A stretch of DNA of 64,000 nucleotides from Thecamonas trahens ATCC 50062 (GCF_000142905.1 NW_013657630.1:122434-186433); one strand, 5' to 3'. Counted from the stretch's first letter, positions 1-64,000 are shown. Notes: generated by a model not told the origin, from the sequence alone. Made by a program: numbers and translations.

Positions 1-404
1 TGATGACCATGACGGGTACGATACAGCCAAAGCTGCAGCTGCCAGCTAGCTATACGTGTAGCTACAGCTACTGCCACTAGATTGCGTGGATAGTATGGAA
101 TCACGCCATGCTATCGTGTCTTCCCATCCGCCCAGGTAGCCGCGCTTGCACGATCGGGCGTTTGCGCGGCTAAGCCGTCTCGATCACACGATCCCGCTGA
201 AAGCGCCTGGTCAAGAGAGAGAACCAAAGCTAGTCTTCTTTACCGTGCGTAGGCTATAGACGGTGGGTGGGTGGGTGGGTGGGGTAATCTCTACTCACTC
301 GCGCCACAGGGCCCGGGTGGTGATCGCTTCCCGGCTGCGGCCGGCACACGCACATGGGGCGAGAGCAGAGCGAGGCCCCGAGTGGATCCGAGGCCGACAA
401 GGCG

Positions 405-1081
405 CTATCTGCGGATGTTGGACCAGTTGGCGGTGGTGAGAGCGTTAGCGTGCTTGGACATCTCCGACTGACCCGATCTGAAGGAGAAGCGCATGGCTGC
501 GGATGACGGCGGCTCGACCTCATCAGCATACCAACCGATCTCCTGCGCCTCTGTCAGCGGCATGTCATACTTTTCCTTCGGCGTCTTGGACTGAGCCTTG
601 GCCACAGCCAGGAACTCTGCCGGGAGATCCTCGTCCGAGGTAAACGTCGAGAGCTCCATGTTGGTCGGCTTGTCAGTGACAAAGTAAGCTACACCAGTTG
701 TCCAGTTGTCCCCCCACACACACACACACCACACACACACACACAACATCATTGTCCATGAGTACCCACCTCCCACTTCGGCGCCAGCCACATCATCCTG
801 CTCTTCCACTACAATCACCCTTGTGGACCCTTCTCCGTGACCGTTGGTGCGGGACATGGCTCGTGCTGGGCGAGCAGCCAGTTTGAGGCCGTGGCATAAC
901 GGACAGGGACAGAGTGAGAGACAAAGGGGAAAGACGTACTTGTGCGCGGGTCATTGAATGAGTATTCCTCCTTCAACCGCATAGAGGAAAGCTCACGGAC
1001 AATGCCCTCCTTAACGATCTTGTCGCAGTCGACAGGGTTGAAGTGAGCCGCCAGTCGAGCATCGCCTCGCAAAGTGGCCAT
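405..1081 (-). CDS. CFAP144: FAM183/CFAP144-family ciliary protein, 2 exons (1081..940, 688..405)
   Basis: Spliced product MATLRG...IVKEGIVRELSSMRLKEEYSFNDPRT/TYFVTDKP...TPKEKYDMPLTEAQEIGWY matches the FAM183 pattern (P..KY..P.TE.QEIGW). Donor GTACGT at 939 and acceptor TAG at 689 are phase-1 compatible. Confidence 0.8.
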
Positions 1082-1361
1082 GGCAAGGAGCGAGTCGAGT
1101 ATTAACCTGCCCGTCCCCTCACCCCCCCCCCCGCTACTCACTGCGCAAGACGGTTTGACTCGGTCACGTCAAAGTCTGATATGGCAAAGGGCTAACCGCT
1201 CCGGACAGAACAGAGAGTCAATCGATGACAACCCCCCCTCCCCCTCCCCCTCCCCCTCCCCCATCCCCGTCCCCATCCTCGTCCCCATCGCCATCTTCTC
1301 GTGGTCGGGCGAGACCGGGGCGGTTTAACAACTCCCACCAGCGGGTCACGGCGTGTGTCGT

Positions 1362-2136
1362 CTACTTGCGCTTGCGGCTGCGGGCCTTGGACGCACTCGG
1401 CTTGTTGCCCTTGATGTCGTAGGCAACGATCTTGACATTGCGGCCGTCGACAGCTTCTGCTCCGGGCATCTTGAATTGGACCTCGGGGAGGAAGAAGGTC
1501 CAGAAGCCATCGCAGTTGCGGTAGATGATGTTGCCCGAGGCAGTGAATGACATTGTCGCAGTCACAGACTCCTCCAACGCCTTTGCCGCCACCTATTCGC
1601 AGCTCCCTCACTCGCATCAGTCACTCTCCCTCCATCCTCTCTGCCATCAGCAGAGAAAGGTCGCACATTGCCGTGCCGCCGACCAGCCGACCTGCCACCC
1701 ACCCCCCACCCACCCACCCCGTCCCACCGGTGTCGCCACCACACCACCACCACCACCACCACCACCCTACACCGCCTCTGCAGCTCCCTGCTCTCACCTC
1801 ACCTCCCTCTCCCTCCCCACACCGCCCCAACCATCCCCTTCTCATCCGGTACGGCATTGATCGATGGCGATCGCGACCGCGATCACGATCAGCGTCACTC
1901 CCTTTTCCCCCCCTCTCCCCCCCCTTGCACAGCCATGGGACCCTCACGCACACGTGCGCACACACCCGTCACGGCAGATGATGAGCATGGTACCATGAGT
2001 AACGTACGTTCTCAAACTTGTTCATGACGATGTTTGCGAGCTTGGAGGAGATGATCTGGGAGGCGACCATGCCGTCGACGGTGTCCCTCAAGCACTGGCC
2101 CAGTGTGGAGTAGTAGTACAACTGCTTGGTCTCCAT
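1362..2136 (-). CDS. GTF2A2: Transcription initiation factor IIA gamma (small) subunit, 2 exons (2136..2008, 1592..1362)
   Basis: QLYYYSTLGQCLRDTVDGMV...LANIVMNKFEN / ...YRNCDGFWTFFL...VKIVAYD matches TFIIA-gamma (LY..TTLG..L; YRFCDNVWTF; VKIVACD). Phase-0 GTACGT...TAG intron at 1593..2007. Confidence 0.92.
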
Positions 2137-2552
2137 GATGGACGAGAAGGTGTATATGACAGGAGGGAGGGCGGGAAGGAGGAGGAGAAGAAGGGGGGGA
2201 GGGGGGGGGGGGGGAGGGGGACTGCGGAGACAGGTGCTCTCGCGTCCTCGCTCGTCCTCTCTTGTCGTGGTCCCTTTTCCCTCGCGGCCTTTACAACCGA
2301 TCGATCGGCTCAAGTCGCCCACGAGTCGCATGCAGCTCGTCGATGGCAGAGAACAGCCGAAACGAAGGCATGATGATCCGATGATAAAAGTATGGTCTCG
2401 GTCTGAGCTTGCAGGTCAATATTGGTAAAGGGGCACCAACCAAGTCGCCGTCAGAATGATAGTCGTGATTGCTCTCGTGATCGTGATGGGCCACTATCCA
2501 TGGGTCACGGTCATGGTCATGGCGAGAATCGGGATGGGAGGGGGCGGTTGTG

Positions 2553-2885
2553 ATGCCGGCGGTTGCGCTAGTCACGATCACTGCCACCCACGAGTTGGCT
2601 GCAGAGAGCGAAAGCGCCATCTCGACGAGCCGGTCGACTACACTTCCACAGGTGGTCTCGTATTTCGCAACGGCGACCAAACCACCGTATTCATCGTCGT
2701 CCTCAGGTACCGATGCCTCGTCTGCAGAGACAGCGGAGCTGGATGAGCCAGACTCGGCACCTGCTCCGCCGCTCGGCGAGTACTCCTACGCCTCGCACTA
2801 CTTGGAGCGGACCGTGACACCAATCGAACGTGATATCGAGCTTCTGATCTCGTGGTCGTCGCTCTTAATCGACCGCAGCGAGTAG
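2553..2885 (+). CDS. Small hypothetical protein (about 110 aa), convergent with the PB1-RelA/SpoT gene
   Basis: Open frame with coding-like composition and a helical-looking C-terminus (YLERTVTPIERDIELLISWSSLLI). The stop lies 7 bp from the neighbour's stop, like other convergent pairs here. No recognisable family. Confidence 0.35.
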   Translation: MPAVALVTITATHELAAESESAISTSRSTTLPQVVSYFATATKPPYSSSSSGTDASSAETAELDEPDSAPAPPLGEYSYASHYLERTVTPIERDIELLISWSSLLIDRSE

Positions 2886-2892
2886 CCCAACA

Positions 2893-4695
2893 CTACTGCC
2901 CGTGGCTCGCCGCACCAGCTGCCGCAAGCAGTGCTGCAAACTCGCACCTGGGATCAAAGGTAAGAAAGTCGGGCAGGACATCGACTTGCTTGACGTGATC
3001 CTCCAGCTCAGCGTTATGGTCGGCAGTCTCGGGTTTGCCATCGGGCTCACAGGCGTCACCATGCAGCGCCACAAACTTGGTCAGCTTGTGCGACTCGGCA
3101 GTGTGGAAGCGGACGGTAAAAACTTGGTCATGCCCAGCGACGCGCCAGCAGGTCGTCAGCCCGCGCGAGTGAGGCCACTCGTTGGTTGCGGCGACGAGGA
3201 ACAGTGCCAGATCGTTGCTGCGGGCCATAATCAGCACCCATTCCCGGGCAACTTCCAGCAGCTTTTCCGGCCTGACGACGACGTTGTACAGCAGCGCGTC
3301 GGTCACCCGGGCTGCGGCTTCCTCTAGCGGACACGCCATGACCTCGGCGATCTCGGAAATCCGGGCCCGCAGCGGATACTTGGGCATGAGCCGCTCCGTG
3401 AGGTCAAAGAGCTGCACGCACTCATGAAAGGTTGCGGCAAGCTCTTCGATGACGTCAGTGATGGCGGGCTCGGGTCCATCCAACACAGTCCAGCGAGCGC
3501 GGATGGAGCGGGCAAGGTAGAGTGCGTGGCGCTTGCTAATTCGCGCCTGGTTGTACTCCTCCTCCTGCTCAGGCGGAATAGGCTCGAGCTCGCCCTTGGG
3601 TGCGAGCAAGCCGACCTTCTTGCCGATGCGGTCGACTCTCAACGGGCGCGGAACAGAGTCCCACAACTCCATCATCTCGCTCATCATGGTGTGCTTGGCC
3701 AGCGGATCCTTGGCGATCCGAAACTTGGAGTACACCTTGTGCGAGGCGTGCTTGACTTCGAGCGACTCGCGGGTGTGGAACTGGAGCTCCCACAGCATGC
3801 CGGTGTTTGAGTTCCGGATGACGGTGTTGATGCCCTGGTACTCGTCACCACGCCGGACAGCGTTGCGCGAGGTCATCGAGTAGACCGTCCTCGTCACGCT
3901 CCGCTTGGTGTAGTCGCTGCCCGAGAGAATGACAGAAACCTCGTCCGAGTACTTTTGCCCGCCCACGTCGCTGTCAAAGCTCGACTGGACATTAGCCAGC
4001 ATCGATGGGTCGAATGCGGCGTAGACATCCTTGCGGGCGTCGGTAATCCAGTAGTTCTTCTCCTCGACAAACTCGAAGCGACCTTGGGACGGATTGGCCT
4101 CGGGGTCATAAAAGTCAGCCTGCATAAGCGCCTGACGCACCATCTCCACTCCACTCGAGTACATCTCGGTCTCAAACTGGATGGTGTACCGCAGTGCGTC
4201 CTTGATCGAGGCGCAGAGCGCGTCCTCATCGTCATCGGCCAAGGCTGCAGCCTTGTCCCGCAACTTGCGCTCCATCGAGTGACGGGTCTTGAACCTGTGC
4301 TCCAGCCCGACCATGACTCCGCCATTGGCTTCAGCCGCCGCCTGGACGTAGCCGGTAATCTGTTTCTCGCCACGGACAGCCTGGTTGAACAGCCGAGCCG
4401 CGGCGTTGCGTGCCCGGGTGGCGAGCGAGGCCGACAGACCCTGTCCGCGATTGTCCGGCAGCAGTGTCAGCGAAAGCATACCTCCACTCCCTGTCCACAG
4501 CGCGGTGACCAGCTCAGGCTGTGACCTTATGGTGATGGTTTCACCCTCATTGTCGACGTAGGTCGGGACAAGCCCATTGTGGTACTCATTGTCCACCACA
4601 TGCATGAGCGCCGTAAAGTAGTCTGCCTCACCCGAGAGCAAGTGGACCCGGTTGCGACCGCCGACAGAAAGCTGCACCCTTATCCCATCCGCCAT
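2893..4695 (-). CDS. PB1 domain + RelA/SpoT-like (Tas1/Apk2/XopAD-type) nucleotidyltransferase + degenerate second RelA/SpoT-like domain, 600 aa
   Basis: aa1-80 PB1 with an OPCA-like motif (TYVDNEGETITIRSQPEL). aa~97-357 has GLEHRFKTRHSMERK, IKDALRYT, KNYW, YQGIN, WELQFHTRES and H..Y..FR. aa~395-580 repeats these motifs in degenerate form (EPAIT, VTDALLYN, TNEW, FTVRFHTAES). Confidence 0.85.
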   Translation of the reverse strand: MADGIRVQLSVGGRNRVHLLSGEADYFTALMHVVDNEYHNGLVPTYVDNEGETITIRSQPELVTALWTGSGGMLSLTLLPDNRGQGLSASLATRARNAAARLFNQAVRGEKQITGYVQAAAEANGGVMVGLEHRFKTRHSMERKLRDKAAALADDDEDALCASIKDALRYTIQFETEMYSSGVEMVRQALMQADFYDPEANPSQGRFEFVEEKNYWITDARKDVYAAFDPSMLANVQSSFDSDVGGQKYSDEVSVILSGSDYTKRSVTRTVYSMTSRNAVRRGDEYQGINTVIRNSNTGMLWELQFHTRESLEVKHASHKVYSKFRIAKDPLAKHTMMSEMMELWDSVPRPLRVDRIGKKVGLLAPKGELEPIPPEQEEEYNQARISKRHALYLARSIRARWTVLDGPEPAITDVIEELAATFHECVQLFDLTERLMPKYPLRARISEIAEVMACPLEEAAARVTDALLYNVVVRPEKLLEVAREWVLIMARSNDLALFLVAATNEWPHSRGLTTCWRVAGHDQVFTVRFHTAESHKLTKFVALHGDACEPDGKPETADHNAELEDHVKQVDVLPDFLTFDPRCEFAALLAAAGAASHGQ

Positions 4696-4805
4696 ACTGC
4701 CTTTTCTGGGAGGAGAGAGCTAGTGCTGGTGTCCTGGTCCTACTCCTGCTCCTTGACCTTGTGTGGGGGGGGGGGGTGGTCGCAGAGTTTGTGGCTTTCG
4801 CTGAA

Positions 4806-4863
4806 CACGATCACGATCACGATCACACTCGCGATCACGATCACGATCACGATCACGATCACC
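4806..4863. repeat. (CACGAT)n microsatellite in the 255-bp divergent intergenic region
   Basis: Directly visible cacgatcacgat... run with one interruption. Confidence 0.9.
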
Positions 4864-4950
4864 CGCACCTCCCCCCCCCCCACCACACACACACCCCACC
4901 CCCTACACATACCCACACTCACACCTTCCCACCTCACCCATCCCTAAGCT

Positions 4951-7548
4951 ATGAAACGGTGGCGCGAAGTGGTGCATGCCCACTCGGGCGGGTGGAAGTC
5001 CACAGCCAGTGCACAGTGGAAGGCCATTCTGGCCACAGTTGCTGCTCCACCTACAGGTCTCCTCCCTTCCACACAAAGCCGCTCGTCCAAGCCCTCCACC
5101 GCATGGCCTACTTTCTCGGACTCTGCCTGCTGCCTATCAAACTCATCTTCAAACTCATCGTTGTCGTCGTCAGCATCGGTTGATCACTCTCTTAGTGATC
5201 ATGGTCTTGACCATGATGATGTTGATGTCGCTCCGCTCCTCGCTCGCGCGCCGTCGCTGGAGATGCTTGCGCCGGACTTGGCGGCTATGGCCCGCACGCT
5301 CAAGTCGCAGAGTCATCGGAGCAATGGCTTGGACGATTCTGAGTCTGATTCGGGTGAATCCGACTCGGACTCGTCCTCGCTTGATCCGGGCTTGGCCCTC
5401 TCGCCCACAAAGATCAATAGCTCGCCGGACGACGATGCTGGAGAGGTGTGGACGACAGTGCTTGCTGCGGTCAAAGCAAAGCGGCTTGCTGAGAGCAACT
5501 ACAACGACGATGATGACGATGACGCTTCGTCCGACGATGGCATGGACATGGAAGATGTGGAGGCCTTTCCGCCTGAGCTCCGCCGAGTCTCGTCGCAGCT
5601 GCTGCTGCCGCAAGAGTCGGCCGGCGAGCTGCGCGGTGCTGCCCGCTGGCGCGCAGTCGTGGCAGCCAACAAGGACACGCTCGCCGAGTTGGCCACCGCC
5701 ACCTGGACTCGTATCGCTGGCACGGTGTCCGGCTCGGATGTCTCCGAGACCGAGACTGAAGCCGAGGCCGAGTTCGGCACTCCCGAGCTCGCAGCCGACC
5801 CGCGCGCCGACAGCCTCTCCTGGCCTGTGGTGCTCTCAGAGCTCGAGTCCTCTCTCGAGCCACAAAGTGGGCCGTGGCTCACCTCGATGCTCTCGTCCGA
5901 ATCACTTCACGATATGCGGTGGGGCGAGATTCAGAACTACGCCGACAAGCATCACCCCGAGCTGGTCGAGGTCGTTGACTCGACGCTGCCGAGCTCCGAC
6001 TGGGACCGTACCGAGCTTCCGGATGAGTTGCCTTCCATCAGCGACTCGACGCTCCGTGCTCGGCGCACCAGACACTCGCATGGCCGAAATCTGAGTCCGG
6101 CTGCCGTCCTTGTTCTCCGCGCCGCGCACTCGCGCGACTCGATGGGCGTGGCATCCAACAGCTCGCTTGCCAGCATGAACGCGCGCATTGCATCGTACGA
6201 CGGCCTCTTTGCTGACTTGGTCAGGGACAACGGGAAACGCTGGCTGCCGGACGGGCTCACCCCATCCCCGTCCCTACAAGACCTGGTCGCTGATCCGGAG
6301 CTGGCCGCCACCGCCGCCTCACAGCCCGACTGGCGCGATGTTGCCAAGTCGCAGTGGTTAGTTGCCACCGCGCACGCTGACCTCTTATCGGCCGACTCGG
6401 ACTCGGTCGACTTTACTTCGGACGACGACCATGCTGGCTCACACTCGTCGTCGCAACACTCGGCCTGCGGCAGCAGACCGGGCGCCAGCGCCGACCTCAA
6501 CGGGTCGACATCGCTGGAGGAGGCCATTGCACTCGCCTCAGCTGCAGCGACAGGCGCGGAACCGCCAGCGCCGCCTCCGATGATTATCACGGGTGTCCAC
6601 GAGCTCCCGCTGGATACACTCCTCGAGTCCATTTCTGCAGCTGCGGCTCCAACGCCGTCGCCGCGCTCGCTGCCTCGTTCGCATCTCGAGCACTCGAACT
6701 TGGTCCAGACACTTGCACAGCTGTCGAGCCTTGTCGCCGACAAGGTTGCCGACGCCAAAGCCGTGCTCGCCATCTCGCCCGACCCGGCGCTCGGCAACGC
6801 CTATCGCTCGCTCTGCGCCGAAGCAGACTCGCTGGCTGAGACTCTCGATGCCGTGACTAGTGGTGCTGAGCGGACCGGTGCCACGCACGCTGGCCCGCAC
6901 GTGGCCACTGAGACCATCGACGCGCTGCGGGCGTACGCACACCGTGCCGAAGCCCAGGTCAAGGTACTTGGAAATCGATTCGAGGCTACCGCAGCCGCAA
7001 CTCGCTCCGCCATTGCCCGCGTTCGTTCACAAGCAAACCGACTCGACGACCTGGCTGTGCGGCGGGCAGCGCTCGACGCCCAGTTGGCAGAGCTTGAGGC
7101 GCTGCACGTGTCAGCGCTCGAGACAGGAGCACATGCGCGTACGACTAGTGATGCTGCCGCTGCCGCTGGCGACTCGGTCGCTGCCTCCTTGATCAACAAG
7201 ATCGTGACAGTGCAGCAGCGGCGGCTGGCGCCGACACCGCCGTCCGCGGAGCCTCTAGACATGCGTCCGTTGGGTGCGCGACTCGACGCGCTCTCGGCTA
7301 CCCTCGCGGCGTCGTTGGAGCACAACCGCGAGCGGCTAGCATCGGCGCGGTCTCACGCTCTCTCACAGTCGCCGTCACGGCTGCAGTTCTCGGGCCGGGC
7401 AGCAGCGCGGGCGCAGCAGCAGCGGACTAGCACGCCGCCGCCACGTCGCGGCCGCCGAGGCCAGACAAGAAGAGCCGGGCGCGGGCGCGGCCCGCTGGAG
7501 GCACGGCTGCTGGCGTCACCGTCGTCGGTCACCAACCCGTGGCGGTAG
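4951..7548 (+). CDS. Hypothetical protein, 865 aa: acidic/Ser-rich N-half with recurring Trp helices, coiled-coil C-half
   Basis: Long ATG-initiated ORF with coding bias and heptad-like Ala/Leu/Arg/Glu segments. No family recognised. Confidence 0.75.
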   Translation: MKRWREVVHAHSGGWKSTASAQWKAILATVAAPPTGLLPSTQSRSSKPSTAWPTFSDSACCLSNSSSNSSLSSSASVDHSLSDHGLDHDDVDVAPLLARAPSLEMLAPDLAAMARTLKSQSHRSNGLDDSESDSGESDSDSSSLDPGLALSPTKINSSPDDDAGEVWTTVLAAVKAKRLAESNYNDDDDDDASSDDGMDMEDVEAFPPELRRVSSQLLLPQESAGELRGAARWRAVVAANKDTLAELATATWTRIAGTVSGSDVSETETEAEAEFGTPELAADPRADSLSWPVVLSELESSLEPQSGPWLTSMLSSESLHDMRWGEIQNYADKHHPELVEVVDSTLPSSDWDRTELPDELPSISDSTLRARRTRHSHGRNLSPAAVLVLRAAHSRDSMGVASNSSLASMNARIASYDGLFADLVRDNGKRWLPDGLTPSPSLQDLVADPELAATAASQPDWRDVAKSQWLVATAHADLLSADSDSVDFTSDDDHAGSHSSSQHSACGSRPGASADLNGSTSLEEAIALASAAATGAEPPAPPPMIITGVHELPLDTLLESISAAAAPTPSPRSLPRSHLEHSNLVQTLAQLSSLVADKVADAKAVLAISPDPALGNAYRSLCAEADSLAETLDAVTSGAERTGATHAGPHVATETIDALRAYAHRAEAQVKVLGNRFEATAAATRSAIARVRSQANRLDDLAVRRAALDAQLAELEALHVSALETGAHARTTSDAAAAAGDSVAASLINKIVTVQQRRLAPTPPSAEPLDMRPLGARLDALSATLAASLEHNRERLASARSHALSQSPSRLQFSGRAAARAQQQRTSTPPPRRGRRGQTRRAGRGRGPLEARLLASPSSVTNPWR

Positions 7549-7627
7549 ACGGTAAAAAGAGGCAGTGAGAGAGAGGATTCTGCGGGAGCAGCGTTTTACG
7601 TGAATTGACAGCCGACAACTACACGCT

Positions 7628-10600
7628 CTAGCCGACAAGCGAGAGCACAAGCTCGCGCACAAACTCGACCTCGCATCGGACAGTGAGCTCCATCTGGACA
7701 GTCCGGGTTTGGTCGAGCTTGAGGCGGATGCGAACAAGAAGCGGGACCTGGCCGGCAAAGACGGCGGAGAGGAGGAGGGTGTGAGTGACGGCGTCGGGCT
7801 TGACGGCATTCGAGCGCTCGCAAACCTGCATTCCAAGCAAGTCGATGAGGGTGGAGACAGCCTCGGCGACTGAACCGAGCGAGCCGAGGGCAAAGAGCTC
7901 GAGTGACTGATGGTCGTCGGTAAACTTGTCCCAGGCGGCAGCAAAGTTGGGCACAAAGGTCTTCTGCATGTAGTCTGCGGGGGCAATGTCGACTTCGTCG
8001 ACCTCGTACTCGTCGTCTTCGCCCTCGTCGCCCTCCTCGGGCTCGCCAGACTCGGGGTCGACGTCAAGGACGCGGAACTTGAGGGTGCACGAAAAGGTGG
8101 CCGAGGGGAAGGCGGTCGCCTCCTTGCGAAGGACGACCCAGGCGGTGCCCGGGGCGCCATAGGCGATGGTGGGCGCGGCTACGACGCCGATGGGCTCGAG
8201 CCCGTCGTCACCGTCGGCAAACTCGACAACTGGCGTGACATCCTTGAGGCAGAACATGTCGAGGGTGTTGGTGACGTTGAACTGGAGGAGGACAGCCTGG
8301 GCGAACGAGTGCTTGACGACGTTGACCTGGTACTCGGTCTCGATCTCGGTCAGCTGGACCGGCGCCGACGAGGCGTACGGCGCGCCGAGCGGTGCAAGCT
8401 GCGGGACGGCGGCAATCATGGCGGCGTACATGGCGGCAGACGACGAGGCGGCCGGCGAGCCGGCGGCGGCGGCCGGGCTGGCTTCGGCGTGCGGCGCCTC
8501 GCCGGCGGCGGCGGCGCCACGGGCGGCCGGCGCCACTGGGTCAGGCTGGACGGTTGCGAGATTAAACGGGGTCCGCGACGGCTTGGCCTGATACTCGAGG
8601 AGGGCGGCCTCGAGGTTCTTGACGGGCAGCGGGCCGTCGTCGAGAACGAGGGCAACGTCCTCGGGCGAGGCGCCCGCCTCGAGGAGAGCGACATACATGG
8701 CGCAGCGGTCGCGGACCTCGTCGTCGGTGTCAAACATGCAGCGCTTGAGGAGCGTGGTAACGGCGTCCTTAAGCGGCTCGCAGAGGAGGCCAAAGCGAGC
8801 GAGGGTGGAGACGGCAGCGGCGCGGACGGGCGCCACCTCGAGAATGACGCGGTTGTAGATGAAGCGGATGAAGCGCGACGGGTTGGCCGTCCGCGGGCCG
8901 ACGGCGCCCATGAGGTGAAGAATGCGGATGGAGAGGATGGGAAAGTCGCAGTCCTCGATAAACTCGCACAGCTGCGAAAGGCCCGACTCTGCGGCGTCGG
9001 GGATCTGGTCGATGAGCAGCATGATGGTATCGACAATGGTCTTCTTGTACTCATAACCGCCCTCCGAGTCGCGGAGCGCAGCGGCGAGGAACGAAATCAT
9101 CATGTGGTGCTTCTTGGGGTAGCGGAGGCAGAGCGAGCGGATGGCGTCGACGACAACAACCTTGAACTCGTCGGGAATGTCGCCCATGAACTCGGACATC
9201 TGAGTCATCAGCCGCTCTACCGACGACTCGGAGCCGATCTTGAGCAGCGTGGTGATGGCAAGGGTGGCGACGGAGCGGTTCGAGTCCTTGACCAGCGTCT
9301 CGAGCTCGACCATGCACTGCGTGACCGAAACCGGGTGGGTCATGGCAACGGCGTTGAGCGTCCGCACCGCAGCGTACTTGTGCGACGACTTGGGCGAGCC
9401 AAGGAGGAGGTGCAGGACAGTGATGGCCGGCGTCAACTCGCGCGCGGTGATTGACGGAATGTTGCAAATCGCCCGTGCAGCCTCGTAGATGACCATCTCC
9501 GACTTGTGGCGGAGGCAGAGCTCGAGGTAGTCAAAGAGCGAGGTGTCGGGCACGCCCGATGGGTCGTCGGCAATGACGTGCGAGGCGAGCCGGATGAGGA
9601 GGCAGGTGGCGTACGGGCACCGCAGCGTCGACTGCTTGGTCAGCGTCTGCACAAGCCGCGTCACAGCCAGCCGGTCCTGCTGCTTGATCTTGTACAGCAG
9701 GCCGAGCGCGTGGTACTGCACCATCACCGCCCGCGACTTGAGCGCTTCGTTGACCTGCGAGACCCACCGCTTGACAATGTCCTTGTTCTCGCCCATCAGG
9801 TGCATGGCCGAGACGAGCGCAGCAGACGCCACATATGTGTTCTTGTCCACAATCGCCTGCATGATGTACCGCTCAATCTGCCCCAGCATCGACGGGTCAG
9901 TCACATTGCAGAGGACCCGGACCGAGTTGGCCTTGAGCATGGGCGAGTTTGAGTTGAGGTCCTTCATCACCACAGCTGTGATCATGATGACATCCTCAGC
10001 AGACTCGGCGAGCTCCTTGATGACCAGATACACCATCCGCCGAAGCTGAAGCGACGTTGCCTGAAACAGCTTAGAGGTGGCAAAGAAGACGTCAGTAGCC
10101 TCAGTCGTCGTCAGCGACTCTCCCTGGTGCAACAGGTACAGAATCTTGGTGAGGATGGGGATGCACTTGCCGGCCTTGATCGGCGACTTGTGAAACAGCC
10201 GCGCCTCCTGCAGCACCGTCGACTTGACCAAGTTGGCAAACGGGTTCACCCGCTCTGGACATTCAACATCCACCATTTAGCAGCATGAGTATAGGTGGAG
10301 GGTCTGGAGGGGGGGTGGGGAGGGAGGGGGGAGGGGGAGGGAGGGAGGGAGGGAGGGAGGGNNNNNNNNNNNNNNNNNNNNNNNNNNNNNNNNNNNNNNN
10401 NNNNNNNNNNNNNNNNNNNNNNNNNNNNNNNNNNNNNNNNNNNNNNNNNNNNNNNNNNNNNGGGGGGGGGCTAGTGGGGATACTGGAGGGATATGGGAGC
10501 GGGAAAAGAGTGTAGGGATGTAGAAGGGGTAGAGGTGGTGGAGGTGGGATGTATTTGCGCTGGATAGTTGCGTTGTGATTGGCTGTAGAGGTAGTGGGCT

Positions 10601-10807
10601 AGCTGGTGTCGGTGCGGGCAAAAAACAGACGGTCGCCACGTCGTCTGGCACATGGGGGGGGTGGCGCGCATGGGGGGGAGAGGGGAGGGGGGAGGGGGGA
10701 GGGGGGGGGAGGGAGGGAGGGAAGGGATGAGGAGAGGGAGGTGGGCATGGGGAAGAAGGGGGACAATCTGTGGTCGTACCGTCATCGTCCTTCTTGAACC
10801 CCGACAT
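7628..10807 (-). CDS. COPG: Coatomer subunit gamma (Sec21), 2 exons (10807..10780, 10254..7628)
   Basis: NPFANLVKSTVLQEARLF, LRRMVYLVIKEL, LCEFIEDC, FIYNRVILE, DTDDEVRDR, LTEIETEYQV. Micro-exon MSGFKKDDD joins in phase 1 through a GTACGA...CAG intron that spans an N-gap. Confidence 0.97.
10362..10461. other. Assembly gap (100 N) inside the COPG intron
   Basis: N run flanked by G-tracts. Confidence 1.
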
Positions 10808-11026
10808 GGAGACACAAGGCGAGCGCAGTGTCTGGCTCTGCAGCTCAGTGCTGCCGAGTGGCCAAGTACTGAGCGTAGCGAGTTGGAGGCTGGCAACGAT
10901 GAATGGTAGGAGACAATGATTAATCTCGCCATTCTTGACGATCATTCTGGGCAACAAGTCAACAGCATGTACACCAGCATGAGCCATCTGCACCAGCAGT
11001 CCTTTCACCTGCCTTGCACACGACTA

Positions 11027-11068
11027 GTCGAGGCCTTGGTCGAGCCCGTCATCGCCCAAGGCCTCGAC
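11027..11068. repeat. Inverted repeat/hairpin with perfect 13-bp arms GTCGAGGCCTTGG / CCAAGGCCTCGAC
   Basis: Arms at 11027-11039 and 11056-11068. The stem extends 3 more bp after one mismatch, leaving an 8-nt loop. Confidence 0.85.
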
Positions 11069-11070
11069 AA

Positions 11071-11147
11071 TCAATAATCGTTGGTCTCCATATCGTTGGT
11101 CTCAATAATCGTTGGTCTCAATAATCGTTGGTCTCAATAATCGTTGG
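11071..11147. repeat. Tandem repeat, about 5 x 16 bp (TCAATAATCGTTGGTC), in the COPG/FERM divergent promoter
   Basis: Three perfect copies, one 15-bp variant and one partial copy. AT-rich relative to the flanks. Confidence 0.92.
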
Positions 11148-11252
11148 CATTGGCAGCACCGAGACATCGCAACCAAAACCACCTCCCCCTCCCTACACCA
11201 GACAACACACTCGACTCCCCCCCTCACCCACCCACACGGCGAGAGGGAGAGC

Positions 11253-14057
11253 ATGCCTGTGGTAGTGTGCGAGGACGGCAAGCGAAGGCGGCTGGTGCAC
11301 AAGAAGCGATTGGTAAAGGGGAAGAAAAAGACGGTGACCAAGAAGAAGCGCCTGGTCCGTATTGTGGACGACGGGGCCTTGGGCGGCGCCGACTCGCTGG
11401 CTCAAAGGGAGGATCTGGCAGGTCGGACGAATGGGGCGATGGTGAGAAAGGTCAAATCGCAGGAGATGGCCACCTCTTCCATGACTCGCGCCATGTCACA
11501 TGACGAAAACGCTCTCGCATCGCAGCCGCTCGGCAACTCGCTCCAGCTGGTCCACTCGCAGCAGACCACATCGATGCCGACAACAGGCGCATCGAGTGCG
11601 ACGTCGTTTTCGGCGGTGGCTATGGCGGCAGCCGCGTTTCATCCTGGCAGTGCAGGCCGGAAGGGTGATGTGCTTGGCCAGGAACACGAGGAAGATCTGA
11701 CTCCCGAGGAGCGGATCCAGCGCCGGCTGGATGAACGGCAGCGGATGGCTATGACTAGACACTTGGATGAGCTGGAGCGCCGAAAGGCTCGCGAGGCGAT
11801 GCCGACCCAAGGCGCGCCGCGCAAGTGGATCATGGTCCATCTAGTCACCCCCGATGGCTCGGTCCAGCGGCGGGTCCAGCTCCACGAGCTGGTCAGCGGC
11901 GAGTTTCTTCTCAAGGGTTTTGCCGAGAAGCTCAAGCTCATTGAGTGGGAGCATTTTCAGCTGGCCAAGGTCATCGGCGGCGGCAACGCCTTTGCCCGCT
12001 ACCTCGACGCCGTCGAAGCGCGGCTGGTCATGCCCGACGCTGTCGACGAGGCATCTACCAGCCCGACGCCGCGAGCCCGCAAGTTTGCACCTGACGCAAG
12101 CAGCCAGGGTGGAGACCATGCGACTGCCATCCCGCAGCTCAAGCTGCAGTGGATTCACGACGAGGTCAAGGTGATGGAACAGGGAGTGAAGGAGGGCGAC
12201 GTGCTGGTGCTGATGGTCAAGCTCTACACCGCCGACGTCGCCGAGTGCACCTGCGTCCGGGCTGTCCAACTCTACTACGTCGACATTGCCATCAAGATCT
12301 TCTCGCACGTGTGGAAGGTGACGGCCGAACAGGCGTACAAGCTTGCGTCGTTCATGGTCCACATCCGGCTCGGCTCCTACTCTAAGGCTCGCGAGAAGGA
12401 CCGCAGCGCGCTCGCCAATTCGCTCGGCCACATCCTCCCAGCCAGCTTTATCCCGCGGTCGAAAAAGGCGCGCAAAGCCGTCACCCGCACCATCTTTCGC
12501 TACTACAAAGAGTACGCCGGCATGCGCCGGACGCTCGCCATGATCAACTTTTGCGAGTACGCCACGCTCGCTGCGGGCTATGGCTCCATCGTCTTTCACG
12601 TTCACCAGTCCTCGTCGGCGGCCGCCGCTGTCGGCTCCGCCGCGCCGTCATCAGCCGACTCGGGCGATGAGCTCAGCGACGGTGACGGCGCGATGGGCGC
12701 CCTTGTTGACGCCCGCCGCCGCGCTTCCGCGCCAGTCCGATCGCTCGCCATCCTCCCGCAAGGCCTAGCAGTGTACGACGCCGCGGCCTGGGACGCCGCA
12801 TCGGCAGACACTCTCCCGCTTCCGCTCGAGGTCCACACTTTTGAGTCCGACATCGACGCCTTTACCTACGATGCCGGCACCCTCGACGTCGTCCTCTCCT
12901 CCGGCCGCATCCTCTCGTTCGAGGCCGCAAAGGTGGGCGCTGACAACGACTCACTTGATGGGCATGATTTCGCCGAGCTCTCTGTCGAGCCAATGGCGCA
13001 CGCCCGCGAAGTCCTGGGAGGTTACCAACACTTTTTCTTCATCGGCAAGGTCTCGACGCCCGGCGCGTCGCACCGCCGGCGCACCGCCTTTTCGGTCGCC
13101 GTCAGCCTGCCTTCTGGCGAGCTCCGCGAGTCGATTGCTGTGACCCAGACAACAACCGGAGACAAAGTCTTTCGTGAGTATGCTGACCGGCTGCAGATCA
13201 CCCACCGCGCCGGCTTTGGCCTCTGTGAGTCGACGCTCGACAACGACCGCTGGCTCGACATGAACCGGCCGCTGGTCGACCAGTTTGTGACCAAGCGGAC
13301 CAAGCTGGTCTTCAAGATGCGGTACTTTTTCATCACCGATGCGTCCATCGCCGCCGAGGACGACGATCACGCCGTCATGGCCATCTTCCACCAAGTACGC
13401 CAGCTCATTCTCGACGGCTACTACCTGGTCACCGAGGAGGAGGCCATCGAGTTTGCCGCATTCTCGTGCTTTGTGGAGAACGGCGCCTATGACCGCTCCG
13501 CCCACGCCGTGAGCATGATCGTCGCCGACGGCCTCGGCACTTACATTCCGACCTGGCTGCGCCCAAAGCGCAAGGACCGCGAGTGGGCCACGATGGTCTT
13601 CTCCCGCTTCCGCAAGATGGGTGACGTCGGCTCGGACGTCGAAGCCCAAAAAGCGTACATCATCCGCGCCATGGACCTCACCACCTTTGGCATCACCTAC
13701 TTCAAGGTTCTCTCCGACGACGACCGCGACCTCTTGCTCGGCGTCGCGCCCGCAGGCATCGTCGTCTTCACCGCAACTCACTTTAAGAAGCTGCACGTCT
13801 TCTCCTACCGCGACCTCCGCATCGATGTCACGCCGGCCGCCGTCACCCTCACGGTGCTTGTCAAGGACGGCGAGGTCGACCCGCTCCTTGGCGCCGCCCC
13901 ATCGCACTGGGAGGACCACATCATGTACACCGAGACGCCGCTCGAGGCCAAGTCGATCCGCGAAATGGCCTCGACCTACCACCGCATTGCCTACGTGCGG
14001 GCACAAGTTCGCGCCCGCGAACGCGCCCGCGCCCTCGCCGTCAGCGGTGCCTTCTAG
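11253..14057 (+). CDS. Protein with two FERM (band 4.1) domains
   Basis: FERM1 at about 11830-13040 (WIMVHLVTPDGS...VLVLMVKLY...VTAEQAYKLAS...AGYGSIVFHV). FERM2 at about 13090-14000 (VAVSLPSGE...LVFKMRYF...IFHQVRQLILDGYY...EEAIEFAA...TFGITYFKV...LLLGVAPAGIVVF). First ATG at 11253. Confidence 0.9.
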   Translation: MPVVVCEDGKRRRLVHKKRLVKGKKKTVTKKKRLVRIVDDGALGGADSLAQREDLAGRTNGAMVRKVKSQEMATSSMTRAMSHDENALASQPLGNSLQLVHSQQTTSMPTTGASSATSFSAVAMAAAAFHPGSAGRKGDVLGQEHEEDLTPEERIQRRLDERQRMAMTRHLDELERRKAREAMPTQGAPRKWIMVHLVTPDGSVQRRVQLHELVSGEFLLKGFAEKLKLIEWEHFQLAKVIGGGNAFARYLDAVEARLVMPDAVDEASTSPTPRARKFAPDASSQGGDHATAIPQLKLQWIHDEVKVMEQGVKEGDVLVLMVKLYTADVAECTCVRAVQLYYVDIAIKIFSHVWKVTAEQAYKLASFMVHIRLGSYSKAREKDRSALANSLGHILPASFIPRSKKARKAVTRTIFRYYKEYAGMRRTLAMINFCEYATLAAGYGSIVFHVHQSSSAAAAVGSAAPSSADSGDELSDGDGAMGALVDARRRASAPVRSLAILPQGLAVYDAAAWDAASADTLPLPLEVHTFESDIDAFTYDAGTLDVVLSSGRILSFEAAKVGADNDSLDGHDFAELSVEPMAHAREVLGGYQHFFFIGKVSTPGASHRRRTAFSVAVSLPSGELRESIAVTQTTTGDKVFREYADRLQITHRAGFGLCESTLDNDRWLDMNRPLVDQFVTKRTKLVFKMRYFFITDASIAAEDDDHAVMAIFHQVRQLILDGYYLVTEEEAIEFAAFSCFVENGAYDRSAHAVSMIVADGLGTYIPTWLRPKRKDREWATMVFSRFRKMGDVGSDVEAQKAYIIRAMDLTTFGITYFKVLSDDDRDLLLGVAPAGIVVFTATHFKKLHVFSYRDLRIDVTPAAVTLTVLVKDGEVDPLLGAAPSHWEDHIMYTETPLEAKSIREMASTYHRIAYVRAQVRARERARALAVSGAF

Positions 14058-14073
14058 CTGCAAGCTGCCAGCC

Positions 14074-17000
14074 TCAGCTGCTGGACCAGTCGTCGTCTGT
14101 CGTCTCGGTTGTGTCGGTGTGAAAGTCCGAGGTAAAGTGGCCCGAGGTGATGGTCGTGTCGAGGTCGGCGAGCGCAGTGCGGATGTGCGCTGGGAGCGGC
14201 GAAGACGGCGTCATCGGCGAGAGCGTCGGGTCGGGCCGCGGAACCCGGAGCGAGCGCGGGGTCATCATGCCCTCGGTGCTCCGGCTCGAGCTCTCGTCGT
14301 CGTCGGAGTGGCTCTCGTCTGGCCGCGGACGCCGCCGCCGCCGCATCCGACGCCGCGGCGGGATGGCGAGCGGCGCCGTCGGCGACCTGGCGACATCGCT
14401 CTCGGCCGCCGCCGCTGCCGCCAGCTCATCCAGCTCACCCGACTCGCTGCACGACTCGTCGCTCTCGAGAACAAGCGGCCGCGAAAGCGCAACAAGTGCG
14501 GTGATGTTGTCAGTCGAGTTGGCGCGGTAAGCCTTGTCACGGAGCTCAAGCGCAAGCTCGAGTGCCGACTTGAGCGCGGCTGACGGCGCGCGGACAACTG
14601 CCGCCGCCGAAACGTCGTCGATGACGTCCCACACTCCGTCCGAGCCCATGATGAGAGCCTCGACGTGCAGCGAGGGAACCGAGACGACGTGCGGCTCGGT
14701 GCAAATAGTGGATACGTTGAGCGAGTCGCCGAGCGACCGCGCGAGGTTGATTGAGTCGTTGACGTAGCCGTCGGGTGTGACAAAGCCGCCGGCGGCCCTG
14801 ATACGATCGTACTCGTCGTACGGCAGCTTGCCGACGTTGTGGTCGATGCTGAGTCGGACAACCCGCGGGTCGCGGACCATTCGTGAAGCGTGGGTCGGGC
14901 GGTGGAACTTGTCCAGCGTCCCGTACGACTCCTTGAACGACGACGCGGCGTAGTCGGGCGTGTCGTCAGAGAGGACAGCAACGGCGCGCGAGTCGCCGAC
15001 GTTGCCAAGAATGATGCGGTCCGAGGCCCAGAGAGCAACTACCGCGGCAGCGCCGTCGCGCATGTCCGAAAGCGCCTCGACAGCGTCGCCAAACGCAAGG
15101 CGCATTGCCTCTTCCTCAGACACCGCAGCCTCGCGAAGGCGCGCCGCAAGGATGCGATGAAAGTTTGAGCCGAGCCAGACCGCCGTCAGCCGGCCACCGT
15201 GGCCATCAAACACGCCGAGGTACGAGTACACGCTCCCGCGCTCGGGAACCTCGAGCAGCTCGATGTGGCACACATCTTCCATGTACGGTCGATCGCCGAC
15301 CATGTCAGCGATGCCCACGTCAGAGCAAACACCGCGGGCCGACGGTGAGCCGTCTTCAGGTGGAGGAAGCACAACAGCGTGCGAGTGTGAGAGGAACGCC
15401 GCCCGCCATGCCGGGAGCTCACCGACCGACATTCGCCGCGAGAGCTCCAGCCGCGGGCATCCGTCAACGCAGAGTGAGACGGTGGAGCCACGGAGCATGG
15501 TCGCGACTCGTGGGTGGATGACTGAGAGGTGCGGACAGAATCGGGCTGCAACATGTTGCACGCGCTTGATCTCTGCCAGCGCGTCCGGCAGAATCCTCAG
15601 CGGGTTCCCGGACAAGTTGAGCTCGCGGAGCATGTGGAGGCGGGTGAGTGAGCCGTCAATCTTGGTGATGGCATTGTTGGAGAGCTCAAGCACTTCGAGG
15701 GAAAGGCAGTCGTAGAGCGGCCGCGGAATGGCATCAAGCGAATTAGACGAAGCCCGGAAGACCTTGAGCTCCGGCAGGCCGCCGGCGGCCCAGGCTGGCA
15801 GCGTCGTGAGCGCATTGCCCGAGATAGCGAGCGTAATAAGGTTTGGCAGCTCCGGCAGGTCGTGAGCGCTGGCCGGTGCGTCCGGGAGCGCCGTCAGACG
15901 ATTGTAGTCGAGTGAAAGCCGCTCGAGCGTGTCCGAGCAGAAGAGCTCGATCGGGAGGCCGGCGTCGTTGAGGTTGTTGAACGAAGCGATGACTGCGGTG
16001 AGCGACGGGAGCGAGCCGAGGCAGGCCGGCAAGGCGGTGAGTGCGTTGTGTGAGACGTTGAGGTACTCGAGCGTGTGCAGGTGGTGGAGCTGTGACGGGA
16101 GGGTGGTGAGCGCGTTACGGGTGAGGTCAAGAACGCGGAGCGCGGCCCAGTGCGAGAGGCGCGGCAGGCCTGAGAGCTCCAGCCGCTCGAGGCCGCAGCG
16201 TGCCATTGAAAGCTGGGTAAACGGCAGGGCCTTGTTGGCGCGGCGCCGACGGCGGCGCGGGCGGCGGTTGGGGTGGCTGGAGCGAGCAACCTTGCCAGCC
16301 GCGTTGAGGTTGGGCATCGAAGTCTTCCGCGAGAGGCCGGTGTATGTGTACGCCGACTTGGTGGTGGTGTGTGAGGTGGCGGCAATGGGTGGCGAGTCTG
16401 GCTCGTCGGTAAAGCCGCCGGTGCGGGCCGAGATTGACGACGCGCGCTGACGGCCGGAGGAGGCCGTGCCTGGGTTGCGCGACCCGTGTTTGGATGAGCC
16501 TGCAGGCGCAAAGTCGACTTCGTTGGGCGATGCCGCGGTTGGAGTCAAGCCCTGCAGCGCCGATGACGTGGTCGAGAGCGAGAGGTTGCGGGCCGAGGCC
16601 GAGTGGGCAAACGGCGAGCTCCCGGACGAGGCGTGTGGGCCGTTTGTGGGAGGCGAGTCCGACGGGCGGTGCTTGCGCGGCGTCCTCGACCGACCGTCGG
16701 TGGGATCCTCTTTGGCAAGCGAAGCTACGCCACCCTTGAGCGGGTTGCCGGCAAGTGTGACGACGGTGAGCAGCGGCGCGGCACCCAGCGTGCGCGGCGG
16801 CTGATCCAGAAAGTTGAGGTCGAGCCGGAGCTCGAGGAGGGTGGCAAACACACCGAGGTCAACGTCAAACTCGGTGAGGCGGTTCCGCGAGAGAACCAGG
16901 ACAGCGAGCGAGCCGCCGACAGCCTCCAGGTCATCGGGGACGGCAACAATCTCGTTGGCTTCAAGGCGGAGCGTGTGCAGCGAGCGCATGGTCCCAATCC

Positions 17001-17565
17001 ATCCACCGGGCAGTACCTCGAGGTGGTTGTGCCCGAGGTTGAGGACCTGGAGCTCCGGCAGCGGCTGCGCCAGGTCGGGCAAAGCGCGAATGCTGTTGTG
17101 CGAGAGGTCAAGGATTTTGAGGGTGTGCGACCACGAGGTCGAGAGCGAGCTTGACGAGCGGGTCTGCAGAAAGCCGACCTGAGTCAGCCTGTTCGAGCCC
17201 ATGAGCAGCTCGACGAGCGCCGGAAAGACAATCTCGAGCGTGCCAACCCCGACAGCGGCCAGCTTGTTGCGGGTTAGGTTAAGGTGAGTGAGCGCGGTAT
17301 GGGCGGCAAAGTCGGCGGGCGGTGGGAGGACCATGGCTACATCGTTGTGCTGTAGATCCAGCGAGACGAGCGACGAGGCGGCCGCCACAAGCTCCCACGG
17401 AAAGACGCCCAGCCTGTTCCGCGCCACGTTTGCCGACGTCAGGCTTGCGGTCAGATTAGACTTGCGCACCGCCTTGCGCGGCAGCGTTTCCAGATTGAGC
17501 GCCGCGAGATCCAGATGCAGCGTTTCGGCCGCCCGAGACAGCGCGTCCGAGTGTGAGTTTCCCAT
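14074..17565 (-). CDS. Leucine-rich-repeat PP2C/PPM phosphatase (PHLPP/Cyr1-like LRR-PP2C) with an N-myristoylation motif
   Basis: MGNSHS N-terminus and two LRR blocks (LxxLxLxxNxL). Intact PP2C motifs: RPYMED, FDGHGG, GNVGDSRAV, LARSLGD, GSDGVWD, DNIT. Confidence 0.93.
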   Translation of the reverse strand: MGNSHSDALSRAAETLHLDLAALNLETLPRKAVRKSNLTASLTSANVARNRLGVFPWELVAAASSLVSLDLQHNDVAMVLPPPADFAAHTALTHLNLTRNKLAAVGVGTLEIVFPALVELLMGSNRLTQVGFLQTRSSSSLSTSWSHTLKILDLSHNSIRALPDLAQPLPELQVLNLGHNHLEVLPGGWIGTMRSLHTLRLEANEIVAVPDDLEAVGGSLAVLVLSRNRLTEFDVDLGVFATLLELRLDLNFLDQPPRTLGAAPLLTVVTLAGNPLKGGVASLAKEDPTDGRSRTPRKHRPSDSPPTNGPHASSGSSPFAHSASARNLSLSTTSSALQGLTPTAASPNEVDFAPAGSSKHGSRNPGTASSGRQRASSISARTGGFTDEPDSPPIAATSHTTTKSAYTYTGLSRKTSMPNLNAAGKVARSSHPNRRPRRRRRRANKALPFTQLSMARCGLERLELSGLPRLSHWAALRVLDLTRNALTTLPSQLHHLHTLEYLNVSHNALTALPACLGSLPSLTAVIASFNNLNDAGLPIELFCSDTLERLSLDYNRLTALPDAPASAHDLPELPNLITLAISGNALTTLPAWAAGGLPELKVFRASSNSLDAIPRPLYDCLSLEVLELSNNAITKIDGSLTRLHMLRELNLSGNPLRILPDALAEIKRVQHVAARFCPHLSVIHPRVATMLRGSTVSLCVDGCPRLELSRRMSVGELPAWRAAFLSHSHAVVLPPPEDGSPSARGVCSDVGIADMVGDRPYMEDVCHIELLEVPERGSVYSYLGVFDGHGGRLTAVWLGSNFHRILAARLREAAVSEEEAMRLAFGDAVEALSDMRDGAAAVVALWASDRIILGNVGDSRAVAVLSDDTPDYAASSFKESYGTLDKFHRPTHASRMVRDPRVVRLSIDHNVGKLPYDEYDRIRAAGGFVTPDGYVNDSINLARSLGDSLNVSTICTEPHVVSVPSLHVEALIMGSDGVWDVIDDVSAAAVVRAPSAALKSALELALELRDKAYRANSTDNITALVALSRPLVLESDESCSESGELDELAAAAAAESDVARSPTAPLAIPPRRRMRRRRRPRPDESHSDDDESSSRSTEGMMTPRSLRVPRPDPTLSPMTPSSPLPAHIRTALADLDTTITSGHFTSDFHTDTTETTDDDWSSS

Positions 17566-18106
17566 GTTGGCGCGAGAGTATGAACGTGATCACGATCGCA
17601 GTGTAATCAGCGGTGCGTAATGACGACAGTTGGAGTGTCCGCCTCACAAAGGGAGAAACCACCAGAGATGGTACGAGTGCGGAGTGGCAGCAATTGATGG
17701 ACAGTGTCGATCAGAGCAGGAGCGGGACCAGTCGAGTCGAAGGGGAGCGAGAGCAAGAGCGAGAGAAAGCGATGGTGCAAGGTGGGTGCGGCGACGACAG
17801 ATAGTGATGGCGATAACGGCAGCAGCCGAGAATGCGGGTGCGAGCGAGCACGCGCGCGAGAGAAAGAGAGAGAGAGAGGTAGAGCGAGTGGAGGAGGCAC
17901 GCAGGTATCAGCTTTGAGCAGATTAGAGGTGACAGCCTAAGATAGCGCAGCAATGACCACAACCGATACACAGATATGTGCAAAGAAGGACAGTTGCGGG
18001 GGGGCGGCGGGCGGGCGGTATGAGGTCAGTCTGTGTAGACAGGGGGGAGGGGGGCGTGCGCGTAACGGGGAGTGGTGGTGGAGTGACAACAAGTGAGCCG
18101 TGAACA

Positions 18107-18586
18107 NNNNNNNNNNNNNNNNNNNNNNNNNNNNNNNNNNNNNNNNNNNNNNNNNNNNNNNNNNNNNNNNNNNNNNNNNNNNNNNNNNNNNNNNNNNNNN
18201 NNNNNNNNNNNNNNNNNNNNNNNNNNNNNNNNNNNNNNNNNNNNNNNNNNNNNNNNNNNNNNNNNNNNNNNNNNNNNNNNNNNNNNNNNNNNNNNNNNNN
18301 NNNNNNNNNNNNNNNNNNNNNNNNNNNNNNNNNNNNNNNNNNNNNNNNNNNNNNNNNNNNNNNNNNNNNNNNNNNNNNNNNNNNNNNNNNNNNNNNNNNN
18401 NNNNNNNNNNNNNNNNNNNNNNNNNNNNNNNNNNNNNNNNNNNNNNNNNNNNNNNNNNNNNNNNNNNNNNNNNNNNNNNNNNNNNNNNNNNNNNNNNNNN
18501 NNNNNNNNNNNNNNNNNNNNNNNNNNNNNNNNNNNNNNNNNNNNNNNNNNNNNNNNNNNNNNNNNNNNNNNNNNNNNNNNNNNNNN
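18107..18586. other. Assembly gap (480 N)
   Basis: N run. Confidence 1.
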
Positions 18587-18878
18587 TCCCCCTCCCCCCC
18601 TGGCACAATCAGTGCACACGCCCTGCCGATCCCAGCCCCTCTCCACTTGATCACCACTTATACCACCCTCCCCACCCACCCATACCCTCTCCTGATTCTA
18701 CTTCCCTGCCCATCCCCACTCCCTCCCGCTTCCCCCTTCCCTCTCTCTCGCATATGATCAGTACCCCCCGCCCCCCCAAACCACCGGCCACCAACCGGTT
18801 CCCCCCCACCAACCACCAACCACCAACCGCCACACCACACCACACCACACCCCACTCACACACACGGCCCGCCGCAGC

Positions 18879-21646
18879 ATGCCTCTGGACGCAAAGCTGT
18901 CCGAAGACTTTATCCGCTGGGTTCAACTGCGGTTGGCTTCGGTGGCCAATGCCTCAATTGCAACTGGTGGTGCTGGTGCTGGTGCTGGTGCTGGTGCTGG
19001 TGCTGGTGCTGGTGCTGGTGGTGGTGGTGGCCGTGTCTCTCCTGATGATGGTGGCTCTTCGAATGGTGCGGTGACGGAACAAGGACATGCTCTGGCTGTT
19101 ATTCTCATTCATGCTCTTGGTATCTTTGGTCCCACACTCTCTGTTGGTCTTCGTGCTCTGCACTCGCGATTGGCTCCGCCTGAGCAACAGCAGCTGGTAT
19201 CTCTCTTGACTGACATCACTGCCTTGCCTGCCACTGATCTGCTGTCAAGGGCTGCTACTGCTTCCGCTCACTCGGCTAGCTACACCGCTGTCCTGCATGG
19301 CCTGGCAGATGCTGCTTCCGTGGGAATGGATGTCGAGGTGGAGCTCTCCTCGCGTCCTAGTGGAGGCGGCTCGCCAGCATCAACGCCCGTCCCGCTGGTC
19401 TCAGTCTCGGGCATCTCGGACATCGACGCTGACAGCTCCATGGGCATGTCCCGGATGCTTTCCACCGTCTCACGGGGCTCGGTTCGCTCCGCTACCTCGT
19501 CCGTCCGTCGGACCCACGGTCGGAGCCGCAAGTCCGCCCGCAGCAAGACCCCGGCGAGCACGGGCCGCTGGCCGTCGACGAGTGGGCCGACCCGGCCCTG
19601 CGCGAGCGGCTGCTGTCGGCCTCCATCGAAGCTTTGCTGGAGCACTCTGATGCCCAACACGCAGTCGAGGCTGTCATGGCGCATCGCGAGGTGGGTGAGG
19701 ACACCAAGTCGCGGGTCCTCGGCAAGCACTGGGCACTCTCGTCGTCATCGGACGTCGAGACCGGGCTCGCCCTCTCAGCCCGGGTCCGCGAGCTCGCCTA
19801 CCTCGTGGCGCTGGTCGACCGGGCGTCGACGCGGCAGTCGCGGTCGCCGCGCAAGGGGAGCGCCAAGCCGCTCGACCGGCGGTTTGCACGGCGGCGGTCG
19901 AGCGTCGCCCCCTCGGCACCATCGGCCACGGTCGTCGAGCATGTCGGTGGCGAGGTGCGGGCGCAGGTGTGGAAGACGCTGGCGTCGCTGCAAGAGATTC
20001 CGACGACCGAGCGACTCCGCGAGACCAACATGGTGGTCAACGCTGTCGAGGGCCTGCTCACCGCACCCCTGGTGGCTCGCAAGAAGGAGCGCGCCCGCTC
20101 GCCGGACGCTCGCAAGCGTGAGCGCCGTGAGCGTGCCCGCGCTCTCATGCGCGACCCTACCGGCGCTGGATCCTCGGTCCTCTCCTCGCTCCGCCGCGGA
20201 AGCGTGACCGGCGCCACCGGCTCGCGCCGCGGCTCGGTCCACTACTCGTCGGCCACCGTCGACGACGACACCTTTGAGGACGCGCTGCGGATCCAGGTCT
20301 CGCTCGAGCTCACCCGCATGCGGCTGGGCCTGTTGGAGCCGGTCGTCTTTGACCTGATGTTCTTCCTCTCCAAGCTCGACCTCTCATACAACTCCATCTC
20401 GCACCTCCCGCCCACCATCGCCCGCATCGCCAACCTCCGCGAGTTCAACATCTCACACAACACGCTTGCTGACCTCCCTCGTGAGCTCGGCCTGTGCAAG
20501 CAGCTTGAAGTCCTCGACCTCTCAGGCAACGTCATCGAGGAGCTGCCGGCGTCGCTAGGCAAGCTGCCGCTGCTGCGGACGCTCCGCGCCTGTGGCAACA
20601 AGCTCACCACGCTCCCGGCCTCGTTTGTACGCCTCGACCTCCAAGAGCTCGACCTCTCGCACTGCTGCTTTGCCGAGCTGCCTGCCGAACTGGCGGTCCT
20701 CACCTCGCTCAAGAGTCTCATGCTGTATGGCAACCCGCTGGTCTCGCTCCAGGCTATTACCCTCATCGACTCGGGTGACCGCTTTGGCGTGCTCGAGTAC
20801 GTGCTGGCGCGCGCGACCCAGCGCGCACTGTATCTGGTCGGTGCCGCCGTCTCGCCCATCCACCCGGACCCGCAGTTTGTCAAGACCGGCAAGGTGAGCC
20901 GTCTCTTGTCGGCCCAGAGTCTCCTCGAAGTGCCGTCGGTCTCGACGGCGGCCTCGTCAAGCGACGGCTCGTCTTGCTCAGACTCCCACTCGAGCTCCTC
21001 GGCGAGCTCGACCGGCGCCTCCAACTTTGCTGCTCTCCACCTCGCCTCGCTCGGCCATCACATCCCGAAGTCGCCGTCACTCACCCGCGAGCACTCGGCG
21101 CTCATTGTCGAGGCCGACGCTTTGGCCAAAGAGGCCGACACCCACCTTGCCGCCCTTCTTGACAAGCTCGACACTTCGCTCACCTCCGCTGCCGTCCTCA
21201 ACTCGTTTGATGACGAGCTGAGCGCCCTCGAGGCCTACTTTCCCGACTACGTGGCCCACGTCCGCGCCAACGGCTTTGCCGAGCTGCACGAGCGGTGCGA
21301 GGAGGTCAATGAGCTCCGTGCTGATCTCCATGACCTGTACGACCACATCTGCCTCGAGCGCGAGCACATTATCACTCTCCGCGACGAGCACACCACCATC
21401 TCCCATGTCCGCGCCGATCTCGAGCGCGAACTCAGCGCTGCCGTCGAGTGCGAAGCCTGGCTCCTGGACCGCATCTCTCACGCCCGTCGCGAGCAGGACC
21501 GCATGCTCATCCAGATCGAAAAGCTCCAGTCGCGCATCGATGGTCGTGACTACACCCGCATGCGTGACACTGCCGACGCACAGAAGCGTGCGGCTAGGTC
21601 CGATGCCCATGGCCCGGCCGTCCCGCTCATGTGGTGGCAGCACTGA
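18879..21646 (+). CDS. LRR + coiled-coil protein, one gene with an apparent frameshift at 19549-19552 (CCCC)
   Basis: ORFs 18879.. and ..21646 join as SKTP-GEHGPLAVDEWADPAL if one C is added. About 6 LRRs at roughly 20360-20750 (LSKLDLSYNSISHLP, LEVLDLSGNVIEELP) and a C-terminal coiled coil. Confidence 0.8.
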
Positions 21647-21914
21647 GAGCAATGAAACACACTCCAAGTCCTTGCACGCAACATCATCAGAGGGGTGGGA
21701 TGGCTTTACTCAGCGACAGCAGGGCGTGGGGTGGGCACGCATGGTCCATGGCCCGAGACGCATCCAGCGCGATGCGCCGCAGGTGGAGCGGGCGGGAGGA
21801 AAGAGGCATGCACTTGCAGAGTCCGCAACGAGCAAGACGATGCGGGGAGAGAGGGGGGGATGGGGGGGAGAGAAGGTCGATTGAGCACAGAGGACAGATG
21901 CTGCAGGCTGGCGA

Positions 21915-22644
21915 CTACTGGGCCGACTCTGCGCCGACGACAATGGTGGAGAGCGGATCGACGAGGTAGTCGACCATGACATCGCCCTTTGCCTTGAGAA
22001 CGCCAACATCGACGTCGTTCTTGCAATAGAGGCAGAGAAGAAGATCGGGATTGATGCGAGCAGTAAGGACGTAACCCTCCAGACACTGAGTGATGAGCAT
22101 ACCCAACGCATCCTGCCTCGGCCCATTGTTCTCGTACGCCTCCCAGATGTTGGCCGCAATGGCCGCCACCAGCTTGGACTCCCTCGGGCTCCCTGCCGAT
22201 GCCAACAACGACCCATCATTCGTAAACACCCTACACTCATTCCTCCACACACATGAGTATCCCCCTCCCTAGCCATAACCTCCCCCTTCTCCCCTGTCAC
22301 CATACCCCCTCCCCCCCCCCCCTCTCCTCCCCGTGTCGCCATGTCGCCATGTCGCCATGTCGCCATGTCGCCATGTCGCCGTCTTGCCCCATCTCGTGAC
22401 ACGACCCCCTCCCCCTTCCCCCTTCNNNNNNNNNNNNNNNNNNNNNNNNNNNNNNNNNNNNNNNNNNNNNNNNNNNNNNNNNNNNNNNNNNNNNNNNNNN
22501 NNNNNNNNNNNNNNNNNNNNNNNNNNNNNNNCCCCCCCCCACACACACATACATGGATGCCACAATGCCGGTAAACTCGGAGACCTGCGAACGGGCCTGG
22601 GCAAGAACCTTGGACAGAGTGGACGCCTTCAGCATGTTGGACAT
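21915..22644 (-). CDS. LAMTOR2: Ragulator subunit LAMTOR2 (Roadblock/LC7), 2 exons (22644 or 22635..22553, 22230..21915)
   Basis: MLKASTLSKVLAQA / NDGSLLASAG...VAAIAANIWEAYE...CLEGYV...LLLCLYCK...GVLKAK...YLVDPL. Phase-2 GTATGT...TAG intron at 22231..22552. Confidence 0.93.
22334..22380. repeat. (ATGTCGCC)n octamer tandem repeat in the LAMTOR2 intron
   Basis: About 6 consecutive copies visible. Confidence 0.9.
22426..22531. other. Assembly gap (106 N) in the LAMTOR2 intron
   Basis: N run. Confidence 1.
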
Positions 22645-22749
22645 GGTGCTAGAGGTGGTACGTCGAGTGGTGACGGTGGCGGTGGTGGTCACACTGCTCC
22701 AGCTGGTGGTTGGTTGTCTTGTCAGCCTTGGCCGAGGCGATTGCGATCA

Positions 22750-23170
22750 TCACACACACACACACATGCACACGCACACACATACACACACACATCACAC
22801 ACACACACACACACACATACACACATACATACACATCACACATCACACACATCATTCCTTCCATCGCTCTAATATCCCACCAACTTTATCTTCATCTGGT
22901 GATGTCGAAGAGAGCCAGGACAGCAGACCAAGCCGGCAATCAGGCTCATCAAGCCCCAACCAAGACAACCTCGATTCCTACCACCACCACCACCTTCATC
23001 ATCACCACCATCATCATCATCACCACCATCATCATCATCACCACCACCTTCATCATCACCACCACCATCATCATCACCACCACAGTCGTCATCACCACCA
23101 CCATCATCATCACCACCACAGTCATCATCACCACCATCATCATCACCACCACCATCATCATCATCACCAC
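22750..23170. repeat. (CA)n tract (22750-22850) and (CAT/CAC)n microsatellite (22980-23170)
   Basis: Direct inspection. These produce the spurious poly-His and poly-Ile/Thr ORF translations. Confidence 0.9.
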
Positions 23171-23381
23171 TCCTCGTCTCTTCCATCAACATCCATTCCC
23201 CTCCACTAATGCCATGCCCATGATAGCTGTAACTGTCATCGGCTTGATAGCCATCACCAAACCCCTCCTCCCACACAGTCGGCCAGTCGCTCGTCATTCC
23301 GCCACTCTGTTGTTGGCTGGGTTTGGGCGTTGGCAGTTGGCAGTCCCTCTGCTCCACTCTCTCCACTATCTCACACAGGTC

Positions 23382-25178
23382 ATGTTACGTATCATCGGAC
23401 AACATGGGAGGATACTCCTTGGAACAAAGACCCTGTCCATGGGAAGTGTGCTGCTCTGGAAGAGACTGGCTGCCGCTACTCGGTCGTCCACGCCGTCTCG
23501 CCTGTCGCCCTTGCCTACCTCCTCGCGGCCTCTCTCGAGCACCCATCAACGGCGGGATGGGGGACATGATGGAGATGGCCGACGGGATGGCCGACGAGAT
23601 GGCCGGCAGGAAGGGCAAGCAGATGGGCTTTCAAGAGCAAGTAGACAAGGTCGGCATGCCTATCCATGTCGTGCTGATCATGTCGCCGCTAGCGGCCAGA
23701 GCCATCAGGTTGCATCGGTTCAGACGGCGGTGAGTGGATCACCTGGACAACGGCAGACGGCGGCGATGGACGAAGTGGTGGCGCTGCTGGCAGACGATGC
23801 CGAGGGCGATCTGGTCACACCGCCCTTTGGATCAGAGGATGCGCCGTTCCGTATGGTGGCAGAGCGTGACGTCAAGCGGCTGTATCTCCTGGCTGACGGG
23901 AAGCTCGACAAGTTGCCAGTGGCTCAGTCCAAGCCAGCACCCAACGTCGATTTGGCCTCGAGCTTGGCAGACGACCACATGCGGTTGTATGCCTTGGCTG
24001 ATGTGGAGGCTCTGGCTCTCTCTGTCCATGGATCCGAGGAGGAGCTCGTCCGCAAGCGCAAGTCGCTGTGGGAGCTGGCTGCCAAGGCGAGTAAGACCGT
24101 GGGGCGGACGGCGCGGGCACGGCGCGTGAGCCAGAAAAGCGGGAGCAGCGGCAGCTCAGGTGGCGACGCCGGCTGGGTGCCTGGGACCAAGGCCGTGTAC
24201 ACCGCCATTGCCACCAACTCGATCATCTGCGTCTCCAAGGCTGTCGCCTTTGCCTTCTCCGGATCGGGCGCGCTCCTTGCCGAGACCCTACACTCGGCCG
24301 CAGACGTGGGCAACCAATCACTGCTTGCGGTGGGCATTGCCAAGTCGACTCGCGAGTCGGACGAGGTTCATCCATACGGCTACGGCTCGGAGCGCTACGT
24401 CTGGTCGCTCATCTCGGGCGTCGGCGTATTTTTCCTCGGCTGCGGCGCCTCCGTCTACCACGGCATTCACTCGCTTTTGCACCCGCAGCCGGTCGAGGCG
24501 CAAACAATGGCGTTGGCTGTCCTCGGTCTCTCGTTTGCTCTCGAGGCATACTCGTCGGCTGTCGCCGTCGCCGAGATCAGGAAGGAGGCCGCCAAGGTCA
24601 ACGTCTCGTTCCTCGAGTACGTGACCAACGGCTCGGACCCGATGAACACCGCGGTGCTGCTCGAGGACGGCGCAGCCCTGGTCGGCGTCGGCATTGCTGC
24701 CGGCGCCATCGGCCTCACCGCCGTCACCGGCAACCCCATGTACGATGCGCTCGGCTCGATCGCCATCGGCGGTCTGCTCGGCGGCGTCGCCACCTTTCTT
24801 ATTGCCAAGAACAGAGCCGCGTTGCTCGGCAAGTCGATCTCGCCCGACAAGCTTCGCACCGTCCGCCGCCTCCTCGAGTCGGACCCCATGGTGGCCTCGG
24901 TCCACGGCGTCCGCGCCGTCTCGCTCGGCGCCGACAACGCCCGCCTCGCTGCCGACATCAACTTTGACGCCGCCGCCCTCGCCCGCGCCGCCTGGCCAGA
25001 CTTGGACGCCTCGTACACTGAAATCACCTCGCTCCGCTCGATTGAGGAGGTCCACGCTTGGCAAAAAGCCGCCTCGCTCCTCCTCATCGAGCGCATCGGC
25101 GCCGAAGTTGACCGTCTGGAGCAGGTCGTCCACACCGCCGTCCCGGAGATCCGCTACATCACGCTCGAGGTATTGTAG
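23382..25178 (+). CDS. SLC30A9: Cation diffusion facilitator, SLC30A9/ZnT9-like mitochondrial zinc transporter
   Basis: SGSGALLAETLHSAADVGNQ, HPYGYGSERYVWSLISGVGVFFLGCG, DPMNTAVLLEDGAA. XPA-like domain (VKRLYLL...MRLYALADVEALALSVHGSEE) typical of ZnT9. Arg/Ser-rich presequence-like N-terminus; the start codon is uncertain. Confidence 0.9.
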   Translation: MLRIIGQHGRILLGTKTLSMGSVLLWKRLAAATRSSTPSRLSPLPTSSRPLSSTHQRRDGGHDGDGRRDGRRDGRQEGQADGLSRASRQGRHAYPCRADHVAASGQSHQVASVQTAVSGSPGQRQTAAMDEVVALLADDAEGDLVTPPFGSEDAPFRMVAERDVKRLYLLADGKLDKLPVAQSKPAPNVDLASSLADDHMRLYALADVEALALSVHGSEEELVRKRKSLWELAAKASKTVGRTARARRVSQKSGSSGSSGGDAGWVPGTKAVYTAIATNSIICVSKAVAFAFSGSGALLAETLHSAADVGNQSLLAVGIAKSTRESDEVHPYGYGSERYVWSLISGVGVFFLGCGASVYHGIHSLLHPQPVEAQTMALAVLGLSFALEAYSSAVAVAEIRKEAAKVNVSFLEYVTNGSDPMNTAVLLEDGAALVGVGIAAGAIGLTAVTGNPMYDALGSIAIGGLLGGVATFLIAKNRAALLGKSISPDKLRTVRRLLESDPMVASVHGVRAVSLGADNARLAADINFDAAALARAAWPDLDASYTEITSLRSIEEVHAWQKAASLLLIERIGAEVDRLEQVVHTAVPEIRYITLEVL

Positions 25179-25237
25179 TCGTGGCCAGCCGTCATCTTCA
25201 TTCGTTCCACCAGCCGAGGCTCTCTACCTTGCCGTAG

Positions 25238-27617
25238 CTAGCCGACAAGGAACTGGTTCCGCCGGAATGCGGAGAGGATAAACTTGTTGAGCGACTGCAC
25301 AAGAATGCGGCCGTACTTGTTCTTCTCAATCCGCGAGAGCAGCTCAACGGCGAGGGCGCGGACCTCCTCCGAGGCGTGGAAGAGGCCGGTGCCAAGCGGC
25401 GCAAGCCCGTCACGGTCCTCGGGGAAGAACTGCAGAAACTCGGTGATCTGGGCGTCCGACACCACCGAGCCGATAAACTCCTGGAAGACCCGCAGCATTT
25501 CGTCGTCGTCGAGTCGCTGGACCCGAAGCTTGGCCACCGAGAGCTCGACGTCTGCGCCCTGCAGCGCCGACTCGGCCGCAGCCTCGTTGGAGAGTGACAC
25601 GTAGTGCTTGAATGTCGCTGTCCGCTTGAGCTTGTCCGTTCGCTTGCGGTTACAGTCAAGCGTCCGCGACTTGAGCGAGGTGTTGGGAAACTCGACCCGC
25701 GCGCGCGCAAGGTCGATGTTGAACTGGGTGTACTCCTGGAAGAGGCCCAGGATCTTGGAAGCCCCGTAGTGGTTCTCGACCGCAAACATGACTTCAGCAA
25801 AGAGCTCCGTGTCCTGCGACGCATGGTTCGACGGGTTCTCCTTCCGCTCCAACTGCATCCGTTGCGAGAGTACAACCTTGCCCGTCTCCAGATCGCACAG
25901 CACGTCCCACCAGTCCTCGCGCTGCTGGAAAATGAGGTTCGTCGTGCCGGCGCAGAACGACGAGAGCTGCAGAAAGTCGAGGTTGACCAGATTGGTGTAC
26001 GGGAACGTCCGCTTGATGACCGCCGGCAGCGGTGGTGACACCATCGACATGGCGCCCAGCACCGCGTCGCACACCTCGCCCGCAGGGTGCCCGTACCCAA
26101 GGAAAATGACTCTCCGCTCCAGCAGCAGCGCATTGTAGATCGTCATGATCTCCTCGCCAAACTTGTGGATGAGCGGCACAATCGACTGCTCAGACACCTC
26201 GTCAGGCAGCATGATGAGCGGGACCTTGACAGGAATCTTGGCCGGTCCGTACTTGACATGCGACGAGTAGACGAGCGGCACTCCAAAGTCCGACGTCGAC
26301 GCCCGGAGCAACTTCTTCTCCGCCAGCGAGTACTGTGGGAGCGACCGAAGATCCATCGAGTTGATGGCGTTGAACAGGTCCTCGATCACGGCAACCTCGG
26401 GCGTCACAAAGTACTGCTCCAGCGCGAGGATGAGCAGCGGCTTGAACACATGCATGTACTGGTGCTTGGAGCAGATCGCCATCGCCTTCACCTTGGCCCC
26501 GCGAGTCCACTCGGCGTTCTTCTGCGTCCGCACAAGATTCATGCAATACAGGAATGGCGGCTTCGAGTCCTCCGCTCCCTCCACCTCATCGTCCACGTCT
26601 GGTGTGTCCTGCTCCACTACAGCCTTGTCCGTCGTCGCAAGCAGCTCGCAGTGCTCCAGAAAGATGAGGTCGTCCTCCGGCGACGCAAACCGGAACGCCA
26701 CTGCTGCCTCTGACGTCATTGCCACAGAAAACGTCGGCTCCAGCTGCCGGTATTCGATCGCTTCGTCGCACGAGAGCACAAGCAGCTCCTCGCGGTTCCG
26801 CTGGCACACAATAATCTCCGTCGGCAGGAGCACAAGCAGCTTCATGTCATCGTCCAGCTGCTGCCACTCATCCATCTCCGGATTGAACTGATACGTCCAT
26901 GCCTCGAGCACAACTTGCCGCTCCGCAGCCTCGTCAGCCCTGCTCTCGGACGCCGCCGCCGCGCTTGATCCCAGCACCTGCTCATTCTCGTCACGATTGA
27001 TGAAGAACACCGTCCAGTCCTCCTCCCGATTGTGCGCTCCGTCTGGCAGCATGAGCTCGGCCAGGCACCTACACACTCCCGCGGTTGCACACACGTAGCC
27101 CAACAAGAACACATAGCCACATCCCCGTCCCCATACACAAGCCCGCCAGGTACAGGCCCACCACACCCTCGACGCTGTGTAAGTGTCCCGAGCTCGGTCG
27201 TGGTGGCCAAAGGGCTCTCATTGAAAAAATGACCTTTTGCTGCGACAGGCGTAGCCAAGAGCCCGCCAGCCGGCCCCATTCTCATCACCTCTACTCCCCG
27301 CATACATATCCCCTCCTCTTTTTCTTCCCGCCATATACCCTCTTCTCATGCTCTACTTCATGCTCTGACAATCCCCATCATTGTAGGTGGCTTCTACCGC
27401 CGACCCGGGTGGTTCAGGCTCGCGGTTGCCCCCCCCCCCCCCTCGCCCCCCCCCTCCCCCATGGCTGCCCACGATCAACCCCACGGTTGATCACGACCAT
27501 GAAGACGACCACGTACTGCTCCTCGATACCGGTTGCGGTTGGGTATTGGACCGAGAGCAGCGAGCCCTCGTCAATGTCAAACTCGGCAAGGAGAAGGAAC
27601 TCCACATGGTCCTCCAT
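25238..27617 (-). CDS. Afi1/MesA-like DENN-related protein (Afi1 N-terminal + SPA domain), 2 exons (27617..27517, 27068..25238)
   Basis: VEFLLLAEFDIDEGSLLSVQYP / LAELMLPDGAHNREEDWTVFF; RGAKVKAMAICS; FKPLLILALE; NALLLERRVIFLG; KRTFPYTNL; AGTTNLIF; WDVLCDLETGKV. Phase-2 intron at 27069..27516. Confidence 0.85.
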
Positions 27618-28293
27618 ACTTGCCTGCTTCTGCGCTTCCAAAAAGGAGGAGCGGTGCAGGTCCGAGTCAAATGGCCGTACTCCCCCCCCCCCCTCCCCCG
27701 TCTCGTCAATTGCCACACTGGCTTGACTCGCGTTGCCGCAAACTGCACTCGGCCGTGTCGAAAGTGGTTCAGAATCCAATACAAGATGGCGTGCCACCAC
27801 ATGCGCGGCCACGCCGACCGACAAGCTCGTCCGTCACAAGACGTCCTCGCGCTCTCCCATCTGGCCGCTGTGTTCAACTCTGTGATGCTCGACAACCTCG
27901 GTACCGTCCGCGCCCGCCGATCCGGAGGAGCGGCGCCGTACAGCACCTCGCGCGCCTCGCCCATGCTCCCAGGCGTCTGTCGCCGCTACGGCAACTCGGG
28001 CATCCTTCAGGCGGGCGTCTAGGCCGCCATCGCGTGCGGGCGCGCCTCCCACCGGGAAGTCAAGCATCATCGAGTTGTTCACTTTGAAACGCGCGTCAAT
28101 GCGTCCAAACAACCGTACCGTTAAGGGTTATCAAAAAATCATGCCTGACCCTCACCTCAAGTCGGCGGCGTTAGCCGGGAGCGACTGCGACTAAGACTAC
28201 CTCGTGGCCATGGCTCACGATCGCGACCGCAAGGGCACAATGCAAGGCATCTGGCCTTTCCTTCCTCCCACCCCCCTTTCCATTGGAAAACCT

Positions 28294-31200
28294 TCAATGA
28301 TAGGTCGAGGTGACCTGCGACGAGCCGATGGGTCCAGTCATCCACGAGTCGACGCCCGACGAGAGGCCCGTGTTCTGCTGGAGGGTGTACTCCGAGTAGC
28401 CAGCCGAGGTCATCTGCGCGCCAACTTCGTCGGTTGTTGTCGACTGGACTGAGTTGACGGCACCGGCAGACGTGACGGTCGAGAGCGCTCCCGACGATCG
28501 CGATTGGATGTTGCTCGACGAGGTGCCGAGTGCACCCGACGACGACTTGTCCTGCGGCAGGATCGTCGTCGACGACGGCTTGGGTGGCTGGGCCGCAGAC
28601 AGCTTCGGATCGCCCTTGTTGTTGTCATCATCGCTGTTCGATGCCGCTGATGCCGAGGTCTCGATGGCCGAGTCCGGCTCGAGGCCGTCGGACGCAGCCG
28701 AGAGCTGCGTCTGGAGGCAACCTGGCAACACAACCGCAGGTTCAGGCGGTGTCATCGGCTTGACCTCGGGCTCTACCTTGGGCGCTGCCTCGTGGTCCGA
28801 GTCCGGCAGCGGGGCGAGGGTGAGGAGCGTCGGCGACTTGAGCGCGGCTGCAAGCTTAGCGAGGTTCCGCATGTACGCCGCCCACTTTTGCGACGAATGG
28901 TACAGGTGCGCAATGGCAGTTTTCTGCTTGGTGCAGAGTGGGATGCGCCGCATGGCGGTCGCGCTCTCGAGGTAGTCAAACACGACATGGCCCGGCATAC
29001 TCCGAGTTGCACTGCCTGGCGGTGCCATCACCGCCGGATCCGAAACCGCCAGATAGTGCAGGCTCGGGTCGTGGGCCCAGGCCTCGCGCCCGAGGCTCAC
29101 CACCATCGGCGAGAGCTTCAACTGCGCATCGAGATGCGAGAGTGGGGCAAAGACTGGGTGCGTCACCGTGAAGCGCGTCACCAACAACCCGCCGGTGCTG
29201 ACCTTGAAGGCAAACGGGCTGCGGAACGGCTCGAAAACGAGCTTGAGCGCCGAAATGACGTCGTCCGCCACCGCCGCCAGCCGCCGCCCGTAGATGTCAA
29301 ACGGGGCGAGGTGGAGCGTGTACTCCTGCCCGGCGGTGATAATAAACGCCCGCCGCCCGAGCGTCACCAGATCAAACTTGGACGAGACCGCAAAGCATGC
29401 CTCTTTGACGCCCAGCCGCTTACGCGTCATGTTCTCGCCGGTACAGAGCATGTCAATGCGCGAGTTGGCCAGCGAGAGCCGGTGCAGGTAGAAGAGGAAC
29501 GGCGAGCCGCCCACATGGTGTCCGTTGACCAACACATCCAGCCGCATCGGGCCTTCCTTGTCCTGCGGCAACGCCACGTACAGCTTGTGCTGGTTCAAGT
29601 CGGCCGAGACCGCCACCCCTCCGTGCGTCTGCGAGATCCCGGTCATGAGTTCGGTCAGCGTCCCGGTCACCACCACCATCGACGCCTTGTTCGGCAGCTG
29701 CGACGTGCTCGAGGGCGAGTCGTGCGACGACGACACATTAGTCAGATTGCTCGCCGTCACTACATCCTGCGGCGAGCCGACGCAAAACCGCATCGCGTAC
29801 TCGCGCGACTGCGAGCCAAGGAGGAACCACGAGATTGGGATGCCCACGGGTGTGCCACACAGAAACGGCGCAGACGGCGTTACTCCAGGCATCGCCTGTC
29901 CAGACGCCTCTGCCAGTGCCGCCCACCGCCGTTGCGACTGCATGAGCCGCCGCCGTGTGGCAAACATCTCGACGTCGTCGGCATCGGTCTCGTACACCCG
30001 CCAAGTCCCACTCCCTGTCATGGTCACGTCGGCGTCGCCGTGCGCTGCGCCCATCGCCACCACCTCGTACGACGCCACAGGCACAGGTGCCGTCTCGCCC
30101 GGTGCACGCAGCGCAAACGTGCCCAGCTCCGGCATGACAAACATGACAATGTCGTCCGCGTCCAGCTCAATGAGCAAGCCGTCCGAGATCCCAGTCTGAT
30201 CGCCGAGGATGAAAGAGCCCGAGCCGCTAACACCCGATCGCCCTAATGATGAAGGCAGCAGACCCGTCGCATCGTCGAGCGAAGCAAAGAACGCCGTGTC
30301 TTCGCACGACGACATGGCCGACGCCACGCCAACATCGAGCAACGCATCCGCCTTGTCGTCATCCGCGCCATCGCTCTTGATCCCATCCTGCTCGTCGTTG
30401 GCGCCGCGCCTGCGCTCGCCAACGTCAGGGGTGTCGCCGTCGCCAGCATAATTACCGAGCGGCACACGTATTCCGTCAATGTTCGCCGACGACGACACGA
30501 CTACCAGTGGTGACGACAGCGGATGCGACGACTCTACGTCAAAGTCAGCCACGTCTGATGCCACATCATCAACCTCCTGCTGCTCGACTTCCTCGGCAAC
30601 AAACACAAGCTCCAGGTGCTGCCCATCCGCAGCGTCAAACGCCGCAGCAGAGCCAAACAGCTCGCTCACGCAATCGGCTTCGCACCCGCACTCGTCCTCT
30701 TGCTCCTCGACCTCAGACTCGGATTCAGAGAAGCTCAAGCTCACCTCGGCGCCATCATCCACCGCCTCGACCGAAGACTGCTGCTCCTCGGCGATCTCCT
30801 TGCCCTTGGCAATCAGCCGCGCCGCCGCCACTCGTGCGCCCTGTGGGCTGACTTCGGAAATTGAGTTGAGGCTCGAGTCATAGGACGCCTTGGTCTTTCC
30901 GGTTGTCGACGAGAGCGAGGTGTCGAGCCGCGACTTGGAGATCGAGCGCGAGGCCGACAAACTCTCCTTCGAGTCGTGGAGCTTGGTGGTTGCAGCCGAG
31001 CGGGAGGCGGAAGACTTGGCCTTGCGAGCTGCTTGGCCCGACGCTTTCCCGCGCTTGGACTTGGCCTTGTCCGGGAACGCCCGCGATGAGGCCTGCGAGC
31101 TGGTGCCGACACGGTTGCGCGACGACGACGACTTGATGCGATCCACCATCTTGGTCCGCACATCGGCATCGGCACCCATACTCCGCCGCGGCGCAGACTT

Positions 31201-33879
31201 GGTCGTAGACGACCCGCCCGCGGGCGACTTGACAATGTCAAAGGCCTCCGAGTGCAAGATCTCATTGGCGAGAATGCGCCAGAGCGGTGCCTTTTTGCAC
31301 CGCCACAGCACCATGTCCGGAACCAGAGGTGAGCAGCGGACAAAGGCGCGCGAGACAAGGCGGACTTCGCCAAGTGACGGCGGCGAGGCCTTGGTCGTCG
31401 CGACCAGGCCGACTGCCACGTGTGTCGACGGATTCTGCGCCACTGGCCGCCACACAAACAGCGGCGGTGATGTCGACTGCTCTGACCACACCAGTGCGTA
31501 CGAGACCGGCCTCACAAGGGCGCTATGGTCACGCGCCACCACAATGGGGTGCTTCTTCGGCACCGAGTGCCGGTTATGGAGCGCGTGCCCGAGACGCACA
31601 TACCCAGACGGCGGGAGCGGCCGCCAGACCGAGAGCTTCTTGGTCGCCGCATGCATGCCCGAGTTGGTCCACACCAGCGCCAGCGACGCGCCGCGGAAGA
31701 GCTGCGGAGGTGGGTGGAGGACATGGCCCGGGAGGAACCGGTGCATAACCAGCGGTGGTGTGGTGGTGAGCACAGGATCCAGGCCCCACGTAATGGTCCC
31801 GGTGTAGTGGTTGAGCGCCATGACTATCGTCTGCGCCACAAGGCCGACAGACTGGCGCTTCTTGGACATCTGCGGCCGGATCTTCCACATTGGCGAGCGC
31901 TCTGACTTGGCCACAAACGCAACCAGCTCGCGCTTGTGGACCGTCACCACCGAGGACACCGCTGGCATGTCGGCTGTATGGGTGCAGACCACCCCGAGCG
32001 CCACATGGTCTGCGTCCGGTGGAATCGGCTCCCACATCCACAGCGGCCTATGCCGCTGTGACGACGACCACAGGAGCCGGAAGCCGCGCGGCTCAGCAAA
32101 GGCTTGGCACGACACGTGCCCCACGAGCACCGGCCACCGCGGTGGCTCCGGGCCAAGCGAAATGGTGTCGCCAAACCGGACAACGCCAGGGACGATGTTA
32201 ACCCGCCACGCCGTAAACGAGAAAGGCGGCGAAGACTTGCGAGCCTCGGTCGTTGGCACGAGGTGCTGTTCAACCCGATACATCTTGCCCTCGCCAATGA
32301 ACGAATACTCGCCCACAAAGGTGACGAGCGGCGGAAGTGCCTGCACAAGGTGCGGTGGCAACGGCCGGCTTGCCGGTGGCCGCTTTGGCGACGGCAGTGG
32401 TGAGTGCGTCGCAGAGGTTGAGAGCGAGCCACCTGGAAAGCCTGTCGTGGCGTGGATCGAGGCCGGCGTAGACTGGTCGCGGACAGCGTCGGCCATTGCT
32501 TGCCGACTGACTGTCGGCGGCAGCAGCAGTGCGTCAAGCCAGTCCGGCACTGGTGCGAGCACATCGCCAGGCATCGACGTCACTCCGCCAGAAAGCGCAT
32601 TGCCGAGCCAGTTTGGCTGGTACGGCAGCCCGTCCGCATCACGGAGCGAGACGTCGAGCGCCACAACCTGCCCGTGGTGGAAGATCTCTGATGCAAAGAC
32701 ATGGCTCGCGTTGTCAAAGTACAGCGCAGAGTTGGTAGAAATGCCCGAGTGCGGCGGCGAGACCGGGCCGGCGCAGAATGCAACCGTCAAATGCGCCTCA
32801 GGCACAAAGGTTCGGTCGTACCACACCGCCATGGTGAAGACGCCGGTGGCGAGCGAGTTGAGTGAGATCTTGATCTGACCTGGAGCCGTCAGCGACATCG
32901 TGACGTATGTCGGCGGCCCAGTGCAACCCGGCACCGGTGGCCAGCAGCCTTCGCTCGCCCCGCCAGCCTCACCGCCAGCTCCGCACGCCCGCTTTGGCGG
33001 CGGCGGTGGCGGCATGGTCGACATCGTTGCGCCGCGGTGCATACCCCCACGCGACTCATATGTCGACTCGAGGTCCTGGTCAACCTCGCGGGCTCGCTGA
33101 GAAGCGTCAGTACCGGGAACCGCATACTGCAAACGGAGAACCTCGACTTGAATCTTGTCGAGTGCAGCGACCGTCGGCTGGCCGTCGGCGCCCAAAGCAA
33201 GCAGCGTCAGCGCTGACGAGCCGGGCGCAAAGGCGGTGGCAAAGTGAGAGGGGAAGGCCTGCTCCGAACGCAGATCGGTGCCGCTTCGGCCAATACGAGC
33301 ATCGTCCACGGCAAACTGCTCCAGCGAGTACTTGAGCCGTGCCGACGACCCGTCTTTGCTTCTGCCACCGGCCACAAACCTGCGGAGCACAGCAGCGGCT
33401 GCCGACGACGAGTGCGGGCCAGATACCACACCGACGACAAAGCCTGCAACCGGCTGCTTCTCGTTCTCTTCTCCGATCTCAGCCGGATTTGGCGGCGGCG
33501 GGACGAGCGGTGGAGCGGTAGCTGACGACGGAGACGGCGATTGAACCAAGGTCGGCTGACGCCTCAAGCGCATGCGGATGACTTCGTCGGCCAAGGTGGC
33601 CGAGACGACCGGAACGTGAGCCGCTGACTTTGCCACACCATGATGCAGATCCTCAACCAGACCACCAGGTGCAGCTTGACCTTGTTCCCATTGCTCCCTC
33701 AGCCAGAGCGTGCCTCGATGGAGTGCAAAGGCAAGCGAGAGGGACTCCCACTCGTAGACGGCGGCGACGGCAGACGCGGCCTGAAGGCGACGAAAGAGAA
33801 AGGCACAGATGGCCCCTGCCACAATGCATGCCACTCCAAGGGCCGCAAGCGCAACAACCTCGCCTTCAAAAAACGCCAT
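28294..33879 (-). CDS. Large (about 1860 aa) protein with an N-terminal TM anchor, three Vps62-like repeats and Ig/filamin-like segments
   Basis: TM VVALAALGVACIVAGAICAFLF after ATG 33879. Repeats LWMWEPIPP..HVALGVV, LSVWRPLPPSGYVRLGH and LFVWRPVA..HVAVGLV at about 31290-32100. LDVLVNGHHVGGSPF is a filamin-like strand. Confidence 0.75.
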   Translation of the reverse strand: MAFFEGEVVALAALGVACIVAGAICAFLFRRLQAASAVAAVYEWESLSLAFALHRGTLWLREQWEQGQAAPGGLVEDLHHGVAKSAAHVPVVSATLADEVIRMRLRRQPTLVQSPSPSSATAPPLVPPPPNPAEIGEENEKQPVAGFVVGVVSGPHSSSAAAAVLRRFVAGGRSKDGSSARLKYSLEQFAVDDARIGRSGTDLRSEQAFPSHFATAFAPGSSALTLLALGADGQPTVAALDKIQVEVLRLQYAVPGTDASQRAREVDQDLESTYESRGGMHRGATMSTMPPPPPPKRACGAGGEAGGASEGCWPPVPGCTGPPTYVTMSLTAPGQIKISLNSLATGVFTMAVWYDRTFVPEAHLTVAFCAGPVSPPHSGISTNSALYFDNASHVFASEIFHHGQVVALDVSLRDADGLPYQPNWLGNALSGGVTSMPGDVLAPVPDWLDALLLPPTVSRQAMADAVRDQSTPASIHATTGFPGGSLSTSATHSPLPSPKRPPASRPLPPHLVQALPPLVTFVGEYSFIGEGKMYRVEQHLVPTTEARKSSPPFSFTAWRVNIVPGVVRFGDTISLGPEPPRWPVLVGHVSCQAFAEPRGFRLLWSSSQRHRPLWMWEPIPPDADHVALGVVCTHTADMPAVSSVVTVHKRELVAFVAKSERSPMWKIRPQMSKKRQSVGLVAQTIVMALNHYTGTITWGLDPVLTTTPPLVMHRFLPGHVLHPPPQLFRGASLALVWTNSGMHAATKKLSVWRPLPPSGYVRLGHALHNRHSVPKKHPIVVARDHSALVRPVSYALVWSEQSTSPPLFVWRPVAQNPSTHVAVGLVATTKASPPSLGEVRLVSRAFVRCSPLVPDMVLWRCKKAPLWRILANEILHSEAFDIVKSPAGGSSTTKSAPRRSMGADADVRTKMVDRIKSSSSRNRVGTSSQASSRAFPDKAKSKRGKASGQAARKAKSSASRSAATTKLHDSKESLSASRSISKSRLDTSLSSTTGKTKASYDSSLNSISEVSPQGARVAAARLIAKGKEIAEEQQSSVEAVDDGAEVSLSFSESESEVEEQEDECGCEADCVSELFGSAAAFDAADGQHLELVFVAEEVEQQEVDDVASDVADFDVESSHPLSSPLVVVSSSANIDGIRVPLGNYAGDGDTPDVGERRRGANDEQDGIKSDGADDDKADALLDVGVASAMSSCEDTAFFASLDDATGLLPSSLGRSGVSGSGSFILGDQTGISDGLLIELDADDIVMFVMPELGTFALRAPGETAPVPVASYEVVAMGAAHGDADVTMTGSGTWRVYETDADDVEMFATRRRLMQSQRRWAALAEASGQAMPGVTPSAPFLCGTPVGIPISWFLLGSQSREYAMRFCVGSPQDVVTASNLTNVSSSHDSPSSTSQLPNKASMVVVTGTLTELMTGISQTHGGVAVSADLNQHKLYVALPQDKEGPMRLDVLVNGHHVGGSPFLFYLHRLSLANSRIDMLCTGENMTRKRLGVKEACFAVSSKFDLVTLGRRAFIITAGQEYTLHLAPFDIYGRRLAAVADDVISALKLVFEPFRSPFAFKVSTGGLLVTRFTVTHPVFAPLSHLDAQLKLSPMVVSLGREAWAHDPSLHYLAVSDPAVMAPPGSATRSMPGHVVFDYLESATAMRRIPLCTKQKTAIAHLYHSSQKWAAYMRNLAKLAAALKSPTLLTLAPLPDSDHEAAPKVEPEVKPMTPPEPAVVLPGCLQTQLSAASDGLEPDSAIETSASAASNSDDDNNKGDPKLSAAQPPKPSSTTILPQDKSSSGALGTSSSNIQSRSSGALSTVTSAGAVNSVQSTTTDEVGAQMTSAGYSEYTLQQNTGLSSGVDSWMTGPIGSSQVTSTYH

Positions 33880-34528
33880 GCTCCGTGTGACTCGCCCTCT
33901 GCTTCCCGCACACCAACCACAGAGAGTTGTCTGACGGCTCTCTGCCTGCCTCGCCCAAAGCTCGGTTGCGCCCGGTTGCGTTCGCTGGCCAACGACCGAG
34001 AACCACTCGCGCGGGATAGACGTGGGGGGTGGGGGGTGGGTATGGCATAAAAAACTTTTTTGAGTGGCGCCAAGACGCAACGTCACCCAACTGGTCACAA
34101 ACGTTTTCGCTTGCTGCCAAGTTGGCTCTTGTCGTTGCAGTAATTGATGCTGCCGAAACGAGTAGTTTAAAGAAAGCCGGGACTACGGGGAAGCTTGGTG
34201 GTGGCAACGTGTATTGAGGGCGAGTACGTGTGATCGCTGGCCGTAGGATAGTGTATGGGTAAGATCCAGTTGGGTGGCTCAACAGGGGACGCTTGTCGAG
34301 GACGACGAGGCCATCTGGTCGAGTACGCAGTCATCTCTTGACAGGCAACGACCTGGTCTTGACGGCTGCGGAACAGTTCGAGAGCAAACGTGGCAGGAAA
34401 CCGCAACAGCACCAAGCAGGGCGCATACATCTCTCATCGTTTCGAGGCAGGCTCGACATCAGCATTGCAGGTAAGAGACGTGCTCGCACCTGTTTGTCTC
34501 TTCGGCTGCATCTGCCTACTTGTCCGGC

Positions 34529-37500
34529 ATGTCGCGCTCGAGCTCGATATCGAGCCACACACGGCTCAACGTCTCGCAGTCCCTCGCCGAACTCCCCACT
34601 CAGTCATCGCTTGTTCTCGACGACTCGGCCAACGATTGTGACGTCTCCGAGTTAGACGCTGAGAATGGCGTGTCCGCTTCGTTCTCGGATTTCGATGGCT
34701 CGCTCAGCGCATCGCGCGACGACTCGAGCATCGACTACGCCCGGCGGAGCTTGTTGCGCGACAGCCCCCGATCGATGTCGCGCGCTTCCGACTCGTCCTT
34801 GCCCGTGCAAGGTGCCATGCGCAAGCGCGCCATCGAGTCGAGGTTGGAGCGTGTAGTCGAGATGCATTCCGAGCGGAACTCGATGTTGCAGGCGGATATC
34901 TCCAAGACCAGGTCGTCTTCGTCCTCGTTGTCATCGTCATCATCATCGACGTCATCGTCCTCTACGCCGTCGTCGCCGTCATTATCACGGTCCTCAGCGA
35001 GGGGCTCGGGGTCAACCAGAAGAACCAAGCTGCCTCTATTGATGCACTCTAACCCCTGCAACAGAATCCCCGATGACACCACGATGAGCCGCTCCGACTC
35101 GACAGCCACAGACACGTCAGACGCGATGCTCAATGTGACATCCATTCTCAACCACAAGAGCGGGGAGCATCTACCTGCTGGTGTGGCTGGCAAGTCGCTG
35201 TACATGGCAATGGTCGACGAGCCAACCAGCGCTTGGTCGCTGCCAGATGAGATGACGCGGCCAGAAAGCTCTGCGCACCAGCCAACCACACCGTCGCCTC
35301 TCTCGTCGCCCTCGAATACCTGCCTGGCGCCACTTTCAGGCAACGGTGGTCGCTCTCTGGGCGGAGGCAAAGGCCGGTCGTCGTCGCGGTCGATCGTGCG
35401 GCTCAAGTCAAAACAGTCACTTCGACGGCGGGCAACGTCGATGAACGACTCGGCAGCGCGATCGCAGTCGCGATCGCGTGTGAGGGCCCGCGCTGCATCG
35501 CCGTCTGACGCCCAGCCGGTAGGACCCAAGCGCATCACGCCTTTTGAAGCCGCCAAGCTTGCCAAGCAAGTGGAGACCCTGTCGCGCCAGATCGAGAACA
35601 CCGATGCGGTGGTAGAGAACCAGACCCACGAGCTTGCTGTAGCAAGCACAACCATTTCCGAGCTCTCGTCGACAGTTCGCGCGCTGCGAAAGCACATCGC
35701 GCGGCTAGAGGAGAGCAACAGCTCCGGTGCCGGAGGTGCTGTGGCCTCGGAGGTCGCGCTCGAGCTGCAGCAGAAAACGAGTCGCTGCGAAGCCAGCTAG
35801 ATCAGCAGAGGCGGCAGGGCCAGGATCTGCAGTCGCAGCTTGCGCCACTTCGGGTCCTGCACTCCGCAGTCGCCTCGCACTTGCTCAATGCACAGCTCAA
35901 GATCAAGGCGCTCAATGCCCAGGTGCGGTCGGCCAACGACGAGCTCTGCGCGCTGCAGCAAGCACACGCGGCACTGGCCGAAGAGAATCGCCAGCTGCAC
36001 AAGCAGACCGATATGGCTCAGGCCCGCGATGCGGCGTACACTACACTCCTGGCTGAGCATGCTGCGCTGCTGGAAAGGATGAGTGAGCTGGAACTCGGCG
36101 CTGAGAACGCTACGCTTGGAGCGATGGCGCGCCGAGCGGACGCGTTCCGTAACCAGCTTCATCTCGAGCTCGAGGCCAAGGACGACGTAATCAGTGAGCT
36201 TGAGCTCAAGCTGGCCAGCGCGCAGCGGATCCGCGCGCGCTTCGAGTTGGCGCTCAACGAGCAGGCAATTGAGGCTGACACTGAGCGTCAGAAGCTGTCC
36301 CAGGCAACCAAGCTCATCCGCAATCTGGAGAGCCAAAACGCGCAGCTTCGCGATCCAGGTATGCAAGCCCCGATGGGGCGAGTCGCGCTGCTTTTCACCG
36401 ACGTGCAGGGCTCGACGCGGCTGTGGGCGGCGGATCCGGAGAACATGAGCGAGGCGCTCTGGGCACACAACACGGTCATCCGCGAGTGCCTCGCCGAGTG
36501 GCAAGGGTATGAGGTCAAGACCGAGGGTGACGCGTTTATGGTGGCGTTCGCCGATCCACGCGACGCCGTTGCGTGCGCGCTCCGCATTCAGTCGGCACTC
36601 CTCGACATCGCATGGTCGCCCAAACTCCTCGAATCGGACGATGCAGCAGAGGACTACGACGCCGATGGTGTGCTTGTATATTGCGGCTTCCGAGTCCGCA
36701 TGGGCATCCACATCGGCGAGCCGGTAACCCGTCGTGACCCGACCCATCACCGCATGGATTACTTTGGCTCGGTTGTCAACCTCGCGGCGCGTGTGGAGAG
36801 CAAGGCGCAAGGTGGACAGGTGTTGATATCCGAGGAGACGCTTGCAGCCATCCGGCCCATGGACGATCTTACCATCGGCATGCCGGCGCCACTGCTTCCG
36901 GCCGGATCGTCTTCGGCCGGGGGGACACACGATGTGCTCGACCATGCGCATATTGTCCCGCTGGGCGCCACCGAGCTGAAGGGCATCCCCCATCCCGTCA
37001 CACTCTTCCAGGTTGCTGCCAACGAGCTCGCCGGGCGAATCTTTACTGCTTGGGGTGCCATGAATGATGAGGACCCGTCGCCCCCGGTCGAATTGATGAC
37101 CCCAGAGGTTGACTCGATCGCCTTGTCGGTCGTCGTCCCGTCTGGCTCGAGCCACACGCTCGCCCTGCCGACGGCATGCTCGCACTCGGAGCTCTTGCCG
37201 ACCGAGGCAGCGCTTGTGCCATCACAGATCCAGGCAAGTCTCACTGCTGCCGAGGCACGCATTCAAGACCTTGAAGACGAGCTGGAACGAACCCAGGTTG
37301 TCAAACAAGGAACCAGTGCACGGCTGGTTGATCTCACGCAGGAAGCCAAGGATACACGCGAGTCTACAGCAGAACTGCAGGAGCGGCTTGTGGTGGCAGA
37401 GCGAGCCCGCGCCAAAGCGGCGGCGCGAGGTGAGATTCTCGAGTCCCAGCTTGCGAATGCTAGCGACGATGCCCGCCACGATGCAGAGATGGCCAAGACT

Positions 37501-39551
37501 CGGATTGCGGCGTTGGAGGGTAGCCTCGAGGAGAGCAAGGTGTCTCTGCAGCAGGCATCGGATGCGCATGCGGCGGCGGCGGCCGAGGCAGTCAGCTTGG
37601 GGGTCCAGCTGGAAGATGTGCGCCGTCAGGCCCGGATGCAGGTTGAGCGTCTGGAACTCGAGGTCGAGCGGTGCCGGCGGCGGGAGTCGCAGCTGACAGA
37701 CGAGCTTGCAGTGGCGCGCACCGACGCTGACCGACGTGCCGACGAGTATCGTACGCGCGAGCTGGCGTGGCAAGCTGATCTCGATGAGCTTCGCACCACT
37801 GAGCGCGCCTGTCGAATTGCAGCCGAGGATCTTGCCCACAATGTCGAGGCCAAACTACGACGAACCGAGGCGGCTCTCTCCAGCGCCGAGCAGCGACGGG
37901 ATGAGCTTGAAGCTTCATCCCATAAGCTGTTGGAGACGCAGTGGATGATGGCGGCCAAGGATCGCGAGCTCGAGTTCAAGCTTAATGAGCTGGTCACCAA
38001 GGACCGCAAACTGAAGGAACTGATGCAGGAACTGGGCACCAACGAGCAGGCACTGTCAGATGCCAGGCGTGAGCTTGCTGATGCTAAGCGGAAGCTGGCC
38101 AGCAACGAGCAGTCGCTGGCAGATGCCAGGCGCGAGCTTGCTGATGCGAAGCGGGAACTAGCCCACAACGAGCAGGCGCTAGCAGATTTCAGGCGCGAGT
38201 TCGATGACACCAGGCAGGAGTTGAGCACTAGAGATCAGGCGCTGGCCGATTCCAGGCGCGAGCTCGATGATACCAGGCAGAAGTTGAGCACTAGAGATCA
38301 GGCGCTGGCAGATTCCAGGCGCGAGCTCGATGACACCAGGCAGGAGTTGAGCACTAGAGATCAGGCGCTGGCAGATTCCAGGCGCGAACTCGCGAGCTGG
38401 CGTGGCAAGCTGATCTCGATGAGCTTCGCACCACTGAGCGCGCCTGTCGAATTGCAGCCGAGGATCTTGCCCACAATGTCGAGGCCAAACTACGACGAAC
38501 CGAGGCGGCTCTCTCCAGCGCCGAGCAGCGACGGGATGAGCTTGAAGCTTCATCCCATAAGCTGTTGGAGACGCAGTGGATGATGGCGGCCAAGGATCGC
38601 GAGCTCGAGTTCAAGCTTAATGAGCTGGTCACCAAGGACCGCAAACTGAAGGAACTGATGCAGGAACTGGGCACCAACGAGCAGGCACTGTCAGATGCCA
38701 GGCGTGAGCTTGCTGATGCTAAGCGGAAGCTGGCCAGCAACGAGCAGTCGCTGGCAGATGCCAGGCGCGAGCTTGCTGATGCGAAGCGGGAACTAGCCCA
38801 CAACGAGCAGGCGCTAGCAGATTTCAGGCGCGAGTTCGATGACACCAGGCAGGAGTTGAGCACTAGAGATCAGGCGCTGGCAGATTCCAGGCGCGAGCTC
38901 GATGACACCAGGCAGGAGTTGAGCACTAGTGATCAGGCGCTGGCAGATTCCAGGCGCGAACTCGATGACGCTAAGCGAGAGCTGACCGCCAAAGAGCAGA
39001 CTCTGGCAGGCGTCCGGAGCGAGCTGGTGCTGGCAATGGATATGAACCTTCAGCTGGAGGCTGACGCGTGGCAGGCGCCTCCACCAGAGAACGAGCTCGC
39101 CATCAATGCTGCCAACGAACGGGCCAGCCAGGCCGAGGCCGAGCTGGCTCTCTGCCAAAACGAGTTGGCAAAGGCACGTAAGGCACAGATGTCCTTGACA
39201 GTCGACGACAAGTCCCAATCTGCGTTACAGAGCACAATCAGTGCGCTGTCCAACAGTCTGGCGCTTCTCCAGAACCAACTCGCATCGGCTTCCGCCGCCG
39301 AGACCGCAGCCCGTCGCAGCGAGGCGGCAGCCCGCGCCGCCGAGCACGATGCCCGCAAAGAGGCTTCTGACGCACGACAGGAGCTGAAGCTCGTCCGACA
39401 AAACATGCTCGCGGCAGAGGCGCTCGGCGAGAGCCGGGCCGCGTGCGCCACTGGCGAGCTGGAAGACGAAATCAAGCTACTTCGCGCGGAGCGGACATGG
39501 CTGCTTGATGAGCTCGAGATCGCACGGGTCAAGGCAGGCCTGCCACTGTGA
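34529..39551 (+). CDS. Coiled-coil soluble class III adenylate cyclase, interrupted by a frameshift (about 35774-35777) and a frame-breaking tandem duplication (37756..38962)
   Basis: Cyclase domain at about 36370-37030: LLFTDVQGSTRLW, GYEVKTEGDAFMVAF, RVRMGIHIGEP, MDYFGSVVNLAARVES. The K and D residues indicate ATP specificity. Ser-rich N-terminus, long heptads, no TM seen; the 5' end is uncertain. Confidence 0.85.
37756..38962. repeat. Direct tandem duplication (635-bp and 572-bp copies) containing 63-bp (21-aa) coding repeats
   Basis: cgcgagctggcgtggcaagctgatc... starts at both 37756 and 38391. The unit DDTRQELSTRDQALADSRREL occurs three times in copy 1 and twice in copy 2. Confidence 0.95.
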
Positions 39552-39555
39552 CCTA

Positions 39556-41154
39556 CTACTCGTTTTCGCCTTCTTGCTCAAGGTAGTCGCCAAAGGCCGC
39601 AAGCCGCATCTGAGTCGCTACCTCGTCCTCCTGGGTAAACTCTTCCACTCCGTCCCAGAACTCGACCACCACCGCACCTTCAAACGAGCTGGCATCACGT
39701 TCGGCATCCATGTGAACGCCGTGCAGGCCGCGGCGGAGCAAAAGCGCTTGCTGGTGCGATGCCGCCGTGAGCTTGACCACTCCGTCCGGGTGGAGATCGA
39801 AGATCTCGATGTTGCGCAACGAGGCCCCTGCCCGGGCAGCGGCCGAAGCCAGAGCAGCCTTGACGCCCGCAAGCGCGTTGGGCGACTTGAGAAGAGTGGC
39901 GGGCGTAAAGGCGTGCCTGGCTACGAGCACTTTCGGAAGGGCCGTGTCGGACTGGCGTGCAGTAGATCCGCTCGCCTTTGCGCTTGCGCTTGCATTCACC
40001 CCGAGCTGCTCAGCCCGCTCTGGCTCGTCGTCGCCGTCCCAGGTGAGCGCGGTCGCCTGCCGGACTGCAATCCTAGCCGCCTCCGGCTCACGGGCTATGT
40101 CGGCAGACTTGCCGTTGGCACGCGGGCGGCGCTTGGCGTTGGCAGCCGTATGGACAGCGGCGATGCACTCGAGCGCAAGATCAAGAAAGCCGTCTGGAGC
40201 GGCTGCGATTGCAGCCGGCCCAATCACCACCCGCACCACCGCGCCGCAGACATCGGCGCCATCAAGGAGAGAGGCAGCGAGTGTGACCGACTCGGGCTTG
40301 AAGAAGACCACAGCGGCAGATCGCGCATTCGGAGCGGCGTTCGCCTCAGCAAACAGCGCTACATACGCCTCGCCCGAAGTCACGTCCTTGAGCAGCATAC
40401 CGCACTTGTTGGCCGCCACAGTGGCAACCGCATCGGCATCGACCACGGCACTTAGTCCTCGCAACACAACCAGCCGCGCACGCACCAACGCCAGCGGATC
40501 TTCCTCGCGCTTGCGCTTGCGAGCCACACCAGATGGCGCTACCGCTGTCGTACCACCACCATATGCGGCAGCCCAGCTCGCCGCCGCCGCCGCCTCTACG
40601 GCCGCCGCGCTCGGTCCCGCCGCCGCTGCTGCTGCTGCGTCCAGCGAGGCCATCATGGCGCTTTGCTGTGCAGCGACCGCTGCCACCAGCTGCTGATCAA
40701 GCACAGTACCTTGCGATGAGCCATTGGGCGTAGAAATAGCCCCTGCGCCTCCAAGGCGAGCCGCAAGTGCGGTATCGGTGGCCACCAGAGCCGCCACAGC
40801 TTCACGATTAGCAGCAAGCGGGGCGGCAGACGGAGTAGGCAAAGCAGGCGGAAGATCCGTGGCAGCAGCAAGAGCGGCAGCACGCATAGCGTAGGCATGG
40901 CCCCAGTGCGGGCGGAGATTGACCAGGGCATGGGCATCCCAGGCGGCAGCCGAGGCATCGGTGGCCAGAGTCGCCTGGGCCCGAGCCAGCAAAGCCGACG
41001 GCACATGCTCAGCCAGCCCGGGAGGGGCACTGCCAGCAGAGGCGGCGGCGAGAAAGGCAGACAGGTGAGGGACGGCGGCGGATGTGTGGCCTTCGGCAAG
41101 GAGGGCTCCAGCTTGCTGGAGGGAGGCAAGGGCTGTTGCGTCGGATGTGGCCAT
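39556..41154 (-). CDS. HTATSF1: Tat-SF1/Cus2-like U2 snRNP splicing factor (RRM + UHM) with an N-terminal TPR region
   Basis: KCGMLLKDVTSGE...FFKPESVTLAASLLDG (RRM1), LTWDG, FDLHPDGVV...EFWDG...RLAAFGDYLE (UHM and tail). TPR-like ALLARAQATL...DAHALVNLRPHWGHAYAMRAAAL. Confidence 0.8.
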   Translation of the reverse strand: MATSDATALASLQQAGALLAEGHTSAAVPHLSAFLAAASAGSAPPGLAEHVPSALLARAQATLATDASAAAWDAHALVNLRPHWGHAYAMRAAALAAATDLPPALPTPSAAPLAANREAVAALVATDTALAARLGGAGAISTPNGSSQGTVLDQQLVAAVAAQQSAMMASLDAAAAAAAGPSAAAVEAAAAASWAAAYGGGTTAVAPSGVARKRKREEDPLALVRARLVVLRGLSAVVDADAVATVAANKCGMLLKDVTSGEAYVALFAEANAAPNARSAAVVFFKPESVTLAASLLDGADVCGAVVRVVIGPAAIAAAPDGFLDLALECIAAVHTAANAKRRPRANGKSADIAREPEAARIAVRQATALTWDGDDEPERAEQLGVNASASAKASGSTARQSDTALPKVLVARHAFTPATLLKSPNALAGVKAALASAAARAGASLRNIEIFDLHPDGVVKLTAASHQQALLLRRGLHGVHMDAERDASSFEGAVVVEFWDGVEEFTQEDEVATQMRLAAFGDYLEQEGENE

Positions 41155-41472
41155 GGCAGGGGGGGGTGGGGTGGGGTGGGGTGGGGTGGGAGGGTGGAGT
41201 GATGGCGACTCGGCGGGCAGGAGGCGGGCGGGCGGCGGGGAAGAGGGGCGCGCCATTCAATTAGAGGAGGGGAGAGAGAAGGGAGGGGGGCGTGTCGATT
41301 GGATCAGACAGCCATCATGATCCCAAAGGTGGGAAAAGACGGGAGGGGGGGGAGGCGGCTGGGAAGGAGCGGGCGGCAGGGGTCAAGTCGCGCCGTCGGC
41401 TCCAGAAGACTCCGTCGCGCGCCCGAGAACGAGGAGGCGAAGGGCGGCGGGAGGCGAGGAGTGGCAGCGCCA

Positions 41473-43995
41473 TCAGCGGGCACCGGCCTCCTTGAGTTCG
41501 TTGAGCATGCGATCAAAGAGCGAGTGGTTGAGAGCAGCGAGAGCGGTGGTGATGGTCTCGGCCGAGGGGATGATCTTGACGTAATTGAGGCGACGCGAGG
41601 CGGTGCGGGTGCCAAACGAGCCTGTCGATGCCGAACGCGAGAGCGCGATGCCGGACGATGACGAGATGGAGACAAGCGAGAGTGTCTGCAGCGAGTCGGT
41701 GAGCTCGAAAAAGGCCGAGCCCGTAGCAAAGTCGGAAAAGTGGGCGATGTCGGTGCAGAGCCTGCGGTAGGCGTTCTCGAGCTGGACGTAGGTGAGGTAC
41801 GACTTGCCGGAGCGGGCGACATGGCAGGCGCCGGCGAGCAGGAGCACCTTTTGGTGGAGAGTGAGGTTGGCGATGGCAGAGCCCTGCTTGGAGCCGAGCG
41901 TGGCGCGGATGTGCTTGGACATGGCGCCAATGGAGAGGCCACGGAAGGCTGCTGCCGGCTCGTTGAGTGCCGGGGAGCGCGAGGCAATGAGGGCGTCGAG
42001 GACGCCGCGGCAGAGGTTGAGCGCCATGCGGACGTCACCGGTGTGGTTCTGGACCCGCCGCGCGAGGAGCCGCAGCGCCTTGGCCTGAAAGATCTTGCCC
42101 TGCGAGCCCGAGCTGCTCTCCACGGTGGCGAGGCGGGCCTCGAGGATGGACTCGAGCTGCCCAGCAGTATACGGCCGGAACTCGAGCGTCGCCGGCGGCT
42201 TACCGAGCCGCCGCAGCTGCGGGAGCATGCGGTCGGTGAGGTCGAGGGCGTTGGCGACGCCAAAGAGGACCAGCGAGCCGGCGCCACCGGCCCATTCGAA
42301 CATCTGGTATAGGATGGCGTTGCCGTTCGAGCCAAGCTGATCCATCTCATCGAGCACAATGATGAACGAGAGCGCCGAGTCGCCCTTGGCGAACGAGGCC
42401 TCGCAGACCGACTCGGAGACCGCAGCCGACGACGAGTGCGCGGCGACGGCGGCAGCAGCCACCCGCTGCCGCTGCGCAGACCGCCGCAGCGGTGGAATGC
42501 TGGTCACAGAAAAGAGCTTGGAGAGCACCCGCTGCGCGTGGTCGCCGGCAGACAGCGACCGCAGAAGCCGCACGTCAGCAGCCTCGGGCACAATCTCCTC
42601 CAGCACCACGCCCATCCGCTCAAGCTGCGAGGCTAGGAGCGCAAGCAGTGTCGTGTATGCCGTCGACGGCGTGATATGCGACATGCAGTTGAGGTGGACC
42701 GTCACCACTGCAGGCAGGCTCGGATCTGTCTGCTTGGCCGCGTGCACCTGTGCCGGCAGCGAGGTAAAGGTAAACGACTTGCCCGTTCCAGGCGCGCCTG
42801 ACACGTACATCGATCCGGAGCTCTGATTTGCCAGCCGCGACCGCCAGAACCGCGAGATAACCTCGGCCTCGACCTCGCGCCCGGCAGGCCCGCTGCTGCT
42901 GGCGTCCGCAGCCTCGCACGCGCCCACAGACAGTGCCGCAGAGGCAGCCCGGAACACATCCACCACTCGCAGGCTGCTCATCGCCCGCTTCAGCTGCGGC
43001 GAGGTGCAGAGAAGATTCGAAACGCCCGCCAGCCCTGCGCTCTGCTGCGCCAGCCCCGTTGCCGCTGCAGACGCCGCTGCCGGTGCTAGCGCACCGGCCT
43101 TTGTCCTCGCATCACCAGTGAGGCGGCTGCAGCGGTCGTCGTCACCAACGCCATCTTCATCATCATTACTCGCCTTGCTCGCCTCCTCACCCGACCGCCG
43201 GCCCACCGGCACAAATCCAGCAGCCGCAAACGCTTCGCCAGCCTCACCAACCTCTCCATTCTCATCAACCATCACTCGATGACTTGCCCGAGCACTGAGC
43301 GTCTTGAGCCGCTTGGACGAGCGGCGGAGGAGGTCGGCGTCGTCTACTCACACCAGCACAGCACCGCAACCACCGAAATCACAGCGAGTCAGTCATGGGC
43401 AAGGGAAGGGGAGAGGGAGAGAGAGCGAAAAAATATTGGCCAAATGTCCCCAACTGCCGAACCGACTTGGGGGTGGGGGGGTGGGTAGTCAAGGCCGGGG
43501 TAATGGGGGGGGGGGGGGGAGAATGGGTTAAGACGTTGGTAAAGAGGATAGGGAGGTGCGGCATGGGATAGAGAGCATGATGGGCGGGAGAGGGAAGGGG
43601 AGAGGGTGGGCAACGGGGAGATAGTGGTGGTAGGGGGGGGGGTTGCAGGGAGGGGGGAGGCGACCAACGGCTGTAGAATCTACAGCGAATGTCCCCATCC
43701 CCCGTCACTCACAGAGACAGAGAGAGGGAGGGAGGGGGGGGACAAGGGCAGAGAGGAGAGGGAGGGGGGGAGGGGGCGGGGAGAGAGGAAGGAGGGGAGA
43801 GTACGTACCACCTTTCTGGCGGCCCCGTTTGGGGAGGGTGCGCGAGGGTATGGGCGACGGGGGCGAGAGCGGGTCGCTGGTCAGACCTGGGGCAATGGGC
43901 TTGAAGGAGAGCGAGGAAGTAGGCAACGATGCTGTCCGCAGCATGCTCTTCTGGCATGCCCTTGTGACTGTCCGTCGGGACGCCCGAGTCTTCAT
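41473..43995 (-). CDS. CDC6: Cell division control protein 6 (AAA+ replication licensing factor), 2 exons (43995..43809, 43343..41473)
   Basis: GREVE, SMYVSGAPGTGKS, LNCM, IIVLDEMDQL, LYQMFEW, GVANALDLTDRMLP, FRPYT, TGDVRMALNLCR and a winged-helix C-terminus. Phase-1 GTACGT...TAG intron at 43344..43808. Confidence 0.95.
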
Positions 43996-44341
43996 GTAGC
44001 CTCCCTGGATCATGGTGGAGGTGTGTACGGGGGGGGAGTGCAGTGGGTGGGTGGAGGGTGGGACAGGTGAGACGAGTGTGCTTGGGGGTAGTGTCGGGGG
44101 GGTTGGGGGGCTGGAGGCAGAGCCAGCATTTCCTCAGAGTTGCGATCAGTGGGCAGACGTTTTCTTGTCTGCCTTGGCCGTCTGCCTCTAATGACAGTGA
44201 CAACGGAGCATGATGAGCGATGAGAGGTTGGGGTGATGATTGCAAGCTCAGCTGAGTGATAAAGCACAAAAGTGCATCATATCGGTAGGTAATAGAGTGG
44301 TTATGTGTGTGTGGGTAGTGGGGGGGGGGGGGGTTTACAGC

Positions 44342-47300
44342 TCACCGGACGTTAAAGTACAGATGACGGAGCGGCGACTCGTTGGGGTCAACTACGACAT
44401 AGCGCAAAAGGTACTTGCGGAGCTCATCGAGGGCGATGATGACAGCGGCAAAGAGGAGTGAGGGGAGCCAGCCACGGAAGGCGACGGCGCAGGTGCCGAA
44501 GAAGACCTGGAACGGGCTGACCTCCAGCGAGAGGACAAGCAGGACCATCTGAACCACAATGAGGCTGGCGTGGATGGCGAGCGTCCGCCGCGGAAGATCG
44601 ATGAGCGACGCCGAGCGGGTGAGGGTGGTGGTGAGGAGGGCAAAGAAGCCAACAACAAGGCCGAGGTAAAAGGCCGAGCGGGCCTCGCAGAGTACGTTCC
44701 CGGCGCCGGCGATGGGCGCGCCGCTCTCCCACGCGTTGGCCTGACCGGCCAGCGACGAGGTGACGGTGTTCATGACGGCGGCATAGTTGCTCAGCGCGCC
44801 GAGGACGACCAAGCCCGCAAGGAGCGAGGCGTAGAGGACGAGAGGACCGGAGAAGAGGCGGCCGAACCGGAGGAGCTTGCCCATCGACGGCGTCACGCTG
44901 CGAGTTTTGTCAGTGAGCATGACGTCCGGCTCCACAAACGGCTTCTTGACCAGCCGCGGGAAGACAATGGTGTGGAGACGGACGACGAGCTCGGCGAGGA
45001 CAAGAAGCGAGGCCGTAAACGGAAGTGGGAGCGCAAACCAAAAGCCGAGAGCGAGAGCCATAGTGTATGCCAGGTACATGGCCGTTCGCCCAGCGACAGC
45101 CTTGATTTCGGTGTCGACGGCGCCGCGGGCCCGAGCCAGGACGGTGGCGAGCGTCTCGAGCGAGGCATCGGCGAGGTACATGTCGCAAAAGGTGGCATGC
45201 TTGACGTGCGACGGCCCGTTGGCGGCGCAGAGGGTGAGGAGTCGGTTGGAGAGGGTGTAGATGCCGACCTGGGCGTGAGCCTCGTCGAGTGCTCCACCCA
45301 TCCAGTCGTCGGCGCGCCCGATGAGGACTGCGGTCGACTGCGCCGCCACGTCAGTGAGGTAAGCGAGGCCGGCAGCGAGCGTGTGGGCGTCGACGCTCGG
45401 CACCACCATCGACTTGCCGAGCTCAAAGCCGGCGCCGGCGGGCGCAGCGGCGTTGATGAACGGCGGGACGAGCGAGTCCAGCGAGGTCTTGCGGAGGACA
45501 ATGCCGGCTGACTGCGCCAGCGCGAGGGTTGTCTGTGGAGCGTACGGCGAGAACAAGTGAGTCGTTACGCCCGACGTCTGCAGCTGAGTCACCAGCCGCC
45601 CAACTTCTGGGTTGGCCTTGAGCGGAACGCCGACGAGGCCAACGAGTGTAAAGTCGGCAGTCCATTCGTCCAGAAAGGCAGATGGCGAGCTGACGAGCTG
45701 GCGAGCGTACTCGCGGCCAGACACATTCTCTGGGAGCAAGAGCCGCTTGTGGACGTAAGCCATGACGACTTGGCCAGCGGCCTCCATCGTCCGGACTGTT
45801 GTCTTCAGCTTGAGCTGGGCCGAGAGGCCTAGTGGCGTCAGAGTCTCAACGTACTCGGCAGCCTTGGGTCCGCCTGCCGCCACCAGGCATGTGGTGGCCA
45901 CGTTGGCGGTGAGCAGCATCCGCAATGGCGCAACACCGACCACAATGTGCGCGTCTTCGGCGAGCGGATGGATCGAGACCACAAACGAGGAGGCGAGCGA
46001 GTGCGCAGCAGCAGTCGCAACAGGGACCAGGCCGGACGCCGTCGCCGCCTTGGGCGCGCGCCCAAAGACAATCCGGCCCATGCACGGGTGCTGCGCCTTG
46101 CATCCCCGGACGTCCAGCGCGTCGTGGGCGAGCGCAAGCAACGCGCGCGAAACTGGCTCGTTGGCACGGATAGTGTCCTCGTCACCGTAGAGCGTATCGA
46201 CAAAGGCCTTGGTGGTAGTCAGCGCCACCGCCCGCAGCAAGCCGTCGTACTTGCGCCGGCGGAGGCTCGCCTGCCACGACCGTTCGGTCATGGTTGTGCG
46301 GTCGAGCGGCTCGTCGTCGGTGGGGAAGAGGATGGTGCTAACGGCGTGCGGTACGCCGTCAATCAGCTGGGCCGGCGAAATGACAATCTGCGTCGTCTCC
46401 ACAAGCTTGTCTGACGCCGAAAGGGTGAGTGCGGTGGCCAGCCGGCGCGGGCGTTCACCGGCGAGCACGCGCTCGGCCTCGAGTGCGCGGAGCTGGACCC
46501 GCATCCGATCCGGAAGAACGAGCCAGAGGTAGACTGCAGTGATGGAGATGACCGTCAGCGGGTCTAGGCCTTCGGTGATGCCGGCGAGCAGGTATGAGGT
46601 TGCTGCAAGCAGAGCGCCGGCAAGCATGAACCGTCCGCCGAGCTGGGCCTCGGCGAGAGTGAGTGTTGAAAAGGCGCGGAGCGGGATGCGGAAGGCGTGA
46701 ACAAGCGAGGCCGAAAAGGTGGTCGAGAGCAACGCAACGCCGCCAGACCTGACCAGATGGGTGCCTTCGAGGTCAGGCTTGGTTGACGCAGCCATCCGAG
46801 TCTCGCCCATCTCGTCGTCGTCGAGCGGATCAAGAACAAGCGACGAGGCCCGCGACGGATCGCCGTAGTACAGCGAGTCGGCGCCAACAGCAACGACGAG
46901 GCCGAGTGCGTAGCCGGTCACCATGGTTTCGCCGGCAAAGGCCATGTTGGGTGCGCGCGCATACGCGCGGTGGGTGTTGGGCGCGGCGGCTGGCCGGCGC
47001 GACAGCTGGCTCGGCTCGCTGCGGGCGCTTGAGTCAACCACCAACTTGCCCGAGTCGGTGACAATGCGGATGTCGGCCGGAACAACGCCCGGCGCTGAGA
47101 CTTCGATGAGGTCACCGGGGACGAGGTCCTGCACCAGGGTGTGGGCGCGGCCGCCCGCGCGAATGGCAACGGTGTGGGTGTAGCCGTACGACCAGCCAAA
47201 CCACGCCCGCGCCGTCTCCCAGCGGAGCCTTGCCCAAGTGTCCTGAAACTCCAGCGCCATGACAAGCTGCACAAAGGCGGCGAGAAGGAGGAGCATGCAT

Positions 47301-48442
47301 GCGGCGCCGGCCGTCACGTCCGAGTCGCGAATGGCCTTGGCAAAGGTGAGCACCACTGCAAGCCAGAGCGCCATCCGTGACTCGTGCTTGAAGATGAGCT
47401 CACGAGCGAGAGTAACCAGCGTGGCCACAATAGATTCGCGCGGCGACTGGAACTGTGCCATGGCCGGTGGCGGCGACCGCCAGTGGTGTCCGAGCTCGTC
47501 CAGCCGCGCCTCGTGATCCTCGGCGCTGAGACCGATCTTGCATGATGTCTGCAGCGCCTCGGCGAGCGCATCAACCTCCAAAACATGCGGCAGCAGTGCG
47601 CCGGCCTCGGCCTCGTTGGCAAACTCTTCTGCAAACTCGAGCGTCACCGACGCCGGCTGGACAACAGGTGAGGCCGGCCGCGGCTGGCTGGGCCTCGCCG
47701 CCCGAGACCGGTAGACAAGAGCAGTGTCAATGAACTCGTTCTCGGCATCAGCTCCGATGTATGGGTCAGGCCTGTCTTCTGACGAGCTCTCCAGCACCAG
47801 CTCAGCCGGCGTTGGTTCTGGAAGTGGCCGGACTCTCGGAGGCGGCGCAACAGGATCTGCCAGCCCTGATGACGACGACGACGCTTCTGCCGCCTTTTCC
47901 TCTACCTTGTCGATCTTGTCAGCCTTGCTCTTGCGCACCCTGCGCTTGCCCTTCCGCTTTGTCCGCCGGTGCCGCCTGTGGCGATCGGGCACAGCGAGTG
48001 ATGTGCCGAGTGTAGCCGACTCGCGAGACTTGCCCTTACCCTCGCCCTTGGGCTCGCGAGGCTTGTCCTTGGGCTTGTTGTCGTCGTCGTCAATGGTGAC
48101 GGCCTCGTGGTTGTTGTCGTTGTCGTGGTTGTTGTCGTTGCCGGATGTGTGGGCGCCGTCCTTGCCCTTGCTCTTGCGCTTGCTCTTGCTCTTGCTCTTG
48201 CGCTTGCGCTTGCTCTTGCTCTTGCGCGACTTGGCCTTGGCCTTGACCTTGCCCTTGCCCTTGGCCTTGCTCTTGCTCTTGCTCTTAAGCGACTTGGCCT
48301 TGTTGTTCCTGACCTCGGCCGCCACACCGTCAGCCGCCTCTCCCTCCCCACCAGGAGCTCCAGCACCAGCAGCGGCAGGGCCAGGACTACCCAGCTCGCC
48401 GCCGTTATCAGCTGCAAACACCGTGTTCTGCTTGTCAGCCAT
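44342..48442 (-). CDS. P-type ATPase-like protein (Na/K type II scaffold) lacking catalytic motifs, with a Lys-rich N-terminal extension
   Basis: LVPGDLI...VPADIRI, NMAFAGE...GYALGLVVAVG, LVGLVGV...P..V...V..L...GV, TRSASL and IALDELRKYLLR are colinear with Na/K-ATPase. DKTGT, TGES, TGD and GDGxND are absent. Confidence 0.85.
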   Translation of the reverse strand: MADKQNTVFAADNGGELGSPGPAAAGAGAPGGEGEAADGVAAEVRNNKAKSLKSKSKSKAKGKGKVKAKAKSRKSKSKRKRKSKSKSKRKSKGKDGAHTSGNDNNHDNDNNHEAVTIDDDDNKPKDKPREPKGEGKGKSRESATLGTSLAVPDRHRRHRRTKRKGKRRVRKSKADKIDKVEEKAAEASSSSSGLADPVAPPPRVRPLPEPTPAELVLESSSEDRPDPYIGADAENEFIDTALVYRSRAARPSQPRPASPVVQPASVTLEFAEEFANEAEAGALLPHVLEVDALAEALQTSCKIGLSAEDHEARLDELGHHWRSPPPAMAQFQSPRESIVATLVTLARELIFKHESRMALWLAVVLTFAKAIRDSDVTAGAACMLLLLAAFVQLVMALEFQDTWARLRWETARAWFGWSYGYTHTVAIRAGGRAHTLVQDLVPGDLIEVSAPGVVPADIRIVTDSGKLVVDSSARSEPSQLSRRPAAAPNTHRAYARAPNMAFAGETMVTGYALGLVVAVGADSLYYGDPSRASSLVLDPLDDDEMGETRMAASTKPDLEGTHLVRSGGVALLSTTFSASLVHAFRIPLRAFSTLTLAEAQLGGRFMLAGALLAATSYLLAGITEGLDPLTVISITAVYLWLVLPDRMRVQLRALEAERVLAGERPRRLATALTLSASDKLVETTQIVISPAQLIDGVPHAVSTILFPTDDEPLDRTTMTERSWQASLRRRKYDGLLRAVALTTTKAFVDTLYGDEDTIRANEPVSRALLALAHDALDVRGCKAQHPCMGRIVFGRAPKAATASGLVPVATAAAHSLASSFVVSIHPLAEDAHIVVGVAPLRMLLTANVATTCLVAAGGPKAAEYVETLTPLGLSAQLKLKTTVRTMEAAGQVVMAYVHKRLLLPENVSGREYARQLVSSPSAFLDEWTADFTLVGLVGVPLKANPEVGRLVTQLQTSGVTTHLFSPYAPQTTLALAQSAGIVLRKTSLDSLVPPFINAAAPAGAGFELGKSMVVPSVDAHTLAAGLAYLTDVAAQSTAVLIGRADDWMGGALDEAHAQVGIYTLSNRLLTLCAANGPSHVKHATFCDMYLADASLETLATVLARARGAVDTEIKAVAGRTAMYLAYTMALALGFWFALPLPFTASLLVLAELVVRLHTIVFPRLVKKPFVEPDVMLTDKTRSVTPSMGKLLRFGRLFSGPLVLYASLLAGLVVLGALSNYAAVMNTVTSSLAGQANAWESGAPIAGAGNVLCEARSAFYLGLVVGFFALLTTTLTRSASLIDLPRRTLAIHASLIVVQMVLLVLSLEVSPFQVFFGTCAVAFRGWLPSLLFAAVIIALDELRKYLLRYVVVDPNESPLRHLYFNVR

Positions 48443-49011
48443 CACCAGCCCAGCAACGGCAACGGTCCGCTATCTGACGTCCTCGTACGGGTGACAAGTG
48501 CCCAGTGACGGTGACGGGAGGGGGTGAGTGTGTGGGTGTGTGTGTGGGGGGGGGCGCGGGGGGCGGAGGCGGGGTGGCAGTGGCGGACAACGGCCGGCGG
48601 TGGCCAACTCGATTGAGAGGGAGAGAGAAGGGAGGGGAGGGGGGGGGGGGGGGGGGGGTTGGAGAGGAAGATCGGTAGTGGATAAGGGTGTACGGAGGAG
48701 CGATGGGGAGGTGGCGGGATGGAGGCGGGAGTGACAATAACCACCAGATCATACTCACCTACAGAGCTACAGGCGGATGATGACGGTGGGGATGATGGCC
48801 ATCACATGGCAAAGCAATGCACTGTACTGCATCGCATCAACATTGGGTTGTGTTGTGTTACTTGACACCATGCATGTGCATCGCATCAGCTCAGTTCGCC
48901 TCGTCTCATCCGACATGGCTTGGTCCCGGCGCGGCCGACTGGGCTCGGCGGACAAGACGCCCCAGCGGACCGAGCGGTGCGGACCGGCATGACGCGACCG
49001 GTTGCGCTGCT

Positions 49012-49737
49012 ATGTTCCACACCACTCCACGGCGAGGGAGCAGCAGACGGCGGGTAAAGAAGATGTCTGCGGTGGAGCAGCTGCTGCCGGGCGGCGGGAT
49101 GAGGGCGAAGCGGCGGCGGGCGGCACGGGCTGCGCGGGTGGCCGACGAGGTCCGTGTCGGCCCGGCGGTATCGGCGCCGACGGCCGAGGCATGGGTGCCG
49201 GACAGCCGGCTGGTGGCACTATCGGAGCGGGCGACGGCGACGACAGAGCTGGTACTGAAGCGGCTAGAGGTGGAGGAGCAGGTGCTCTTTGCTAACGGGC
49301 CGATCTTGCCTGCGCTGCTGGTCCTTGTCCCTGCGCTCGGCGCGCTCGTCCTCGCCGTCCTTGCATCCGTCCTCGCCTCGCTCTCGCTGCTGTGGCCGGC
49401 TGTCGGCTTTGGCGTCGTCTGCAGCATCTGGGTATGGGGTTGGGCAAGAGTGCTCCTCAAGATGCATCGCACGGCGTACGTGCTGACGTCTGGCCGGATC
49501 ATGGCGGTGGCGGCGGGCGTGCCGGGCTTGTTTGGCACCTCGGCCACTCTGATCGGCTACGAAAATGTGGTGCGGGTGCGGATGACCCGTGCTGGGCACG
49601 TGGCGGTCGAAGTAGTGGGCAGCAAGATGCTCAAGATGTATTACTTGGAGAGCGCTGAGGCTGTGGCGGCAGCGCTCAGCTCGCTGGTGAGCGAGGCGAA
49701 GCGGAGCAGCGCCGCGGCCGAGCCGTGGCGGAGCTAA
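49012..49737 (+). CDS. Two-TM membrane protein with a bacterial-type PH (bPH/YdbS-like) domain
   Basis: EEQVLF...P, two hydrophobic helices, then RTAYVLTSGRIMAV..G.FG....I.Y..V..V, a pattern typical of bPH-domain membrane proteins. Confidence 0.6.
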   Translation: MFHTTPRRGSSRRRVKKMSAVEQLLPGGGMRAKRRRAARAARVADEVRVGPAVSAPTAEAWVPDSRLVALSERATATTELVLKRLEVEEQVLFANGPILPALLVLVPALGALVLAVLASVLASLSLLWPAVGFGVVCSIWVWGWARVLLKMHRTAYVLTSGRIMAVAAGVPGLFGTSATLIGYENVVRVRMTRAGHVAVEVVGSKMLKMYYLESAEAVAAALSSLVSEAKRSSAAAEPWRS

Positions 49738-49745
49738 GCGATGGC

Positions 49746-50845
49746 TCACATGGTCTTGAGGCGGCGCTTGTCTTTGGGCTCGACCTTGGCCACGGGAACC
49801 GACGCCGGCGTCTGCATGTCAGGGTCCCAGATGGCGCGCCAGGCCTGCTCGCGAGTGATGGGCTTGTTGTTGAGCTGGCGGGTCTTCTTCAGCAGCCACG
49901 ATGGGGTGAGGAGGAACGACATGAGGGCAAGCGAGGGGTAGAAAGCCAGGATAGAGAGCCACGAGAGCTCGGTCGAGAGCTGGTGCCAGTAGCGGAAGGT
50001 TTGGATCCACACAAAGGCCTCGATGAATGAGCGCCCGTGGAACATGTGGACCATGAGCATCTGATTAGCCCGCCACAGCGTCGTCGTCTCGTAGCCCATG
50101 CGCCAAGAAATCCACGAGAGAGCGGTGAACGGAGTAGAGCACTCGAGAATGAGGCCGAGGACGCCAAAGTAGTGCAGATGGCCGGTGTAGAGGATGGCCG
50201 AGAAGCCGCCAAGCGAGATGACATGGTGGATGAAGAGGAGGAGATCAAACTGGGCAAAGACAATGTTGGAGGCAAAGAGAGCAAAGCACTCAAAGACAAA
50301 GAAGCCGATGGCATTGCAAATGAGCCAGGTGGAGAGCGGTGACGAGACCGAGACGATCGAGCCATCGCGCATGCCCACAAAGCCACAGTAGACGCCAAGC
50401 GGTGCAAAGAGGCCACCAAAGACAGCTCGGACAAGTGCCAGGGCCCAGAACACCCTTGCCTGCGGCTTTAGGCCACGGAAGGTCGACGAGACCACCAGCG
50501 ACACTGCCCACCACACCACAAACATAGCCACCCACAGCCCTGCTCGCTCTCTGTAGTATGTGCGTATGCGTGTACCTCTCCTGTGAGTCTATGTCAAGCC
50601 CTTCCCCCTTTCTCCCTCCCCTCCCCCTTGTCTCTCCTCTCCTGCCGCCTCTCCCCCCCGCGTCCCGGCGACCTGTCTGTCCCCTTGCCCGTAGGCATGG
50701 GTATGGGTATGGGTATGGACATGGGCAGTACTTACAGAAAGTACTCGAGACTCACTTCGTAGTACTGCAGGTACGTCATGATGGGTCCGGACGAGGAGGA
50801 CCAGTCGTGCATCTCCTGCACAGCAGAGGCGGTGGAGGCTGCCAT
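49746..50845 (-). CDS. CLN8: TLC-domain protein, CLN8-like, 2 exons (50845..50736, 50550..49746)
   Basis: GFFVFEC, LLFIHH, LECSTPFTALSW...LWRANQMLMVHMFHGR, LTPSWLLKKTRQL and a basic C-terminal tail. Phase-2 GTAAGT...CAG intron at 50551..50735. Confidence 0.85.
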
Positions 50846-51095
50846 GGCACGTGCCTTGCCAGCGCAGATGAGTCAGGTGACTCTGACTCTGGCCGTGGCC
50901 GTGGTTCTGGCCGAGGTTCTGGCCCTGATGACGGGACGGCAGTGGCTAAACGCTTTACTTGTTACCAACTCATCAAGCTAGCGGGGGGAGGGGGGGGGCA
51001 CCTCAGCGACTAGGTGGCAGCTCATCGGCCTTACTGCCGTCGGTCAAGTCCAGACTCCCATCAACGGTGTACACCGCCCCAGGCCGGGCTGGCAG

Positions 51096-52202
51096 CTACG
51101 AGAAAAAGCCTGGTCGCTTGCCAACGGCGGCGTCGGCAACAATGGTGGCGATCCATTTGCGCCGGGTGGCGGGACGCTTGCACAAGTACACCTTGCTGAG
51201 CGATCCCTTGATCACCGACTTGGGGTGCGCCTGCCAAGTCTCTACTGCGAGCGGACCGGCGGCTTCGAGCGCGGCCTGCAGGTCGGCAGGCACGACCAGG
51301 GCTTCGATGTTGTCTAGCCGCGCCCACGAACCGTCAGCCTTGGCGGCAGCAATGACGGAAGCACCGCGGGCAGTCATGCGCCCCGATGCCTCGAGCTCAG
51401 CAATGGTCCGCTTGTTGAGCGCCGACCAACCCGAGCCCGGCTTGCGCGGATGCAGGTCGACGCACCGCAGGACGCCCGGATCCAGCTTGCGAGTTGTCGA
51501 GTCGATCCAGCCAAAGCACAGTGCTTCGCGAACCAAGCCTGTCCAGTCAAGAACCTCGGCCTCAGCCACGCCACAAAATGAGGCGATCCGAGTCTGTGAG
51601 CCCTTGTACGCCATCGGCACCGCTACCGCGCCCGAGCTCTCCGCATTGACCTCCAGCCACGCTCGAAGCCGCGCTGCCGTCACCACATCTGCCAGCTCAA
51701 GGCAGGGGTACCTGCTTGAGCACAGCTCCGCCAAGCTCCGTCCCGATCCATCAGCCGCTCGCCACACAGGCCTCAGCTCCCCGCCATCGCCCTTGCTGCT
51801 GCTGCCGCCCCCTCCGCCCGATCCCGATCCGGGCCCCGATCCGGGTCCCGATCCCAGGCTCGACTCCGCCGCCACTATCTCTGTCCCCGAGCCTGCCAGA
51901 CTCGCCACGTAGTCCTCGATATGGCGTGGCTGGATGGTGCTCGGAGCCGAGTCTGAGCTCGGATCGCTGGCGGCAGCAAAGCAGACGAGGCCGTCAACAA
52001 GCGAGGCCACGACGGCCGCCAGAGCCGCCTGGGCAAAGACCACCGCCTTGGGCCCTGCCGAGGGCATCAGCGCCCGCACTCGACGGCCAGGAACGAGCGG
52101 TATCGACTCGCCGGTACACCTGCCTCCCTGCGCCTCCATATCCTCCAGCCTACACAACGACAGGTGGTGACGAGCCGCGTGCGAGCCACGGCACACCATC
52201 AT
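51096..52202 (-). CDS. YdeI/OmpD-associated family protein (bacterial-type) with an N-terminal extension
   Basis: LRAWLE.N, EALCFGWIDS, PRKPGSGWSALNK, L.ASGRMT..G......AKADGSW, VPADLQAAL, KRPATR. Intronless; the start is uncertain (ATG at 52202, 52139 or 52067). Confidence 0.85.
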   Translation of the reverse strand: MMVCRGSHAARHHLSLCRLEDMEAQGGRCTGESIPLVPGRRVRALMPSAGPKAVVFAQAALAAVVASLVDGLVCFAAASDPSSDSAPSTIQPRHIEDYVASLAGSGTEIVAAESSLGSGPGSGPGSGSGGGGGSSSKGDGGELRPVWRAADGSGRSLAELCSSRYPCLELADVVTAARLRAWLEVNAESSGAVAVPMAYKGSQTRIASFCGVAEAEVLDWTGLVREALCFGWIDSTTRKLDPGVLRCVDLHPRKPGSGWSALNKRTIAELEASGRMTARGASVIAAAKADGSWARLDNIEALVVPADLQAALEAAGPLAVETWQAHPKSVIKGSLSKVYLCKRPATRRKWIATIVADAAVGKRPGFFS

Positions 52203-52531
52203 CCCTGCCGCGTCCAAGCCCGAGTCCGAGACCCATGATCATCGCCATCATCACCATCGCATGCACTGACACATCAAGCTCACGCCACAATGTCTCATGT
52301 CGTGCTGTCATACCCGTACCAGATCACAGCGCTCTGCCCTGACCTCGTCCTGCCTTGCCGTCCTCTGCCTTGGTTGTGACATAGCCACATCCACGGTCAT
52401 GGCCACGGAACTGATTCTGATCAGCCTCGCCCTCACCCCCTCACCAACCCGACCAACTCGATTCGCATACCCATACCCATACCCCTCAACTATCCATCCA
52501 TCTCCATCATGATCCCCCCCCGCAACCAACC

Positions 52532-52680
52532 NNNNNNNNNNNNNNNNNNNNNNNNNNNNNNNNNNNNNNNNNNNNNNNNNNNNNNNNNNNNNNNNNNNNN
52601 NNNNNNNNNNNNNNNNNNNNNNNNNNNNNNNNNNNNNNNNNNNNNNNNNNNNNNNNNNNNNNNNNNNNNNNNNNNNNNNN
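52532..52680. other. Assembly gap (149 N)
   Basis: N run flanked by C-tracts. Confidence 1.
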
Positions 52681-52848
52681 TCCCCCCCCCCCCCCCCCTG
52701 CCGCTCCAACTCTCCCATTCCGAGAATGGCAACAGGCACGCACGAGATGGCGAGACGGCGAGACGGTCACCTCCCGCGCCACAAACCACCACCACACCCA
52801 TCGTCATACACCTCACTCCCCTTCTCACATATCTGTGCAGTGGCGTTG

Positions 52849-55800
52849 ATGTCGAGGGCTGCTTGTGGTGTTCGCTACTCTGGTGGTGGTGGTGGTGGTG
52901 GTGGTGTGCTGGTGGTGGTGGTCGCTCTCTTAGCTCTTGCGCTGCCTCGGACTGAAGCTGTGCTGACTCCGCCTTCTTCGCTCTCGGCTACGGCTGTGGG
53001 CCTCTCGTCGGCTACGCTCTCGTTTACTCTCCCGGCGGTGCTTCCGTGTTGCTTCTCCATTCATTACTCTGGTGATGACATCCCGGGCGCAGAGGTCATT
53101 CTCGAGCTGATGGTCGAGGAGACGTGGAGCCCGTCGACGAGCCAGTCTTTTGAGCTCAAGGCTCTGCCGTCCAACGCCTCGGTCACGGTGTGGATGGAGA
53201 GTCATGATGCGGCCGTTGGCATTGCTGGACGTAACTCGTCGGCGCCGACCTCGTCGATTGTAGTCCAGACAAAGGCTGCAGCGCTCTCGTGCAACTCGCC
53301 CATTGCCATGGCCTCATCGGCTGCGTTTGGCAACCGCTTCCGCGGCAACAACTATGTCATCGGCTCGACAGAATCCGTTCTCGTCGACTTTGGCCTTCAA
53401 CTGGATATTTCGTCGTCGATGACGATCTACTTTGCGGTGTACGAAAAGGTGTCGGGCTCAAGCGGATATGTCGAGATCTTGCGCGAATCGCGGGTGGCCG
53501 TGCCGTCGGAGGGCACATACAAGTACCACTCGGGCGGCGGTGCTCGCTCGCTTGCGCTTGTTCTCAAACCATTTGCCGAGTACGTCATCGGCTCTTTCTG
53601 GCTCGCCGAGACGCCAACGTACTTTTTCTCGTCATCGGCGCCGGCCGTTACCTCGTTCTGCTTTGGCGACCTCGACTCGGGCGCCGCCGCCAGCGTGGGT
53701 TCGGCGTCAGGGCCAACGCCGTCGTCGATCTCGCTCAGCTCGTACTACGGTATGGACGTGGTTGTTGCCGCAGCTGACTCACTGCCGCCGTCGCCGTCGC
53801 TTGCCGTCTCGCAGTTGCGGCCTGATTCAGCGGCGGTTGCGGCTGGGCCGATTGTGTTTAGCTCGCCGCTGCTCGAGTACCATGCGCTGCTCGCAACGCG
53901 GCCTGTCGGCCCGTCCTCAGTCTACCGCCGGCTTGATCTCGGTGGTACGGCCGGAACACTGGTCAAGGTTCGCGGCCTCAGCGCTGCAACCGACTACGCT
54001 GCCTTTCAGCTGGTCTCGGTCTCGAACGATGTGTCGGACCTCTCCGCGGCCGTCAATTTTACTACGCCGCCGCTGCCTGTTGTGGCGCCGGCTGCCGCGC
54101 CGACGGCCACAGTCCGTGTTGTTGGACGTTCGCTGGCCGTGACGTGGAATGAGGTCGACGCGTTTCCGACCTCACACGTTGTCGGCTACCGTGTTGCTGG
54201 CTCGAGCTCTGCGTATACCACTGTGGCACTCGGCGTGGTGTTTGAGCACTCGTTTGACCTCCTCGACTTTGAGACAACGTACGAGGTTGTAGTCACCGCG
54301 TACAACGGAATCGGCCCGTCGCCGACCTCGAGCCCGGTCGAGGGCACCATTCCGGCCCTGCTCTGCATCGACGAGCCCAATCCCGGGCTTCCAACTCGCG
54401 TCTCGACCACCTCGCGCAGCGGGTATGTGGCCAACCTGGTGGTGCCCAGCCGCCCGTTGGCACTCTCGGAAATCAAGGTCTACGCTGTGTATGACGGCAT
54501 CAAGACCCTGAGGTTCCTCGTCCGCAAGGTTGCGGACGGCGAGGTGCCGTTTGCGGCGGGCCCGCGCGACCTTAGCACTAAGCCTGCCGATGTGCTTGTC
54601 GACAAGTCGTTGGTCATCGACGCGACCGTTGCCGACTCTCCGGCGTTCAAGTCGTCAGGGCCTGTCCAGGCGCTGCTTGTTCCGGGTGAGACATACCACG
54701 TCGGAGTCATCTTCTCGTCGGCGGCCTCGCTCAAGTACATGACCGACTGCGACGAGGGCCTGTGCACCTCGGACCCGGCGAGCGCGCCAAGCGGGCTCTG
54801 CCTCAACCCTGTCGGCTCGGCTACTCGGTCCGGAGTGGCGACAACTGGCGATGCGGCGACAATTGCGACGACGTCGGTGAGCTACGGCTTTTCGCGCTAC
54901 TTTATGGAGCTCTCACTGCTTGCGCTTGCTGACGCACCGCCGACTGACCTGCGTCTCGCGGTAGGCAGCACGGTCCTGCCGACCTCGGCGCAGGTGGCGT
55001 GGAAGACGCCGCTGTCGGGCGTGCCGTCGGTCGGCTACCTTGTACAGCTCTCGACGACGTCAGCGGCCGGCCCATGGTCCGATGTCCTGTCGACGGCGAG
55101 CACGTCTGTTGAGGTGACCGGCCTCGCCGGCGGAACCACCTCGTGGCTCCGCGTTGTGGTCTCGGGCTCGACAAGCCTTGCCTCCAACACGCTGAGCGTG
55201 ACGACGCCGCCGCTGCCGGTTGCGGCGCCAGCGGCTCCGACGGGAGTCTCAGCCAGCATCAACAGCGCGACGGGCCAGCTCGACGTGGCGTTTGGAGGCT
55301 CAATCACGGCGACGTCGTACGAGCTCCGGCTTCAGTGGGTCGGGATCCAGAGCGATGTTAGTGTTGTCGACATTGGCACTGCGACCGTGGTCAACATTAC
55401 CCAGCCGTTTGCTCTGCCGAACACGGAGCTGGCAGTTGTGGTGGCGGCGGTCAATGCTGTCGGGTCGACGGCGGCGGCAGCGGTGACACTGGTCACGCCT
55501 CAGAGCTCGGTCGGGCCGCCACCTACGCCCGGGCCGGCCTCGATTATCTCTGCGTCAACTGTGCTCTCAGATCTTTGTCCGTACGGCATGCCGGCGACCG
55601 GCTCGAAATCGGGTGTGTCGCGAGTCGGCGGCGTGTACTACGCGCGCGAAGAGTTTACACTCCGGTATCTTGCGATCCAACTGTACTCGACGCAGTCAAC
55701 TGCGACGCGGAACTTGGCCGTGACCATCCGCAGCTCGACGCATGCCTCGTTTGACTTGTTTGACGTTGTTCTGTACTCGCAGTCGCACTTCTTTTCGTCG

Positions 55801-57618
55801 TCGCCAGGCCTCCTGCCGCCGAGCTCGTCGCGGTATCTGATGACCCGCGAGGCGATCAACGTCGTTATTCCGGCTGGCACTTATTATCGCATTGATGTGG
55901 CGGTGAGCTCCCTCTCGCTGGCACAATCCAACCTGTTTGAGTTTGCCAGCCAAGCGTGTAACCTGGTGACAACGTCGGCGGTGGTGCCCGTGGCGACGTA
56001 CCTTGACGATTCGAGCTCATCGTCGCGCCCGCCGCCGCCGCCGCCGCCGCCGCCGTCGCCGCCGCCGGGTGCACCGCCGTCGCCACCACCGCCGCCGCCG
56101 CTGAATATCCAAGACGTGTACTCGCAGGCACGATCGACACCTCTGGTGTTGATGCTGGCGCGTGTGAGTAGCGCGATCTACGCAGCGCCACCGCGCGATG
56201 TGCAGATCACCACGCCGTATCCGAGCTCTGCGGTGGTGACGTGGCGCGAGCCAATCTTTGGCGTGCCAGACAGCTACCGGGTGAGCTACCGGTTGACTGG
56301 CGAGTCTTTCTGGCACGAGGTGGCTGCCGACGCAGTGGCTTCGCGTGTCGAGTCGCCGTCGGCCGACGCATGCTTTGACGACGGACCCAAGCCCCTTGAG
56401 CCGGCCGCGAGTGGCGTGGCCACCCGCCACTACTACGGCGGGTGCTGGAGCCCAGAGTTTGGGTCGGACGACGACGTGTTTGACTTTTACGTCGCCGCCA
56501 ACCACAACTCGGCGTCGAGCTCGTGGGAAGTTGAGCTTGACGGTGAGACGCTGACCTCGGGTGCGCCGTCTCGGCTCTCTGGCTCGATCGGATTGCCGTC
56601 GCACTGCCCGAGCGTGAACCAAAAGTGGTTCAAGTGGTCCGGTTACACGATTGCGGCCGGGACACACAGCGTGGTGTTCAAGGAAATCTCGGGCTCGTCG
56701 TCGTCGGCGCTGACCATGGTGGTCAAGCCGAGCTCGACAGGCACCATCGCCGGGGTCTTTGCGACACGGGTGAGCGGGCTTGTGGCCGGCGGTGAGTATG
56801 AGTTCCGGGTCCACTCTGTGATGGCATCAGCCAAGAATCCGATCTCGCCTCCAGCAGCGGCTGCCGGTGGTAGCGTGCAGCTGCCTGCGGCACCGACGAG
56901 TGCGCCTGCGGCACTGCAGCTGACTCGGGCCGATGTGGCGGGTGTGCAGGCGCGGTTTGCGTGGTCGCTGGGGGCTCGGGCGCCCGAGTACGTCACCCAC
57001 GTGTCGGTGGTGATGGAGCCGGTGGCAAGCGGGCGGCGTGTCGAGATGGTGGTTGATCGCGAGGAGTGCTCGGCGGTGGTCTCGGGCCTCTCAGAGTTCA
57101 CCAGCTACCGCTACAATGTGACGGCGTACAACGCGGTCGGCGCGTCGCAGCTGGTGACCGGCGCCATGCAGACCGGTGCCGGATTCCGTACGACACCACG
57201 GTTCCGGCCGGTCTTGTCCAAAGTCGGCATTGCGCTCCTCTCGACCTTCCTCATCCTCGGCTTCCTCCTCACCTGCCTTGCTGTCAAGGCGTGCTACGAC
57301 CGCGGCGCGTTCCCGGAGGACTACGTCCGGGTGGCGCAGACCGGCGGGCCTCGCGCCAGAGCTTCGGCGTCGAGCGCTATGGTAGATCTGGAGGCGACGC
57401 CGATTCCAGCGCCGTTTCCGGCCCTGCCGGCAGGCATGAATGCTGCCATCACGTCATCTGATGACGACGTGGGCTATGGCATGGACATCTTTGACGTCAA
57501 GCCGCGAGCCCGCGCCGGCAGCATTCCGGACCCGCCGCCGCTCCCGCCCGGCAGCGATGGAGCAACGCTGCCTGCGCTCCCATCGTACGGCGAAGCCATT
57601 GATCTCAAGAACCTGTAG
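52849..57618 (+). CDS. Single-pass cell-surface protein with multiple fibronectin type III domains
   Basis: Signal-like VLVVVVALLALALPRTEA; FN3 motifs (VTW...GYRV...L...TTYEVVVTAYN..G; GLSEFTSYRYNVTAYNAVG); Pro-rich linker; TM VGIALLSTFLILGFLLTCLAV; cytoplasmic tail containing LPSY. Confidence 0.9.
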   Translation: MSRAACGVRYSGGGGGGGGVLVVVVALLALALPRTEAVLTPPSSLSATAVGLSSATLSFTLPAVLPCCFSIHYSGDDIPGAEVILELMVEETWSPSTSQSFELKALPSNASVTVWMESHDAAVGIAGRNSSAPTSSIVVQTKAAALSCNSPIAMASSAAFGNRFRGNNYVIGSTESVLVDFGLQLDISSSMTIYFAVYEKVSGSSGYVEILRESRVAVPSEGTYKYHSGGGARSLALVLKPFAEYVIGSFWLAETPTYFFSSSAPAVTSFCFGDLDSGAAASVGSASGPTPSSISLSSYYGMDVVVAAADSLPPSPSLAVSQLRPDSAAVAAGPIVFSSPLLEYHALLATRPVGPSSVYRRLDLGGTAGTLVKVRGLSAATDYAAFQLVSVSNDVSDLSAAVNFTTPPLPVVAPAAAPTATVRVVGRSLAVTWNEVDAFPTSHVVGYRVAGSSSAYTTVALGVVFEHSFDLLDFETTYEVVVTAYNGIGPSPTSSPVEGTIPALLCIDEPNPGLPTRVSTTSRSGYVANLVVPSRPLALSEIKVYAVYDGIKTLRFLVRKVADGEVPFAAGPRDLSTKPADVLVDKSLVIDATVADSPAFKSSGPVQALLVPGETYHVGVIFSSAASLKYMTDCDEGLCTSDPASAPSGLCLNPVGSATRSGVATTGDAATIATTSVSYGFSRYFMELSLLALADAPPTDLRLAVGSTVLPTSAQVAWKTPLSGVPSVGYLVQLSTTSAAGPWSDVLSTASTSVEVTGLAGGTTSWLRVVVSGSTSLASNTLSVTTPPLPVAAPAAPTGVSASINSATGQLDVAFGGSITATSYELRLQWVGIQSDVSVVDIGTATVVNITQPFALPNTELAVVVAAVNAVGSTAAAAVTLVTPQSSVGPPPTPGPASIISASTVLSDLCPYGMPATGSKSGVSRVGGVYYAREEFTLRYLAIQLYSTQSTATRNLAVTIRSSTHASFDLFDVVLYSQSHFFSSSPGLLPPSSSRYLMTREAINVVIPAGTYYRIDVAVSSLSLAQSNLFEFASQACNLVTTSAVVPVATYLDDSSSSSRPPPPPPPPPSPPPGAPPSPPPPPPLNIQDVYSQARSTPLVLMLARVSSAIYAAPPRDVQITTPYPSSAVVTWREPIFGVPDSYRVSYRLTGESFWHEVAADAVASRVESPSADACFDDGPKPLEPAASGVATRHYYGGCWSPEFGSDDDVFDFYVAANHNSASSSWEVELDGETLTSGAPSRLSGSIGLPSHCPSVNQKWFKWSGYTIAAGTHSVVFKEISGSSSSALTMVVKPSSTGTIAGVFATRVSGLVAGGEYEFRVHSVMASAKNPISPPAAAAGGSVQLPAAPTSAPAALQLTRADVAGVQARFAWSLGARAPEYVTHVSVVMEPVASGRRVEMVVDREECSAVVSGLSEFTSYRYNVTAYNAVGASQLVTGAMQTGAGFRTTPRFRPVLSKVGIALLSTFLILGFLLTCLAVKACYDRGAFPEDYVRVAQTGGPRARASASSAMVDLEATPIPAPFPALPAGMNAAITSSDDDVGYGMDIFDVKPRARAGSIPDPPPLPPGSDGATLPALPSYGEAIDLKNL

Positions 57619-57911
57619 CTTGCGCCAGGCGTCGGTTGGCGTTGGTTAGCGTCGGCGTCAAAGACTGACCTTTGCAGCGGCAAGCGCAATTTTTGCGGGG
57701 CGCGGCACGCTCAGCGGTGCGGTGGAAAAGCAAACGTGTGGGTCATCGCAGGACACGAGCCGGAGCGAGGAGGGGAAGGGAAGGGAACGGGCGAGAGGGA
57801 AGGGGAGGCTGAACAGAGGTGAGATAGAGGGTAAGACTAGGGGTGTAGCATGGGGACATGCGCAAGTACGGGCATGCGACTGAGCGTAGGCAGCAGGTGT
57901 AAGCATGTATG

Positions 57912-57943
<32 letters not shown>

Positions 57944-58095
57944 GACCGCTGGCCAGCAGCATGGCATCCGGCGAGCGGAGCTTTTTTTTGCGGCGATTCG
58001 GTGCCTGTGTCACACGTCTGAGATTGCTTTATCGACTCGGTATAGACTTTCTTGCCTCCACCCATTACTCTCGCAGTTCTCGTCTGTTTTCAGTC

Positions 58096-59679
58096 ATGGT
58101 GCATGGTGCGGACGAGCGTCCGTCCGAGCTGATCATCCATGGGCGTGTCTATGACGTTTCTGGCTTCATCAAGCGTACGTAGAGTGGAGACAGAGAGAGA
58201 GAGTGTGTGTGTGTTTGTGTGGAGGGGGTGCGGGTGCGGAAGGAGCGGGAAGAGCAACGGGCGAGGGGGCAGGGGGGGGGGTACAGGCCGTGGTGACGGG
58301 ATGGGAGGCAATGAGCAAAATGAATGTCCCGTCTGTTTTCAGGCGCACGTGACCGTAGCGGGGCGTGAGGCAGAGAGGGGCGTGGGGAGGGGCGTAGGGA
58401 GGGGCAGGCACACGAGGAGGGACTTACGGGTGCGGACAATGTATGGGGCCGGTTGGGGCGTGTGGCGTGCGCGGAAGACAGGGCACCCAGGCGGCTCGGT
58501 GATCAGGTACATGCTCGACCGTGATGCGTCGCACGCGTATGACGAGTTCCACCAGCGGTCGGAGAGCGCGGACAAGTTCCTTGCCTCGCTGCCGTCGCGG
58601 CCTGTGGAGGCGACGGATGTGCGTGTGGATCGGTCTGCGGTGATGGCGGACTATGAGAAGCTCCGGCGTGATCTTGTGGCTGAGGGCTTTTTCGAGCCGT
58701 CGCTGGTCCATGTGGTGTGGCGGTTTGCCCAGCTGGCGCTGCTCTCGGTCCTCGGCGTGTGGCTCCTCCTCAACGGGTGGGTGGTGAGTGGGGTGCTTGT
58801 GATGGGCCTGATGCAGGGGCAGTCGGGATGGCTGCAGCACGAGTGCGGGCACTACTCGCTGACGGGCAAGGTCGGGCTCGACCAGCTCCTGCACGAACTG
58901 CTGTTTGGCGTTTTCTCCTCGATGTCTGCCTCGTGGTGGCGGAAGCAGCACAACAAGCACCACGCGCGGCCGCAGCAGCTGGACGCGGACGTCGATCTGT
59001 TCACCCTCCGTTTGTGGCATTTGCCAAAGAGGTGCTTCCTGAGCAGCAGGCCTCGCTGTGGATCAAGTTCCAGGCCTTCCACTACTTCCCGATGCTGGAG
59101 ATGCTTGCCCTGTTCTGGTCGTTCTACCTCCAGCCGCGGCATGTGGTGCGGACGAAGCGGTACCGCGAGGGTGTGTTTATGGCGATGAACCACGGGTACC
59201 GGCTGGCGCTTGGTGTTGCGGCGACGGGCTCGGTGTGGGGCACGCTTGCGGTGTACTTTGGCATCCAGACGGTGCAGGCCATGTATCTTTTTGGCCATTT
59301 TACCGTCTCGCACACGCACCTCCCCGTCCTTGCGGCCGACGAGGACTTGTGCTGGGTGGAGCACACGCTGCGGACGACGATGAACATCGAGTCGTCGTGG
59401 TGGTGCGACTGGATCATGGGCTACCTCAACCTCCAGATCGAGCACCACCTGTTCCCGTCGATGCCGCAGTTCCGCTTCTCGCAGGTCTCGCCGCGGATCC
59501 GGGCGCTGGCCGAGAAGCACGGCATCCCGTACCTCGAGGACTCGTACGTCAACGCTTTTTACCGTACCATTGCCAACCTGCACCACGTGGGCCAGTCGGC
59601 CGGCGAGGCGCAGAACAAGACCGTCTCGTACGACGCCGTGCCCAATGTCACGGCTCTCAAGCGCAACTTGCACTCTTAG
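58096..59679 (+). CDS. Cytochrome b5-fused front-end fatty acid desaturase (Delta5/Delta6-like), 2 exons (58096..58174, 58482..59679), apparent frameshift at 59008-59009
   Basis: GRVYDVSGF.R/HPGG and His boxes HECGH, HNKHH and QIEHH. Phase-1 GTACGT...CAG intron. Adding one C restores DVDLFTLPFVAF. Confidence 0.92.
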
Positions 59680-59897
59680 GCGGCTGCCTTGCGACGCCGT
59701 CTTTCAGGGGCGCAGTTGCCGGTGGCGGGTATGGGCAGTGGCCTTTGTGCGGGCCACTTGCATCAGTAGCCGCAACTCTTTCAGCAATTCCCTCTTTCTC
59801 TCTTTGTCTTTTCCCGGCTCGATTTGCCTCTGCTTGGCCGGCGTTAAACGCACGTCTTATTTGGCGGCCGCGGGAAGCGGGTGTGGGAGGAGCGAGG

Positions 59898-62800
59898 TCA
59901 GGCGTCGGGCGCGAGAGCCTGCTCGTCGACGAGGCGGAGGCCATCCCAGTACGTCCAGTCAAAGGGCGCGTATTTGATGGAGCATTCCGAGCCGGCGTCG
60001 AGGAGGCGGCGAAGGCGAGCGTAGGGGTCCTCGTCGAGGTAGCGAGCCACCTGGCGCAGGATGCCATACTTGACAGCGAGCTTGGAGCGTGCGGCGTGGT
60101 CAAAGTCCTTGGCGTACCACTGGCAGACGCGCGGGAGAATGATGGCGGACTTTGCCTCGTTGAGCTCGACAAAGGCGTTGACGTGGCACGAGGCGACGTA
60201 GTCGAGCTGCTCGTCGAGTGCGGCTGGGGTGTAGACGAGGATCCAGGGCAGCGATGAGCGGGTGCCGAGGTTGATGGCGTAGTTGACGCGGGCATCGCGG
60301 ATGGAGAGGGCAAACGGGTAGCCCTTGTTCCTGTTGAGCTTGAGCCTTTTCTGGCCAAACTTTGGGATGAAAAAGTCGTAGATCTTCTTGGGCCGGGCCA
60401 TGCCTGCGCGGAGGACCGAGTGCTGGATCTCCGAGAGCGAGAGGACGTAACCAGCAACCTCGTAGGAGGCGCGGTTGTAGAATGATTTGCGGGAGAGGGC
60501 CGACGACGGGTGGCCCATGACGAGGAGGGCGTGCTGGAGGAGGGTGTGGAAGAGGTTGAGGAAGAAGGCGAGCCGCTGGTTCTCATCGAGGTCGGTGAGC
60601 TCGACAAGCTTGAGGTCTGCCGTCGAGTCGAGGAACGAGGTAATCTCTTCGGTCCGCGAGTCTGGGCGGAGGGTGGCGACGGTGCGGAGGAGCGACTCTA
60701 CGATGGCGAGGGCCGACGGGCCGTCGGCGGGGAGTGGGCGGAAGGCCATTTTGCGGGCGTTGAGGACAACGCGCTGGCGCTTCGAGTCCTTGCGCGGGGC
60801 CTTAAAGACGTAGCCGGTTGACGCGGCGTCGCGGGCGGCGGGCGAGCCTGCGGCTTCCCAGCCGAGCGGGGCGGTGGCGTCTTCTGAGGCGACTTCGTCG
60901 CCGACGGCACGAGGCGGTAAGCTTGCAGCGGCGGCGGCCGAGTCTACTGGCGCATCGTCGCCGGTGGCTTCGGCAAAGATGGTCATCGACGGCGAGCGCG
61001 AAAGGTCGGGCGTGGGCGCAGGCGCGGGGCCTGTGGCAGGGGAGGCCAGGCGGGGGGCAGGCACTGCGTCGCGGGCGACGAGGGCGGCGCAGGCCATGGC
61101 GACGGCGTGGACAAAGGCATCACGTGAGGCCTGTGACCGCATACACATGTAGAAGAGGCGGCCGGGAGTCTCGATCTGGAAAAAGTGCAGCGAGCCAAAA
61201 GGCATGTCGTCCTCGTCGACGGCGGTGACAGCCATGACCTCGCCCAGTGCGATGGTCTGCAGCGGCTTGCGCGAGCGAGCGCTGTAAAAGGCGAGGCGAG
61301 CAGGAGTGAGGACGGCCCACTCCTCGCGCCAGAATGTCTCCCACAGCGAGCGGGCAACGGGTGCCTCGTGAAGGATTTGCGGGGCGGCACCCTTGGTGCC
61401 CTTGGCGGCCGGCAAGCGAAGCTTGAGCTCGGGACGCTTGGTGTTGGAGAGGAAGAGGGTGTCCGCGAGGGTCTGCTGCTGGGCAAAGGCACAGGCGAGC
61501 TCGTTCTCTGTCGAGTCGCCGGCCTCGCGCGGGACGAGGGCCGAAAGAAAGACCGAGAGCGCCTGGCGCTGCTCTTCGATGGTCTGCGGCTGCGAGGAGG
61601 GGCGGATGAGGCGGGTCGGGAGGGGCTCGTGGTCGGGGAAGGAGGCCTTGCAAGCGGCGTCGAGCTTGACAAAGTCGCCGAGGGTGCGGAGGACGGAGAA
61701 GCGGACGGTGCGCGACGAGTCGTCGGCAGCGTCGTCGTCGTCGTCCGAGTCGGAGAGCTCAACGTCGGGCCGGTCGTCGTCGGAGAGATCGCCGGCGTCA
61801 AAGGAGCTCGCGGCTGGCCGGTCGGCGGGAAGCAGGTACTGGCGCGAGACCACGCCTGCGTCCGAGTACGTGTGGTCGTCGGTGTAGATAGAGTTGGTGT
61901 CGTCGAGCTCAGGAAGGTCGTCGTCGTCCGAGCCAGCAGAGTGCGAGCGGGTGCGCGAGAGTGGCGGAAGCGGCGGCGCTGCGGCGACGGCGCTGAGCTC
62001 GTTGCCGTTGTCGTCGTCAGAGCCCGGAGCGGCGGCGAGCGGCTCGAGGCCGCCGAGAGCGAGGTCGAGGCGGGACGAGGTCGAGGTGTGCGGCGAGTCG
62101 GTCGGCTCGGGCTGAAGCTTGAGGGCAAGGACCGAGATAAGGAAGACGACCATGCGTTGGCCGGAGGCACCGAGGGCGCACTCGGCCCAGATGGGAACCG
62201 ACATGTCGAGGATGCGGATGGGCTCAAAGAAGACGGTTGACGGCGGTGCGACTGGTGGGACCGAGAGCGGGGGCTCGGGAGATTCTGCCTGGATCGGGCG
62301 CTCGCCGCTGCCACGCGACATGGTGGGAGTGAGGAGCGGTGGCGGAGCCATGGTGACCGGGCCTGACGGGCCGGCGGGCTCGTCGGGAGTGAGGGGCGAG
62401 TCGCTCGAGTCTTCGTCGCCGTCTTCGTCGTCATACGCGTACTCGTACTCGTGGTCGGGCGCGTTGGGGTCGGCCGCGGCAGCATCAAAGGCGCGTAGTG
62501 GCGACCAGTCGACGACACCGCCGGTGTGTGCAAACTCAAAGGCAAAGAGGTAAGTCTTGTCGGCGGTGAGGTGCGGACGGTGGGTAAAGTCGCCATGGCC
62601 CATGGTGTAGGCGACGATGCGGAGCGGCTGATCGGCGACAAACGAGGTGAGCTCGAGGTCTGAAAGGCCTGGGATCTTGACAGCCTTCCACTGGACAAGG
62701 TCGAGGTTTGCCGAGTGGAACGAAAGGGTGTAGGTGTCTGTGGTGGTAAAGGTGTCGTCGATGCGGGCGTTCTTGCGGCGTGCGGCGTTCTCGTCGTCTG

Positions 62801-63631
62801 TGCCCGGAAGCATCATGACGCAGAGATCAGGCGGGCTCTCTCCGGGCGGAGTGACAATGTAGCGGTCGACCGACATGGTGAGCGGGAAGACAATGTGTGG
62901 GAGCTCCGAGTCGTCGCGGGTGCCAAACGACGAGTGCAGGCCGCGGATCATGGACTTTGCGAGGCGGAGGGCGATTTTCCGGCGGAGCGGGTAAAGAAGC
63001 CCATCTGGAGGTTGGAGGGGACTTCAACGCCCATGTAGAGAGTGCCTTGCGGAACAACCTTAAACTTGCCCTGGATCTGGATCTCGAACGAGCGCTTGCC
63101 GAGGGCAAAGTACGGGGCGTAGTGCGGGTCGGGCGGGTCCGAGATCATCTTGACGATCATGCGGCCAGAGAAAAAGTCGTTGTCGATGACAACGGGCTCG
63201 CGGGTGTTGGGCGTGACATACTGCGGGATGGCGCCCTGTGCAAGCTGGCGGATGGAGACCGGGAGCCGCGGCGGTGGCTGGACGGTGGCCCGGGCCACAC
63301 GCTTGCGGACCTTTGTCCGCGAGCCGGTCGGCGGCGCGCCGACCGAGGGTGGCAGCGAGCCACCCGAAGGCGGCAGCGGCGCGTCTTCCTCTGGGCTGGC
63401 GCCCGGGAGAGGGCCGGGAGCCGCGGTGAGCGGGCGGTAGTCGGCGGCGTAGAGCGGGAGGGCAGCAAAGTGGAGGGCGGCGACGAGCGGGAGGGCGGCG
63501 CCAAGGGCCACCGAGAGAGCCCACACCAGCGGGAGGGTGCGGGCGGCAAGGAAGACGGTGGCCAGGACGGCTGCCGCGCCTGCGGGGGTGGTCAGCACCG
63601 CCGGGAGCGCCGGCGGGCTTGTTTTGGACAT
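59898..63631 (-). CDS. Multidomain protein: N-terminal TM, DUF1769-like, PX-like, PH and DUF547; apparent frameshift at 62975-62978
   Basis: IDNDFFSGR...YF...KRSFEIQIQGKFK...LYMGVE (DUF1769-like); VLRTLGDFVKLD...IEEQRQALSVFL (PX-like); WREEWAVLT...FQIETPGR..YM......RDAFV (PH); RLAFFLNLFH...LSLSEIQHSVLR...DARVNYAINLG (DUF547). Adding one A gives SAGKIALRLAKSMIRGLH. Confidence 0.75.
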
Positions 63632-64000
63632 GGGTGGGGTGGGGAGAGGTGGCGGTGTTCGGGGAGTCACACGGCGAGGGGTGGGCTTGTAATGGGAGGG
63701 CTGCGGGGGAGGGATGCAGGGGACCGGGATCGGGGGCGGCATACCATGTTGTGCCGAGCCGTGATGGTGTATGTGTGTGGCGGGGGGGGGGGGGGGAGGT
63801 GAAGGCGCGGCGGTGTGGAGGGGTTGGGGGGGGGGGGGGGGGGTGCGGCATGGTGATGAGCGCAGCGGTCAGGTGGGGTAGAGGAGGTCAGGCGTCGAGG
63901 AAGTTCTGTGGAGGAGAGAGGGTGAGGTGATGATGGGTGAGGTGATGAGGATGGGGATGGAGGGGCTGGACACGACAGAGAGAGGAGGGAGGAGAGGACG

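Follow-up and report, generated by a model that had tools for sequence, protein, structure and literature searches.

What does a toxin-type alarmone synthetase do in a nuclear gene of a protist that has no plastid? Alarmone production is regarded as in essence a bacterial and plastid trait, and animals are credited with a hydrolase, Mesh1, and with traces of ppGpp, no synthetase being recognizable in them, at least in the accessible parts of the literature (PMC9965611, PMC3153485). Our window, a 64,000-nt stretch of Thecamonas trahens (an apusomonad by taxonomy look-up), contains one ORF with a synthetase (SYNTH) domain. The initial annotation described this ORF as intronless, 600 aa long and, by implication, provided with a single synthetase domain. 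The ORF itself stands; it lies on the minus strand, the plus strand over the same interval being interrupted by stop codons, and it starts differently in the NCBI model (P0002), which departs from our translation (P0001) in the first 8 residues alone. The intact domain also stands, but a second, degenerate copy and a 69-aa insert had been overlooked. The protein comprises the following features:

2893..4695, minus strand (4695→2893): whole ORF, 600 aa (P0001), from translation; 99% identical to T. trahens AMSG_09491.
4450..4695, minus strand: PB1 domain, aa 1-82, from Pfam, a homologue profile, Foldseek and alignment.
3613..4413, minus strand: intact SYNTH domain (copy 1), aa 95-361, from phmmer, NCBIfam, PHROG, Foldseek and alignment.
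3841..4047, minus strand: 69-aa insert between W216 and Y286 (the KNYW-YQGIN gap), from alignment; low model confidence.
2905..3540, minus strand: predicted pseudo-SYNTH domain (copy 2), aa 386-597, from the XopAD profile, a copy-1 profile and structure alignment.

This is an ordinary nuclear gene of a plastid-free protist. Its neighbors are ordinary eukaryotic genes, as first reported: one flank holds TFIIA-gamma and FAM183, the other an 865-aa ORF without a Pfam match followed by coatomer gamma. The only mobile-element signs around the gene are low-complexity repeats. Its GC3 of 0.77 lies within the range of the 13 other long ORFs of the neighborhood (0.66-0.85). In an independent estuary metagenome (X1), the ORF and coatomer gamma are both found at a depth of ~5-8 with scattered SNPs, the coverage being pieced together from contigs none of which, among those listed, spans the whole stretch. 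A chimeric or contaminant segment had been named as a concern; on this evidence contamination is unlikely. More broadly, we regard it as highly improbable, and already largely refuted, that the gene is a contaminant, a chimera or a decaying, functionless pseudogene. The suspicion could draw on a bacterial-type domain that lacks an intron, on a codon-use correlation (0.86) that ranks below the middle of the 14 genes compared, and on the five SNPs separating the ORF from the second strain in X1, of which 2 are silent and 3 change a residue. It is opposed by the fusion to PB1, by full-length homologues with 33-45% identity and the same three parts, and by a depth equal to that of coatomer gamma in the independent sample; moreover, copy 2 holds all three residue changes and copy 1 none.

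For transcription in T. trahens there is just a hint, one identical 308-nt contig from a seawater RNA run; marine runs with small shares were excluded from the expression evidence. The region of the ATG occurs in unspliced contigs from five runs (X2, X7, X8, X10 and X11), but because the kind of run is unrecorded and the contigs show no splice joints, they prove neither transcription nor the position of the start.

All four synthetase motif regions claimed at the outset are found in copy 1, with every quoted motif present. Its catalytic and motif residues are R134 and K136 (RFKT, at R134), S140, R143 and K144 (SMERK, 140-144), D166 and R169 (DALRYT), K213 (KNYW), Y286 and N290 (YQGIN), and E303 and Q305 (ELQFHT). 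The SaEAS active-site residues D121, R124, K154, N169, E182 and Q184 (PMC12691689) correspond to D166, R169, K213, N290, E303 and Q305. The domain carries R169-Y-T in syn2 and G288-I-N290 in syn3, the RYT/GxN signature of the Apk type (PMC12226406), and not the housekeeping motifs. Helices and strands occur in the same SYNTH-fold order in copy 1 and copy 2.

Database searches uphold the assignment to the toxin/effector type as opposed to housekeeping or plastid RSH enzymes. The SaEAS structure 8VX3 is the best match of copy 1 by phmmer (E 9e-18) and by Foldseek (E 7e-8), and SaEAS is the sole PDB sequence match with E<1; further matches are to the NCBIfam XopAD profile (E 8e-32) and to PHROG 7625 (E 7.5e-17). 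Pfam assigned no family in a scan of the whole of P0001, RelA_SpoT (PF04607) reaching 14.7 bits against a cut-off of 27. As a lead only, the ESM Atlas gives P0001 a score of 0.82; it gives the related P0019 0.93-0.94 to bacterial single-domain clusters. Matches to RNase H, SRP14 and M157 were weak and were discarded as chance.

Likeness to the SaEAS and Apk enzymes makes it very probable that copy 1 is an active pyrophosphokinase. The product cannot be read from the motifs: SaEAS is able to make both alarmones, and AaEAS and VpEAS are confined to (p)ppGpp (PMC12691689); motif swaps left the specificity of Apk2 unchanged (PMC12226406). The insert, which is 48-78 aa long in four PB1-clade proteins versus 4-8 aa in 35 other members, sits beside the acceptor loop and could alter the substrate. 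Confidence in the predicted models is modest (mean pLDDT 62 and 65).

Copy 2 has the features of a retained pseudo-enzyme, its fold predicted to be kept and its catalytic residues gone from the alignment. Relative to copy 1 it bears the substitutions R169→L469, K213→T504, Y286→S510, N290→T514, E303→T527 and Q305→R529; it retains D466, NxW and HT and, of the six SaEAS catalytic residues, the Asp alone. A plain BLASTP comparison of the two copies gave no significant match (E 0.32), and the repeat is detectable by profile and structure only: copy 2 matches the same section of the XopAD profile as copy 1, and also a small profile of first copies. Structure alignment (VIA) gave Z 16.1 with SaEAS 8vx3_B (rmsd 3.6, 192 aligned), Z 11.2 with CapRel and Z 10.4 with Tas1 (6ox6), which the initial annotation had named as a target for structural comparison. 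In the model with a mean pLDDT of 65, confidence is higher over copy 2, and 41% of its residues (74/179) are identical between P0001 and P0003.

Like RelA_SpoT, PB1 falls under the Pfam cut-off in P0001 (E 0.027; 14.9 versus 23.6 bits) and, like the relationship to SaEAS, it is recovered by Foldseek. Structural matches of the N-terminus are to the PB1 domains of NBR1, MEK5 and p40/p67phox (E 7e-4 to 1e-3), with TM 0.71-0.76 to those of NBR1 and MEK5, and PDB profile matches to PB1 of NBR1/MEK5/aPKC have E 0.05-1.5. In the full-length homologue P0003, Pfam PB1 exceeds the cut-off, at 28.7 bits. The claim of a PB1-like N-terminus is thus borne out by both its beta-grasp fold and its profile membership. 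Pfam detected no PB1 in P0010 or P0011, and BLASTP of the P0001 PB1 against P0010 gave no match. A two-sequence PB1 profile run over 203 N-termini found P0010 at E 5e-5 and did not recover P0011 (E 0.79), whose PB1 identity is suggested by the alignment alone.

Self-polymerizing PB1 domains of type I/II combine a strand-1 Lys with an acidic OPCA motif. In the alignment of the four PB1-clade proteins, P0003 is the sole one with both. P0010 and P0011 have the Lys and a degenerate OPCA. P0001 has an acidic OPCA-like motif (DNEGE...RSQPE, aa 48-61) and a Gln at the position of the strand-1 Lys of its three homologues, where neighboring Arg residues might replace the missing Lys. Because the two faces are not retained together across the four members, self-oligomerization through PB1, and with it the activation by head-to-tail oligomerization originally envisaged, appears doubtful. 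The joint presence of Lys and acidic motif in P0003 alone fits docking onto a partner.

By its residues the synthetase is Apk/EAS-like, yet P0001 falls outside the EAS, XopAD and long-RSH classes. EAS enzymes, including SaEAS (PDB 8VX3; Ahmad et al. 2025, PMC12691689), share its active-site residues and RYT/GxN/FH signature and are the best match in sequence and structure. These enzymes are bacterial, single-domain and exported via Sec or secretion systems, whereas P0001 is eukaryotic and has a PB1 domain, a large insert and a degenerate copy. Its N-terminus is PB1, with no hydrophobic N-terminal segment, and Pfam returned no WXG, MuF, PAAR or SKWP match. The EAS survey covered bacteria only, and the accessible portion of its supplements contains neither a Thecamonas entry nor the eukaryote codes tried (PMC12691689). 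The (p)ppApp synthetases Apk1/Tas1 (T6SS) and Apk2 (MuF phage toxin) belong to the same domain clade and share the signature motifs of P0001; unlike them, P0001 is without a delivery domain, and no adjoining immunity or Aph1 hydrolase gene was seen, its immediate neighbors being TFIIA-gamma and the 865-aa ORF lacking a Pfam match.

The XopAD/RipS SKWP type III effectors carry two copies of the same domain, according to the available text of two reports (PMC3482391, PMC13667924). SKWP repeats are absent from P0001, and its match to this class (an SKWP repeat array and a length of >2000 aa) is confined to the synthetase region, at 109.5 bits where the cut-off is 2000. A single XopAD was inspected (P0009); its two copies are each partly canonical, with Y-G-N, E, Q and H retained in the second. 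Finally, P0001 has no HD, TGS or ACT match and scores under the PF04607 cut-off, which sets it apart from the long and plastid RSH enzymes (Rel/RelA/SpoT and Rsh1-4).

Bacterial-type synthetase domains in non-plastid eukaryotes have precedents, ascribed to horizontal transfer, in divRel, a SAS of Dictyostelium, ascomycetes and diatoms (PMC3153485), and in the RelA_SpoT effector domains of fungal NLRs (PMC4986451). Those domains were found with standard RSH/Pfam models, whereas the P0001 family scores under Pfam RelA_SpoT; in the accessible parts of the two papers, neither PB1 nor an intact-plus-degenerate tandem is described for them. Neither P0001, nor a fusion to PB1, nor a family of eukaryotic intact-plus-degenerate tandems turned up in the full-text literature, in which few subscription papers are covered. 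What appears to be new is the union of PB1, an intact synthetase and a degenerate synthetase in one protein; the kind of synthetase itself is known.

P0001 is one branch of an apparently undescribed family whose members come from Apusozoa, Choanoflagellata, Amoebozoa and Discoba and carry various front modules, PB1 among them. Searched with a profile, 1.84 billion representatives yielded 3447 matches at E <=0.001, and the intact-then-degenerate tandem is present in 31 of the best 150 of these 3447; the strict regular-expression classifier behind this count calls some intact domains degenerate, and only its 31 intact-then-degenerate rows were used. An identity look-up of 20 of the 150 named four tandem carriers, all from transcriptome-type sources: the choanoflagellates Hartaetosiga gracilis and Salpingoeca infusionum, Phalansterium solitarium (Amoebozoa) and Apiculatamorpha spiralis (Kinetoplastea, Discoba). 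The tandem, which the initial annotation had not noticed, recurs in choanoflagellates, an amoebozoan and a kinetoplastid. The full PB1-clade layout was found in three further proteins, P0003 (43% identical to P0001), P0010 and P0011, at 33-45% identity, one of them from EukProt. A further search gave 38 proteins, including four MMETSP transcripts. Apparent introns break several of 17 metagenome loci, and locus L001 has a clear GT-AG intron within the domain, with RRM and cNMP-binding domains in front. We infer that most family members are eukaryotic.

Pfam, run on 80 matches, showed tandem members with RRM, ankyrin, EF-hand with GYF, WW or PH domains, and not one of the 80 carried an NLR, TIR or death-type module. 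Met-Gly starts occur in 18 of 43 Met-starting members, and C-terminal hydrophobic segments in P0023 and P0024. For residue counts we chose 39 tandem proteins from the matches, with copy 2 of P0164 left out of the counts. Copy 1 retains D, R, N, W, G, E, Q, H, T, K, H, Y and R in 39/39, a conservation that is partly circular because the search profile favors catalytic motifs. The copy 2 counts are unaffected: the K213 position is retained in 0/37, N290 in 1/30, E303 in 8/35 and H319 in 1/31, while N and W persist in 35/37 and T in 34/35. In P0018, the second copy is nearly intact.

We judge it about an even chance (probability roughly 0.5) that P0001 is a regulated (p)ppNpp messenger synthetase along the following lines. 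In the cytosol, copy 1 would move pyrophosphate from ATP to the 3'-OH of a purine nucleotide, with (p)ppApp and/or (p)ppGpp as the output signal. Copy 2 would act as an internal regulator, keeping copy 1 inactive or sensing a ligand, and would take the role played by export, immunity proteins or hydrolases in the very fast bacterial relatives. PB1 would dock the enzyme onto a PB1-bearing signaling partner, with no self-polymerization, and in other members cNMP-binding, EF-hand, ankyrin, WW, PH and RRM modules or Met-Gly starts would provide the input. The alarmone would act as a stress or growth-arrest messenger.

A need for control follows from what is known of the relatives and of the host. 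According to the accessible text of the survey, the bacterial relatives work at very high speed and kill from within the cytoplasm if they are neither exported nor bound by immunity proteins (PMC12691689). P0001 has no hydrophobic signal or membrane segment, its highest 19-residue hydropathy being 1.37. The initial annotation saw no hydrolase gene in the window, and the published RSH census agrees in giving T. trahens 0 RSH genes, hence no recorded Mesh1 (Jimmy et al., PMC7229694). The gene described here is missing from that census because the family scores below Pfam RelA_SpoT. With toxic relatives and no recorded RSH hydrolase, the simplest candidate for a brake or a sensor would be copy 2, folded but catalytically stripped, and the input would most simply come through the interchangeable front modules.

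The same pseudo-domain lock could instead restrain a cell-suicide or dormancy effector, in which an infection signal would free an ATP/GTP drain as in Apk1 and toxSAS. The nearest characterized relatives are indeed toxins, a RelA_SpoT domain is reported as an effector in fungal NLRs (PMC4986451, available in part), distribution is patchy with module swapping, and a single-domain relative occurs on giant-virus-like contigs. Yet the window holds one copy among housekeeping neighbors, PADLOC returned no match for P0001, P0003 or P0019, the 80 scanned matches are devoid of NLR, TIR and death-type modules, and the modules that are fused belong to everyday signaling. We therefore consider a defense role unlikely, and the antiviral function suggested at first finds no supporting sign.

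The acceptor might also be an RNA 3' end (tRNA CCA, as for enzymes of the CapRel/FaRel2 type) or another macromolecule, gripped by the pseudo-domain or the insert. RRM domains in P0027, P0055 and L001 and the large insert by the acceptor loop of the PB1 clade would suit such a role. In OAS3, inactive tandem copies act as RNA binders, which offers a parallel. We nevertheless hold an RNA acceptor to be quite improbable: the closest protein in sequence and fold is SaEAS, which acts on nucleotides (structure alignment of copy 2 gave Z 16.1, versus 11.2 for CapRel), and in none of 9 proteins does either copy carry a net positive charge.

The protists named as carriers feed on bacteria. This, the exported nature of the related enzymes and the membrane-targeting features of several members (the C-terminal segments of P0023 and P0024, and the Met-Gly starts) raise the idea of an anti-prey weapon, in which alarmone at the phagosome, or released, arrests ingested bacteria. 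We rate it as more improbable still than an RNA acceptor. Signal-like or membrane segments were detected in none of P0001, P0003, P0010 and P0011, PB1 is a cytosolic module, and charged alarmones or a 65-kDa protein would require a route into the prey.

If a messenger synthetase is the correct reading, the intact-plus-degenerate pair would represent a new means of taming a toxin-type enzyme, comparable to kinase/pseudokinase pairs. Tentatively, and as something we think possible but not probable, the family could amount to a eukaryotic alarmone system that has escaped notice and may be ancient. Synthetases built as enzyme/pseudo-enzyme tandems, with PB1, cAMP, calcium, ankyrin, WW, PH and membrane inputs, would make (p)ppApp or (p)ppGpp in the cytosol as a second messenger of apusomonads, choanoflagellates, amoebozoans and kinetoplastids, and would constitute the lost synthetase partner of the orphan animal hydrolase Mesh1. 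Mesh1 is reported to hydrolyze (p)ppApp as well as (p)ppGpp (PMC7644958, accessible in part), and in the portion of the RSH census available the choanoflagellates Monosiga brevicollis and Salpingoeca rosetta have Mesh1 alone (PMC7229694). The link cannot hold in T. trahens, which has no recorded Mesh1. Synthetases with intact sites in plastid-free protists, among them choanoflagellates and an apusomonad close to the animal/fungal root, make the question of an animal synthetase testable with a few purified proteins.

As to origin, horizontal acquisition followed by domestication, as first proposed, agrees with the bacterial/phage affinity of the domain and with a nuclear gene in a non-plastid host; the event was not a one-off of this species, given the wider protist family. 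Most likely the tandem arose once, by duplication after the gain of a bacterial/phage toxin-type domain. No intact-plus-degenerate tandem was present in 165 bacterial/phage loci, which include one multi-copy ORF (Nocardia) with all copies intact; tandems do occur in bacteria, in Nocardia WXG100, MuF and XopAD proteins. Among tails of at least 100 aa behind bacterial/phage domains, 0/30 match the pseudo-domain or SYNTH profile, within flanks of 2-4 kb, a reach that could miss second copies lying very far off. On viral contigs, the first patterns gave 1 locus and the family pattern 388 matches (80 kept), single-domain wherever examined.

A 90-row tree, built without P0004 and three proteins with partial first copies, places 35/35 eukaryote-type first copies together in a group of 44 rows (SH-aLRT 91, not starred), which also holds 9 bacterial/phage rows and leaves the XopAD domains outside; a phage row adjoins the PB1 clade (SH-aLRT 93, not starred). 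Monophyly of the 35 eukaryote-type copies is not rejected (p-AU 0.385), which does not in itself prove a single origin. Comparison of the two copies favors one old duplication, apparently passed on as a unit, with the reservation that shared constraint and long branches pull the same way. All 22 first and 22 second copies compared are separated by a branch with support of 96/95, a split that those two effects could also produce. Copy 2 scores higher against the copy 2 of other groups than against copy 1 in 31/39 domains, and the pairwise identities of copy 1 and copy 2 covary (r 0.65; 0/2000 permutations).

In AMSG_09491 an intact Apk/EAS-type alarmone synthetase domain is followed by a degenerate copy. 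Tandem synthetase domains are joined to other modules in two relatives, one from a metagenome contig (L001) and one from the family matches (P0093).

L001, 27-3277: spliced eukaryotic gene with RRM, cNMP-binding, intact synthetase and degenerate synthetase domains
P0093, 1377 aa: tandem synthetase, then EF-hand and GYF domains, repeated

Its domain composition makes it possible that the L001 product is a cAMP/cGMP-gated alarmone synthetase. The front end of P0093 is ankyrin-like, as is that of P0044, another family match.

Other relatives carry the synthetase domain in different settings, including a phage-like protein and AT-rich contigs.

P0173, 860 aa: N-terminal region, then synthetase domain
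P0043, 1478 aa: polyvalent protein, phage-like, combining canonical Pfam RelA_SpoT (539-650), Apk-type domain (743-927) and HAD hydrolase
L016, 145-951: single-domain relative, AT-rich contig (GC 0.25)
L015, 427-1176: single-domain relative, AT-rich contig (GC 0.29)

We take the N-terminal region of P0173, judged by eye, to resemble an actin-fold phosphatase/kinase; a Pfam search with this region returned no match. A DUF5759 gene adjoins the L016 synthetase relative, and the contig looks like a giant-virus fragment.

In the NCBI model of AMSG_09491, the first eight residues differ from those of the 600-aa ORF (window 4672-5030, minus strand), implying an upstream exon. Contigs from five runs, whose kind is unrecorded, show no splicing across this interval on that strand.

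Four further features lie in the same window as AMSG_09491.

4951-7548, plus strand: 865-aa acidic ORF, its divergent neighbour
14074-17565, minus strand: LRR-PP2C protein
35881-38583, plus strand: class III nucleotide cyclase
51096-52217, minus strand: OmdA/YdeI-domain ORF (E 7e-8)

The 865-aa ORF had no match in a Pfam search. GC falls to 0.33 in the 18001-19000 bin, probably because the bin includes a 480-base N gap. OmdA/YdeI, present here in a eukaryotic window, is a family mostly of bacteria.
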